From positions 75,456,001 through 75,520,000 of the forward strand of contig NC_086108.1 of the NCBI RefSeq assembly GCF_963921235.1: a stretch of 64,000 nt of DNA, in the 5' to 3' direction. A program made the position numbers and the translations under genes. The stretch is from Mobula hypostoma (Eukaryota). The notes below the pieces were generated by a model. The model was not told the origin of the DNA. It saw only the letters and a list, made by a program, of their open reading frames with translations, and did no database searches. Every line of letters starts with the position of its first letter. Positions within the stretch are counted from its first letter, which is position 1. Of the stretch, positions 1-64,000 are shown one piece after another.

Positions 1-131
1 TGGGTGCTCCGGTTTCTTCCCATTTCCCAAAGATGGACAGGTTAGTAGATGAATTAGTCACACGGGCAGCATGGGTTCATTAGGCTGGAAGGGCCTGTTA
101 CTGTGCAGTGTCTCTTGTCTAAATAAAAATA
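1..131 (+). mobile_element. 3' part of a tRNA-derived SINE (V-SINE/HE1-like)
   Basis: Central motif GGGTGCTCCGGTTTCTTCCCA, ending in an A-rich tail. The same family appears reversed at about 15370-15620, 43710-43995 and 61790-62050. Confidence 0.6.
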
Positions 132-232
132 ACTTGTCCAAGCCCACCACTCTATTTGCAGCATGTCTGACACAGTTCTGAGTGTCAGACACGCTGCATT
201 ATTGTCTGCCTTTTAATGCCAAAAAAAACATT

Positions 233-503
233 TATAAGATATAAGATGTAGGAGCAGAATTTGGCCATTCAGCCCATTGAGTATGCTCCACCATTTGATC
301 ATTACTGACTGGTTATAATTTCCTGTCTTTTGCTTCACTCCCTTCTTACAGAGTGGAGTGACATTTGTGATTTTCCAGTCCTATGGAATCATTCCAAAAT
401 CTAGTGATTCTTGAAAGATCATTACTAATACCTCCACAATCTCTTCAGCTACCTCTTTCATAACCCTGGGGTGCAGTCCATCGAGTTCAGATGACTTATC
501 TAT
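233..503 (-). mobile_element. Internally deleted CR1 LINE fragment (RT N-terminus fused to 3' UTR)
   Basis: Minus translation DKSSELDGLHPRVMKEVAEEIVEVLVMIFQESLDFGMIP...GNY runs straight into the CR1 3' UTR and (TCTTA)n-like tail. Confidence 0.8.
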
Positions 504-1176
504 AGAATTTGAAAGAAATATACTCCTCTTGATATGTAAAACATAATTGCACAATACTGCTTTAATATCTAGTGAAGCAGAGCAAATAGCCGTCCAGGTA
601 AAATTGGGGTGCAATATGCCACAACGAATTCCTTTTACTGCAGAAATGGGGGGGAGGGGTGATTAAAATCAGAAGACCAAATAAGCTCTTGGATGATTGT
701 ACATTCCCTGACACTGAACGACTGAGGTTCAACAGAGCACGTTCCTATTGCTCTTATGTTTCATCAGGATAAATCATAAATGGAAGTAATGGAGATTTTT
801 TCCCAATAAAAATCGAATCTGGGCCAGGCAATGCAAGAATGAGACTGTGGGAAGTGATTTCAATGTAGAGCAAAGGGAAACAGGTCAAACTGGAGATTCA
901 GATCAGATTTTTACTTTCAAGTCCATTGGAACAGATGTCGTTTGAAGATTTGAATAGGTTTTACACCTTTTGATTCATTCCAGCTGAAATATTTTATGGG
1001 AAATTTTAAAAAAATATTCATAGGCAGCAGAACTTAAAACAACTTTTCTACTTACAGTTAGATTTATTGTTCCATACCTATGGTATGCTTAGAGTCGTGA
1101 TGGTTCTACATTTGGTTTTCTAGTGCAGTAATTCTCAACCTTTTTCTGCCCATGGACCACTTGTGACTTTCATTTA

Positions 1177-1742
1177 GACCATAAGATACAGGAGCAGAAT
1201 TAGGCCTTTTGGCCCATCGAATCTGCTCCGTCATTCCATCGTGACTGAATTATTATCCTATTCTCCTGCCTTCTCTCTGTAACCTTTCTTACCCTGACTA
1301 CTCAAGAACCTAACAACTTCTGCCTTGAATACACCCAATGACCTGGCCACAACAGCTATTTATGGCAATGAATTCCACAGATTTACCACTCTCTGGCTAA
1401 AGAAATTCCTCCCCATCTCCATTCTAATTGGATGTTTCTCTATTCTGATTTTGTGCCCTCTGGTCCTAGACACTGCCCCCCCACCCCAACATCCTCTCAA
1501 CATCCACTCTATCTATGCTTTTCAACATTTGATAGGTTTCAATGAGATCCACCCTCATTCTTCTAAATTCCAGCGAATACAGGCCCAGAGCCATCATGTG
1601 ACAAGCATTTCATTCCCAGAATAATTTTCATGAACTTCCTGTGAACGCTCTCCAACATCAGCACATCCTTTCTTAGATAAGGGGCTCAAAACTACTCACA
1701 ATTCTCCAAGTGAAACCTCAGCAGTGCCTTACAAAACATTGC
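1177..1742 (-). mobile_element. CR1 LINE 3' fragment, degenerate
   Basis: Homologous to the CR1 ends at 16676-17515, 33713-34510 and 63375-64000 (ORF2 C-terminus plus 3' UTR). Confidence 0.85.
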
Positions 1743-2169
1743 ATCATTGTTTTTGTGTTTACCTTGGTGGCTCCCACTCTCCATAGTCTCCGTTATTTGC
1801 TGAAGTTCTATTGGTCAGCTGTACTAATTGTTCTTATATTTACTTTTTTTCAATATTTATGTTTTAACAGGTTATCTTACATGTGTATATGAAAAATAAA
1901 GTATTTCAAAGCTCTGAACAGGATACTTTATTTATAAAGTATATAATATTCTTCCAACCAGCAATGAAAAAGCACTTAATATTGTTACTTTGAATATTTA
2001 GTGACATCTTTGCAACTGATGCAAACTAATAAGCTTTTGACCATTTGGTTGCAACTTGGTTAAGTATAATCGAAGATTATCACAATATCAAGATGCTTCT
2101 TTTCACAACATCAGGATGGTTGTGAGCTTCTGATAGCAAGTGAAGAACTTGACTAAAACCTCATTCAAC

Positions 2170-3983
2170 CTAAATTAGAGCTAATTTAGTTCCCTTAGTG
2201 GATTTTATGAAGCAATTATTTTCTAGATGGAATCCACTTACACTTTCGTTAGTCGGTCAATTTCATACAGTTAAAATGATGATTTTACCAAAATTTTTAT
2301 ACGTATTTCAAAATATTCCTACTTTTTTAACTTAGAAGTTTTTTGATCAGGTTGATTCTATTATTTCATCTTTTGTTTGGAATAATAAAAGACCAAGAAT
2401 TGGAAAATATCATTTACAAAAATTAAAAAAGGATGGAGGTCTTGTTCTGCCTAATTTAAGAATGTATTATTGGGCAGTTAATATATGTTATGCATGTTCT
2501 TGGTTATATTGGATTGATAAAAATGAACAACCACCATGGGTTGATCTGGAATTGAAAGCTGTGAAACAACTTTACAAGTTTATTATTAGGAGTCTCTTTA
2601 CCTGTACAACTAGCCAAAATTTCTATTCTAAATTTATATCCTATGATTAAGCAGTCATTATGAATTTGGTATCAGTTTCATAATTTTTTTAATCTTAAAA
2701 AATTTAACCTTCTTAGTTTAATTTATAGAAACTATTTATTTAAACCTTCACTTAGTGATCCTACCTTTTCTCTTTGGAGAAATAAAGGAATTTATTCCTT
2801 TATGGATCTGTTTCAAGAAGGCCGGTTGATGTCCTTTGAGAAGTTAGTAACTAAATATTCGCTCTCATACTCACACTTCTTGCAAAATCTTCAGGTCAGA
2901 CATTTCTTACAATATTTAAGTAATTTTCCATATATACAAGATTTTGACCTGTTAGACATTATTTTAAAAATGAATCCTTTAGTGAAATGTTCCATTGGGA
3001 AAATTTATAATTTACTATTACAACAGGATAATTATCCTTTACTTAAGATTAAGCAAGATTGGGAAAGAGAGCTTAACATGACCTTGATAACAGAGGATTG
3101 GTTGCGAATTTTGAAGTTAGTTAACTCTTCTTCGATTTGTGCCAGTCACTCTCTAATTCAATTTAAAATTGTACATCATTTTTATTTGACAAAGGAGAGA
3201 CGGTCTAAAATATTTCCTAATGTTAATAGTCAGTGTGATAGATGTAAAACTGAGACAGCTATATTGACACATATGGTTTGACCATGCTCTGTATTGAAAC
3301 AGTTTTGGAAACCTATTTTTTCTACAATTTCTAAAGCTTTAAAAATTAATTTACAACCTAATAAATTGACAGTTTTGTTTGGTATAATCCCTCAATATAT
3401 TCACAGTATTTCTATATCAGACCAACATGTAATTGCATTTGTAACATGATTGGCCAGAAGGGCTATTTTATTAAAATGGAAAGATGCTTCTGCTCCCACT
3501 TTGATACAATGGTTCTCTCAGGTAATGTTATGTCTTAGTTTGGAGAAAATCAGAAGTCGAAGTTTTGATCCTGGATTTGACTTTGAGAAAAGGTGGGACT
3601 CTTTTGCCCACTACTATCATTTGATTTGAATTAATTAAGATAGTCCCCTTCTGATTCTTGGGTAAATGGATTTGTTTGGCGGATTGATGTTTTTCTTTTA
3701 TGGAAGCTTGTATGGCGTATAGCTCCAGGTTTGTGCTCCAAATGGGTTTTTTCCAGTTTTTATTTGTTAGTAGGGTTTTTTTTTTGTTTTAGTTAGTAGG
3801 GGTTCTTTTTTCCTTCTTTCTTTTTTCCAAAAAAAAAGCTTTAGCATTTTGTTTTTTCTTATTATTATTGATATATTGTTTAGCTTGGTTGATAGTTTAG
3901 CTCTTATTGTTCATATTGATATGTTCACTTGATTACGTTAATGTATTTTTTGTTGTTGATTTTCAATAATAATTAAAAAAAGA
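2170..3983 (+). mobile_element. 5'-truncated L1-clade LINE (ORF2 C-terminus with stops and frameshifts, T-rich 3' UTR, A tail)
   Basis: Translations RWNPLTLSL..KMMILPKFLYVFQNIP and KKDGGLVLPNLRMYYWA, plus CCHC knuckle CDRC..(T)HMV*PC. Stop near 3629, A-rich tail to about 3981, degenerate flanking direct repeat. Confidence 0.9.
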
Positions 3984-5130
3984 GAATTGACTGAAAAAAA
4001 CCCTCATTCAACTAGATAAGCGGTAGGGAATCCAATTAAGAACACCATCTTCAGTAGTTCCATGAACTGAAATTTCTTATCGGTGTGCAGTTGTTCCAGA
4101 TGATCAAGATGTACAATCAGATCATCATCTTGCAATTCTATTTTAAGAGTGGCCAGTGAAGGAAATTGAATAAACTTGCAAAGTCCAAAAGTGTTGCTGA
4201 AAAGTGTGAGTTTTCCAAGGAAAGAGGTAATAGTGTCTTCCCATGGTATGAGATCAATGACAGAAAGCCTTCCAAGAGGGAGAATCCTTGCAATGTGACA
4301 AGCCCCAATGATGTACCCGGTAGGGCTCTGCAAACCTGTGCTAACCAAATGGCAGGTTGTTCAAAGACAAGTTCAGACTCTCTTTGCTACGGTCGAAAGT
4401 TTCTACCTGCTTCAAAAGGGCAACAAATCATACCAGTGCCCAAGAAGAACAGGATGAGCTGCCTTAACAACAATTGTCCAATAGCACTCACATCTGGAGT
4501 GACGAAGTTCTTTGAGAGGTTGGTTATAGCTAGAATCATTTCCTGCCTAAGCAAGGACCTGGATCCACTGCAATTTGTCTATTGCCACAATAGGTCTACA
4601 GCAGATGCAATGTCTTTGATTCTTCATGCAGCCTCAGATCACCTGGACAATATTAATACTTATATCAGGCTGCTATTTATTGACTACAGCTCAGCATTTA
4701 ACACAATCATTTCCACAGTTCTGATCAAAAAAAACTCCAAAACCTAGGCCTCTGCACCTCCCTCTTTGTAAACTTTCTCACCAGAAGACCACAGTCTGTG
4801 CGGATCAGAAATAACATCTCCACTCATTGATAATCAACACTGACATACGTCAAGGATGTGTGATTAGCCCACTGCTCTACCCTCTCTACACCTATGACTG
4901 TGATGCTAGGCACAGCTCACATTGTCATCTATAAATTTGCTGATGACACAACTATTGTTGGCAGAATTTCAGATGGTGAGCAGAAGACCAGCAAGACCAA
5001 AAAACCGTGGACTTCAGAAAGGGTAAGATGAGGGAACACAAACCAGTCCTCATAGAGGGATCAGAAGTGGAAAGGATGAACAATTTCAAGTCCCTGGGTG
5101 TCAACATCTCTGAGGATCTATCCTGGGTCC

Positions 5131-5381
5131 AGAGTTAAAAATACACGGACTAAGATGTTAACTGTCCTGTGCTATCACTAGTGGGATCATCAGTTGATCT
5201 GCCACCTGTCTTCAGGAGTTTCGGCCCGCTTATGATCAAGACTCCCTCGAGATGGTGGGCCAGCAGTGTTAAAGCACCACCTCCCACTGGTGAGCTTAAA
5301 AACTTGGCATCTGCCTCTATCAGTCACTTCCATCCACAGACAGTCTGCTCTTCAGGTGTCTCTGCAACTACTGAAGAGTCT
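5131..5381 (-). mobile_element. 3' end of a HERO-like RLE-clade retrotransposon inserted into the Rex1 copy
   Basis: Interrupts contiguous Rex1 sequence (tcctgggtcc|...|atgcagttacaaagaagg). Degenerate AE.AE.S..LWM ORF terminus, and a 3' UTR organised like that of the RLE-encoding fragment at 43110-43597. Confidence 0.6.
5180..5246 (-). ncRNA. Candidate permuted (pseudoknotted) hammerhead ribozyme
   Basis: RNA GGAGU-C-UUGAUC-AUA-AGCGGG-CC-GAA-ACUCC-(15 nt)-GAUCAA-CUGAUGA-U-CCCACU. Perfect stems I and III, intact CUGAUGA, GAAA and GUC, imperfect stem II. Confidence 0.55.
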
Positions 5382-6581
5382 ATGCAGTTACAAAGAAGGA
5401 ACATCAAGAGCTATATTTCATTTGGAGTTTGAGGAGATTTGGTATGTCACCAAAGACACTCGCAAATTTCTACAGATGTACTATGGAGAGCATTCTAACT
5501 GCCTGCATTACTGTCTGCTATGGCGGGGGGGGCACTACACAGGATCAAAATAAGCTGTAGAAATTTGTGATCTCACTCTGCTCCATCATGTGCACTAGCC
5601 TCCCCAGTATCCAGGACATGTTCAAGGAGTGTTACCTCAAAAAGGTGGCATCCATCATTAAGGACCCATAGGACATGCCATGTTCTCATTGCTATCATCA
5701 GGAAGGAGGTACAGAAGCCTGAAGGCACACACTCAATGATTCAGGAACAGCCTCTTCCCCTCTGTCATCAGATTTCTGAATGGACAGTGAACCCATGAGC
5801 ACTACCTCACCACTTTTGTTTTGCACTTCTCATTTAATTTAACTTTTTAAAGATATATATACTTCTTATTGTAATTTATAGTTTTTATTATTACGGACTG
5901 CAATGTACTGCTGCCGTATAACAACAAATTTCATGACAAATGCCAGAGATACTAAAACTGATCGTGATCTGATTGCAGCTTTTTCCTTGTTACTGTTGGT
6001 TTAATAAATTCCGTTTTTCAAATGTATATGACAGGTAAAATATGTTCAAGTTAGCAGTGACAGTTTATTCTCCATGCTGTGTTTCACTTAGAAAAGCAAA
6101 TGGAACTCCTTTTCAAAATAGGATCAGTAACAGGGATTGAATGGAAGTTGTAGTGGTAGGTGGAGATGCAAGTGGTAGATTGCACACGTCCTCACCTTGC
6201 AGCAGTTTTGCCACCTCTGGCAGAGGACCCGGCTGCAGTAACTGCAGCCCGTACGGCACGTTTTATAAGTATTATAACATGCATGGGTCAGTGGAAGGCA
6301 AATAGGACCAGCCTCCTGCTGCATACCCGCTGATTGGCCCCATCCAATCAGCAGTTTGTGATTTGCGGGTGGATGTGGAGCGCGTGTGCAGGAATCTTCC
6401 AATGAGGATGACTATCCAATCATACGTGAAGAAATTGAAGCCGCACTACGGTCACTGAAGTGCGGGAAGTCAGTAGGAGTTGACAACATCCCTGCTGAAC
6501 TGCTGAAGCATGGAGGAGAGGCCACGATGGTCATGCTTACCACCATCTGCAATAAGATTTGGCAGACAGGTGAATGGCCGA

Positions 6582-7434
6582 TGTTACATACCTCAAGGAC
6601 ATCTTGTGACTTTCTTGTGAAAATGATGTAATGGTCTTTTGGAGGTCACCTGATGTAATTTTCCCACCGATGTGAGGTCACGTGATGACATGTTCACCAC
6701 GGGTATAAAAGGAAAGACCCCTGGTGACGCAGTTAGTTTTCCAGTTAGGACGTCAATGAGATACTCTGCTCTGCTGCTTATTTGCATTATGATGCAGTTC
6801 TGATTTTAAACGTAGTTTTATGTTCTAATGTAAGGTACAGAAGTACTGGACTGGCAGTTTGACCAATCACTGCCGGGTTTGTTAATGTATCTTTTCAGTA
6901 ACAGTGGAGAGTGAAGACGGGACCCTGAAGGAGACGTTCGACAGGTTTGGAAAGGATCGACCATTATTGAATTTGTTCAAGAAAGAGTGAACTGCATGAA
7001 ATAGCCTCTGCTAAAAGTGGCTGAAAGGCTATGCAGGATCTATTCTATGGAGGAGTAAGGTCAGTGCCTTTAAAACTGTTTTATTTCCGTCGTCGTGAAT
7101 TCTGTGGACAAGGCAGGATCTGACTGGGAGTGGCAGTGACGTGTCTTTGAGGAATTTGTTACTTCATGAAAGTCTCTCCTAATTGACTATATAAATCTCT
7201 CGGACTTTAAAATTTACCATTCAAAGAACTGTGTTTGAATTTATCGCTTTAAGAACTGGTTTCGCATTATCGCTTTAAGATCTAGTACTGAGTAGCAGTT
7301 TAATGAATGACCGCGTAGCCGTTTACTTCCGGTTAGGGTTTTTGTTCTTTTCTCATTGTTTATCAGGGTTTAATAAATGTTTGTTTGTTTATAAATCCTG
7401 ACTCGATATAGTCATTGTTGCCGATCACATGACA
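6582..7434 (+). mobile_element. Solo LTR (Gypsy-like, 4-bp TSD)
   Basis: TG...CA termini (tgttac.../...atgaca), TSD CCGA at 6578-6581 and 7435-7438, TATAAAA near 6704 and AATAAA near 7372. Removing it rejoins the RTE frame GEWP-TP*TQSL. Confidence 0.85.
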
Positions 7435-7534
7435 CCGACACCTTGAACTCAGTCACTGATCACTGCGCTTCCCAAGAAAGGCAATCTCCAACTTTTCCAG
7501 AATTACTGTACCATCAGTTTGATCAGCCATGTAT

Positions 7535-8219
7535 CATAGTCATAGTCATAGTCATATTTTAATGATCCCGGGAGAAATTGGTTTTCGTTACAGCTGCACC
7601 ATAAGTAATTAAATAGTAATAAAACCATAAATAGTTAAACTGTAATATGTAAATTATGCCAGTAAATTATGAAATAAATCCAGGACCAGCCTGTTGGCTC
7701 AGGGTGTCTGACCCTCCAAGGGAGGAGTTGTAAAGTTTGATGGCCACAGGCAGGAATGACTTCCTATGACGCTCTGTGTTGCATCTTGGTGGAATGAGTC
7801 TCTGGCTGAATGTACTCCTGTGCCCACCCAGTACATTATGTAGTGGATGGGAGACATTGGCCAAGATGGCATGCAACTTGGGCAGCATCCTCTTTTCAGA
7901 CACCACCGTGAGAGAGTCCAGTTCCATCCCCACAACATCACTGGCCTTACGAATGAGTTTGTTGATTCTGTTGGTGTCTGCTACCCTCAGCCTGCTGCCC
8001 CAGCACACAACAGCAAACATGATCGCACTGGCCACCACAGACTCGTAGAACATCCTCAGCATTGTCCGGCAGATGTTAAAGGACCTCAGTCTCCTCAAGA
8101 AATAGAGACGGCTCTGACCCTTCTTGTAGACAGCCTCAGTGTTCTTTGGCCAGTCCAGTTTATTGTCAATTCGTATCCCCAGGTATCTGTAATCCTCCAC
8201 CATGTCCACACCGACCACA
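7535..8219 (-). mobile_element. Young Rex1-like LINE 3' fragment inserted in the RTE
   Basis: Open frame YRYLG...RLYFLRRLRSF...SFLPVAIKLYN with (TGACTA)n tail. Short TSD GTAT. Near-identical to about 31385-32055. Confidence 0.92.
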
Positions 8220-10134
8220 GTATGTAAGGTAATGCTCAGAATCATCTTGAACAGACTGAGACCTCGGGCAGAAGACATCATTGCTGAGGAACAAGCAGGC
8301 TTCCGTAAGGGCAGATGCACCACTGAGCAGATTTTCAACCTCCGCACCCTCTGTGAGAAACACCTTCAGCACCAGAGAGAGTTCTACCACGTCATCATAG
8401 ACTTCAAGAAGGCGTTTGACAGAGTCTGGCATGATGCCTTATGGGCCACCATGAAGAAATTCAGCATGGGGCAGAAACAGATTCATACAATCCATCAGCT
8501 TTATGCCAAGGCAACCAGTGCAGTACTCGCTCAGGGCACCATTGGGGAGTGGTTCCATACCTCTGTAGGAGTCCGTCAGGGCTGCCTCCTCTCCCCCACT
8601 CTCTTCAACGTCTTCCTGGAATGAATCATGAGTGCTGACCTTGAAGATCATATAGGCACAGTCAGCACAAACCTAAGGGAAGAACATCACAAACCTAAGA
8701 TTTGCTGATGACCTTGATGGACTTACAGGAAAAGAGGATGAACTGGCCAACCTGGTTAGCCACCTTGACAGAGCCTTCACAAAGTTTGGAATGGAAATAA
8801 GTGCCGAGAAAACCAAACTCATGGCAAATGCCAATGGTGCCATCACAACAGACATCTCAGTCCATGGTCAGAAACTTGAGACAGTGCAGCAGTTCAAATA
8901 ACTGGGGGCAATCATCAGTGATGAAGGATCAAGGACAGAAGTCCTGGCAAGAACTGCACAGACAATGACTGCACTCTCCAAACTCAACACAACATGGAGG
9001 GACAGCAACATTACCACGAAGTACAAGACCAGACTCCTGCGTGCGTTGGTATTCTCCATCTTCCTGTACGCATGTGAGACATGGACCCTCACAGCAGAGC
9101 TACACAGGAAGATGCAGGTATTGGAAATGAGATGCTATCGCAACATCTTGGGCATCTCATACTTGGACCACATCACAAACGAGCAGGTCCGCAAGACCAT
9201 CCAGCACCACATTGGCCACCATGAAGACCTTCTCACAATGGTGAAGAAAAGAAAGCTGAGATGGTACAGCCACGTAACAAGATCCAGTGACCTTGCAAAG
9301 ACTGTTCTACAAGGAACTGTGGAGGGGAAAAGAAGGCGAGGTAGACAGAGGAAAAGATGGACGGACAACATTAAAGAATGGACAGGGATAACATTTGTGG
9401 TGACCCAGGCTCTGGCACACAACCGCGACAGATGGAACAGACTGGTGCAAAGCTTTTCGTGATGGTGCCCCGACAACTCCACCAGGAGTTAAGGGCACAA
9501 GGCAAGGCAAGTGGAGCGGGTCTCAGCAGGCCGCCCTGCAGTGTGTTAACAGTCATTTGTGCCTGGTTAGGCAAGTGCAGATTGATGTGCGGCACCTTCT
9601 CCCCACCACCACCGTCACACCGGCCCTGACACACACAAGCTAAGCTATTTTGCTCCCTCATTTGCATCAGTGCAGGAAATAATCCTTGTTCACTGTGTAA
9701 GGTTTTCCCTGAGTTAGAAAGAATGACTATAGCTCAAGATACCACTGATTCTTTTGACATACCTCAGACCCCTCATGACTGAGGTTTGTGACATTGTTTG
9801 GGCATACTCTCAACATGTAAGGGAAGAAACTAAACAGAAAGTACTGCAAGTCCTCAGCAGGTTAGCCGCATCTGTGGCATGAAACGGGTGAAAAAGATCT
9901 CATTAAACTGAAATAATTTAGATCAATTACCTTATTTTTTAATCAAAAAAGATCATTAAATCTAAAATATTCCCTTTACTTCTTTCTCCACAAATGCTGC
10001 AAAAATCTGCTGCATTTTTAGTCTTAATTTCAAATTTCCAAAATAAGCAGCTTTTTGCTTTTCTACATGGCAAGAAATTGGTAAAGGTTCATATGATGGC
10101 AGAACATGCTCTGACAATTGTGGCCAGTCGTGGC

Positions 10135-12000
10135 AAGAGAGTGAACCCTCACAAGACGTCAGGCCCCGGTGGTGTACAAGGTAGGGCACTGAAAACCAGC
10201 ATCAACCAGTGCTCAAGGACACCTTTAATCTCTCACTGCTTCAGTCAGAGGTTGCCACCTTCTTCAAAAGGACGATAATCATCAAACTGCCCTAGAAGAG
10301 CAGAGTGAGCTGCCTCAACAACTATTGCTCAGATGCACTCACATCTACAGCAATGAAGTGCTCTGAGAGTTTGGTCATGGCCAGAATCAACACCTGCTTA
10401 AGCAAGAACCTGGAGCCACTGCAATTTGCCTCTCGCCACAATAGGTCTACAGCAGAAGTAATCTCACTGCCTCTTCACTCAGCTTTAGATCACCCAAACA
10501 ATAGCAATAGCTATGTCAGACTGCTGTTTATTGATTACTGCTCAATGTTCAACACAATTGTACCCTCATTTCTAACCAACATGCTCTGAAACCTGAGCAA
10601 CCTTCCTCTGCAACTTCCACACCAAGAGATCACAGTCAGAGCAGCTCGGAAATACCACCTCCTCCTCGCTGACCATCCACACTGGTGCTTCCCAAAGATT
10701 TGTGTTGAGCCCACTCCCCTACTCCCTCTACAACAGTGACTGTGTGGCCGGGCACAGCTCAAATGTCAGCTATAAATTTGCTGATGATATACTATCTTTG
10801 GCAGAAATTCAGATGAGGAGGTATACAGGGATGAGATAGATCAGCTGATTGAGCATTATCACGTACAACAACCTTGCTCTCAATATTAGTAAGACCAAGG
10901 AATTGATTGTGAACTTCAGGAAGAGGAAGTCACCCAATAGTGGAAGGGTGAGCAGTTTCAAATACCTGGGTGTCTACATCTCTGCAGATCCATCCCAGCC
11001 CCAGTATATTGATGCAATTACAAAGAAGGCATGACAGTGGCTATATTTCATTAGGAGCTTGAGGAGATTTGGTATGTCACCAAAGACTCTAGCAAATTTC
11101 GACAGGTATACCATGAAGAGCATTCTGACTGGTGGCATCACTGTCTGGTATGGAGCAACCACAGCACAGGGTCAGTAAAGCTGCAGTAAGTTACAGACCC
11201 AGCTAGCTTCTTCATGGTCACTAGTCTCTCCAGCATCGAGGACAGCTTCAAAAGGTGATGCCTCTAAAAGGCAGCATCCATCATTAAGGACCCCCATCAA
11301 CCAGGAGATTCCTCTTCTCATTTCTACCATCAAGGAGAAGGTACAGGAGCCTGAAGGCACACACTCAGCATTTATGGAACAGCTTCTTCCCCTCCAGTTC
11401 TTTAAGGTTGCTATGACAAACGGTGATAGAGACGAATTCCTACTATGTATTATATGCTCCCAATGGTGTGCACCTCAAATAGCCTCTGACAACCAAGTCC
11501 AGCTCCTGGCCTTCACATGTGGCTCAGCTACTAAGCCCAGTGGAACCATTTCTACTGACAAGAGAAGGGGCAAAGGCAGGTTGCTGGCTCCTCAAGGCCA
11601 GTCTCTTCGGGCAAATGGGGCTCATCAGCCGTGATTAGCAGCTCATCCAGGAGAAGGAAAACTCTGATCTCTACTTATCGTACTGCCAAGGTTTACATAT
11701 CTAGACAGCTAGGACACAATATCCATTGTCAACCCTGACTGACTGAGGCCACACTCATTCACTCTTCCCCTCCACTATCAGATTTCTGAAAGGACAATGT
11801 AACCATGTACACTACCTCACAATTTTTTTCTCACTTTGTGCACTACTTACTTACTTCACTTTTTAAATATATATTTACATATATACCATTTATTGTAATT
11901 TATATTGTTTTATATTATGTATTGCAATATACTTCTGCTACAAAACGACAAATTTCACGATATATGCCATTGATATTAAACCTGTTTCTGATCCTGAGTC
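10135..12000 (+). mobile_element. Decayed Rex1/Babar LINE fragment
   Basis: Motifs ALTSTAMKC, LEPLQF, RLLFIDY, YKFADD and FKYLGV, with the family 3' tail. Confidence 0.85.
11397..11762 (+). mobile_element. Non-autonomous element with RTE-type 5'-UTR motifs, inserted in Rex1
   Basis: 12-bp TSD TCTTCCCCTCCA at 11385-11396 and 11763-11774. Motif CCAGGAGAAGGAAAACTCTGAT resembles RTE 5' UTRs. Confidence 0.65.
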
Positions 12001-12745
12001 TGATTCATTCATACATACAGACTTAATTACAATTCTTGTCTTAGTGCTAATATTATTTTATTTTCTCTCTTCTATAAACTTGTAAGACTAGCATCATTAT
12101 AGTTAAAACAGGGATATAATACCCCCTGGTAAAATATTTCTCCTCAGATCTCTTGTTCTCCCCGTTATACACACATTTATATTCAGCAAACTGTATAACT
12201 CAATGTCAAGGCCCCTTTCTCCATAATTTATTTCCATGTATAGGGTATTCTGCAGACCATTCTAATTAAATTTGATGGGCATTTAGCTGAATCAAACCAT
12301 CTCAAGTAATCGTTGCATTAAGTAATGCATTCATAAAGGTAAAATTGCAAGAATGTACATGAAAATGTATTCAGCTAAAGTAAACAGTGATATGATATGT
12401 TGAAGACAGAAGTTTAAAAGAACATTTTACAGCCAATGCGGCTAAGGTCATATCCTTAAGTTTACAGCTCATAAAATTCTGTGTAATTATATATTATGTA
12501 CATCTACAGTTTCCCCTTTCTGGTGACCCTTTCATTTAATTTGTAAACTATGAATCAAACTTATTAAAAACAAAGTTTAAATCTTAGCATATGATCACTA
12601 TTGAAGATTTAATTTAATTACTGAATTTCTAATTAATTTCCTTCGGTTTATAATAACAAAACAAAATCATGACATCACACAGTCTTCTTCAATAATATAA
12701 AACATGGACAGGTATACTGAATACATAAATTAAGACTAAGTTTCA

Positions 12746-13480
12746 GAAATCAGAATCAGATTTATTATCACTGACATATGATGTGAATTCTTTCATTTCG
12801 TGGCAACAGTACAGTGCAAGATATGAACATTACAAGTTACAAAATAAATAATTGGTGCAAAACACGGATAATGAGGTAGTGTTTATGTGCTCCGTGTATG
12901 TTCAGAAATCTGATGGTGGAGGGGAAGAAGCTGTTCCTGAGTGTGGGTCTTCAGGCTCCTTAATGGTGCTAACAAGAAAAGGGTACAGAAGCCTCCATAC
13001 CAGCCTGTGATGTAACCAATCAGAATGCTCTCCACTGTACATCTATAGAAATGTTAAGAGTCTTAGGTGACATACCAAAATCTCCTCAAACTTCTAACTA
13101 AGTAGAGCTCTTATAACAGATGCAGACAATCTGTCCTTGTGCTTGGTGGCATGTGCTTTCAAGTTTTTGTATCTTTGCCCATTGGACGGAGGGAAGAGAG
13201 AGGATGTGTTGTGTAGGAGGGTTCTTTGATTATGCTGGCTGCTTTTGAGAAGCTGAGGGGAGGGGAGGGGAGGTGAGGTTAGTTTTTGTGATGGACTAAG
13301 CAGCAACCACAACTCTCTACAATTTCTTATGATTAGTAGCAGAGCGGTCACCATTCCAAGCTGTGATACACTGGTAAATTGGTTTATTATTTTCACATGT
13401 ACTGGGGTGCAGTGAAACATTTCATTTTGCATGCACTCCATACAGATCATTTCATTACAATAGTGCATTGAGTTAGTACA
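12746..13480 (-). mobile_element. Two decayed Rex1-type 3' fragments
   Basis: Reversed (TGATTC)n tail at about 12746, and antisense similarity to the Rex1 C-terminus and 3' UTR seen elsewhere in the window. Confidence 0.7.
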
Positions 13481-14027
13481 AAGGAAAACAATAATAATGC
13501 AGGATAATATGTTACAGTAATCACGCAGTAAGTCCCAAAAAGCAAAAAACTGCAGATGTTGGAAGTCTAAAAATAAAGCTGGAAACTCTCAACAGGTCAG
13601 GTATCATCTATGAAAGACAGAAAAGATAATAAGCCTAATACATTAACTCCGCCTCTCTCTTCAGAGTCGAAGTCTGACCTGCTCATCATTTCCAACATTT
13701 TCACATAATAGGCCATGGGATGAATGGAACTCTACAGTATCAACTCAAATTTAGCTGAGGAATAGAACAGATGAGATAAAATGCTCCCTAAATTTTAGTT
13801 GTAGGACATTATTAATCATCTGGAGACTTGGACATGGAAGTGCAGGGCAAAAGTTTGAAATTTGCCAATGGCATGAAATTTTGAAGTGCAGTAAAGAATG
13901 AGGAAGATTGTAATAGATTTTGAAAAGACATCATAAAGATAATGGTTTGGTAGACATATGTTAAAGAAATACCATACAGAGATGTATTTTACATTTTAGT
14001 AGGGATAAATAGTAAATAATAATAATA

Positions 14028-14525
14028 ACCTGGTATGGAAGTTGTCCTGTCCAAGACCGGAAGAAGCTGCAGAAGATCGTGGACATGGTGAAGCACATCA
14101 CACAAACCCATCTTCCGTCCTTGGACTCACTTCACACCGCACGCTGTCGGAGCAGTGCTGCCAAGATAATCAAGGACACGACCCACCCAGCCAACACACT
14201 TTTCGTCCCTCTTCCCTCCGGGAGAAGGCTCAGGAGCTTGAAAACTCGTACGGCCAGATTTGGGAACAGCTTCTTTCCAACTGTGATAAGACTGCTGAAC
14301 GGATCCTGACCCGGATCTGGGCCGTACACTCCAAATATCCAGACCTGCATCTCGTTTTTTTTGCACTACCTTACTTTCCATTTTTCTATTTTCTATTTAT
14401 AATTTATAATTTAAATTTTTAATATTTACTATCGAATTGTAATCCAGGGAGCGGGAAGCGCAGAATCAAATATCACCATGATGATTGTACGTTCTAGTAT
14501 TAATTGTTTGGCAGCAATAAAGTAT
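14028..14525 (+). mobile_element. Rex1/Babar-type 3' end (distinct subfamily) inside an old CR1 remnant
   Basis: Translation WYGSC..DRKKLQKIV...IIKDTTHP...LPSGRR.R...T.RF.NSFFP.VIRLLN, followed by AATAAA at the end. Confidence 0.85.
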
Positions 14526-16675
14526 AAGAGAATATAATAAATGGTTCAACTTTCATAAAGTAAGAGAGATCGGAGGATGTGTCCATACAAGTTGACAGCA
14601 TAATCCAACAAAGAACATAGACTTTGGGCTTTACAAGTAAAAGTATTGACCACAAAAGATAAGAAATATTATTAAGAAACACCATTTCTGCTCCAACTGG
14701 ATAATTCTAGTCATATCTGGGTACCAGACTTCATGAAAGATGTGAAGATTTAGATAAATTTCAAAGATTTAGACAGAGATCAATGAGATTTACAACACAT
14801 AGATTTACTAAAAGTGGATGGTCGATTATATTTCAGTGAATAGACTGGATAAGATGACCATGGTTGAAGATTAAGACTTCAAACATGGCACAAGGCTCGC
14901 AGTTAAATGGGCAATAGTGCTCCCTGCATTCCTGTACATTTCTGATGCATGAACTATATATATATAGCAGGCACAAAACATTGAGAGGTATCACTAATGC
15001 CATCCTGGTAAAACCTTTAAAATCATTTGGCAGGATATTCAGCCTTTACAAGTCAGTTTTAATGGAAGTTATCTGAAGCAGAAAGATATAGAATTCAAAC
15101 ATCCACCCTGTCCCTAAGTACTTGTGCAATTCTCTTTTCCTTGGTGTTTCCAGGCCTATCTTAGTTGTAGAACTTAGTCAAACTAAAAACTCCCAGCTCA
15201 GTTTCTTGTTTTTAATCAATGCTACTAGGGCTTTCAGGTACCTCTCAATTATATCTAAAATACACAATATTTGCCTTCCCATTTTAGTTAGGAGGGAAAA
15301 ATATAGGCTTAGATAGTTTTCTTTGGAGCATAGAAAACCAAAGAGTGATTAAATTAAGGTGCGTAAGATCAGGATATTTATTCTTTTTCCCTTCTCATCA
15401 GATTCTACCATTCTCTTGCACACAAGGGATAATTTACTGTGGCCAGTTAACCTATAACCCCATAGGTCTTTGGGATGGGGGAAGAAACTGGAGCATCCAG
15501 CAGAAACCCACATGGTCATATGAAGAACGTGCAAACTCCACATAGACAGCATTGGGGATCTGAACTGAGCCTGAAATCATTGGAGCTGACAGGCCACAGC
15601 TCTGCTTGCTGGCCACTGTGGCATCTACTAGATGATGGTTGAATTATTTTACAACTCAAGTCAGTGATCCTCATCGTTAAACTGAACAATGAACAAGTGA
15701 AGATTGGATATACTGGGGTAAAAATTCAGCAGAAACGTTTAACTCCACTAAAGCCTATGTCCAAATATAGACAAAAGTACTTTTTTGGTACCTCAACTGA
15801 GGAAAGACTTAAATGCCAGTCTACCTTACTCACTGGTAGTGGTCCTCAGGTGGTGCTGGGAGAGGTGAGTTAACTTCCCTTTTATGCCAGCTTCAAGGCT
15901 ACTGACACTTGCCCTGCTAATCAAGGACTAATTTCTTGTGCCATCCTATTAGCACTCACTCTTTAAAACTTACCAGCCACAAAGCCTATTTTGACTATAT
16001 ATCTGATTGGCCAATGAGTGGTCTATGCAAATTCAGCTGTGATGCTCAACATGATTTGACAGCCAGATGTAGACACTGTGCAAACAATTTCCTAACCAGT
16101 CAATTCTGGTTTTAGAATTATTTGTCATAAATGTTTGGTCAGAAGCGGTCAAATAACAACTAGGCGCTGTACATAAGCTTGTTCCTGTTTATGATATAAA
16201 ATTAAATGTCTGTATGTATTCAACTGGGATAACTACTAAAAATTTCTGGTGAACTTTCAAGTGACCCAATTATGGATGCTGTTGTCCAGATGATAAAAAC
16301 AATTAAAGGAAACGGTAGATCTTTGTCATAAAATAGTACCCCACGGCTGACATTTAAGTTGTATTTCAGAAACCATCAACCCAATACATAAGTGTCCGAC
16401 GTCTTATTAAAATTCTACAACATTTTATTGCATTTCAGTTGTGTATTCAAAGAACTAATGTACTTCAGATTCTTTAAAAGTAGTGATGGTACAAGCAGGT
16501 CTAGGATGTATTGTTAAAAGAATAGTTAATGGTTATTCCCTTTGGATTTCATCCAAGTATCACAGACTGCTGGAGCAAAATGGGTCTCCATATCCCTCAC
16601 ACCACAGATGTGATTATTTGCCACACTTCTATATATTCTAAAAATAACATTATGCAATGTGTTAACTTAACCCTG

Positions 16676-17515
16676 TCATAAGGCCGTAAGATATATGGGA
16701 ACAAAATTGGCCTTTTGGCTCATTGAGTTGGCTCTGTCATTTCATCATGGCTGATCCATTTTCCCTCTCAGCCCCAATCTCCTGCCTTCTACTTGTATCC
16801 TTTCATGCACTGAGTAATCAAGAATCTATCAACCTCTGACTTAAATATACCCAATGATTTGTCCTCCACAGCCACCTGTGGCAAAAGTTCCACTGATTCA
16901 ACACTCTCTGGATAAAGAAACTTCACCCCACCTCCATTCTAAAAGGACACACCTCTATTCTGAGGCTGTGTCCTCTGATCTTAGACTCGCCCACCATAAG
17001 GAACATCCTCTCCACATCCACTCTATCAAGGCCTTTCAACATTTGATAGGTTTCAATGAAGTCACCCCGCACTCTTCTGAATTCCAGTGAGTAGAGGCCC
17101 AATGTCATCAAACACTCCTCATATGTCAAACTATTCAATCCTGGAATCACTTTCATGAACCTCCTTGGAACCTTTTCCAATGTCAACACACCTTTTCTTA
17201 GATAAGGGGTGCAAAACTGCTTACAATACTCCATGAGGCCTCATCAATGCTTTATAAATCCTCAACATTACATCCTTGATTTTATACTTCAGTCCTCTCA
17301 AAATTAATGCTAATATTGTATTTGTCTTCCTCACCACTGAATCGACCTGCAAATTAACCTTTAGAGAATTCTGCATGAGGACTCCTCCCAAGTCCCTGTG
17401 CACCTCAGATCTTTGAATTGCCTCTCCATTTCGAAAATAGTCTACACTTTTATTTCTTCTACTAAAGTTCATGACCATGCACTTCCCAACATTGTATTCC
17501 ATCTTCCACTTCTGC
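16676..17515 (-). mobile_element. CR1 LINE 3' fragment
   Basis: Translations NVGKCMVM..RDLG.., EYC.QF.TPYLRK..LEKVPRRF..IPGL..L.YEE.L..LGLYSLEFRR.RGD.IETY and RGHSLRI. Confidence 0.9.
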
Positions 17516-17646
17516 CATGGACAGTCCCACGCATGAATGTAAAAGAAGGAGGGTTGGGCTTGGGGCTACCAACCTCATCCCATAAAAACCTATATTTCAC
17601 CTCATTTTTCAAAGCAGTTTGCAACTACTGTCAATAACTTAAAACA

Positions 17647-17897
17647 TTCTTCTTCTTCTTAAGCCTATCACCCCTACTGGGGTGTAGACTGCCGACAGCA
17701 ACTCACCAATGTCCTCTGCCTTGGGCCGAGCTGTTCGGGCCTTCAAGGTCAGGACCATCAAAGATCCTTCCTCTCCCAGGGATGAGGCCTTTGAAGCTTC
17801 TGTTGGAGTTTCTGTAGTGCTAGGTTTTTAAGGGATGAGATTGCTAGGCCCATGCCCAATCCTCTTTCTTTTACAGCTGGGCTTTGGACCGTCCATG
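17647..17897 (-). mobile_element. Short non-autonomous RTE derivative with (AAG)n tail
   Basis: RTE-like 5' motif joined to an RTE-like 3' end and microsatellite tail. A second copy of the 5' motif lies inverted at 17516-17590. Confidence 0.55.
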
Positions 17898-20800
17898 AGA
17901 GTTAAAGTAACATATTGCATAATGTTATTTTTAGGATATATAGAAGAGTGGCAGATAATCACATTTATGGCATGAGGGATGAGGAGAATATTTTGCTCCA
18001 GTAGTCTGTGATGCTTATGATGCTAACAAAACTTCTTTCCTACACCCCTCCTTCTCCTTCTCTATTCAATTTATGTCAGGATACAGTTTCATAGTATTCG
18101 GTATTAATCTGTGCTGAGCAAATAATGTAGTGGCTGCCATTATTCCTGTCAATAAGCTCATGACCAGCACAGTAGTTCTAGCCACAGTGGAAGAGGTATG
18201 GATACACTTTAAGATCTTGGTGCAGTCAACACTCCAGAAGCCCAGCCTGGGACTTAGTCTTCCAAAAATAGGTGAAATGCCATCTGCTTTAACCCTTATG
18301 TTTGTAATTAACTGCATGCAAGCACCGCTGAGATCACTGCAAGCAATGGGTCCCTTCTTTAACGCCTCAGTCCAGATGTTAGACATCTTCAATTTTATAC
18401 AATCTTCTGGAAAGCTGAGGTTTAAGTTTAATTGTCATTCAACCATACATGAATACCCATGAATACAGCCAAATGAAACAGTGTTTCTCCATGGCCAAGG
18501 TACAAAGCATAGTGCCAACAATCATTAGTCTTGTAAACTAAAGGTGCATGGGTGTTATGGGCAAGAACAAGCAGTCTGCAGATGAACATATGCATCCACA
18601 TATGCAATACAGCTTGTCATTCCACCAACTGAACACTGGATGGCAGCACTGGCAGGAGGGACCTACCTCCAACCCAGCAAAGATGGTCACACTACACTGC
18701 CTCTGGCTACGCATCTCCCCTGCTGTCTGTCTCATCAATAAACAAGGGAAAGGGACTTGCAGCATTTTACATTACCATTGTCCAGTGGGGTCTTGCGCTC
18801 ACAAGAGAGACATCCGAGGCAATCACTTGCTGTTGGACTAGACCCCGCTTGTCTGCACCAACTCCGATACCCTCCTGTAGAAGGCAGTAAGACAGTCCGC
18901 ACCAAATCTAGCTCCTCCACCAATGAAGAACTCGCTGAAAGTGTAGACCTTCAGTACTTAAAGTTCTTAATGTCCAGCATCGTTTTGCAACTGTAAAGAA
19001 AAACACTTTAAGACTAAAGCACTTTTGGTTGGCCTCTGAGAGACCACTGTATCTGAATGCGCTGTCATTTTACCGGAAGGCACATGGTAGTCTTTTAAAA
19101 AATGCACTAACATGGCAGAACAGTAACAATATAACAATACTAAACAGACTTTAAACATTAGGCTGCTCAGGACATCTCTCTAGGGATATTGCCATCAGCT
19201 GACTTTTATTGAGGGTGGAAGGAGTAGTGTAGAGCTCAAAGTATGCTCTATGAATATGTATTGTTTCTACTTCCAAGTCTAAACTTTGATAGAAAGGGAT
19301 TAGATTTTTATTTAAATTTTTTCAAAGTTTGCCAAAGTTGTAACATTTTACTATGCTTATATAAAATTAAATGAGGGTTTTCCAAGGTTCCCAATATTAC
19401 TGTGTTTCAAAAAGGTTTTTCGGTGCAAAGAGATGCCCACGTTCTTAAAAAGGTTATCACTGCCACAAAATGCTGTTTATAAACAGACTATAAGCTTCTC
19501 AAAGTTTTGTAAAGTTTATTGTTGTTAGAACTTTTTCAAGTGTGTAAATGGAGCTCAGCTTTTGCAGGAAATATTTATACTTGGACATTAAAAGTCTTGG
19601 GCACATATTTCAATATATTTAAGGGAATTCCCATCATTTAGCAATGTTTTTATTTGCCATTTTAATATGTTGTTCATATAAGTTAATAGCATGCAACACT
19701 CAATAAACCCATGACAATTATTCCTATGTGACCCTCGTTGGCAGGTTGGTAGAATGGAAGTGACTGTAACATTTTCTTATTTGTAATTTCCAGTCAGACT
19801 AGCCTATTGTTAGCATAGTCTGACTGTTAACATAATTTATTGCCAGAAGTTTATGACTCAGTCATCCAAGTCACATTTATTGGCATAATCTGTTTACTTT
19901 CATTGAATGCAAACGATTAAGCACCACCCTATTATAGATTCAAGCACATGGCAATTAAGGTTGCAATGACTTCTATAGACACAACCAGAAAAATAAGCCA
20001 TCTACCTACCCACTGCACAATCAGAATCAGGTTTAATATCACCAATAAGCATTGTGAAATTTGTTAACTTTGCGGCAGCAGTACATAATAATAGAGAGAA
20101 ATAAACTGTGAATTACAGGAAATATATATAATAGTTAAATTAAATAAGTAGTGCAAAAAAAGATTAAAAAGTAGTGAGACAATGTTCATGTGTTCAATGT
20201 CCATTCCAATTTCCTATTAAATTTCCCGAAGTTGAAAGAAAAAAACTCTAGTACAAGGAAGGGGAAATCAGCAGATACTGACAGTACAGAATGAAGAAAT
20301 TAGGCACTTCACATCTCTCCTGTTTTTTGGTGGAGCAATGTTGTAAGAGCAATTAATTTGAATGTTGAATTCCATTTCATGTTTCCACTTGTTCCGTTTT
20401 CCTAAAATGTAATGTGGATTTGTTTTACTGCATTAATTTTGCAATAATAACATACGCCGTGGTACTTTGTGACCATGTCAGAAAACTGTGAAGGTGCTAT
20501 CTCTATGCCATTATCAAAGCCCATAAAGTTTGCTGGTGGGAATCTGCCTCTTTGCCCCCCAACAAGTACCTCTCCTCTTACGGGACTAAAACCTGTCAAT
20601 CAATCTGAAGTTGTCATTTTTCTCCCCAAGTGAACTTTTCCTCCAAAGCTATGATGTTCCCATTCTGTCCAGAATTTTATATTAAGAAATTAGATAATGC
20701 ATGTTTACCTTTCTATCAATAATTCCCTCAAGAGTGTATCTTTCCGTGTACTTTTGTACCACAGCAAAGGCATTTGTTACGGATGTAGGAGGGATCATCG

Positions 20801-21046
20801 ACTCTAACACCTGAGCAATTCCTCAATACTTTCCTTTCTATCAACTTTTCTGTGCTATAATATTATTATCAACCGTGTTGATTTATGACTCAGTAAGTTC
20901 CAGCTGTAAAAGAAAATAAGTACAAAAGGTGTCATGTCATCTGTCACAATGCATTGGGGTTGACGTTAAACCAATAGATGAATCGTGGGCTGTGGGGGCC
21001 CTTGGATTTTTTCTGCCTTTTCATTTTGGGCCACTGGTCATATTCA

Positions 21047-21297
21047 GGACTTTTTCACCCAGAGAGTGGTGGATCTGTGAAATGCTCTGACCCAGAAGGC
21101 AGTGGAGGCCAAGTCTCTGGATGCTTTCAAGAAAGAGATGGATAGAGCTCTTAAAGATAGCGGAATCAAAGGTTATGGGAATAAGGCAGGAACTGGATAC
21201 TGATTGTGGATGATCAGTCATGATCACAGTGAATGGCGGTGCTGGCTCGAAGGGCTGAATGGCCTACTCCTGCCCCTATTGTCTATTGTCTATTGTC
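21047..21297 (+). mobile_element. Young CR1 3' end
   Basis: FFTQRVVDL*NALTQKAVEA..LDAFKKEMD, then the CR1 3' UTR and (CTATTGT)n tail. Confidence 0.88.
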
Positions 21298-22119
21298 TTT
21301 TCTGATGTAGATACCCAGAAAAAGATATACAATTGACCATGGGCTGGAATGTTTTATCTCTAGAGCTGGAATTCATGCATGAAAATTCATTGTTCGCTAA
21401 TCATTGATCTTTACTGAACAATAAACTGTGTTTGAAGAATTTCATAAACAATGAACATCTTGCAATAAGAACATACCGTATTATTTTACTGCATAAACAA
21501 CATTTATGGCTCCTTCTTGAAAATTCCTTTCCCAATAAAATATAAAAGTCAATCACATCTGGTGTGACCAAGGGTTCAAATTTCTCCTCCAACAGTAACT
21601 GAAATTCTTCAATAAAATATTAAAATAAACAGGGAACAGCAAATGAGCCAACAGGAAGGGAAGAAGAACAAACCTGCATTGATAGAAGAAAAAACCACAA
21701 ATGTTGGAAATCAGAAATAAAAACAGAAATGGCAGAAAATGCACAGTAAGCCAAACAACTTCTGAAAAAGCACATTTAGGAATAGATTCAGCTCTGATAA
21801 AGAATACCAGCTGAGGCATTAACCTATTTTTATCTTTCAGACTCCATGTGACCTTTTGAACACCTCCAACATTTTCATTTTTATTCCTTATTGCCATCAT
21901 TTGTCACTTTCTTCTTACAAATGCAAAATAATGGAAGTCTGCTTCTTTTCACAATAGCATCCACGAAAATGCTGGAGGAACTCAACAGGTCAGGCAGCAT
22001 CCATGGAAAGGAATGAACAGTCAATGTTTTGGGCTGAGACCCTTCATGTAGATAGCCCTGCTTTATGCTCAGGTTGTTCTGAATTCATAATAAATGATGT
22101 ATTTAATATGTTTCTCCAC

Positions 22120-22835
22120 TTGTTGATTGGGGACTTCAGAAACGGTAAGACAAGGGAACACGAACCTACCGTCATAGTGGGATCAAAAGTGGAGAGAGTG
22201 AGCAATTTCATGTTCCTGGGTGTCAAGATCTCTGAGGATCTAACCTGGTCCTAACATATCGACGCAGCTATATAGAAGGCAATACAATGGCTATACTTCA
22301 TTAGGAGTTTGAGGAGATTTGGTTTGTCACCTAAAACACTTGAAAACTTCTACAGCTGTTCCGCGGAGAGCACTCTAACTGACTGCATCACCGTCTGGAA
22401 GGGGGGGGGGGGTTGCTACTGCACAGAATCAAAAGAAGCTACAAAAAGTTATAAAATTAGTCAGCTCCATCTTAGGTACTAGCCTCCATAGTATCCAAGA
22501 AATCTCCAAGGAGCAGCGCCTCAAAAAGGCCATTATTAAGGTCCTCCAGCACCCAGTACAAGCCCTCTTCTCATTGTCACTGTCAGGAAGGAGGTGTAGA
22601 AGCCTGGAGGCACACACTCAGTGATTCAGGAACAGCTTCTTCACCTCGGCCTTCTGATTCCTAAATGACATTGAACCCGTGAACACTACCTCACTTTTCA
22701 TTATTTGTTTTTGCACTATTTTAACTTAGCTATTTAATACACATATACATACTTACTGTAATGGATTGTACTGCTGCCGCTGTTAACAGATTTCATGACA
22801 TTTGCCACTGATATTAAATCTGATTCTGATTCTGA
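22120..22835 (+). mobile_element. Rex1-like 3' fragment
   Basis: VERVSNFMFLGVKISEDLTWS, and a (TGATTC)n tail at about 22820. Confidence 0.85.
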
Positions 22836-24899
22836 CTTGTCCTTTATAACAGTAATGTTTAAAGATAAGATTATTTTTAACGAAATATAAAAACAATACC
22901 AAATTTTAATTGCCAACTAATGGAGCATTGACAATAAAAATAAAAATTAATATTAATGAATAATTTATAATCCATGAGATAGAAATAGAAATCACATCAG
23001 TTGTGTTACTTAGTGTTGTATCCAACATAAAACAATAATATGTAGGGAAATGGAATAAAATCATGGTGTATAATGACAAATCTGCCAGAGTATTTTCATG
23101 AAATGAAAGTTTTCAAGTTGATCATTATGCCAAGGTTTTAGGTTACAAAATGGTTAATACACTCTACACCAACAGGCAGCAAACCTTTCCTTTCATCTTT
23201 GTGAATTACTTATGTCTGTGCCATGGAGCCACACAGAAGCATTCATTAATCTGCCTACCTCACATGCTGCTTTCTCACTAGCTATGCATCTGTAACAAGG
23301 GTTACATTTTCAAAGCAGATGATTTAAATCTGGACAAACAAGTAAAGAAGGAAAATAAATATAAATAGAACAGTTATTTGGCAAGCATCAAATGATTGAA
23401 TATCAAAATGCTGTTTGCATTAAGAAGCAACATTAACATGACAAAACTAATCTTTAACCGAAAGCAACACACAGCCCATTTTTGATTTTGTTACAACGTT
23501 CGTCCTATATTTCAGCCCTAAACATTATTTCTCCATGAACTGTTCTGCAAAAGCTAGTTTGTTCTATCATCCATACATATGACTTAAGAAAGCTGGTCCA
23601 TGGTTAGAATGTGATGGAACTTTTAATAGTTTCAAAAATAAGGGATTTTGCATGAAAATAAAAAGTAATCCTAGATTTTTAATGAGCTCCCTTGAGAATC
23701 TGCTACACAAGCCAGACCTTCTCCATTTCACAGAAATGCTTTGCTTACAGCAATGGCATTCTACTGCTGCTAGCTGCGCAGTGTATTCGTGCTTCAGGTA
23801 TATAGATGGAGAGTGATAAGATGAAAAAGGAAATTCCTAGAGTAAAACAAATAATAATAGGCACACATTACATGATTGAACTTGACAGTATTTAGAAAGG
23901 CCACCCAGTACTGTTAGTTCGGGCAGATAACACAATCACTTTTGTAAAACTGCTGATAATCGTGGCATGCCTAACCATTGTAAAATTGATGAATTAGCCA
24001 AATTAAAACGTGAAAAGAATCAATTGATTTTTATTAACTAGTTTTTAAAACATAGATTTCCACAGAGTTGTTCTCTTCATTATCCTATTGATCCATAACC
24101 TCTCCAAGAATTCCAGAGAAATATTAAAGTCAGTTCTCCAGAGTTTTACCTGATTTTCAGTCAACAGTACTGTGAATTATCTGGAGAACTCAATCCAATC
24201 CCAGTTTGGTATCAGCTTGCCTTAACGGGTTTACTCACGGAGCATATAACAGATGACAACAATATCATGAGACCAACGATGTATTACATCTGGAATCAAA
24301 TGAGCCTGTAGATGCTGGAATCTGGAGCAACAAACAAAGTGCTGGAGAAACTCAGCACTGGCAGACAGAAATAGGTAGTCGACATGTTGGCTTGAGACTC
24401 TTCATCTGGATCTAGCCAGCATTTTGTTTGTAATCATTACATCTGCCTTTAAGTGTGTACAGATTGAACCTATCCACATATACAATATCCAGCTTATCTG
24501 GACAAATTTCTCAATCTATTCACATGAGAAAAACAAATTCCAGAGACAAAATCAAAAGTGGATTTCTTTGATTTTAAGGAAATACTTGACTGAGATGATA
24601 TCAAGGAGCCCATGTAAAGGGAATCAAAGGGAAAATTCTAGATTGACTGGAGTCATATCTCATACATAGGTAGATGATTATGGTTACTGAAGACAATGAT
24701 TTCCAACACTAGGATGTCATTGGGGGAGCTTCTGAGGCAGGACACTAGGCTCAGACATAGTCAGCATTACCATCTATAGAAAGGTCAATGGTGAAGATCT
24801 TTGTTGGTGTTCCTTTAAAAATTGAAACAGTTCTTGCTTCAAACAGCAAACTCCAAAAAACCGTTAGGATTCAGTGAGCAATGGGTAATAGCCTACATT

Positions 24900-25582
24900 G
24901 ACTAGAAAGTTAACTACTGCCCAGTATATCACAGGTGAAACGTTCCCCACCCCTGAGCACTTCTCCAGGGAGCGCTGCCACAAGGAGCCTCCATCACCAA
25001 GGACAACCACCATCCGGCCCATGTCCTCCTCTCGAAGTTGCAATCAGGAAGGAGCTACAGGAGCCTTAGATCCTATACTACCCAATTCAGGAGCAGTTAT
25101 CACTCCTCAAACATCAGGCTCCTGAACCACTAAAAAGATAAAATCTGCAGATGCTGGAAATCCAAGCAACACACACAAAATGCTGGAGGAGCTCAACAGG
25201 CCAGGCAGCATCTATGGAAAAGTGTAACAGTCAACATTTCGGGCCGAGACCCTTCCAGAACCAGAGTGGATAACTTCACTCATCCCAGCATTGAATTGTT
25301 GCCACTACCTATGGCCTCACTTTCAAGAAATCTGCACTCATGTTCTCAATAGTATTTATAACTTATTTATCTATAACTATTATTTTGTTTTTCTTTTTGT
25401 ATTTGCCCAGTCCGTTTCTTTTTTGACATCGGTTGGTTCTTCGCCCTTGTTTGTGTGTAGTTTTTCATTAATTCTATTGTGTTTCTTTGTAAATGCTGTG
25501 TATGCTTGCAAGAAAATGAATCTCAGGGGAGAATATAGTGACAAATATGTTCTTTGAAAGTAAATTTACTTTGAATTTTGAA
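24900..25582 (+). mobile_element. Rex1-like 3' end with an antisense Penelope-derived unit (about 25135-25257) inserted
   Basis: Rex1 3' UTR split at ctcctgaacca|...|gaaccagagtgg by the reversed hammerhead-bearing unit. Confidence 0.75.
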
Positions 25583-26594
25583 CAACAACATGTGGCCACA
25601 AGAGCCACTGTGCATCCTACAGCAAATAACATACTGATTTCATAATTTCTTTACCCATCTGCAAGCTTTAAATTTGGACTGTGATGGAAAATTCTCCTTT
25701 TACCTAGAAGAGTGCAGTTCCAGAAGCATTCAATAAGATTAATGCCAACCTGGAACTCTGAAGAAAGAGAATGCTTCAAGGCAAGTCAGGCAACATCTGT
25801 TGCAGGAGGAACTCTAACCTAACATTACAAGTTGATGACCTCTCCTTAGAAGTTGAATTAACTCAAGGTACAGCATCACATCTTCTGACTGGGCACATTA
25901 CATTCCAAAGCAATCAATATGAAATTCAAGAATTTCAAATAACCTGCTTGCCCAGTTTTTATTTGGAGCCCAGGACGGGATCTCATTTTAACTTGTAATA
26001 AGTCACCTAGCAGCACATCCACCAGAGCAAAATTTGTCAGATACAAAATAAAATGTTAACATGTTTAATAGAAAATGCAGAAACAGTACTGAGTGTTTTA
26101 ATATTTTATTGTGTGCTTTTAGCAACTGAGAGTTTCCAGCATCAGAACAAGCTCGTAAAACCAGCAGTTCCCATATTGTTGTACTCCACCACTGGTCTTG
26201 GCAAGCTCTGATCGAGGCAGCAATGAGATACAGGACATGAACTTGCAGCCTTTAGCTCATGGACACAGTGCTGCCAACTGAACACGACATCGGTCTACCG
26301 AGTGTGTGTCTGACACCTTTCAGATGCTCACTTCGAAGTGTAGAGACAAGTATAAGAAAACAAAACAGCACCAATCATTTCCTGCTGGTCTCAGCTGACC
26401 AGCAGCTGGAGATTTACAAGCTTTGGCCAATTAGCAAATTTCCCTCATGAAGGTATCTTGGGATTCATAGTATTAAGAATTTGCACTCTTACAGGAAAAT
26501 ATCAGCTTCTATAGAGAACATTAAGAAACGAGAAAATACATCATGCATAAAAAAAAGCAAATAGTCTTCTACAATCCGAAAGCAGAGAATGTGA

Positions 26595-27725
26595 CTTATC
26601 TAAGCATCACAGCTTGGTATGGAAACACCAATGCCCTTGAACGGAAAATCCTACACAAGGTAGTGGATACAGCCCAGTCTATCTCGGGTAAAGCTCTACC
26701 CACCACTGAAGACATCTACATGGAGCACTGTCGCAGGAAAGCAGCATCCATCATTAGGAACACCCACCACCCAGGTCATGCTGCTGCCATCAAGAAGAAG
26801 GTAAAGGAGTCTGAGGACTCATACCACCAGGTTCAGGCGGGATCTCCCAGTGGTCACCTGTTTCAATTCTACTTCCCATTTCCATTCCGGCATGTCACTG
26901 CCGTGATGAGGCCACACTCAGGTTGGAGGAGCAACACCTTATATTCCATCCAAGGAGGCTCCAACCTGATGGCATGAGCATCGATTTCTCATACTCCTCG
27001 TATTTCCTCTCCCCCAATTCTCGTTTCCCTATCTCACCTTATCTCCTTACCTGCCCATCACCTTCCTCTGGTGCTTCTCCCCTTTCCCTTTCTTTCATGG
27101 TCTTCTACCCTCTCCTATCAGATTCCTCCTTCTCCAGCCCTTTATCTCTTTCACCAATCAACTTCCCAGCTCCTTACTTCATCCGTCCCCCTCTCCTGGT
27201 GTCACCTATCACCTACCACATTGTACTTTTTCCTCCCACTTCCCACTTTATTGCCCTGACTTCTCATCTTTTTTTCCAGTCCTGATGAAGGGTCTTGGCC
27301 CAAAACATTTACTGTTCACTCTTTTCCATAGATGCTTCTATTGTGCTGAGTTCCTTCAGTGTTTTGCATGTGTTGCTGAGGAACAGTTATTGCCACTCAA
27401 CCATCGGGCTCCTGAACTAGAGGGGATAACATGCCCCATCACTAAACTGTTCCCGTAACCTGTGGACTCACTTTCAGTGATTCTTGATCTTGGTCTCGAT
27501 ATTCATTGCTTGCTTGCTTGCTTATTTTTTTTATATATATATATAATTATTTCTTCTTGTATTTGCACAGTTTGTTGTCTTTTGCACACAGGTTGTCCAT
27601 CCTGTTGGTGTGATCTTTGATTGATTCTACTAAGGTTATTGGATTTATTGAGTAAGCCGGCAAGAAAATGAATTGTATATGGTGATATACGTGTACTTTG
27701 ATAATAAATTTACTTTGAACTTTGA
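26595..27725 (+). mobile_element. Rex1-like 3' fragment carrying a nested Penelope 3' fragment (about 26837-27378)
   Basis: Host shows ITAWYGN..ERKILHKVVDTAQSI. Insert shows DLPVV..FNS, LEEQHLIF...LQPDGMSIDFS, a pyrimidine-rich UTR and a degenerate hammerhead. Confidence 0.85.
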
Positions 27726-29249
27726 AAGACAACAGAAGGAAATAAAACAGAAAACAAGTCTGAAGAGCAAGACATGTATAAAAAGAGCATCATTTTCAGA
27801 GGTCAAGTTCCTCTCCAAATATTGGGATTGAGTTTGATTCATTTCCTAGGGCTTTTGTTCTTTTGTAACCTCAAGGAAAATTTGTTTAGTGGCTGGGGTC
27901 TTAGAAAAACAAGAGCCACTTGTTCACAATGGGATAGTCAAGTTCTGCAGGAGGGTTTCTGTGGGCAAAGTGCTTCTTTGCAGAATTCATTGCTGCTCTC
28001 ACCTACGCAAAAATGCTAGAAATTAAACTATATATATTTATCCAAAGAGATCCATTTATGATGAGAAGTAGCAAGGGAGAGAACCTCTGGGGAATCATGA
28101 AAGACAGAAATTACTTCAAGTGTTTGAGAGAAAAAGGAAGCTATTTTTATTGATGATACTCCATTAAGTGTCTTTAAACTGTTTTGCTATATTAACGCTG
28201 ACATATAAATGGAAATTGTTGTTGATGTTTTATCTAGAAACAAAGGTTCTATTGTTAGGATTTCCAAGAAAAAGACACAAGATAGAGACATTCCCTTGAG
28301 TGCTGATTATGGAATGTGGAAAAGAGGGAATCTCCTTTTTTCAGGATACAGACATTGTTTTCGACAGAAGAAGGTTCTTTTGATGATCTGACTAACTGGT
28401 TCTGTAACAATGCTTTAAGAATAAAATCTACCCTGGACATTGGCCACAGCTCTTTCTGCATTCTGTCGAGTTCAATGGAAAAGAAATTAGGTAGTTCATT
28501 AAATAATCTGTTATTTCAACGTTGCCTATTTTGCATTGTCTGCCAAGATCAATTTCACCCTCAAATATCTTTTTGAGAAACCAGGCACAATATTACATGA
28601 AATCTGCTTTGTTAAAGGAATAAAGTAATAAATAAAGTAATTACTTAATCTATTTTATTCATTTTAATGTTAAAAGGGTATTTTTTTCAGACCCTGTTGA
28701 GATCTATACTATGGTTGATTGATGTGAGACCTTGTTCCAGCCTCCAATGTACACTGAACATGGCTTTCAAACACAATAGATTCCAACCTCTAGGCTAATA
28801 GCAAGAGTCATATTCTCAGCTGCTAGCATTTAACTGAGCAACTGATCCAGGAGGCAATTAGTGAAAACAAATCCCTCTACTTTGTAATTAAAGAACCACA
28901 TTTCATGATTTACCTGCAATGTGCACTTATCTGCCATCTTTCTTTTTGTAATCATTTATGGATTTTATGATGAATTCAATAATGTTGTATTTAGTGCTAA
29001 TTTTATACTGCTCACATTTTTCTGAAATTGAATCCACTTCTCGAGCCCAGCCAATATACAATGTGACACCCCAGATGCTGGTAACAGATATAATTTGAAA
29101 TGTGAGATTTCAATCCAGAGGTATATATCGTGAAATCACATGTACTTCATTAAACTTGACAAGCTGGGTATTATTAAGCATTTCTTGGAATTGCACTTGA
29201 GATAAAAATATATGTTGCTTTTTGGTAAAATATTTCAATCATTGCGCAA

Positions 29250-32200
29250 TTAATGATATGAAGAAGACGATGCCAGCAAACAACACCTCCACAGACAGCG
29301 TCCTCATGATGGTCCACAAAACTGCTTCCTTCACTTCCTTTATGTCTTCTTTTTGTTTCAGATGTGGTACTTTTGGGGTCTTTGATCTACAGTTTGGTGG
29401 TGTGTTTTCACAACATCAGCCTGGTTTGATTGAGTGATCTAGCGCTTTGCTGTCTCCAAGAGGGTTGCGAGAGGCGAGCAGCCTCTTTGAGTCCAAGAAG
29501 CTTGGAGAAGGGGCTCGCGCCCGTGATCGACTCCATTTCTCACCGATCTCACTGATTAATGTGCTGAGGAAGATTGAAAACATCGAGGTGAGTGTGGAAG
29601 GTGAGCGTGGAAGGTGAGCAGATTTAAATTCAAGCTTACCACTCAATTATTTGGGGACCATTCATTGCTCCTACCATGGTTGCCATGGCTAGAACACTGC
29701 CCAACTTCACGCAGTATGTGAGCTGTACAACCAGAGGGGAGAGGACTCTGGATTTGATGTACGCTAACGTTAAGGATGCATACAGCTCCTCTCCCCTCCC
29801 CCCACTGGGAAGGTCAGATCATAACCTGGTGCATCTAAAACCCTGCTACGTGCCCCTGGTGAAGAGTAAACCAGCAACCTCGAGGACAGTGAGAAAATGG
29901 TCAGAGGAGGCTTATGAGGCGCTCCAGGGTTGTTTTGAGGTGACAGATTGGCAGGCACTCTGTGAGCCACATGGAGAGGATATTGATGGGCTCACAGAGT
30001 GCATCACTGATTACATTAACATCTGTGTGGACTGCAATGTTCCAACAAGAACTGTCCTTTGTTATTCAAATAACAAGCCATGGGTGACAAAGGACATTAA
30101 GGACATCCTGAACGCTAAAAAGAGGGCGTTTAGAGATGGAAATAGAGAGGAGCTGAGGGCAATACAGAGGGACCTGAAAGACAGGATCAGGGAGGCTAAA
30201 GACAGGTACAGGAGGAAGCTTGAGTGGAAACTCCAGCAGAACAACAAGAGGGAGGTCTGGAGGGGGATGAGGACCATCACTGGGTTCCAGCAAACTAGCA
30301 ACAGAGGAGCTGAAGGCAGTGTGGACAGGGCCAATTTATTTAACCTGTTCTTTAACAGATTTGACATTGTAGCCCCTGCCCATCCCCCACATTAGCCATC
30401 TGTTGTCAGCCCCCAACCAACACATATTCCACTCTCCCTTCCTACCCCTCCTCACAGTCCCCCATCCTGCTCTCATGACTATACCCCTTCCCCACACGAA
30501 ACCACCACGGTGGGCTTCACAGCTGAACAGGTGAGAAGACAGCTGAAACGTCTCAACCCAAGCAAGGCTGCAGGACCGGATGGTGTCAGTACCAGGGTGC
30601 TCAAAGCCTGTGCCCCTCAGCTATGTGGAGTACTTCGCCATGTATTCAACATGAGCCTGAGTCTCCGGAGGGTTCCTGTACTGTGGAAGACGTCCTGCCT
30701 CGTCCCTGTGCCAAAGACGCCGCACCCCAGCGGCCTCAATGACTACAGACCAGTGGCATTGACCTCCCACATCATGAAGACCCTGGAGAGGCTTGTTCTG
30801 GAGCTGCTCTGGCCTATGGTTAGGCCACACTTAGATCCCCTCCAGTTCGCCTACCAGCTCCGACTAGGAGTTGAGGATGCCATCGTCTACCTGCTGAACT
30901 GTGTCTACACCCACCTGGACAAGCCAGCGAGCACTGTGAGGGTCATGTTTTTTGACTTCTCCAGTGCGTTCAACACCATCTGCCCTGCTCTGCTGGGGGA
31001 GAAGCTGACAGCGATGCAGGTGGATGCTTCCCTGGTGTCATGGATTCTTGATTACCTGACTGGCAGACCACAGTACGTGTGCTTGCAACATTGTGTGTCC
31101 GACAGAGTGATCAGCAGCACTGAGGCTCCACAGGGGACTGTCTTGTCTCCCTTTCTCTTCACCATTTACACCTCGGACTTCAACTACTGCACAGAGTCTA
31201 GTCACCTTCAGAAGTTTTCGGAGCAAGGGAGATGAGGCTGAGTGCAGGGCTATGGTAGGAAACTTTGTCACATGGTGTGAGCAGAATTATCTGCAGCTTA
31301 GTGTGAAAAAGACTAAGGAGCTGGTGGTAGACCTGAGGAGAGCTAAGGTACCGGTGACCCCTGTTTCCATCCAGGGGCTCAGTGTGGACATGGTGGACAT
31401 GGTACAAATACCTAGGGATATGAATTGACAATAAACTGGACTGGTCAAAGAACCCTGAGACTGTCTACAAGAAGGGACAGAGCCGTCTCTATTTCCTGAG
31501 GAGACTGAAGTCCTTTAACATCTGCCGGACGATGCTGAGGATGTTCTACGGGTCTGTGGTGGCCAGTGCGATCATGTTTGCTGTTGTATGCTGGGGCAGC
31601 AGGCTGAGGGTAGCAGACACCAACAGAATCAACAAACTCATTCGTAAGGCCAGTGATGTTGTGGGGATGGAACTGGACTCTCTGACGGTGGTATCTGAAA
31701 AGAGGATGCTGTCCAAGTTGCATGCCATCTTGGTCAATGTCTCCCATCCACTACATAATGTACTGGGTGGGCACAGGAGTACATTCAGCCAGAGACTCAT
31801 TCCACCGAGATGCAGCACAGAGCGTCATAGGAAGTCATTCCTGCCTGTGGCCGTCAAACTTTACAACTCCTCCCTTGGAGGGTCAGACACCCTGAGCCAA
31901 TAGGCTGGTCCTGGACTTATTTCATAATTTACTGGCATAATTTACATATTACTATTTAACTATTTATGGTTCTATTACTATTTATTATTTATGGTACAAC
32001 TGTAATGAAAACCAATTTCCCCTGGGATCAATAAAGTATGACTATGACTATGACTAAGTTTTCAGCGCCACCTGCCAGCCTCTCACCCGTTGCTGCCGGA
32101 AAAGGAGTCTTTCCCTTCCCCTCTTGCTTGCTGATCCTGAAGGACGGTCGCTGCATTCCAATAATCTTTCTCTCCCTCGATGCTGTTGGAGGATGGTGCC

Positions 32201-32560
32201 AGAACAAGGTTTAATCGACGTGGTTTGTGGATTAGACTGTAGTTCACATTATGATATATTTTCTGTTTTCTGGTCCCTCATTTTTCTGTTGCTATTTTTG
32301 GGCAACTTTGAATCAAGGTCACCTGCAGATAATGAACACTGAGCTGAACTAAATATGGACTCTTTCACTTTTGTGTTTTGTATTCTGTGTTTTTGCTCAT
32401 TCTTTTCTGTTACTTTTGTGCAGTTTGTTCTTTTGCACATGGGTTGGGGGAGGTGTGATGTTTTTCTTTGAATGGGTTTCATGGCTGTCTGTAAGGAAGA
32501 CAAATCTCAGGGATGTATACTACATTCATACTTTAGTAATAAATGTACTTTGAACCCTTT
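29250..32560 (+). mobile_element. Older non-autonomous retroelement (about 29250-29620 plus 32056-32560) split by the Rex1 insertion
   Basis: Both halves align in sequence order with the uninterrupted antisense copy at about 33050-33712 across the junction gaaggtgagc|..ttcagcgcca. Ends in a (TTGAAC)n-like tail. Confidence 0.65.
29676..32055 (+). mobile_element. Young 5'-truncated Rex1 LINE (EN C-terminus plus RT), inactivated
   Basis: EN motifs TRGERTLDL.YAN and LGRSDH. RT motifs KAAGPDG, YRPVALTS..MKTLERL, FFDFSSAFNTI and PQGTVLSPFLF. Premature TAG at 30393-30395, catalytic DD deleted near 31220, (TGACTA)n tail. Confidence 0.95.
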
Positions 32561-33049
32561 GAATCGTTCGAATGAACTTACCAAAAAAGAACAGAAAGTA
32601 ACCAGAATTTCACAATAATGTCAGCATGATTTTAAGCCTGTGCTGTGCCATATAAGTTTTACTTTGAGGTAAGTTTCACAAGGATAAAAATAAATATTTT
32701 GTACTCCACTTGCAATTGTAGAAATATTATGCCCTTTTCAGTCTCATATTGTCATTTTCAGAAAATCACAAAAAATTTACTCTGGGTTTGGTTTCATACG
32801 CAGATTTAAAGATAGATCACAAATATTCAGAAGCATACAAGAATAGGCCATAAGTTCTGTTTCATAGCATAAGTTCTGTTTCTAGGATTTCATATCTAAT
32901 ACTGTATATGTAATATCCTTTTTAAAAATATTATCACTTGATTACTTTAAAATTGTACGCCATTTATAAATCCCACAATGTGATTTATCCTAAAATATTC
33001 AGGTCTATGCCCAAAGATTTTCAATTGGATGTCTAGATTCTTTATAAGC

Positions 33050-33712
33050 ATAAAGATTCAAAGTACCTTTATTATAAAGTATACATGTAGTATACAACCG
33101 AGATTCATCTTCCCACAGGCAGCCACAAAACAAAGAAAGCAAACCATCGAACCCATTCAGAGAGAAACATCAAACACCCAATGCACTATAAAAAAGAACA
33201 AGTCATGCAAACATCAAATAAAAAGCAAAAAACAGAATATAAAACACTAAACCACAAATCATCAAACCAGTCCAGACATATTCAATTCAGCTCAGTCCAG
33301 TTCAAACTAGCACTGTGTCGTCATTAACTTCAGGCCGCAGAGCCAATGCACCCTGATCAAAATACGCAAAATAGCAACAAAAAAAGAGCAAAACACAGAA
33401 ACCAGAAACACATCCTAATGTGAACTATAGAGTCCGATCCACAAACTGCATCAATTAAACCTTGCCAAAGACTCAGATCTCCGGCAGCATCCTCCAGAAG
33501 CATCAAGCAAGAGGGAGAGGGAGACCATTTGAACGCAAGGATCTTCCTCTGGGAGCAGCGAGCAACAGGGAGGGAGAGACCAGTCACCCGCAGGCAGATG
33601 GCGTTGAACACCCGCTCACCTTCTGCTTTCGTCCTCAATGATTTCAATCTTTCTTGATGCTTTAATCGGTGAGATCAGCAAGAAGTGGAGTCAATCATGA
33701 GTTTGCGTCCCA
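33050..33712 (-). mobile_element. Antisense copy of the non-autonomous element that flanks the Rex1
   Basis: Reverse-complement similarity to 29540-29620 and 32056-32560, for example caaggtttaat.ga.g..gtttgtggat..gact.tagttcacatta. Confidence 0.65.
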
Positions 33713-34510
33713 TAAGACCATAAGACTTGGAGCAGAATTAGGCCATTCAGCCCATCAAGTCTGCTCCACCATTTCATCATGGCTGATCCCGGATCTCAGT
33801 CAACCCCATACACCTTCTCACCATATCTTTTGATGCCCTGACTGATCAGGAAACAATCAACTTCTGTCTTAAATATACCCTCAGGCTTGGTCTACACCAC
33901 AGTCTGTAACATTCCACAGATTCACTACTCTCTCTCTGGCTAAAAAAATTCCTCCTTAACTCTGTTCTAAAAAGTCACCCCTGAAGTCTGAGGCTGTGTC
34001 CTCTAGTTCTAGATACCCCAAACACAGGAAACATCCTCTCCACATCCACCCTATTTAGTTCTTTCAACATTTGGTAGGTTTCAATGAGATCCTCCTGCAT
34101 TCTTCTAAATTCCAGTGAGTACAGGCCCAAAGCTGCCAAATACTGCTCATATGTTAACCCCTTCATTCCTGGAATCATCCTTGTGAACCTCCTCTGGACT
34201 CTGTCCAATGACAACACATCCCCTTTCTGAGATAAGGGGCCCAGAACTGCTGACAATTCTCCAAGTACAGCCTGACTAGTGTCTTATAAAGTCTCAGCAT
34301 TATTTCCTTGCTTTTAATTTCTATTCCCCTTGAAATAAATGCCAACATTGTGTTTGCCTTCTTTACCACAGACTCAACCTGTAAATTAACCTTCTGGGAG
34401 TCTTGTGTAATGCCCTGGTTCATATTTTTTTACGCAGCCGACTGAGCTAGAGTGTTTCACTTGTATGAGGACTCCTAAGCCCCTCTGCTCCTTCGATGTT
34501 TGAACCTTCT
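33713..34510 (-). mobile_element. CR1 LINE 3' fragment
   Basis: VKKANTMLAFISRGIE.KSKEIMLRLYKTLVR..LE.C.QFWAPYLRK and VQRRFTRMIPGMKGLTYE, followed by the CR1 3' UTR. Confidence 0.9.
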
Positions 34511-35939
34511 CCCTGTTTAGATAGTAGTCGTCAACCTTCTTGGGCGCCAGGCCATACACTTTGCTCAGAACCTCAATGAACCCCCTCGTAAATAGCAAAG
34601 TGCCAGATTACTCAATCAGCCCAAAAACAGACTATCAAATTATAGATTACAGATCATAAGCCAGTAACTAATGAAAGAATGGCCATAGCACAGAAAGAAG
34701 CCACTTGTCCTCATTATGTCCATGGTAGTTCACTACCAGAAAAGCCACCTAAAGGTAAAGATTGTAAAGATCAGCTTTATTTGTCACATGCACATCAAAA
34801 TATCCAAACGTACAATGAAATGTGTCAGATCTACGTGTGTCACCATGCTTCCAATGCCAACCTAGCATGTTCAACAACTTACTAACCCTAAGTTAAACAT
34901 CCGCAGAATGAGGTAGAAAACTGCAGTACCTGGAGGAAATCCACATTGTTGTGAACAGAACCTAGAAACTCCTTACATACAGCAGAAGGAGTTGAACTTT
35001 GATCTTACAAATGGCACTATAAAGCATTACTGTAACTGCCCCTATTTCTATCTGTACACTATTTCTATCCATCAGCTGTTTTCCACCATGCATTTATCCA
35101 ATTCCAGCTTCAAGGCCACTATGGACGTGTCCCCTACACACCTACGGGCAGTGCATTCTAGGTTCTAACTACACGCTGGGTAAAATTTTAATTCATGTTG
35201 CTCTTAATTATCATCCCCATTTGCTTTATATCTGTAAACTATAGTCTTCAACTAGGATAATTGATGATAATTGTTAGGTTTCACCTATCACCTACCACTT
35301 TGCACTTTTTCCTTCCCTCCCCCACCTTCTTACTCATCTTTTTTCCCAGTCCTGATGAAGGGTCTCGGCCTGAAATGTGGACTGTTTATTCTTTTCCATA
35401 GATGCTGCCTGGCCTGCTGAGTTCCTCTAGCATTTTGTATGTGTTGAAGTTAACGGGACCCTATAAATAAAAGAGGACAAAGGAGAAGTTTTACCTACAG
35501 GCCTACAGGCCTAAGAGTTGGAAGCAGGGAATATAACTTTTAGTCATTGCAGACATACTGAGCTGAGATGTCACTTCATGTATTATAAATTTTCATGATT
35601 CAAGTTAACTTCCAGTGTACCTGTGCCAAAGGTAAGGTGCTTCAAAGTGTGTTTTATCATTCTAATTGTCTACTTTACAAGTTTATTATATTTCTATAGG
35701 AAATTTGATTTCAAAAACAATTACATTGCTACTAATGTTGTCAAACAAGTAGATGACAAGTTCAACCTCTTTCATCACTCTACTAATCAGCTGCTCATTA
35801 GCCCCAGAGAAGAAATGGGATCAGCATGGAGAAATTATCATCTAGTGTAATTTGAAGAGATAGTTCAGAATCAGAATCAGATTTAATATCACTGGTACAT
35901 GTCATTAAATTTGTTGTTCATTATCTGGTGTTTGAATTT

Positions 35940-36510
35940 GGCAGCACACAAAATGGTGAAGGAACTCAACAAGTCAGGCAGCACCTGGAGGGGAATGGTT
36001 GAGACCCTTCATCAAGATGGGGTATTTGTAGACGTCAGGGCTAGGGAACTTAAAGTTGTTGAAGTTTTGGAGAGCATGCAAAGTGCTGTGATGTAGGTGG
36101 GAGTGGACTGAACCAAGGAGGTCAAAATGGAGCTGAGTTAAGAAGATACAAGTTCAGTATATCAGGTGTAGGATTACTTTGGCAGTTTGGTTTGTGAATC
36201 TTGGATAGGAGGTAGAAGTGGACAATGTCCTCTTGGGAAGCACTGAGGTTGGAAGCTGTAAGAGGGAAATCTTCAGGGATGAAGAGGTCGGTTTAGTGCA
36301 GGAACCAGATGTCTGATACTTCTCAGTGGGGTCCTGGTTCAGGAACGGTCTGAGATCTGTCATTTGGCCCCTGCATCATAAAAGGCAGTCTGGCGGATTA
36401 CAACAACCAGTCCCGATGAAGGGTCTCGACCTGAAACTTCAACTATCCGTTTCACTCCATAGATGCTACCTGATTCGTTTTATTTCTCCAGCATTTTGTG
36501 TACTGCACCT
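35940..36510 (-). mobile_element. Internally deleted Penelope-like element with inverted terminal hammerhead units
   Basis: Minus-strand RT N-terminal remnants FYLLSKIHKPNC and LVQSTPTYI..FNNFKFP. Degenerate hammerhead unit on minus at 35940-36020 and on plus at about 36405-36510. Confidence 0.7.
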
Positions 36511-38559
36511 CCTATTTTTTTTGTTCCAAATTTAAGAAGCTCAAGTTAGATCTATAAACTTATGTTTTTGGCAATGGTCTTCCTAAAACAATGTTAAATG
36601 AACTCATATACAGTAAAAGTGCACAATTATCAATGTATTTTCTTCCATTTGACAAATTTCATATGATATCAAGATTATACTTATTATCTTGAGTAAATCA
36701 ACATATTTTCCCATAATATCATCTTTAACTCTATCAAAATTGGCCTTTGAACAAACCATGAGAAACAATAGCCATGCCTTAAAATACCTGAACAGCATTG
36801 CTAATAAATAAACAAAATAATTCCTTCAATATGGGGATGTATCATATTCAATAATTTCCGTACAAAATCATGTAATCAGAATTCCTCTTTTTAGCTATAT
36901 CATCTGTTAAAAAGAATTTGTGACAGCTTCTGCAACAAACTATCTGAACTATCTGCCCAACAGTTCTTGTCTGCAATGGTATATGCTACAGTGATTCTGT
37001 TACAGAGCTCTATCAATGATAAGCATTGAAATAAGTTCATTTGAAGACTATTGCCATCATACAGGCAACCCTGTTTTCATGGTATGAGCACTCAAGAGCA
37101 ATCAAAATTACAAATTATAAAGTTAAAATTCAGGACTATGTTACAAACAGATTTGCTGCCTGATTATCAGGTTCAGTTTTCTTCTCGGGAGAATTTTTGA
37201 AAAGTATCAGTTGAAATATACAATATTAGATTTCAATGGATCATCTTTCCAGCCTTTCAAGCACATGTCCACTTGATGGCCCTCAATACTCTTCTGTTCA
37301 GAGTTGGGCAAAGGATATTGTGTGGTAGAAATTAATAGATTGCTGATTTTCATACGGCTTACAACATAGAAAGAGGCCATTCAACAAATCACGTCTTTGA
37401 CAACTCTCAGTTCTAAATCCCCACCCCATTTCATCTACTTCATCTCACAAGCCCAACAGTTCCATTTGAATCCTCCTACCACCCACTTACCTACACTAGG
37501 GGTAATTTACAGTGTACTTTATATTTACAGTAACCTAACAACAAGCACATCTTCACATTTTGAAAAGAGACTGGGGCACTTAATGGGAAACTCACACAGT
37601 TACAGGAAGGATGTGCTAACTTCTGAAAAATAGCACCAGAGGTCAGGACCAGACCCAGGGCTCTGGAGCTGTGAAGTTACAACACTAACTGTTGCATCAT
37701 TCTTTAACTCATCTTGCAATAACTACAGTGCAGTTTACATTTACAATGAATTATGCACAAATTTTTAATTTCATAAATGTTTGATTGATCTTTAACTACA
37801 AATTGTAACACTCAGATTGTTTCTTTCCTATAAATGACTCATTTATCCTCCACTGGTGAACTTTATAATTGAAAGAAAATTGTGAATCTCACCTAGTTCA
37901 CCAATCAAAATGGCCCACTATCCTGTGAAATCTCATATCAGAGTTATTTGCCATGTTGGATTTGTGAAATGGAGCAATTTATTTCTGAAACATGCAAGAA
38001 CAATTTGCATTTACAGAAAAGCACTTCAAGGGCACCACCAAAGTGTAAGGATTAAAAGCTATCAGGCCAGAGGAGTAAAGATTAGTAGCTAATTTCTAGT
38101 TAGTCACATGTTTTTCTAGGATTATTTCAAAGGAATAGAAGAAAGGTAGAGATAACGGTGAAGTAAATGGGGGGAATCCAATCATACTTACATTAGGACA
38201 TGAGAAACTGAATCTGAAGTCAAAGGATTCAGAATACATTTATTATCAAAGTATGAATGCTGTATACAACCCGGAGATTTGTCTTCCACACAGACAGCCA
38301 TGAAACAAAGCAGAACTATGGGACCTATTCAAAGAAAAGACATCAACACCTCCCGCCCCCCCCCCCCCCACCGCCACACACACACAAGAAAAAAACAATT
38401 CAAGCAAATGGCAACTTAAAAAAAGAGAGCGAAATACACAGAATCCAAATCAAGGCCATCTTATTGTCAAACTATGTACAGTATATGTCACTATATAATA
38501 CCTTCAGATACATTTTCTTGTAGGCGTTCACAGAAAATGAAGCAAACTGTAGAATGAAA

Positions 38560-39110
38560 GCATTCTCCAGCATTCATTATGATCATTACTCTCACTTTGC
38601 CTCACCCACTTTCCCCTCATTCACCATATCCCTTGATTCACTTAGTGTCCAAAAACTATTAATCTCTTAAATATGTTCAGTGATTGAATATCCATGGCCC
38701 TTTGAGATAAAGAATTCCAAGTATTTACAATCTCCATCTCCTCAGTACTCCAAGCAATTTCTTCTCATCACAATCTAATTTGCCAGCCCTCTCTAGTTCT
38801 AGATGCTCTGGTTACAGGAAACCGCCTGTCAGTCCTTCTCAGAAGCTTTTATATGGGATAATCTCTGATTCTTCTGAACTCTCATGAGTATTGGGCCATC
38901 TTATTCATTTTCTTTTCATACAAAAACCTGTCATCCCGCAAATCAATATAATGAATCTATTATTAGTCCTCAGTAATTTTATTGTTCTTTAATACAGGGT
39001 CCAAGATAAAACATTCAGCTTCAGATGAGATCTTCCAAGTTCTACTTACTCCCAGCAAGACCTCCTTACTTTAATGCTCAATCTCCCTTGCAATATGGGC
39101 CAATGAATAA
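38560..39110 (-). mobile_element. Old CR1 3' remnant
   Basis: Degenerate similarity to the other minus-strand CR1 ends. Confidence 0.6.
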
Positions 39111-39715
39111 TTTGCACTTCCTCTCACCTTTCAAATCTACTCTTCATCTTTTTTTTTCTCCAGTCCTACTGAAGGGTCTCGGCCCAAAATGTCAACTGTT
39201 CTCTTTTTCATAGATGCTGCCTGGCCTGCTGAGTTCTTCCAGCATTTTGTGTGTGCTGCTTTTTTAATTATTGTTTGTACTTGTATGTTCACTTTCTGCA
39301 TTTGATGAAGCAAGCCCAGGCAAAATTGCCAGTGGAGGGGCTCTGTGAGGGGGGATGCACAAGGAGACAAAAGCACATACAGCAATAACTCATAATGATT
39401 TCAAAGACTGGTAAAGATTAAAAATAAGAGAGAAAAATGGGTCCACAAAAGAATTCAGGACATGACAAGAAGCACAGAGATAAAGAAAGTCAAAAGCCAA
39501 TGGTGGTTAAAAAAAAAGAATGGAGATGAGTAGTGAGTAAAACGTTGTGGGTAGAATAAAGCAAACAGAGTTTTGGACGTGGGACGTGGCAGTACTTTTT
39601 TGAGTTTGGTGGATTGGGACATATTTTATAATCAACAATGGAGGTCTTAATGATGTGGAGTAATATTTCAGCAGAAGATAGACTGAAGTACAAAATATCA
39701 GGAGATAGTCTTAGA

Positions 39716-40228
39716 TTAGATTAGATTATGAGGACACTCAGTCCTCATTAATTGTCATTTAGAAATGCATGCATTAAGAAATGATACAATATTCCTCCAG
39801 AGTGATATCACAAAAAAACAAGGCAAACCGAAGACTAGCATTGACAAGAGCACATAATTGTAACATATAGTTACGACAGCGCAAAGCAATACCATAATTT
39901 GATAAAGAGCAGACCATGGGCACAGTAAAAAAAAAGTCTCAAAGTTCAGATCAACTCCTGATAGTCCCGATAGCAGGCGGCAAAAGGGAGAAACTCTCCC
40001 TGCCATAAACCTCCAGACGCTGACAATCGTCAATGTATTGGAAGCACCCGACCACAGCCATCTCTGAGTCCGTCCGAAAACTTCGAGCCTCCGACCAGCC
40101 CTCCGACACCAAACACCGAGCACCATCTCTGCCGAGTGCTTCGACCCCGTCCCGGTCGCTGAGCAACAAGCAAAACCGAGGACTCAGGGCCTTCCCTTCC
40201 GGAGATTCTGGATCACACAGTAGCAGGA
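39716..40228 (-). mobile_element. Young non-autonomous retroposon 3' fragment with (TCTAA)n tail
   Basis: CpG-rich body, Rex-type 3' terminal motif (AAATGACAAT) and microsatellite tail. No coding motif. Confidence 0.55.
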
Positions 40229-40550
40229 TTCAGGATAAAAAGTAAAATTTCAGGACAAGATTCATCAGGTTTTCAAAGTGACAAACAGTCAGGTTCAGCT
40301 TGACAGGGTGTCCAATGTAGTGCCCAGTCAAATTATCTCAATATTTATGTCAGTAGGCTGTGGTCTTCCCTACACTTGTCTACAGGAAATAAGGGCCCTT
40401 TCATTTTGTTGGACAGCCATACTGATAATATGAAAGAATCATAGGGTACAGAGAAATTGGGAGATACCTGGATATCATCACTGTACATCACATGGCTTTT
40501 AGCTATCTTCTGAAAATTATTGTGTGCCTGCTATTTCTCTTATAATCTGA

Positions 40551-41325
40551 TCATCATCATCATCATCAGGTGCCATGCCCAAATTGAGCTTTGACTGCCA
40601 TGGCCCACACACACCCGTTTCGGGTCAACTGGATCAATTCATTGGTATTCATTTCCAGTTCTCTGGCTTCTGTCTCCATCATCATTTGTCTTTATCTTCC
40701 TCTTGCTTTCTTCCCTTCAATCTTTCTCATAATTACCATGCATTCTAACTCCTCTTTCCTAATCACATGTCCAATGAAGTTACGTTGCCTTTTCATGATC
40801 TCATACATTATTTCTCTTTTTGTGCTTGCTCTGTTCATGACATCCTCGTTAGATATTCGTTTCATCCATGATATTCTTTGCATCCTCCTCAAAAACCACA
40901 TCTCTGCTGCTTCAATTCATTTCCTCATGTTACTAGATATTGTCCAACATTCTGAGCCATATAACATAAGTGGATAAACGTAACATTCCAGTGCTCTGAG
41001 GCAGGTTGTCATGCCTAGTTTAGTGTTGGTCGGTATACTCTTCATTCTCGTAAAGGTGTCTTTTGCCATCCCTATTCTTCTTTTGATGTCCATGTCGCAC
41101 CTGCCATCTGATCTCACCCAGCTTCCTAAGTAGCAGAAGTTCTGTACTTGTTTTATGTCTTCCCAGTTTATTCTCAGCCTGCAGATAGGATTCTCTTTCT
41201 TTTTGGATATCACCATACATTCTGTCTTTTTGCAATTGATAGTTAGACCCATTTTTGCACTTTCTTCAACAACTATATCAATTAAGTTTTGTAGTTCAAT
41301 TAACACAGTGTCATCCGCATATCTG
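40551..41325 (-). mobile_element. RTE-clade LINE 3' fragment
   Basis: RYADDTVLI, GLTINCKKTECM, FCYLGS, LYGSECWT, MWFLRRMQRISW and IEGKKARGR, with a (TGA)n tail. Confidence 0.92.
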
Positions 41326-43109
41326 AAATATAATCTGATAGGTGAGGATAAATAGAACTTGAGGTGCAGGATGGATATTAGAATAAGTGCAAACAATTAA
41401 GAATATATTTATGATTACACTTTAAAATGACCTAATGTTCTGACAACACAGCATAAGATCCTATGTTTTCCCACAGATAGTTTGTTTGTGAAACACATGT
41501 AAAAGATCAGTTATTCCCACCACAGATTCACATGCAATATATGAGTTCCTGTTAAATTCACATGAAACAATACAGAGCTGAGGTCATCGTGCTTCAAGAT
41601 GGTTATCCACAGCATTTTGCTGTAGGATAGATGATAGGAAACAAAATATTTTTCTCTTTGTGCTCAGTGAAGGTATTAAAATGTCTTAGGAAATGCATCT
41701 GCATGTCCTAGTGCCTCAATTTTACTCTTAAGAATCAATAGGAATATTACCACATTAAAGCTTCTTATTGGTATCATTCATAGGCCAAGATTCATTGTTA
41801 TGATTAAAAGCACATTAGTGTCAGTGGTTTCTCCTAGTTTTCAGGCACACATCCAGCAGTTTGGCTTGAGGGTGAACAACCACATCCTTAAATCCCCTAC
41901 ACCTTCATTTTCCATGCTCAAGGAGTCTTTCCATCAGACTTTGGATGATTGGATGGCCATTGACTTGGGCACGCTTCCTCCCTCCTGCAGCTTTGATTGA
42001 TTCAGAAACAACACCTCCATATTCTATGATACACTGAAAATAATGGTAGTTTGTGTTGTCTAGGTTATTCTGGCTATTGTCTCACTTTCTAACTACTTCC
42101 ACTCATCAAAGACCAGATAAACTTGTTTACAGCTCATCTCCATGGTTACCCTGGCTTTGCCCTATCAGAGATGTCGCTTCCCCTACCATCCTCGCAGCTT
42201 TACAAGCTTCTTCTATCACCCGTTCGTTTCTGATGAAGGGTCTCCAACTTGAAACATCTACTCTGTTTACTTTCCCATGAATGCAGCCGACCTCTTGAGT
42301 GTTTCTAACATTTTCTGTTTCTGTAGTGTATTAATGGGTATCCACAGTTTATTTTTAATTGTTAGAAATTTATCCGAGCTTTGAAGTTATAATTGGACAA
42401 GCAATCTTGAATTCCTGTGATATATCAAAATGTCTTATAAAGTTCTTCTTCTGATGAAGAAAGGTCTGAGCCCACAACATCGACTGTTCGTTCATTTCCG
42501 TGGATGCTGCCTGAACTCTTGAGTTCCTCCAGCACTTTTGTGGATGTTGCCCTGGATTTCCAGCATCTGAAGAATTTCATAAAGTTATTATAAAGTTATT
42601 TTGTTACTTCAACATTTACTCATCAAGAATATGTTTTTAAAGTCCTATGCTTCTATTCCTCAGATGAAAAATGTACTCTACAAGCTTATAATCCTAAAGT
42701 ATAGATAATGGATTTTCATGTCATCAGAAATATTAGATGCCTCGCACCGTGAATTGTTAGGGACTTCTACTGAACCTTTTGTTATTTAAACAACAGTATA
42801 CTTATCAAGTACTGCCAGAGGCACTTGCAGTTTCATAGATGTTAACTGACTTATGATCTGCAATTATGTACTTCACTTTCTCATTCATGCAATCTTCTGA
42901 ATTCAATACCAGAACAGTCATAAACTCATTCATATAAAATGGATTGCTGGGGGTTGTATTAAATAGGAAAATGAATATAAAGAGACCTATAAAAACACTA
43001 TAATTATAATTATGAGAAGTTTTATTTGCTTCTTTTTCATTGAGTAATCAGTTGCTTCGGAGGCATTTGCATCCATTTAAGGGGCGACTTGATAGATGAT
43101 GAGATGTAG

Positions 43110-43597
43110 AGGAAAATGTTTCCTGCTTGGCATTGCTGCCTGCTGCACCCGCAACAGTAGCCTTAGGTCATTGGCAGACCCTTCAACCAGGGGCCACTAT
43201 TAACTGATGTTTCACTCCTTAACCCTTGTACATTTCCTGGTTGTGGAGCAGTGGCAGGGGTGTCTCCCTGCCACACCCTGCAGCTTTCAATGGTGTTAGT
43301 CAGCCCCCAATTTCTGTCCTTTCTCCCTAGCCCTTTTCTGCCTCTTCAGCCAACTCTCTAGTGGCCCTCCTGAGACACTGTCATATCCCAGAGTAACCCT
43401 GCCATCGATGTGCCGGCAAAGCCCCAGCATGCTACCTCCACAGGGTAGATGATGGTCCTCCAGCCAGCTGCCAGGTCTGAGTACCTGCTTGTGGGCAGCC
43501 TCCACTCCTTACTCCCTTGGGATGGCTAACTCAATGAGGACTGTGTTGGTGGCCATGGACCAAGGTACTATGTCTGGGCGGAGAGATGCAGTGGTGT
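43110..43597 (-). mobile_element. HERO-like non-LTR retrotransposon 3' fragment with restriction-like endonuclease
   Basis: Frameshifted minus translation TTASLRPDIVPWS..VLIELAIPRE*GVEAAHK / RYSDLAAGWRTIIYPVEVACWGFAGTS..LL / RELAEEAEKG matches the PD-(D/E) RLE domain pattern of HERO elements. Confidence 0.85.
43174..43234 (-). ncRNA. Degenerate copy of the permuted hammerhead motif
   Basis: RNA AUGU-A-CAAGGG-(9 nt)-GAA-ACAU-(14 nt)-CCCUGG-UUGAAGG. Same strand order as 5180-5246 with different but pairing stems. The core has 2 substitutions. Confidence 0.45.
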
Positions 43598-43629
43598 GAC
43601 AAGATTATGAGTAGACAGAGCGGACAGCC

Positions 43630-44225
43630 AGCACCTCCTTTTTTTCAGAGTAGCAATGACAAATATGAGAGGACAACTTTTTAAGTGGAGGGAAGTTTAG
43701 GGGAGATTTCTTTTATTTATTTATTTATTGAGATACAATGCAGAATAGGCCCTTTCGGCCCATCGAGCTATGCCGCCCAGCAATCTCACGATTCCAGCCT
43801 AATCATGGAACAATTCACAATAACCAATGAACCTACCTATCGACACGTCTTTGGGAGGGAACCTGAGCACGCAGAAGAAACTCACGCAGTCACGAGAAGA
43901 CCGTACAAACTCCTTACAGGCAGCGACAGGAAGTGAACCCGGGTTACCTGTGCTGTAAAGCATTGTGCTAACCTCTGCATTACCATGCCACTCTGACGTC
44001 AGAGGTAGATTTTTTTTACACCGAATGATAAGTGTCTGGATGGTGGTACACACTGCTGGGGTGGCGATGGAAGCTGATAAAATTGGAACAATTAAGAAAT
44101 TCTTAGATAGACACATGAATGAAAGTAAAATTGAGGGTTATGGGCTAGGTAGGAGGGAAGGGTTTGATTGATTGTGGAGTAGGTTAAAAGGTGGGCACAA
44201 CATTGTGTTCTGTGTTATATGTTAT
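43630..44225 (+). mobile_element. CR1 3' end interrupted by an antisense tRNA-SINE (about 43710-43995)
   Basis: KFRG|DVRGRFFLHRMISVW..MEADKIGTIKKFLDRHM. The SINE has a reversed (AAAT)n tail. Confidence 0.75.
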
Positions 44226-44489
44226 ATCTATCCAGGAGAAATATTCAGCGGTCAGAAACTTCCGGAGTTGTTTACTGCTTTGGCTGTAAGCATTCAGTCA
44301 TGATTATATGGAAGACTGTGGTAAAGGCAGAATTTATTGATGAAATTTGCCATCTCCTTCAGTGTGTTTGCACAGACATTGGCTACCTGAAGAAAGAAAT
44401 CTTTGAATACCTGAATCTTAGACTCACAACAAAGAAAAGGATAGAATAAAACTTCATTGTCATTGCTCAAGACAAGATAGAGGTGCTAC

Positions 44490-45355
44490 TCCAGTCCATA
44501 CAAAACATGCAGTATGGTTTAATTTTTTTTTAAATCCCATAATTGCATGCAAGAAGTGATTGCTGGCACTTACCCTGTCTATACCTCCCCTTCCATATTT
44601 TGCATACCTCTATCAAATCTCCCATCATTCTCCTAACGCTCCAGAGAATAAAGTCATAACCTGTTCAACCATCCTCTATAATTCAGGTTCTCAAGTCCTT
44701 GCCACATCCTTGCAAATTCTATCTTCAAACTTCCAATCGTATTGATACCTTTCCAAAACTGCACACAATATCCCAAATATACAACCTCAACATAACATCT
44801 CAACTCTTGTAATCAATACTTTGATTCACGAAGTCCAATGTGCCAGAAGCTTTCTTTATGACCCTAACTACTTGTGATGCCACTTTCAAGGAATTATGGA
44901 TCTGTATTCCCAGACCCCTCTGTTCTACCACACTCCTCAATGACCTACTGCTCACTGTGTAAACCCTACCCTAGTATGTCCTCCAAAAAAGTAACACCTT
45001 TCACTTGTCTGCATTAAATTCCATCTGCCAATTTTCAGCCCATTTCCCCAGCTGATCCAGATCCCACTGCAAGTTTTGACAGCCTTCCTCACTGTCCGCT
45101 ACAGCCCAATCTTGGTGTCAGCTGCAAATTTTCTGATCCAGTTAACCAGATTATCTTCCAGATCTTTGATATAAATAACAAACAACAACAGACTCAGCAC
45201 TGATCCCTGCAGCACATCACTTGTTAGAGGCCTCCAGTCAGAGAGGCAACCACCTCCTATCACCCTCTGGCTTCTTTCACAAAGCCAATGCCTAATCCAA
45301 TTTATTACCTCATCCTGAATGCCTTCACGACCAACATCCCATGTGGGACCTTCTG
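44490..45355 (-). mobile_element. CR1 LINE RT to 3' fragment
   Basis: WIRHWL.ERSQRV...SDWRP.TSDV.QGSVL..LLFVIYI.DL...IRKFA.DTKIG. Confidence 0.88.
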
Positions 45356-46193
45356 GCACTTAAACATCTAAAACAGATAAAGGAATTAAAACCTGGAAAA
45401 GTATTTGTTGTCCTGAGTGTGTACTTTTCCCCAGGCTTTTTTCTACATCTGAGTGTGACAGTGTTCCTGAGTCTCCACCCCGGGACTTGTATGACTGACA
45501 GTAGTGAAAACTGGGAGGAAGCTACTGTCACGATGAAGGAAGCCCTGAAAACCGCCAAAGATGGAGGACCTTCATTGCTGTCCTAAACACCAACCTGTAA
45601 CAGGCAGTAAGGAAGTTACTTAGTGATAGTTCCTTAACCAGTGTTAGAGGTCAGGACAAGCAAAGGTTTGTACAGGGTCCTTCAACATCCAGCTGTTCAT
45701 GTCATTGCTCCTTTGGTAGTACTGATACTGTGGATTGTGCCTGAGTAAAAGTTGTGCTGGTCTATGTTATGATCAGCTGCAAGATCAGTTTTATAGAGTT
45801 TTCCCCTTGTTAGCAAACCTAATTTAATTAACCTTCACTATAATGATGCATTTTACTTAATTTAAATCATTGTTACTTACCTTTTTACTTTCCTTTAGTG
45901 AGGTTCAGTTCATTACAGCAAAGGGGGAGAACACATTTGGTGATTGCCTTTCAAACACAAACTGTGTCATATAGCCGTCTTCTTAGACAGGTCATTAGGA
46001 AGAAGACTACTAAATACACTAGAAAATTGAAGTAAGAAAAAAACTCTCTTGAGCATCTGCACTCTTTCATTTAGTGTGTCAAAGTATGCTTTTTTTGACT
46101 TATGACATCCTTACAAAGTGGAAATGAACAGTTTCAGACTTCTCTTTATCCACAGTAGCTATAATCTCCCACACAAGTTAAGGGTTTACTGTA

Positions 46194-46420
46194 TATTATT
46201 TTTCGTATCTCCAAAAACTAATTGAAAGAAAAACATGCGAGTCCGGACATAAACTTACCTTTTCTCCAGTGCACATCTGACCTGGTGGCGTAATGACATA
46301 TGCCATTCACTTCCCTTTATAAATAACCCATAATGAATAAGGCAAACAATCAAAAATGTTTAATCAAACAATATATTTACAATATTACTCAAATATTACT
46401 GAAATATTAAATGCACTACA
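46194..46420 (-). mobile_element. Short solo-LTR-like element with 5-bp TSD
   Basis: Direct repeat CTGTA at 46189-46193 and 46421-46425. Termini TATT (degenerate TGTT) and TACA. Confidence 0.55.
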
Positions 46421-46606
46421 CTGTACCTTCCATGACAGGAATTTTTGCATATCAATAAGTTCTTTGCTACCTGGAGAGAATTCTGTTAACATCATTTGAA
46501 TCTCCCTATGAATCACGTATTGTCATTTGGTCTGATGAGTATCTGTTTAATTTTCAGGGCAGTTTTTTCCATCTGGCTGATCTTGGTCAGCAATATCATG
46601 AACTAG

Positions 46607-47320
46607 AAACACTTCACCTGTGAGTCGGTTGGGGTGATGTACTGCTTCCGGTGCTCCCGATGTGGCCTTTTATATATTGGCGAGACCCGACGCGGACTGG
46701 GAGACCACTTTGCTGAACACCTACGCTCTGTCCGCCAGAGAAAGCAGGATCTCCCAGTGGCCACACATTTTAATTCCACATCCCATTCCCTTTCTGACAT
46801 GTCTATCCACGGCCTCCTCTACTGTAAAGATGAAGCCACACTCGGGTTGGAGGAACAACACCTTATATTCCGTCTGGGTAGCCTCCAACCTGATGGCATG
46901 AACATCGACTTCTCTAACTTCCGCTAATGCCCCACCTCCCCCTCGTACCCCATCTGTTACTTATTTTTATACACACATTCTTTCTCTCACTCTCCTTTTT
47001 CTCCCTCTGTAGTTCTGAATATACCCTTTGCCCATCCTCTGGGTCCCCCCCCACCTTGTCTTTCTTCCCTGACCTCCTGTCCCATGATCCTCTCATATCC
47101 CTTTTGCCTATCACCTGTCCAGCTCTTGACTCCATCCCTCCCCCTCCTGTCTTCTCCTATCATTTTGGATCTCCCCCTCCTCCTCCAACTTTCAAATCCC
47201 TTACTCACTCTTCCTTCAGTTAGTCCTGACGAAGGGTCTCGGCCTGAAACGTCGACTGCACCTCTTCCTAGAGATGCTGCCTGGCCTGCTGCGTTCACCA
47301 ACAACTTTTATGTGTGTAAC
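46607..47320 (+). mobile_element. Penelope-like element 3' fragment (GIY-YIG endonuclease, UTR, hammerhead)
   Basis: HFTCES.GVMYCFRCSRCGLLYIGETRR.L..HF.EH...PVATHFN...LEEQHLIFRLGSLQPDGMN, stop at 46927. Confidence 0.95.
47222..47257 (+). ncRNA. Minimal type I hammerhead ribozyme (Penelope-associated, dimer type)
   Basis: AGUC-CUGACGA-AGG-gucucgg-CCU-GAAAC-GUC-GACU. Stem III reduced to the palindrome ACGU. Predicted cleavage 3' of C47253. Confidence 0.85.
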
Positions 47321-49175
47321 TAGAAATCATTGTCATTTGCCATTTATGTGATTAATATACTCCTAATGTCACAAATTGTCTCTGCTACTAAAGAAAAGTG
47401 ATGTTACATTATACTTATTAATCTTGCATTAGTGTAGACATGCTGTAAGCTGAGCCTTCTCTGATTTTTCTCATATCTTTTAGGTATGTTCAAGTTTCTA
47501 AACCTCTAAACAAAGAATAACCAATTTTGGAGATATTGCGTACAAAGCAGTGCCTCATTTTTAAAATAAACAGGAAATAAATATATACGTACACGTTACT
47601 GGAACTCATGGAAGAAACATGGGTTGTACATCTTGTGTGTTTTTAACAGAGTAATCAAGTGAACATTTGATTAATCACTTTGGAATTCTGGGAAAAGTCA
47701 ACCAATTCCAAACAGCATCCCAAAAGAAAAGGTTTGTGGATAATTACCAGATACTGTCTTGAGAAGGCTTGTCTGACCAACAAGTCCCTGACAATTTAGA
47801 AATGAGATACTAACATTTGGCTCCCTCAATAATGCTAACGGTTCAAAATGATTCTCCGTCGCAAGTGGATGAAGAGCTCACTAAACCTTACACAAAGGAG
47901 AGACTCCTTCAATGCATATACCAGGACTCTAATTTTCTGATCTTTAAAAACAAAACAATCCACAGTCACAGCCATGAGTGCTTCAGTAGGCAATATTGTT
48001 TTGAGACATTTTTAAAAATCTATCAAACCTAAAATTGATGGACCCCAGACAGCAGACTCAGGTCACGAGTGCAGGTCCCCTTTAAGAAAACGGATATTGT
48101 ACTGGGCTGAGGTACAATGGAAATGCAGAGAACCCACTGCCAACAATCCTGCTGGCAAATCTACAGTCTCTAGAAAATAAAATTGAAGACCGCAGAACAA
48201 GATTGTAGTTGCAGAGGGACATCAGGGACTGCTGTGCACTTGGTTTTATTGGAACATGGCTCACCCCCCGCCATTTTGGACCCAGAGCTACAATCCTATG
48301 GCTTCGCCATTCTCTGCAAAGACAGGTCAGTTGAGTATTTTAAAGGTAGAGTGGGGGTCTATGCTTAATGGTGGCCAGCCATGCTCAGTCCTGATCACCC
48401 AACCTGGAGCATTTAGATGTCAAGTGTCGTCCATTTTATCTGCCAGGGGTTGTCCTGGTCATCGTGCAGATTACACCCCAGCCAACATCAGGAAAGCACT
48501 GAAGAACTGAGCACTGTGAGCAGCAGTCACAAAACAAAACACCCTGATGCCTTCCTGATCATTGTGGGGGATTTCAACCAGGCCAGCTTGAAGAAGTCTC
48601 TGAAATCTAATACCAACATATCACCTGTGGAACCAGAGGAGCCAACACACTTGACCACTGTTATACCACCATTAAGAATGCTTACTGTGCCATCCCACAC
48701 CTGCACTTTGAAAAGTCCAATCACCTGGCTGTACATCTACTCCCAGTGTACAGGCAGAGACTAAAAATCACAGCACCAGTAGTGAGGACTAAGAAGGAAT
48801 GGTCAAGGGAGACAGAGGAGTACTTACAGTACTGCTTTGATTTTGTAGGCTGGACAATATTCAGGATTCATCTTCGATCTGAATGAATCCACCACAGTTG
48901 CCACCGACTTCATTAAGACTTGTGTAGTTGAGTGTGTGCCTTTAAGAACAGACTGGACATACCCAAGCCAAAAGCCATGGATGATTCAGGAGATTTGTAG
49001 TCTGCTGAGGGTTAGATCTGTAGCATTCAAAACTCATGGTCCAGAACTGTACAAGAAGTCCAAGGACAACCAACAGAAGGCTATTTTGAGAGCGACAAAA
49101 TAATTTAAATTGAAGTTAGAGTTGGAATCAGACGCACATCAGCCCTGGCAGGGTTTGCAGGCCATTACTTCCTAC

Positions 49176-49462
49176 TGTGTTGGCGCGTGGCCAAGTGGTT
49201 ACGGCGTTGGTCTAGTGATCTGAATGTCGCTAGTTCGAGCCTCAGCTGAGGCAGCGTGTTGTGTCCTTGAGCAAAGCACTTAACCACCCATTGCTCTGCG
49301 ATGACACTGGTGCCAAGCTGTATGGGTCCTAGTGCCCTTCCCTTGGACAACATTGGTGGCGTGGAGAAGGGAGACTTGCAGCATGGGCCACTGCCAGTCT
49401 TCCATACAACCTTGCCCAGGCCTCAGTCAACAACAAAAATCATGGACAGCCGAAGAGAAGAA
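49176..49462 (+). mobile_element. tRNA-derived SINE with CORE-like domain
   Basis: Pol III A box TGGCCAAGTGG (49188-49198), B box GTTCGAGCC (49233-49241) and CORE-like GTGTCCTTGAGCAAAGCACTTAACC. TSD ACTTCC(T/C)AC at 49167-49175 and 49463-49471. Confidence 0.88.
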
Positions 49463-50570
49463 ACTTCCCACAAGGTGAAACCTCGTGTCATGAATGACTG
49501 AGATGCTTCACTCCCAGATGAGCAGAATACATTTTATGCAAGCTTTGAAAGGGAACCTGTGTGAATCCTTGCAGCATCTGCTGACCCTGCAATCTCTGTC
49601 CTGGAGGCCAATGTCAGAACATCTTTCATGAGAGTGAAGGCATCAGGCTCTGATGGCGTACCCGGAGGGCACTGAAAACCTATGCCAACCAACTGTTGCG
49701 GATGTTCTAGGACGTCTTCAATCCCTCACTGCTGCATTCAGAAATTCCCACCTGCTTCAAAAGGGCAACAATCGTACCAGTGCCCAAGAAGAACAGAATG
49801 AGCTGCCTCAGTGACTAACGCCCAGTTGCGCTCACATCTACAGTGATGAAATACTTTGAGAGGTTGGTCATGGCCAGAATCAATTCCTGCCTAAGCAAGG
49901 ACCTGGACCCGCTGCAACTTGCCTATCGCCACAACAGGTCTACAGCGGATACAATCTCATTGGCTTTCCACTCGGCCTTGGATCACTTGGACAACAGCAA
50001 AACCTATGTCAGGCTGCTGTTTATTGATTACAGCTCACCATTCAACCATTATACCCTCAGTACTAATAAACAAACTCCAAAACCTGGGCCTCTGTACTTC
50101 CCTCTGCAACAGGACCTTGACTTCCCCATTGGGAAACCGCAGTCAGTGCAGATCAGAAGTGACATCTTCTGCTCATTGACAATCAACAATGGCACACCTC
50201 AAGCCCACTGTTCTACCCTCCCACCACCCACTACTATATGGCTAGACACTGCTCAAAAACCATCTGTTAGTTTGCCAATGACACAACTATTGTTGGCAAA
50301 ATTTCAGATGGTGATGAGGAGGCATATAGAAGTGAGATAGATGAATTGGTTGAGTGGTGCCAAAACAACAACCTTGTACCCAACATCAGAAAGACCAAGG
50401 AAATGATTGTAGACTTCAGGAAGGGGAAGTCGAAGGACTACACACCAGTCCTCATTAAGGGATCAGCAGTGGAAAGTGTGAGCAGTTTCAAGTTCCATCT
50501 CTGAAGGTTTATCCTGAACCCAACATATTAATGTAATTGCAAAGAAGGCCCAACAGCGGCTATATTTCAT

Positions 50571-50707
50571 CTGTCTTGATGAATGGTCTCGGCCTGAAAC
50601 ATCAACTGTTTACTCTTTCCCATAGATGCTGCCTGGCCTGCTGAGTTTCTCCAGCATTTTGTGTGTCTTGCTTGGATTTCCAACATTTGCAGATTTTCTC
50701 ATGTTTT
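50571..50707 (+). mobile_element. Short Penelope-derived hammerhead unit inserted in Rex1
   Basis: GTC-TTGATGA-atggtctcggcct-GAAAC-ATC-AAC. 8-bp TSD TATTTCAT at 50563-50570 and 50708-50715. Confidence 0.8.
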
Positions 50708-51128
50708 TATTTCATTAGGAGTTTGGTATGTCACCAAATTTCTACAGATGTACCTTGTAGAGCAATCTAACTGGTTGCATCACCATCTGGTATGGAAGTG
50801 GGGGGTACTGCACAGGATTGGAAAAAGCTACAGGAAGTTGTAAACTCAGCCAGCTCCATCATGGGCACTAGCATTCCCAATATCGAGAACGTTCAAAAGG
50901 CAGCAGCCATCATTAAGGATAACCATCACCCAGGACATGCCCTTTTCTCATTACTTCCAAAAAGGACAAGATACAGGAGTTGGAAGACACACACGCTCAA
51001 AGTTTTAGAAATAGTTTCTTACGCTCCGCCATCAGATTTCTGAATGGGCAATGAATCCACGTACATTGCCTCAATAATTATTTTCTTTTCTTTTTGCTCA
51101 CTTTTTGCACTATTTATTTAATTATATG

Positions 51129-51347
51129 AGGTGGCTGGTGGCGTAGTGGCTTAGTGGCATCAGCGCCGGACTTCGGAGCGAAGGCTCCCAAGTTCGAATC
51201 CAGCTTTCCATCCATGCTGGGTTGAGCGTCAAGCTAGCAACTCGGCCTCAAAAAAATAAGAAAGCCTGCTAAAAAAAGTCCTGATGACAGCATCCCAATG
51301 ACTCCAATTGGAGTTAAGGGCTTTCTTCTTCTTCTTCTTCTTCTTCC
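51129..51347 (+). mobile_element. tRNA-derived SINE with RTE-like 3' end and (TTC)n tail
   Basis: A box TGGCGTAGTGG (tandemly duplicated) and B box GTTCGAATCC. 13-bp TSD ATTTAATTATATG at 51116-51128 and 51348-51360. Confidence 0.88.
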
Positions 51348-51384
51348 ATTTAATTATATGTATATACACATTTGTACATGTATA

Positions 51385-52145
51385 CAGGTTGAGTACCCTT
51401 TATCTGAAATTCCAAAATCTGAAAAACTCTGAAATCCGAAAATGTTCTGAGCACTGACATGATATCAGAAATTGAAAACTCCACCAGGCGTTGAGAAAGT
51501 TCCCAGGCAATAAGCGGATCGCTGCGCTCCACAGACAGTTCTGAGAAGTGACGTTATATACGTAATGAACAGAAGTTAATGACAAATAGAAAAGCACTGC
51601 ATAAAGCAAAAAATGAAGATCTTGATCATGTATTGAAAGAGACACTCAGTGTCAGAGTGAACGTATGCCACTTAACATGCTGGTCATAAAACAAGCAAAG
51701 ATCTATCATGCAAACTGAAAATTGAAGGTATTGTGAATATTCAGCTGGCTTGTTCCAGAAATTTAAGAAAAGGCACAGCATTAATTTTTTAAAGATGTGT
51801 GGTGATAAAACATTTGCTGATCATGAAGCTACAGAGAAATTCATTGATGAGTTTGCCAAGATCGTTGCTGATGAAAATCTAACACGCTGAATGGCTGTGT
51901 CAGTATGTGGTGAGCAAGTGTAGGACGAAAGACTGCTTACCAGGAACACATAAGTTCAGAGTCAGGAATGATGACGATGCTAAACAACCATTGGCTGGCC
52001 AAGGTATTGATAGCTTACCTTTCTGATGGTTCAATGTACACATTATTATTTCATTCACAAAAATTTTTAAAAATAACATATAAAACTGTCTTCAAGGTAT
52101 ACTGTATGTGAAATATAAGCTTGTATAACTATATGTCTTAGATCT
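51385..52145 (+). mobile_element. Tigger/pogo-family DNA transposon remnant
   Basis: TA followed by left TIR CAGGTTGAGTACCCTTTATCTGAAA. CENP-B-type HTH remnant RKALHKAKNEDLDHVL...KQAKIYH...FQKFKKRHSI..LKMCGDK...DENLT. Right TIR not found. Confidence 0.85.
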
Positions 52146-52297
52146 GCACACATCCAATAAACAGCCCAAAATAATTTTAAACCCTTCTTAAAGGGATTTA
52201 TCATGGACTATGAAATCTAGCTTCACCAAAAACCAATTTAAATATGTTCCCTTTAAACAGTGGCACAATATGTCATGCAAAATAGAGTGCTGTATTA

Positions 52298-52466
52298 AGA
52301 CCAGAAAATATGAAGATGCTGGAAATCCATGCAACACACACAAAATGCTGGAGGAACTCAGCAGGGTCCTGATGAAGGGTTTCGGCCCGAAATGTCGACT
52401 GTTTACTCTTTTCAATAGATGCTGCCTGGCCTGCTGAGTTCCTCCAGTATTTTGTGTGTGTTGCCA
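52298..52466. repeat. Penelope-derived unit with 35-bp inverted arms flanking a hammerhead
   Basis: Arms 52331-52365 and 52430-52464 (one mismatch) enclose GTC-CTGATGA-agggtttcggccc-GAAAT-GTC-GAC. Confidence 0.85.
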
Positions 52467-52672
52467 GAGTAAAAGTATTACCACTTCTGAAAATCACTTA
52501 CGATAAAATTAAACATTTACAGTCAAGAATATTTTCGATTTTCCTTAAAACTATTTGATGTCATCTGTATGTAACCAAGGGATACTTATTACCCAAAAGC
52601 ATGAGTCTGTCAGATCTTGAGCCCAATTCAATGCCACAAAAATACTGCACTATCACAGTTCTTTTCTTCGGC

Positions 52673-54324
52673 TAACAACAGGAATTCTGCAGATGCTGGA
52701 AGTTCAAGCAACACACATCAAAGTTGCTGGTGAACGCAGTAGGCCAGGCAGCATCTCTAGGAAGAGGTACAGTCGATGTTTCAGGCCGAGACCCTTCGTC
52801 AGGACTAACCGAAGGAAGAGTGAGTAAGAGATTTGAAAGTTGGAGGGGGAGGGGGAGATCCAAAATGATAGGAGAAGACAGGAGGGGGAGGGATGGAGCC
52901 AAGAGCTGGACAGGTGATTGGCAAAGGGGATACGAGAGGATCATGGGACAGGAGGTCTGGGAAGAAAGACAAGTGGGGGGGGAACCCAGAGGATGGGCAA
53001 GGGGTATATTCAGAGGGACAGAGGCAGAAAAAGGAGAGTGAGAGAAAGAAGATGTGTATAAAAATAAACAACAGATGGGGTGCGAGGGGGAGGTGGGGCA
53101 TTAGCGGAAGTTAGAGAACTCGATGTTCATGCCATCAGGTTGGAGGCTACCCAGACGGAATATAAGGTGTTGTTCCTCCAACCTGACTGTGGCTTCATCT
53201 TTACAGTAGAGGAGGCCATGGTCAGACATGTCAGAATGGGAATGGGATGTGGAATTAAAATGTGTGGCCACTGGGAGATCCTGCTTTCTCTGGCGGACAG
53301 AGCGTAGGTGTTCAGCAAAGCAGTCTCCCAGTCTGCGTCAGGTCTCGCCAATATATAAAAGGCCACATCGGGAGCACCAGATGCAGTGTATCACCCCAGT
53401 CGACTCACAGGTGAAGTGTCGCCTCACCTGGAAGGACTGTTTGGGGCCCTGAATGGTGGTAAGGGAGGAAGTGTAAGGGCATGTGTAGCACTTGTTCCGC
53501 TTACACGGATAAGTGCCAGGAGGGAGATCAGTGGGGAGGGATGGGGGGGACGAATGGACAAGGGAGTCGCGTAGGGAGCAATCCCTACGGAAAGCGGGGG
53601 GGGGAGGGAAAGATGTGCTTAGTAGTGGGATCCCGTTGGAGGTGGCGGAAGTTACGGAGAATAATATGTTGGACCGGAGGCTGGTGGGGTGGTAGGTGAG
53701 GACCAGGGGAACCCTATTCCTAGTGGGGTGGCGGGAGGATGGAGTGAGAGCAGATGTACGTGAAATGGGGGAGATGCGTTTAAGAACAGAGTTGATAGTG
53801 GAGGAAGGGAAGCCCCTTTCTTTAAAAAAGGAGGACATCTCCCTCGTCCTAGAATGAAAAGCCTCATCCTGAGAGTAGATGCGGCGGAGACGGAGGAATT
53901 GCGAGAAGGGGATGGCATTTTTGCAAGAGACAGGGTGAGAAGAGGAATAGTCCAGATAGCTGTGAGAGTCAGTTGGCTTATAGTAGACATCAGTGGATAA
54001 GCTGTCTCCAGAGACAGAGACAGAAAGATCTAGAAAGGGGAGGGAGGTGTCGGAAATGGACCAGGTAAATTTGAGGGCAGGGTGAAAGTTGGAGGCAAAG
54101 TTAATAAAGTCAACGAGCTCTGCATGCGTGCAGGAAGCAGCGCCAATGCAGTCATCGATGTAGCAAAGGAAAAGTGGGGGACAGATACTAGAATAGGCAT
54201 GGAACATAGATTGTTCCACAAAGCCAACAAAAAGGCAGGCATAGCTAGGACCCATACGGGTGCCCACAGCTACACCTTTAGTTTGGAGGAAGTGGGAGGA
54301 GCCAAAGGAGAAATTATTAAGAGA
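52673..54324 (-). mobile_element. 5'-truncated Penelope-like element (RT C-terminal half, GIY-YIG, UTR, hammerhead)
   Basis: QTKGVAVGTRMGPSYACLF, YIDD, LPFLDL, YYKPTDSHSYL and CSRCGLLYIGET. Premature TGA at 53338-53340, true stop at 53101. Hammerhead at 52771-52806. Confidence 0.95.
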
Positions 54325-56535
54325 TTCTTTTCTTTGGCTGTAGTTTCCAGCCATGTGTTATGCACAGGAAGCTCATAAGTGTACCGACAGTGTATGGCGT
54401 TAAGACTTCTGGAAAATGCTGGTCTTAAAATATTCCATCATCTAAGTGGCAACCATGCATCTATGACTATCAGGTAAGTGTAAAATCATGAGAGAGACTT
54501 TGTAATTGCAGGCTTTTCATTATTGGTACCTATTGAAGGATCAAAATCATGCTCATGAGCCCATTGCCTTGCATTTCTGACCACTATATATTCCCCACTA
54601 AAACCAAGTGATAAACAAAGACACATGTTCTGGATCCTGACCAAATAACACATAAGCATCAGGCTGTAGGTATGCTGCAGTGCCAACTTTGCTAGTTTCT
54701 AACAAATGTTTTGAGTGCATTTGTATGAAAAACACATACTTTCTCTCACGAGAAATGCAAATTGCATTCAAAAATGCTCTTACTTAAATTGAAGAAAACA
54801 AGTTGTAACACATGTATGGTTCTTCAGAACTGAAAGCTGAGCTTAAAAATCACCCAGGGATTTGGTTGTTTCATAGCCAGAGCTGATGCACTGTTACTGA
54901 TAATGATCAGCTTCCTGTTGCTAGGTATCAGAATTTCCTCTCCACTTATTCCAGGTAGAATTTAAGTGACTAAAAGCATCGGAGTTGGGATGCAACAACC
55001 TATTGGGATGAGGAAACTGGATCAGGATTATGAGTCGATATACTTCATGGAACACAACATTAAAGACAGAAGTAGCAAGAATGTTGTCTTCAAACAAATA
55101 TATCACTCTAAGAGATTAGAAAGAAGTCTTTGAGGCACAGGGTCATACAGCAGAGAAACAGGCAGATCATGCCATGGCCATGCCATTTCATGTTTATTCA
55201 TCCCACTTATCAGCATTTAGTCCATAGTCTTCTATTGTGATAGATATTCACTGTCCAGGGCCAGGTAGCCTTTCCTTTTGTCAAACTCAGCTTTCTAAAC
55301 ACAGTAGGTGACACTTCTACTCTCACAACTGAGTAAGATGAACTTCCAACCAATATTCTTTGTTTAGCTTCTTGTCATGAATGGAAGCCTGTCTTGAGTT
55401 CTTATTGTAAATGGCAAGCAATAATCAGTCTGAAGCTAAAAGGACAGCTTTGCAAACAAACAATAGTCTATAGAACATGGGATGTTGGCTCATGGCATCT
55501 GGGTTGACTGTTCAAGAGATACTGTGTAAGACAATGGTGTTGTGTTAATCGGCCTGTTTCAAACCAGACAATACTGACTAAGGTATTTAGCATGAGGAAA
55601 CTTGCAGACCAGATTAATACTATCACTTAGCACATCAAATAGCTGAATCTGTTAATAGTTGGAAGGTTTGTAAGTTCAAAGATTCAGCTTTACAGCATTA
55701 ATTATGGGGAAGCTTTTAGATCATTTGTGTTAAAAGGTTTTGAAAAAATATCACATGCATATGAGTGAAGTCACCCAAGTGGCAGAAAAAGTGTATGAAA
55801 GTAAGAGAGCAGTCAGGTTAGGAAAGTTAAGGAACAGCAAGAAGAATGACAGAAAGACTGGACGACTAGAATCCATCCCACTGACTTCGATTTCTATGAA
55901 GGACGATTCATTCATCTGCAATTCGTTGATATATCTTTTTAGCTTATAGGAATCTATCTGTGTTTTGGAAATCCTTTGTGTTTTAGAAGTTGTTTGTATT
56001 ATGGAAATGTTTTATAAGATAGAAATCCTTTGTGAGTTTTAGATGTGTTTTAGGACTTTGTAAATGTGTATCACTAAATATAAATGAACTGTTTTGCCAG
56101 CTGGAAGTGTCTCCTCCTTGGTAGGGAGGGGGGACCCACCACTTAAATAGCAGGTATTGGCAACTTAACTGTAATCTGTATAAGGTCCATGACCTCGCTG
56201 CTGCTTTGCCCACTTCAGAGACTCTGTATCCATCTTCTGAGTAATTACAGATGCAAAAAATCCATTTAATAACTCCCCCATCTCCTTTGGCTCCATGCAC
56301 AGATGACCATTCTGATCTTCCAGAGGACAAATTTTGTCTCTTGCAATCCTTTTCCTCTTAACATATCTGTAGAAGCCCTTAGGATTCTCCTTCACCTTAT
56401 CTGCTAGAGCAATCTCATGTCTTCTTTTAGCCCTCCTGGATTATTTCTTAAGTGTTCTTTTGCATTTCCTACACTCCATAAGGACCTTATTTGTTCCTAC
56501 CTGCCTATAGCTGCTACGCAGCTCCTTTGTTTCTT

Positions 56536-56693
56536 GAGCAACACTAACAACACACTGGAGGAACTCAGCAGGTCGAGCAGCATCCGTGGAAACGATGAGT
56601 CGACGTTTCCACGGATGCTGCCCGATCTGCTGAGTTCCTCCAGCGTGTTGTTAGTGTTGCTTTGACCCCAGCATCTGCAGATTATTTTGTGTT
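56536..56693. repeat. Penelope-derived fold-back palindrome inserted in CR1
   Basis: 58-bp arms at 56537-56594 and 56604-56661 (3 mismatches), 9-nt loop. 13-bp TSD TCCTTTGTTTCTT at 56523-56535 and 56694-56706. Confidence 0.9.
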
Positions 56694-56769
56694 TCCTTTG
56701 TTTCTTAACCAGGGTCTCATCATTCTCTAAAACCAAGGTTCTCTAAACCTGTTATCCTTGCCTTTTATC

Positions 56770-57120
56770 ATGAGGCATTGATCATGTGGATAGTCAGAGG
56801 CTTTATCCCGGGGCTGAGATGGCTAGCACGAGAGGGCACTGTTTTAAGGTGCTTGGAAGTAGGTACAGAGGAGATGTCAGGGGTAAATTTTTTACGCAGA
56901 GAGTGGTGAGTGCGTGGAATGGGCTGCCAGCAACTGTGGTGGAGGCAGATACGATAGGGTCTTTTTAGAGGCTCCTGGATAGGTATATGGAGCTTAGAAA
57001 AATAGAGGGCTATGGGTAACCCAAGGTAATTGCTAAGGTAAGGACTTGTTCAGCACAGCTTTGTGGGCCGAAGAGCCTGTATTGGCCTGTGGCTTTTTCT
57101 AAGTTTTTTTCTATGATTTT
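56770..57120 (+). mobile_element. Younger CR1 3' end inserted antisense into the older CR1
   Basis: TRGHCFKVLGSRYRGDVRGKFFTQRVVSAWNGLP. TSD TTTTATC at 56763-56769 and 57121-57127. Confidence 0.88.
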
Positions 57121-59164
57121 TTTTATCTGACGGGCACATACAAGCTTTGTACTCCCAATATTTCACTTTTGATGGACTCCCACTTACCAAGTACCCTTCG
57201 CCAGAACATAGCCTGCCCCAATCTATACTTACCAGATCATTTCTGATTCCATCAAAATTGGCCTTACTCCAATTTAGAATCTCAACCAGAGGACCAGACC
57301 GATACTTTTTCATAATTACCTTGAAACTAATGGCATTATGATCACTCGATGCGAAGTGTTCCCCTGCACTAACTTCTGTCACCTGCCATTTCTCATTCCC
57401 TAATAGGAAATCAAGCATTGCACACTCTCTCATTGGGACTGCTATGTACTGATAAAGGAAACCTTCCTGAACACATTTGACAAACTCTGTCCCATCTAGT
57501 CCTTTTACAATATGGGAGTCCCATTCAATATGTGAAATGTTAAGATCATCTTATATCACATCCTTATGTTTCTTTGAACAGTCTGTGATCTTTCTACAAA
57601 TTTGTTCCTCTAAATCCCTCTGACTGTTGGGTGGTCTGTAATATAGCCCTATTAACGTAGCCATACCTTTCTTATTCCTCAGTTCCACCCACATTGCCTC
57701 ACTAGACAAGTTCTCCAGTCTGTCCTGATTGAGCACTGCCATGATATTTTCCCTCACTATTAATGCTACCCCTCTCCTTTTAATCCCTCCAGCTCTATCA
57801 CAGCTAAAACAGTGGAACCTCGGAATACTGAGCTGCCAGTCCTGCTCCTTCTTCAATCAAGTCTCACTAATGTTTACAATATCATGATTCCATGTGTTGA
57901 TCCATGCCCTGAGCTCACCTGCCATTCCTGCAATACTTCTTGCATTGAAATATATGCAACTTGGGACTTTAGTCCCTTCATGCTTAACCTTTTGATTCCT
58001 GACTTTGTCTGAGGACTTAACAACACCTGACTCCACAACCACTCCACCATCTGTTCTGTCACTTGAGTTCAGATCCCCCTGCAACACTAATTTAAACCCC
58101 TCCCCCCCATGAGCAGTATTAGCAAACCTTCCCACTGGGATATTCGTCCCCCTCCAGTTTTGATGCCAACTGTCCCTTCTGTACAGGTCAACCTTGCCTG
58201 GAGGAAAGCCCAATGATCCAAAAATCTGAAGCCCTTCCTCTTACACCAGGTCATTAGCCATGTGTTAAACTGTATAATCTTCCTATTTCTGGCCTCAGTA
58301 ACTCGTGGCACAAATAGCAATCCTGAGATCACAACCCCAGAGGTCCTGTCCTTTAACTTAGCACCTAACACCCTGAACTCACTTTGCAGATCCTCATCAC
58401 TCTTCCTACCTAGGTCATTGGTACCTATATGAACCATGACCTCTGGCTGCTCACCCTCCCAATTAAGAATACTGAGGACTCAATCTGAGGTGTCCCAGGC
58501 CCTGGCACTTGGGAAGCATCATACCATCCAGGAATCTGGTTCTTATCTACAGAATCTCCTTTCAGTTCTCCTAACTAACGAATCCCCCATCCCAACAGTT
58601 CACCTCTTCTCCCCCTTTCCCTTTTGAGCCACAGAGCCAGACTCAAGTGCCAGGGATCTAACTGCTATGACTTTCCTCTGCTCGGTCATAACAATATGCA
58701 AAGTGGTATAGCTGTTGTTGAGGGGATGACCACAGAGTACTCTACAGTGGCTGTTTAACCCCTTTACCTCTCCTGACTGTTGCACAAGTTTCCTGGGTCC
58801 TGCACCTTGGGTGTAACTACCCCTCTTTATGGCCTGTCTCAGCCTCCTGAATGACCTGGAGTTCATCTAATTCCAGTTCCAACCCCTTAACACAGAACGT
58901 TAGAAGCTGCAGCTGGATGCACTTCTTACAGGTGAAGTCATCAGGGACTCTGGAGGTCTCCCTGCCTTCCTATATCCTGCAAGAGGAGCATCCCACTACT
59001 GCATCCCTACTGCTCTAACTGTGCTATAATAAAGGAGGAAACAATAAATAAACCGAAATAAACAATGAAGGAAAGTATCCTATATCCCGGTGCCCAAGGG
59101 GAACCTGCCTTAACGACCGTCATCCAGTGGCACTGAGCTTGATAATAATGAAATGCTTTGAGTG

Positions 59165-60320
59165 ATTGATTATGGATCACAGTAAATCACATCTTCCTGC
59201 TACACTGGACCCTTTCCAGTTCACTTATTGTTCAATTCAGTCCACTGATGATGCCATGACCTCAGCACTCCATTCACAACCACAGATTCAGTAGCACAGC
59301 AGATACGGCAAAAGAGCTCATGAATATGCACGTGTCAGCTAATTATTATTTCATTGTGATAATATTTTAACTCCACTCATTCCGTCATAGTATTTGCCGA
59401 GACTTGGACACAGCAACGGTTCGCTGCCTGTTTGCATTCCGCCTTGCCTGGGAAATTGGATTGTCAAGTCAACTGACTCTGAAGACTAGCAGTACTTGTT
59501 TTATTCTTAGTTGTTCTTTTCAGGCGCAGTGTAGGGTCTGTTTTCCATTTGAGAGTTTCAGTTAATGGCCCTGTTTGGTCAAGTGTTTATTCTCTTCTTT
59601 TCCCTTTAACACTGTTCGTGTTAAAGTCTGTGAACTATAGACCTGCTTCAGCGTCTCTCACTCCACACTTGGGCCATATCCGAAACCTATGACAATTCTG
59701 TCCTGTCCCACCTGGAAAATCGTATCACATATGCCAGAATGTTTTTTATTGACTTCAGCTTGGCATTTATATGATCATCCTTAGACGCTGGTGGGTAAAC
59801 TGTCCTTGTTAGGTCTCAACACCTCTCTCTGTAACTGGATCTTGGATTTCTGGACAGAAAGACCACAATCAGTCCATGTTGGCTGCAACATCTCTGGGTC
59901 CGACAAGCTGAGCACTGTTACCACAACCCACCCCCCAGCCCTGGCTGTGTACTCAGCCCGCTGCCGTTCATGCTGCTGACACGTGATTGTACTGCTGGAT
60001 CCAATTCAAACCAGATCATCAGGCTCGCTGATGACACAACAGTGGCTGACCTCATCAACAATGACAAGACAGTGTACAGAGAGCAGGTAGAGCAGCTGGT
60101 AGAATGGTGTGAGCAGAACAACTTGAGTCTCAATGTGAACGCATTACAGACAATCTCACCTAGCTCTCAACACCACGTCTTTAGTGACGAAAGCACAGCA
60201 GCATCTCCACTGCCTGAGGAGACTGGGGTGAAAGAGGCTCCCCCCACCCCCGCACCATTCTAACCAATTTTTACAGAAGCACCATTGTGAATGTCCTGAC
60301 CAGCTGCATCACCATCTAGA
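59165..60320 (+). mobile_element. Decayed Rex1/Babar fragment with LTR-like insertion at 59276-59694
   Basis: LDPFQF, STDDA..SALH|SVLSHLE, FIDFS and RLADDTTV. The insert is flanked by ATTC repeats and ends TGACA. Confidence 0.8.
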
Positions 60321-60509
60321 AATCCAAAACAAGTAAAAGGACATGGAAGTAGATTTGTCTTTTGCCACTGGCATCAAACACACAACAGAGTAATAGCTGT
60401 GTATTGTCCACTGCATCTGAGACTGATATCCAGGATAAAGAATTTTAGAAGTTGAGTACAAAACAACACTGCTACTAAATTATTTTATCTATAAAAAGCA
60501 ACCAAGATC

Positions 60510-61220
60510 TAAGGAACAATTTGGGGATCTGAGGAAGAATTTTCTTCCCAGAGAACCGTTGCATTCTGGAATACACTGCCAGAAAAAGTGGTGGAGTCAA
60601 GTAGTCGTATAACAATTAGAAGTGCATGAATCTTCAGAGCTTTATAGACTATAGGAGGAATATGAAGAATGTAAAAGAGATACACAAGGATGTTGCTTGG
60701 AAAAGAGAGCAATAGTTATACGGGGAGCTTGAATAGACTGCACTTATTCTCATTGGAACATAAAAGGCTGAAGGGTGACCTCATAGAGGTTTATAAAATT
60801 GTGAAGTGCATTGATGGGATAGATAATCAGAAGCCAAGGCAAAAAGCTTTAGAACTAAAAGGGCTCAGGTTTCAATATCGTTGGGACAAAATAGATGTAG
60901 GTCAGAAAGGTAAAAGTTTGACAAAGAGGATGGTGAACAAGCTACCACAGGAGGTGATGGAGAGGGACGCAATTACAACATACAAGAGGTGTTTGGAAAG
61001 AGGTAAGAAAGGCTTGGAGAGATATGGGCCTAAGGCGATGTAATGCGATTATCTTAGACAAGCATCACAGATAGACAAAGGCCATTTTATTACCGTACAT
61101 TTCTATGATTTTATGAAACTAAGTGCTCGTAAATGGGATTAATATAGATAGCCATCCGATGGTCAGAGTAGACTTGGTAGGAAAGGGACTTTTTTTGTGT
61201 TGCATTGCTCTTTAACTCTG
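60510..61220 (+). mobile_element. Old CR1 3' remnants
   Basis: SY..SLNRLHLFSLEHKRLKGDLIEVYKI, and FFSQRTVAFWNTLP. Confidence 0.75.
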
Positions 61221-63374
61221 AAAAAAGAAGTCTTGCCCAATCACTCATTAAATAGTTGCAGTTGATAGACAGTCAACGTTGCTGTCTGTCTGTTTACTAT
61301 TGCTCCAGCACAGACGCTCTCAGCTTGGAGGGGCAGGAGAGGGTGGAGGAATTATCTTCATTTAAAATACCAGAAGATTATTAGGAGAGCAGGTTGGTAT
61401 CAGGAAACAGGCAAGGCAGCTATTGTTCCCACCTTTGTGCTGCTTGGCAGGGAGGTCGTGGAAGGGAAGCCTTGATCCCCTGCTAATTTGCAGAAGTAAA
61501 TGCAGGACTAGTAGAGCTGCTCACTGCTAAACCAAGAGGAGCCCTGGCTTGTGTGAACTGCACCCATTCAGACGTCCTCCTCTGTCCTGAAATGACCCAC
61601 AACACATAGTCCTTGGCAACCATCAGTAGCACTCAACAAATACACAGTATGCTTTGAAAATGTTGTTACAGGTTTCTGCCAGCCAAAGGATTTTTGGATG
61701 AATTGACATTTGGCCTGATCAGCATTTCAAGTGAACGGGACAAGGGATAGGAAGGTTGAGGGTGGTTCTGAATCTGGTTCCGTGCTAGTTTATTTTATTC
61801 ATAATTTAGAGACACAAGCCACACCGCCAGCAACCCACCTATTTAACACTAGCCTAATCACAGGACAATTTACAATGACCAATTAACCAATTAACCAGTA
61901 CGTCTTTGGACTGTGGGAGGAAACCTCAGCACCCGGAGGAAACCCATGCAACCACGGGAGAACATACAAGCTCCTTACAAACTGCGCCAGAACTGAACTC
62001 CAAAATGCGTCGCCCCAAGCTGTAATAGTGTTACACCACCATGGCACCCCGCTGTTTTAGATGTTTGCTGCTCATCTAAAGGTAAAACCAATGGTCATCA
62101 GGCATTATATTCCTAACAGTGATGGGCAGCAGATGACAGTCTTCTATTCCTACTCTTTGGATACTTAGCATCTAGGCATAAATTTGTCCACAAAGGAGGC
62201 ACGGAGATGGCAAGTCCAGGGTGAGGGTAAACACAGGGAAGCTACTTCAGGCGGGCGCTCTGGACCCATTTCCCAAACAGGCAGCGGACGCAGTTCCAGA
62301 GGGAATAAACAGAAAGGACCAATCTCAGGAAATTAGTCACCCCACCACTACCTGCAGCATGAATTTAGCACAACAGGAGCTAATAGAAACTGGTTTCTCT
62401 GTCAAAGTTCACCAATGTCCCAAAATGCTAAGTTTAACGTGAGTAAGGCAGACATGAAAAAGCGGGGGGGCGGGGGGGGATGCATGAGGCATGAAACTGC
62501 AAATTAGGAGTCAAGCAAAATGGCTCGTTAAGGCTTTATACCTCCTTCCAGGAGACAGCAAGAGGTAAACGTGCAAGTGAACCTAGAAGTAAGCACTGTG
62601 TTTATTCAAACTCATCATTCCATTCAGCCTCAAGAGATAACCAAAGCATGTATCAAAAAAATATGGTCTACATCTACAATGCAATGCCCTTATGGGATTG
62701 TGTCAGAAGAATTGTCCGTTCAGTTAATATGAATATAATATTAAACTATTGTTGACCCATTATTGTTTTCATCATGAATCCTCACTAGAGAATACATGTA
62801 AAAGAGTATGCAGATAAAATGGCTTAACATGCACATGTTTAGTTTTCTTGTGGATATATATCTCAGTGGAAGAACAACCACAAGAGGAAAGCACTGCCAT
62901 TTCAGCGGAAGGCAGCAAGAGATGATTAGCCCATGCTGTTTTAATCATCTTTATGCTCAAAATCAAAATGGCTTATCAGAAATCTGTACAAAATGAGAAA
63001 GAAAATCATTATCTTATTGCTGTTTATGAGGGACATGCAAATACAGTAGCTTCAGCTGCAGACTCAAAGAGAAAAGCAAATACTTTGCTTGGTGTTAAGT
63101 CCAAAGTAACTAATTTAAAGATGTCAACACAGTGCTGATGACAAAATGCAGTGTCTTCTCTGTAGAGCTTTCCAAATTGTTGTTGAATAATTTCCCAAAG
63201 AAATTACCCAACCGCTAGATGAATTACTGAAATTTTAACAGTTTCAGTGTTTAAGTAGCTTGCTAAGAAGAATTAAGGAAGCATTTTTTTCAATTAAGTC
63301 ATAATTGGCTGCAATTATTCATTACTTCCAAACACATAGCATTCTCAGGAGGCAGATTTCAGACTTCTCAACCA

Positions 63375-64000
63375 CATTCCCTTGCCTTCTCCCTGTAACC
63401 TTTGACGCCTTGACTAATCAAGAACATATCAACCTCCATGTTAAATACACCCAATGACATGGCAACAAAACCGTCTGTGGCATTGAATTCCACAGACTGA
63501 TTGCCCTCTGGCTAAAGAAATTCCTCCTCATCTCTGTTCTAAATGAATGTCCCACTATTCCGAGGCTGTGTCCTCTGGTCCTAGATTCACACATCTAGAC
63601 TGATGCTCTCCACATCCACTCTGTCTAAGACTTTCAATATTCAATAGGTTTAAATGAGAATCCCCCCCCACCCCACCCCCTCATTCTTCTAAATTCCAGC
63701 AAGTACAGGCCTAGAGCCATCAAACACTCCTAATACATTAAACTGTTCATTCCTGGAATCATTTTTGTGAACATCCTCTGGAAGCTATCCTATGCTAACA
63801 CATCTTTCCTTAGAGAAGGGGCCCAAAAATGCTCACAATACTCCAATTGTGGACTGAGAAATGCTATATTAAGTCTCAACATTACATCCTTGCTTTTATA
63901 TTCTGGTTCTCTTGAGACATCCAAACATTGAATTTGCCTTCCTTACAACCTGCAAGTAAACCTTTAAGAAGTCCTGTACGAGGACTCCCAAGTCCCTTTG
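63375..64000 (-). mobile_element. CR1 3' fragment running off the window edge
   Basis: Collinear with 1260-1740 and 33810-34410. Confidence 0.85.

Follow-up and report, generated by a model that had tools for sequence, protein, structure and literature searches.

A candidate hammerhead ribozyme with a split core in the 3′ UTR of a HERO retrotransposon

The locus and its parent element

The window analysed here is a 64,000-nucleotide stretch of the Mobula hypostoma genome (contig NC_086108.1, forward-strand positions 75,456,001 to 75,520,000). Its minus strand holds, at 5131..5379, a 5′-truncated copy of a HERO-clade non-LTR retrotransposon, recognized by homology to other copies. The fragment is roughly 249 nt long and consists of 3′ UTR only; homology with the other copies begins at query base 32 (window position 5379) and reaches their common 3′ end. 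The last part, 5131..5176 on the minus strand, is the 3′ terminus of the element, read here as a fixed start of reverse transcription, and full-length copies run on from it into the 5′ start of the element. The fragment sits among decayed pieces of several other LINE families, identified by eye at 2336-3281, 4160-4747, 7667-9462, 29628-31235 and 49819-50340. Also by eye, a 339-aa open frame at 53338-54357 (minus strand) resembles a Penelope-type reverse transcriptase (RT) and the start of a GIY-YIG nuclease.

The parent element is 3.85 kb long, and its long copies carry a single broken ORF. A domain search of this ORF returned RVT_1 (7.7e-20) and zf-RVT (2.8e-05, below its cut-off), and by eye it contains an N-terminal zinc finger and a restriction-like endonuclease with a PD..E motif, next to a CCHC knuckle. 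Homologues of the protein are found in amphioxus (65%) and in lamprey, teleost and scallop (40-46%). When we compared the RT by eye with a published alignment (PMC7650587), it shared motifs along its whole length with HERO-1_BF and HEROTn, unlike the R4, Utopia and R5 rows. HERO-1_BF and HEROTn also resemble the element in their single ORF (zinc finger, RT, CCHC, restriction-like nuclease), colinear RT and dispersed insertion (PMC7650587). Penelope-like hallmarks, namely a GIY-YIG nuclease and a telomerase-like RT, are absent from the element, and no relatives were found in viral contigs. Fell et al. are said to have surveyed Hero elements in 2025.

Searching the 3.48-Gb genome for copies, we obtained 1631 candidates and scored 40 of these; 30 copies were fetched. 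Exact matches to one 25-mer number 1057, and genome-wide figures of this kind come from counting patterns and sampling copies. All 30 fetched copies vary at their 5′ ends and share one 3′ end, which lies some 110 nt downstream from the cleavage site predicted below. Their 3′ flanks are unrelated, save for a tandem junction and one duplicated pair, which points to dispersed insertion and matches the description of the HERO clade as mostly not site-specific. No clear target-site duplications were seen, and in a crude test 43 of 48 loci lacked a 5-nt match. The description of the host sequence as a HERO-like 3′ UTR is confirmed.

Some of the copies differ from the rest. Four (L040, L061, L042 and L184) are internally deleted or rearranged, and three of these break near unit position 761-765, possibly marking a non-autonomous derivative or a recurrent template switch. 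Two full-length copies on different contigs, L034 and L174, have 400 nt of 5′ flank that are 95.5% alike and 3′ flanks that differ; 5′ transduction, a shared target repeat or recombination are possible origins.

A knotted hammerhead fold in the 3′ UTR

On the minus strand of the window copy, three hammerhead core segments follow one another in the order cleavage strand, GAAA strand, CUGAUGA strand. The 5′ strand of stem III (5241..5245, ending in U16.1) pairs with 5219-5215, with 89.0% of alignment cells paired, and is followed by the GUC triplet with C17 at 5240. By analogy with other hammerheads, cleavage is predicted after C17, at 5239..5240. The 5′ strand of stem I (5234..5239) pairs with 5199-5194 at six of six positions, with 79.9% of cells paired and two-sided changes in all 6 pairs. 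The second segment (5215..5227) comprises the 3′ strand of stem II (5227-5223, with C11.1 at 5223), G12-A13-A14 (5222-5220) and the 3′ strand of stem III (5219-5215, with A15.1 at 5219). The third (5187..5199) joins the 3′ strand of stem I (5199-5194) to the CUGAUGA core (5193-5187). Both of these segments are defined by the alignment and by the partner swaps described below.

A sequence-only reading of this DNA had proposed a pseudoknotted, non-circularly ordered hammerhead core at 5180..5246, with all core residues in register with stems I and III, and relatives of the element bear this out. A metagenome scan identified 80 loci at 30-52% protein identity, and 10 with less than 120 nt after the ORF were dropped. 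Of the remaining 70 3′ UTRs, 51 have the core in this order and at least 4 bp in each of stems I and III, compared to 0/70 antisense sequences, 0/70 coding sequences and 0-1/70 in each of 10 shuffles. These 51 UTRs collapse to 40 distinct motifs. In a quick tree the motif is found on the majority of the main branches, and it persists at protein identities as low as 31-33%. The 19 UTRs without a match include two with the core elsewhere in the contig (L111 and L143), two that are truncated and four that resemble decayed copies, one of which (L113) has G at N17; in the other 11 of the 70, no trace of the core was found. A single pattern match in the window, against 0/100 shuffles, was not used as evidence, since the pattern had been fitted to the window sequence.

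Rfam had no match in the window at gathering score and none in 5100-5400 at E<=10. On 20 loci without the core it found nothing, and at E<=5 nine of these loci gave three weak, unrelated matches. Twister-like pieces at L128:4020-4110 and pistol-like pieces at L092:3880-3960, picked out by eye, gained no support from Rfam and were rejected.

The positions around the predicted cut follow the pattern of a self-cleaving RNA. CUGANGA and GAAA served as search anchors, and the register and the N-U-H triplet were examined without constraint. In this unconstrained register 39 of 39 motifs have U-H, in agreement with the cut that had been predicted at 5240/5239, and N17 is C in 17, A in 12, U in 10 and G in none. 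N7 varies freely (U 25, A 9, C 4, G 2), and the 16.2-15.2 pair is G-C in 38 and A-U in 2 of 40. The N17 tally obeys the hammerhead cleavage rule and is the best sign of cutting. We consider it quite probable that the motif cleaves itself.

The complete fold is larger than the motif at 5180..5246, whose letters are as read; it spans 5291-5177 on the minus strand and begins 45 nt further upstream. We assessed the additional helices by partner swaps, in which strands were exchanged between 39 motifs (38 relatives and the window) in 2000 permutations, and with a sequence-only alignment of 33 sequences, namely the window and 32 of the 51 hits, hand-chosen to leave out duplicates and truncated or odd-length sequences. 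The whole fold is closed by P0, whose 5′ strand (5282..5291) pairs with 5186-5177; this 3′ strand (5177..5186) lies directly past A9 and has one broken pair in the window copy. P0 scores 320 in the swaps (179.9 +/- 9.9 in permutations, 0/2000), with 75% of cells paired and two-sided changes in 9/9 pairs. The 5′ strand of stem II (5257..5261), which begins with G10.1 at 5261, pairs with 5227-5223 and scores 190 (120.9 +/- 5.9, 0/2000) with 89.6% of cells paired. G10.1-C11.1 begins this upstream stem II in 34/38 motifs, and position 10.1-11.1 is G-C or G-U in 32/33 aligned sequences. Between P0 and stem II, flush with both, the hairpin P0a (5262..5281) completes a four-way junction between A9 and G10.1; a flush P0a of at least 4 bp, with no unpaired base, is found in 20 of the 26 motifs that have P0 of at least 6 and stem II of at least 4. 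A further helix, PK, joins 5251..5255 to 5206-5202 (3′ strand 5202..5206) and scores 244 (155.7 +/- 6.5, 0/2000), with 94.2% paired.

Over the 33-sequence alignment, 80% of cells in the fold are paired, and its covariation is 0.568, compared to 0.190 when shuffled and 0.10-0.15 when slid. P0, stem II and PK were not required by the scan. Stems I and III, for which covariation across HERO 3′ UTRs had been anticipated, do covary, with figures that are partly circular because the scan required both stems. When 5150-5290 is folded as a lone sequence, by a method that cannot model knots, the result has z = -0.95 and contains no hammerhead; the minimum-energy fold retains P0, P0a and stem II and loses stems I and III, whose pseudoknots lie outside the model. 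The window copy is altered in P0, P0a and PK. Relative to an intact copy, the stability of its nested part is lower by 12 kcal/mol, so the window copy may itself be impaired. Taken together, the data leave us highly confident that a knotted fold is conserved here, and covariation supports a mutual pseudoknot of stems I, II, III and a fifth helix in the aligned sequences. P0 would stack on P0a, and stem II on the A9-G12 pair.

Two features of the relatives concern the same helices. In 21 of 37 motifs (relatives L068-L144), the tip of P0a holds a self-complementary hexamer, compared to about 5 expected: TGATCA in 14, TGGCCA in 4 and three single others. These palindromic tips suggest kissing-loop pairing of two ribozyme copies; the hexamer is common to the relatives by descent and is missing from the window's family. 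Three loci of a family near the window's in the tree (L077, L093 and L112) have the core, and in them the upstream stem II and P0 were not found, so this family may use another wiring.

A more compact structure and a chance arrangement have to be weighed against this fold. The sequence-only reading had built stem II from the strand after CUGAUGA, pairing 5230-5225 with 5185-5180, and had the cut process the 3′ end of the element. As a hammerhead of type SGC (Eckert et al. 2023, PMC10085705) confined to 5246-5180, such a molecule would match that type in strand order and size, as far as the available text of that paper describes it, and its stem II scores slightly above the swap controls (143 vs 133.9 +/- 4.9, reached by 80/2000). 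However, this stem II is paired in just 51.4% of cells over the 33 sequences and lacks G10.1-C11.1, and its duplex is worth -4.5 kcal/mol, compared to -17.9 for P0 and -9.2 for the upstream stem II in an intact copy. Both of its strands are better paired elsewhere, 5227-5223 with 5261-5257 and 5186-5177 with 5291-5282. With the upstream stem II, G10.1-C11.1 is restored, so the U/CC internal loop that had been thought to replace it disappears, and the 3-nt joint read between stems I and II becomes a linker of 6 nt. Trimming of the 3′ end fares no better, as all 30 copies end about 110 nt past the predicted cut. By pattern, no copies ending at the cut and none starting there were found, with patterns for starts and ends exactly at the cut that detect only about 24% and 42% of such ends; we rejected the cut as the maker of the 3′ end. 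We consider the compact hammerhead very unlikely. That the arrangement arose by chance within a decayed repeat would suit the state of the window copy, a dead fragment with three changes within helices, and the lack of an Rfam match, but the count of 51/70 against 0-1/70 in controls and the covariation across all six helices refute this for the fold, and we give it practically no weight.

The split core and known hammerheads

The fold differs from other hammerheads at one point of the core. A9 leads directly into P0, and G10.1 comes from about 70 nt upstream. The core is split at this position because stem II is made by an upstream strand and the strand after CUGAUGA pairs in P0. Helix II is nevertheless closed by G10.1-C11.1 beside G12, as in hammerheads generally, by way of the upstream strand, but A9 is not joined to 10.1 directly or through 1-2 inserted bases. 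Covariation supports a core that, in the modelled fold, is split between A9 and G10.1 by the four-way junction of P0, P0a, stem II and the core itself.

Natural one-base insertions between A9 and 10.1 are reported to be active. In the available parts of Eckert et al. 2023 (PMC10085705), all alignments join A9 to 10.1 with at most 1-2 inserted bases, and the descriptor tolerates one extra base there and demands a G after CUGAUGA(U). The same text divides the hammerhead into blocks S, G and C, assumed to be uninterruptible, and reports type SGC as validated and as found only in metatranscriptomes. The S-G-C order, which the sequence-only reading had taken to be undescribed, is that of type SGC. 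HRIMA-1 and its variants share this order with the HERO motif and, in the parts available, are also alike in having pseudoknotted stems, stems I and II joined by a short linker, one extra helix and a complete core (PMC10085705); PK may be analogous to their stem I-II interaction helix. They differ in that their block C (stem I, CUGANGA and the 5′ strand of stem II) is described as continuous, whereas the HERO motif has the 5′ strand of stem II upstream of block S and runs from A9 into P0. Lacking the required G, the motif would be missed by the descriptor as given in that text. The fold is not type SGC and lies outside the six permutations set out there. Type SGC was not found outside Eckert et al. 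2023 in the literature searched.

The PK hammerhead of Zhan et al. 2024 (PMC11300833), which in the available text cites hammerhead variants reported by Weinberg et al. 2015, is another relative in form. According to that text it likewise has an extra helix, a pseudoknotted stem II region, the A9-G12 pair and G10.1-C11.1, but it holds A9 and G10.1 in one short stem-loop with no four-way junction, and it is not in a retrotransposon as the HERO motif is. A hammerhead that stays active with its core interrupted at A9/G10.1 was not found in the literature searched. We conclude that the motif is a new wiring of a known ribozyme; it belongs neither to type SGC nor to the Penelope group.

Terminal repeats and a model of replication

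Full-length copies carry a partial tandem repeat. A 5′ marker of the element is present in 91 copies. Among the first 30 of these, 29 show a 3′ end of the element itself fused in front at one junction, at a single position and, by eye, with no added bases. The same junction occurs in metagenome loci, nine times downstream of the motif or ORF and three times upstream of the ORF. We compiled the lengths of these front repeats for 66 5′ ends, taken from 60 5′-marker loci and five long copies and leaving out the internally deleted L040 and L061. At least 5 nt of repeat is present at 60/66 of these full-length 5′ ends; 41 stop by 97 nt, none fall at 98-161 nt, and 25 run from 162 to at least 1000 nt and so pass the predicted cut, 162 nt being about the whole fold. 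The length recorded for L168, 216, is an underestimate, as inspection of its junctions gave about 830. A front repeat at one fixed junction is therefore a feature of full-length copies.

Directly past the junction, the 5′ UTR has short hairpins in tandem, three to five in number, whose loops are alike and resemble GAAAGAC. They are conserved across distant families (L053:1501-1600, also L070, L074, L076, L085, L086, L088 and L137) and are a candidate protein-binding, priming or translation signal.

The repeat lengths bear on whether RNA is cut in vivo. When only repeats that reach 50 nt are counted, 15/40 stop before 111 nt, compared to 2/30 first-round copies (Fisher p = 0.004). Such an excess would be expected if some templates start at the cut, which hints at cutting in vivo; it could alternatively reflect a harder second pass. 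Front repeats of exactly 111 nt number 0/66. The gap at 98-161 nt is unlikely at neighbouring second-round rates, which predict 7.8 to 15.7 ends there, but the first-round rate gives it p = 0.06, and it does not locate the cut.

Comparing the two ends of each copy indicates that they have a common source. The rear end was found at 44 of the 54 loci with a front repeat of at least 20 nt. Across these 44, front and rear repeats share 38 minor alleles, compared to 13.6 +/- 3.6 by chance (0/5000), and their divergence is 0.052, compared to 0.060 for random pairs (2/5000). Many of the shared alleles lie at mutation-prone CpG sites, but the two repeats of L154, L159 and L179 also have transversions in common upstream of the cut. 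Because minor alleles are shared, we conclude that some step copies one stretch of RNA twice, on a circle or by a jump back onto the same molecule. At no fewer than 5 loci (L034, L168, L174, L175 and L153), front and rear ends are of different subtypes.

From these observations we infer the following cycle. When transcription reads through a copy with a long enough front repeat (at least 163 nt), the RNA would carry two ribozymes, and cutting at both would free a unit-length RNA permuted at the cut. This monomer could be closed covalently, by the ribozyme or a host ligase, or be held shut by its helices. The element protein would start cDNA synthesis inside the RNA, at a fixed position some 110 nt downstream from the cut, as the junction and the shared alleles suggest. 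Synthesis would pass the rejoined site and, on going past one full round, rebuild the front repeat from the same template in a second round. Templates would also come from transcripts cut at the front ribozyme alone, and these would yield front repeats of up to 111 nt. Our best model, held at about even confidence, is that the ribozyme frees a unit-length RNA, which is then closed and copied by the RT for more than one round.

Several observations count against a circle. The evidence for RNA consists of assembled contigs of uncertain status, and ends do not pile up at the cut. The discordant loci also weigh against it, because a single circle needs later recombination to give them. In the available text of Frangieh et al. 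2024 (PMC11167929), mutating the ribozyme of an anole Penelope element left in vitro insertion unaffected and read ends at the cut were not found, which by analogy is a warning for ribozyme-dependent replication. As to the contigs, the element stretch is present in 24 sequencing runs, always as contigs, with one on record as RNA. Summed contig depth over L053:1390-1472, the predicted 3′ product, is far higher in runs X1 and X5 and not in X9. This peak was not counted, as depths of this kind are unsuited to ranking parts and a single host gene with high expression could explain it. Genomic copy number across the same regions differs little (1057 vs 886).

Two other mechanisms would dispense with the circle. 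An active ribozyme could act on linear templates, the front copy cutting to set the RNA 5′ end, the rear copy kept uncut by protein, and the repeat renewed when the RT jumps off the RNA's 5′ end onto a 3′ end. The excess of front repeats below 111 nt together with the 98-161 gap speaks for this, some discordant pairs suit jumps between molecules, and the available part of a review (PMC6765202) has the HDV-like ribozyme of R2 defining a 5′ end and lists R2 template jumping by title among its references. But alleles shared upstream of the cut require the same molecule, and 25/66 front repeats exceed 111 nt. RT template jumps usually leave ragged joints, whereas the element has one clean junction position in 29/30 copies. 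We regard linear templates as rather unlikely. The hammerhead shape might instead be a non-catalytic docking site that positions the element protein for internal priming on uncut tandem transcripts. It is true that every copy extends through the site with no pile-up of ends, and the Penelope protein uses unprocessed RNA in vitro according to the available text of PMC11167929. Yet avoidance of G at N17 in 39/39 motifs, with C, A and U used freely, is not what one expects of a binding site, uncut linear templates would erode the front repeat in each generation, and the shared alleles would go unexplained. P0 does clash with a stem II of type SGC, but pairing stem II with the upstream strand resolves the clash. 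Docking of this kind is, in our judgement, improbable.

The closed unit-length template favored here has parallels in other elements. As described in the available parts of PMC11167929 and PMC6765202, Penelope-like elements with pseudo-LTR hammerheads show the same partial tandem layout, a terminal direct repeat holding a hammerhead, and an internal start of reverse transcription. They have a telomerase-like RT, a GIY-YIG nuclease and minimal type I hammerheads, whereas the HERO element combines an R2-like RT, a restriction-like nuclease and a large knotted hammerhead. Retrozymes, in the available text of bioRxiv 10.64898/2026.07.22.740005, are also units between two hammerheads that are thought to be circularized and reverse-transcribed, but they are non-coding and non-autonomous and use type I or III hammerheads. 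R2, L1Tc and RTE are likewise non-LTR elements freed from a co-transcript by a self-cleaving RNA; in the available part of PMC6765202, theirs is of another class (HDV-like), present as a single copy at the 5′ end, and no terminal repeat is described. Neither a HERO ribozyme nor a HERO terminal repeat was found in the literature searched, a scope outside which subscription papers, Repbase and Dfam lie. We conclude that this R2-like clade carries a Penelope-like repeat and that the element works in the manner of a pseudo-LTR hammerhead system.

The full proposal is that the ancient HERO clade, autonomous and R2-like, replicates through ribozyme-made circular RNA, with an active split-core hammerhead of a seventh wiring and rolling reverse transcription that renews the terminal repeat with no true 5′ end. 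We advance it tentatively, at somewhat less than even confidence. If active, the split core would break the rule of an uninterruptible CUGANGA block stated in the available text of PMC10085705, and non-circularly wired hammerheads would move from metatranscriptome RNAs into animal genomes, at more than 1000 copies. The proposal also offers an answer to how LINEs of a clade that lacks a fixed target site gain and keep their 5′ end. If the circle proves true, an R2-type RT with internal priming and copying past one round would be relevant to RNA-templated gene insertion.

Follow-up and report, generated by a model that had tools for sequence, protein, structure and literature searches.

A hammerhead-like motif behind a decayed retrotransposon gene

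Does the hammerhead-like sequence at 43.2 kb in the window (the whole 64,000-nucleotide stretch of DNA analyzed) represent a conserved RNA structure of a retrotransposon clade or a chance resemblance, and what might such a structure do for the element that carries it? The first-pass annotation described a permuted hammerhead at this locus, and positions 43233-43180 of the minus strand read AUGU-A-CAAGGG, GAA-ACAU, a 14-nt linker, CCCUGG and UUGAAGG exactly as it stated. The motif lies just 3' of a broken restriction-like endonuclease (RLE) frame, as had also been noticed, and the motif at 5.2 kb likewise matches its earlier description. The 43.2 kb copy belongs to a group that we term family A. 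The 5.2 kb copy belongs to a second, young family, B, which differs from family A and has the same endonuclease domain at the end of its ORF. The features of both copies are listed below in hammerhead numbering.

43098..43597 (ends approximate), minus strand: 3' end of a family A element, a 5'-truncated and decayed HERO-like RLE-type non-LTR retrotransposon
43296..43597, minus strand: C-terminal RLE remnant with a frameshift and a stop (tblastn against relatives, E 2e-9)
43298-43296, minus strand: family A stop codon
43276..43285, minus strand: 5' strand of helix X (partner 43179-43170)
43250..43275, minus strand: hairpin Y, with no spacer to X or stem II
43245..43249, minus strand: 5' strand of stem II, first letter G10.1
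43235..43244, minus strand: 5' strand of P0 (43244-43238) and the N-G-A of a kink-turn-like bend
43223..43234, minus strand: block S, comprising the 5' strand of stem III, U16.1 (43230), A17 (43229) and the 5' strand of stem I (43228-43223)
43229/43228, minus strand: predicted cut, within block S
43206..43218, minus strand: block G, comprising the 3' strand of stem II (43218-43214), GAAA (43213-43210) and the 3' strand of stem III (43209-43206)
43193..43205, minus strand: 3-nt bulge and GA of the bend (UA in this copy), then the 3' strand of P0 (43199-43193)
43180..43192, minus strand: 3' strand of stem I (43192-43187) and core CUGANGA (here UUGAAGG; 43186-43180)
43170..43179, minus strand: 3' strand of helix X, decayed
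5128..5380, minus strand: 3' end of a family B element
5293-5175, minus strand: ribozyme-like fold of the 5.2 kb copy, every core letter intact, predicted cut 5240/5239

The 43.2 kb copy keeps 6/10 pairs in X, 9/10 in Y, 5/5 in stem II, 4/7 in P0, 4/5 in stem III and 5/6 in stem I, and its core departs from CUGANGA by C3U and A9G. On account of these two core changes and the weak X and P0, the copy is most likely a dead remnant, in agreement with the earlier opinion. In the 5.2 kb copy the core is complete and the pairing is X 11/12, Y 7/8, II 5/5, P0 6/7, III 6/6 and I 6/6.

The hammerhead-like fold recognized at the outset stands, in a larger form than was described: helices X and Y, the kink-turn-like bend, and the partial tandem arrangement of copies discussed below had been missed. 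Stem II, judged unconvincing in the 43.2 kb copy, is intact when 43218-43214 is paired with the upstream strand 43249-43245. The additional helix suggested for the linker also exists, although not in the proposed GCCACUG/UAGUGGC register. GCCACUG consists of the 3' arm of hairpin Y followed by G10.1, and the linker pairs instead with 43244-43238.

Family consensus and distribution of the motif

A genome search for family A returned 366 candidates, of which 40 were scored and 30, with 69–81% identity to the 43.2 kb copy, were taken. The majority letters in the 29 other copies are C3 (21), U4 (27), G5 (25), A6 (24), U7 (25), G8 (25) and A9 (24), restoring CUGAUGA at 21–27/29 per position, and a C at 43227 in 26/29 returns stem I to 6/6 pairs. 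The first-pass annotation had named a family consensus lacking CUGANGA or stem I complementarity as grounds for discarding its proposal. As the family majority restores both CUGAUGA and the 6-bp stem I, those grounds do not arise.

The family B search returned 1598 candidates, with 40 scored at 95–97% identity, and two further families, C and D, were found by protein search. The elements are about 3.6–3.8 kb in length and encode their own protein, a 1115-aa open frame in one family D copy. A fixed 3' end without poly(A) follows the predicted cut after 111 nt (B), 86 nt (D) or ~131 nt (A). Two family B copies are rearranged, L068 by an internal deletion and L072 by a 5' inversion.

Metagenome contigs were scanned with an alignment of the endonuclease, and 80 of 147 loci were kept, 62 of them with 250 nt or more downstream of the ORF. 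A strict descriptor in S-G-C order matches 40 of these 62 3' UTRs, compared with none in the antisense strands, none in the upstream ORFs and a mean of 0.05 over 20 shuffles. The UTRs that it misses include some decayed or deleted copies, a few without any core, and three with a variant core. Removal of near-duplicates from 119 matches left 31 representatives of distinct lineages, with a median RLE protein identity of 45% (30 proteins). The earlier claim of a conserved, covarying structure rather than chance is thus borne out, both by the excess over shuffles and by covariation across the 31 lineages.

No hammerhead match to the Rfam covariance models was found in the 64-kb window or in eight loci, as expected because the strand order differs. 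A scan of viral contigs gave 11 pattern matches and no relative. Three loci (L155, L161 and L190) have the core and a short G-to-C linker without the kink-turn geometry, and are perhaps a simpler form of the fold.

Secondary structure

Comparison of the sequences gives the 5' to 3' order Xa, hairpin Y, IIa, P0a, IIIa-UH-Ia, IIb-GAAA-IIIb, bend, P0b, Ib-CUGANGA, Xb. Selection of the sequences drew on stems I and III and not on stem II, X, Y or P0. The strand preceding GAAA pairs with a strand about 19–21 nt upstream of U16.1 to form stem II, which has at least 4 bp in 28/31 representatives (33% in controls with swapped partners), and the partner of G10.1 is C in 26/31 and U in 4/31. Helix X joins the strand after A9 to one far upstream, with at least 6 bp in 26/31 (16% swapped), and the gap that separates X from stem II is taken up by hairpin Y, without a spacer in most rows. 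Beyond a 3-nt bulge and opposed GA steps, stem III continues into P0, which in turn runs into stem I. P0 has at least 4 bp in fixed register in 21/31 (4% swapped). Kink-turns consist of a 3-nt bulge followed by tandem G-A/A-G pairs between two stems, and the sequence geometry of the kink-turn-like bend fits in only 22/31.

Pair counts were made on 28 rows, comprising 27 of the 31 representatives and the window copy. The near-duplicate L149 and the three loci with other spacing (L155, L161 and L190) were excluded, and X and Y were not scored because MAFFT misaligns both. In these rows 91% of cells are paired and there are 135 double changes, a result reached by 0/500 shuffles, though relatedness inflates such counts. 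Slid controls drop to 30–45% paired. RNAalifold applied to the MAFFT alignment recovered stem I alone. Single-strand folding gives z of -3.3 to -4.7 for three intact copies and -1.7 and -1.5 for the two window copies. Taken together, the comparative data leave very little doubt that the fold is real.

The set displays CUGANGA, GAAA and UH (the 43.2 kb copy excepted), stems I–III flanking the core with covariation, and a retained G10.1-C11.1 pair, all of which are expected of a hammerhead. However, a hammerhead would also have stem II directly after A9 (0–2 nt), and here X and Y intervene. From the alignment, X and Y with the hammerhead stems are predicted to form a four-way junction between A9 and G10.1. 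Under the stacking rules for four-way junctions, X could stack on Y while A9/G12 still stack on G10.1-C11.1, such that an active core could form. We know of no tested hammerhead with helices inserted at A9/G10.1. If the prediction holds, the hammerhead core tolerates a break thought forbidden, and the fold offers a testable case of a ribozyme core assembled over a four-way junction.

Two other arrangements were discarded. A classical stem II, pairing the strand after the core with that before GAAA, occurs in 4/31 compared with 4.7% of swapped controls. An inhibitory hairpin over the core, an idea that came from families A and B, was dropped when helix X accounted for that strand.

Catalytic core

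Circularity was avoided by a search that ignored the core letters and used helices and fixed gaps alone, with gap sizes from the model and one shuffle per UTR. It placed 38 of the 62 UTRs above the shuffle maximum. In the gaps of these 38, C3 occurs in 35, U4 in 35, G5 in 35, A6 in 36, G8 in 36 and A9 in 36, with N7 free, followed by G10.1 (33), G12 (33), A13 (35), A14 (37), A15.1 (35), U16.1 (34) and a non-G letter at 17 (37). When position 17 was unrestricted it was U in 15, C in 15, A in 14 and G in none of 44 sequences. With positions 3 and 8 left free, the pair was C-G in 41, U-G in 2 and U-A in 1 of 44, with no mispair. U3-A8 is an expected compensatory change in the hammerhead core, for which a single U-A is weak support. 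The core variants occur in the related lineages L180, L152 and L154, with U3-A8 at one locus and U3-G8 at two loci that belong to one lineage.

A free N7, a non-G at 17 and paired 3-8 are catalytic requirements of hammerheads. Judged across these lineages, the letters are conserved in the pattern of a hammerhead active site, and the fold probably self-cleaves. The two cut pieces would presumably stay paired via about 27 bp, which could hinder end exchange.

Element class and clade

The protein layout is a single ORF with a reverse transcriptase (RT), a zinc knuckle and a C-terminal PD..(D/E) endonuclease, as in RLE-type non-LTR elements. The RT matches RVT_1 with an E-value of 5e-19, the best PDB matches are R2 proteins, and the RLE alignment agrees. 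These proteins have neither the GIY-YIG endonuclease nor the PLE-type RT of Penelope-like elements. The host flanks of the copies are unrelated to one another, indicating that insertion is not site-specific, and named homologues are found in lancelets, teleosts, lamprey and bivalves. The HERO clade is described, in the accessible text of PMC4640811 and PMC9004415, as RLE elements of fish, lancelet and sea urchin that for the most part insert without site specificity. The HERO name, assigned from domain layout, unrelated flanks and host range rather than from a tree with named HERO elements, fits the families described here.

Partial tandem copies

A copy of the element's own 3' end, variable in length and often including a second whole ribozyme fold, stands at the start of near-full-length insertions. 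Thirty family B copies chosen by the first 200 nt of the head are all directly preceded by their own 3' end (28 called by BLAST and two short ones by eye), and in 16 this upstream piece runs past the cut. For family D the corresponding numbers are 27/30 and 24, with two of the remaining three beginning at the junction and one truncated. The family D copy with the 1115-codon frame has a 435-nt direct repeat that holds the whole fold, and upstream pieces reach more than 1.3 kb. In family A, where copies were chosen by their tails, a tail-head junction appears in 1/30 (L008). The metagenome shows a tail running into a head at 9/52 loci, a pattern that collapsed assembly can also give.

The two repeats within an insertion differ by 0.043, compared with a mean of 0.056 between insertions (minimum 0.048 in 2000 permutations; 22/30 insertions scored). 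Several insertions, for example L254, L272 and L277, do not show this closeness of paired repeats. Of the 23 tandem insertions with both ends available, only about 2 are flanked by convincing target-site duplications. Upstream of 5'-truncated copies lies unrelated host DNA.

Copies cross the predicted cut without a trace of it. None of 30 family B copies chosen by sequence 3' of the cut begins there, and there is no 5'-end pile-up at the cut in either of two family B sets (0/30 each), with one family D end at -2 among 30. Indels within 3 nt of the cut occur in 0/100 copies. The idea of a short element of 111 nt that begins at the cut was rejected (0/30). The template therefore looks continuous over both the cut site and the tail-head junction, as a circle or a multimer would be.

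The region just after the tail-head junction is conserved from lineage to lineage and has several imperfect ~21-nt repeats that start with CAGUGAC and have purine-rich loops (L034:1753-1880, the minus strand of L231 after the repeat, L152, L162, L171, L180, L184, L192 and L196). These could be an element for cap-independent translation or protein binding. At L034:1663-1753, contigs of other sequence (runs X1 and X3) attach to the family B tail, with the joint at 1663 and a steep increase in depth. This increase, past L034:1660, coincides with the loose ends of the other family, possibly a SINE-like tail-borrower without block S. In a predicted fish protein (P0093), residues 1-27 match the 3' UTR of L172 and L178; this start points to the same partial tandem arrangement in the genome of a named teleost.

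Relationship to known ribozymes and retroelements

The closest known structures are the type-SGC hammerheads (HRIMA-1 and a variant; Eckert et al. 2023, PMC10085705), which, as described in the available text, share the S-G-C order and core letters, a short linker from stem I to stem II, and multiple pseudoknots. However, block C is uninterrupted in type-SGC, whereas here it is split, with the 5' strand of stem II upstream of S, and X and Y between A9 and G10.1. The type-SGC linker and 3' tail form a I-II interaction helix, while here the linker pairs upstream (P0) and the tail far upstream (X). The kink-turn-like bend and the extension of stem III by P0 are present here and absent from type-SGC as that text describes it. 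In strand order, the present fold corresponds to the S-G-C cycle of the non-circular hammerheads of Eckert et al., broken open at a fourth position, where the X/Y junction takes the place of the A9-G10.1 link. The same text treats blocks, block C included, as uninterruptible, and it searched with patterns containing obligatory CUGAUGA(U)G and CGAAA, to which most sequences of the present set do not conform. The architecture escapes published patterns as well as Rfam models. According to the accessible text of PMC10085705, type-SGC RNAs occur in no genome of a known organism, and the one such exception among RNAs of this kind is a bacterial type-GCS candidate. Our elements are animal genomic retrotransposons and would place non-circularly permuted hammerheads, so far described from metatranscriptome RNAs of unassigned origin, in animal genomes and in many copies there.

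Penelope-like elements, as the consulted portion of PMC8557442 describes them, are alike in that a full-length copy follows a truncated copy of its own 3' end, with a hammerhead inside the repeat. They differ in that the protein here has an R2-like RT and an RLE rather than GIY-YIG, and the ribozyme is not a minimal type I. Retrozymes (available text of PMC7229834) have a similar proposed cycle, in which RNA is cleaved to monomers, ligated to circles and reverse-transcribed to tandem DNA. However, they are short and non-autonomous with classical hammerheads, whereas the elements here are autonomous. R2, L1Tc and RTE elements carry HDV-like ribozymes at their 5' ends, and promoter-independent release of RNA from a host co-transcript is a likely common purpose (PMC6765202, in part). 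The ribozyme class is different, though, as is its position behind the ORF, and copies do not begin at the cut. The available portions of PMC3088659 and PMC7650587 were also compared. In the open papers searched we found no link between HERO elements and hammerheads, no split block C and no such partial tandems; a prior description is possible.

Proposed replication cycle and alternatives

We propose that the 3' UTR fold is conserved, has a new strand order, likely self-cleaves, and likely releases a unit-length RNA that would circularise and be reverse-transcribed, and assign this reading a probability slightly above one half. A host read-through transcript of a tandem insertion would be cut at both ribozymes, and the resulting 5'-OH and cyclic-phosphate ends would be sealed by the ribozyme itself or by an RtcB-type ligase. 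The element protein would then prime at a fixed internal site 86–131 nt past the cut. Because copying would continue once round the circle and beyond, the partial tandem would be regenerated. Retrozymes provide a precedent for such cutting, ligating and copying of a circle (PMC7229834, in part). The chances that the circle is the main template appear evenly balanced. An uncut linear multimer would leave the same DNA pattern. The most specific version, a widespread, autonomous R2-like LINE clade that replicates via closed circular RNA made by a kink-turn-bent hammerhead split at A9/G10.1 by a four-way junction, with rolling-circle target-primed reverse transcription, is put forward tentatively, at a little under even odds.

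The nearest competitor, though unlikely, keeps an active but slow or reversible hammerhead and dispenses with the circle. A linear read-through or multimeric template would be primed internally, tandems would be inherited from parent tandems, and cleavage would restrict element RNA or keep RNA for translation apart from RNA for copying. Low type-SGC rates of 0.007–0.19 per min (PMC10085705, available text) are in keeping with this, as are the availability of tandem copies as parents and the fact that copies always cross the cut site. One pair of family B insertions (L270 and L271; G000 C50 and C40) shares 970 nt of 5' host flank while the 3' flanks differ right after the 3' end, and L271 looks like a copy of linear read-through RNA across the cut site, consistent with 5' transduction. 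However, such a shared upstream boundary is found in only one pair among 29 family B flanks and in none among 29 family D flanks, and upstream pieces of more than 1.3 kb would be expected to shrink in each generation without renewal. We consider it rather improbable that the fold does not cut at all and is recognized by the element protein to start reverse transcription, with the hammerhead letters kept for shape. The strand after CUGANGA is indeed held in X, a classical stem II is possible in just 4/31, no copy bears a trace of a cut, and the location is where R2 proteins bind their RNA (PMC6765202, in part). Against this, stem II forms with the upstream strand and the G10.1-C11.1 pair is kept, and the free N7, G-less 17 and paired 3-8 fit catalysis, across proteins that are ~45% identical.

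Still less probable is a cut without rejoining, in which the RT jumps the nick between base-paired pieces and the template is a nicked, non-covalent circle. X, II, P0 and III would hold the pieces together, and R2 reverse transcriptase can reportedly cross RNA ends, a finding attributed to Bibillo and Eickbush in 2002, but neither the indels nor the 5'-end pile-up that such jumping might leave at the site is present. That the partial tandems arose independently of the RNA fold, by new copies inserting at the 3' ends of old ones, would follow the habit of many RLE elements of being target-specific (PMC4640811, available text). Yet self-targeting is unlikely because host DNA lies upstream of truncated copies, and the likeness of paired repeats exceeds chance; this explanation is largely refuted and its probability is negligible. 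We also rejected, as the main route, an upstream ribozyme that serves solely in R2-like 5' processing, since copies extend beyond the cut.

Although LINEs are described as having no terminal repeats, the elements here are LINEs with pseudo-LTRs and possibly a circular template. The link between hammerhead, pseudo-LTR and circle in Penelope elements becomes testable in an unrelated enzyme family. If the proposed cycle is correct, these elements have converged on the strategy of Penelope elements and viroids, and protein priming inside a circular RNA would be of interest for the engineering of R2-based gene insertion.

Other features of the window

Positions 30519-31202 of the window weakly resemble the RT region of these proteins and probably belong to another LINE class. 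At 52351-52444 there is an inverted repeat with 14-bp arms and a sub-threshold Rfam match.
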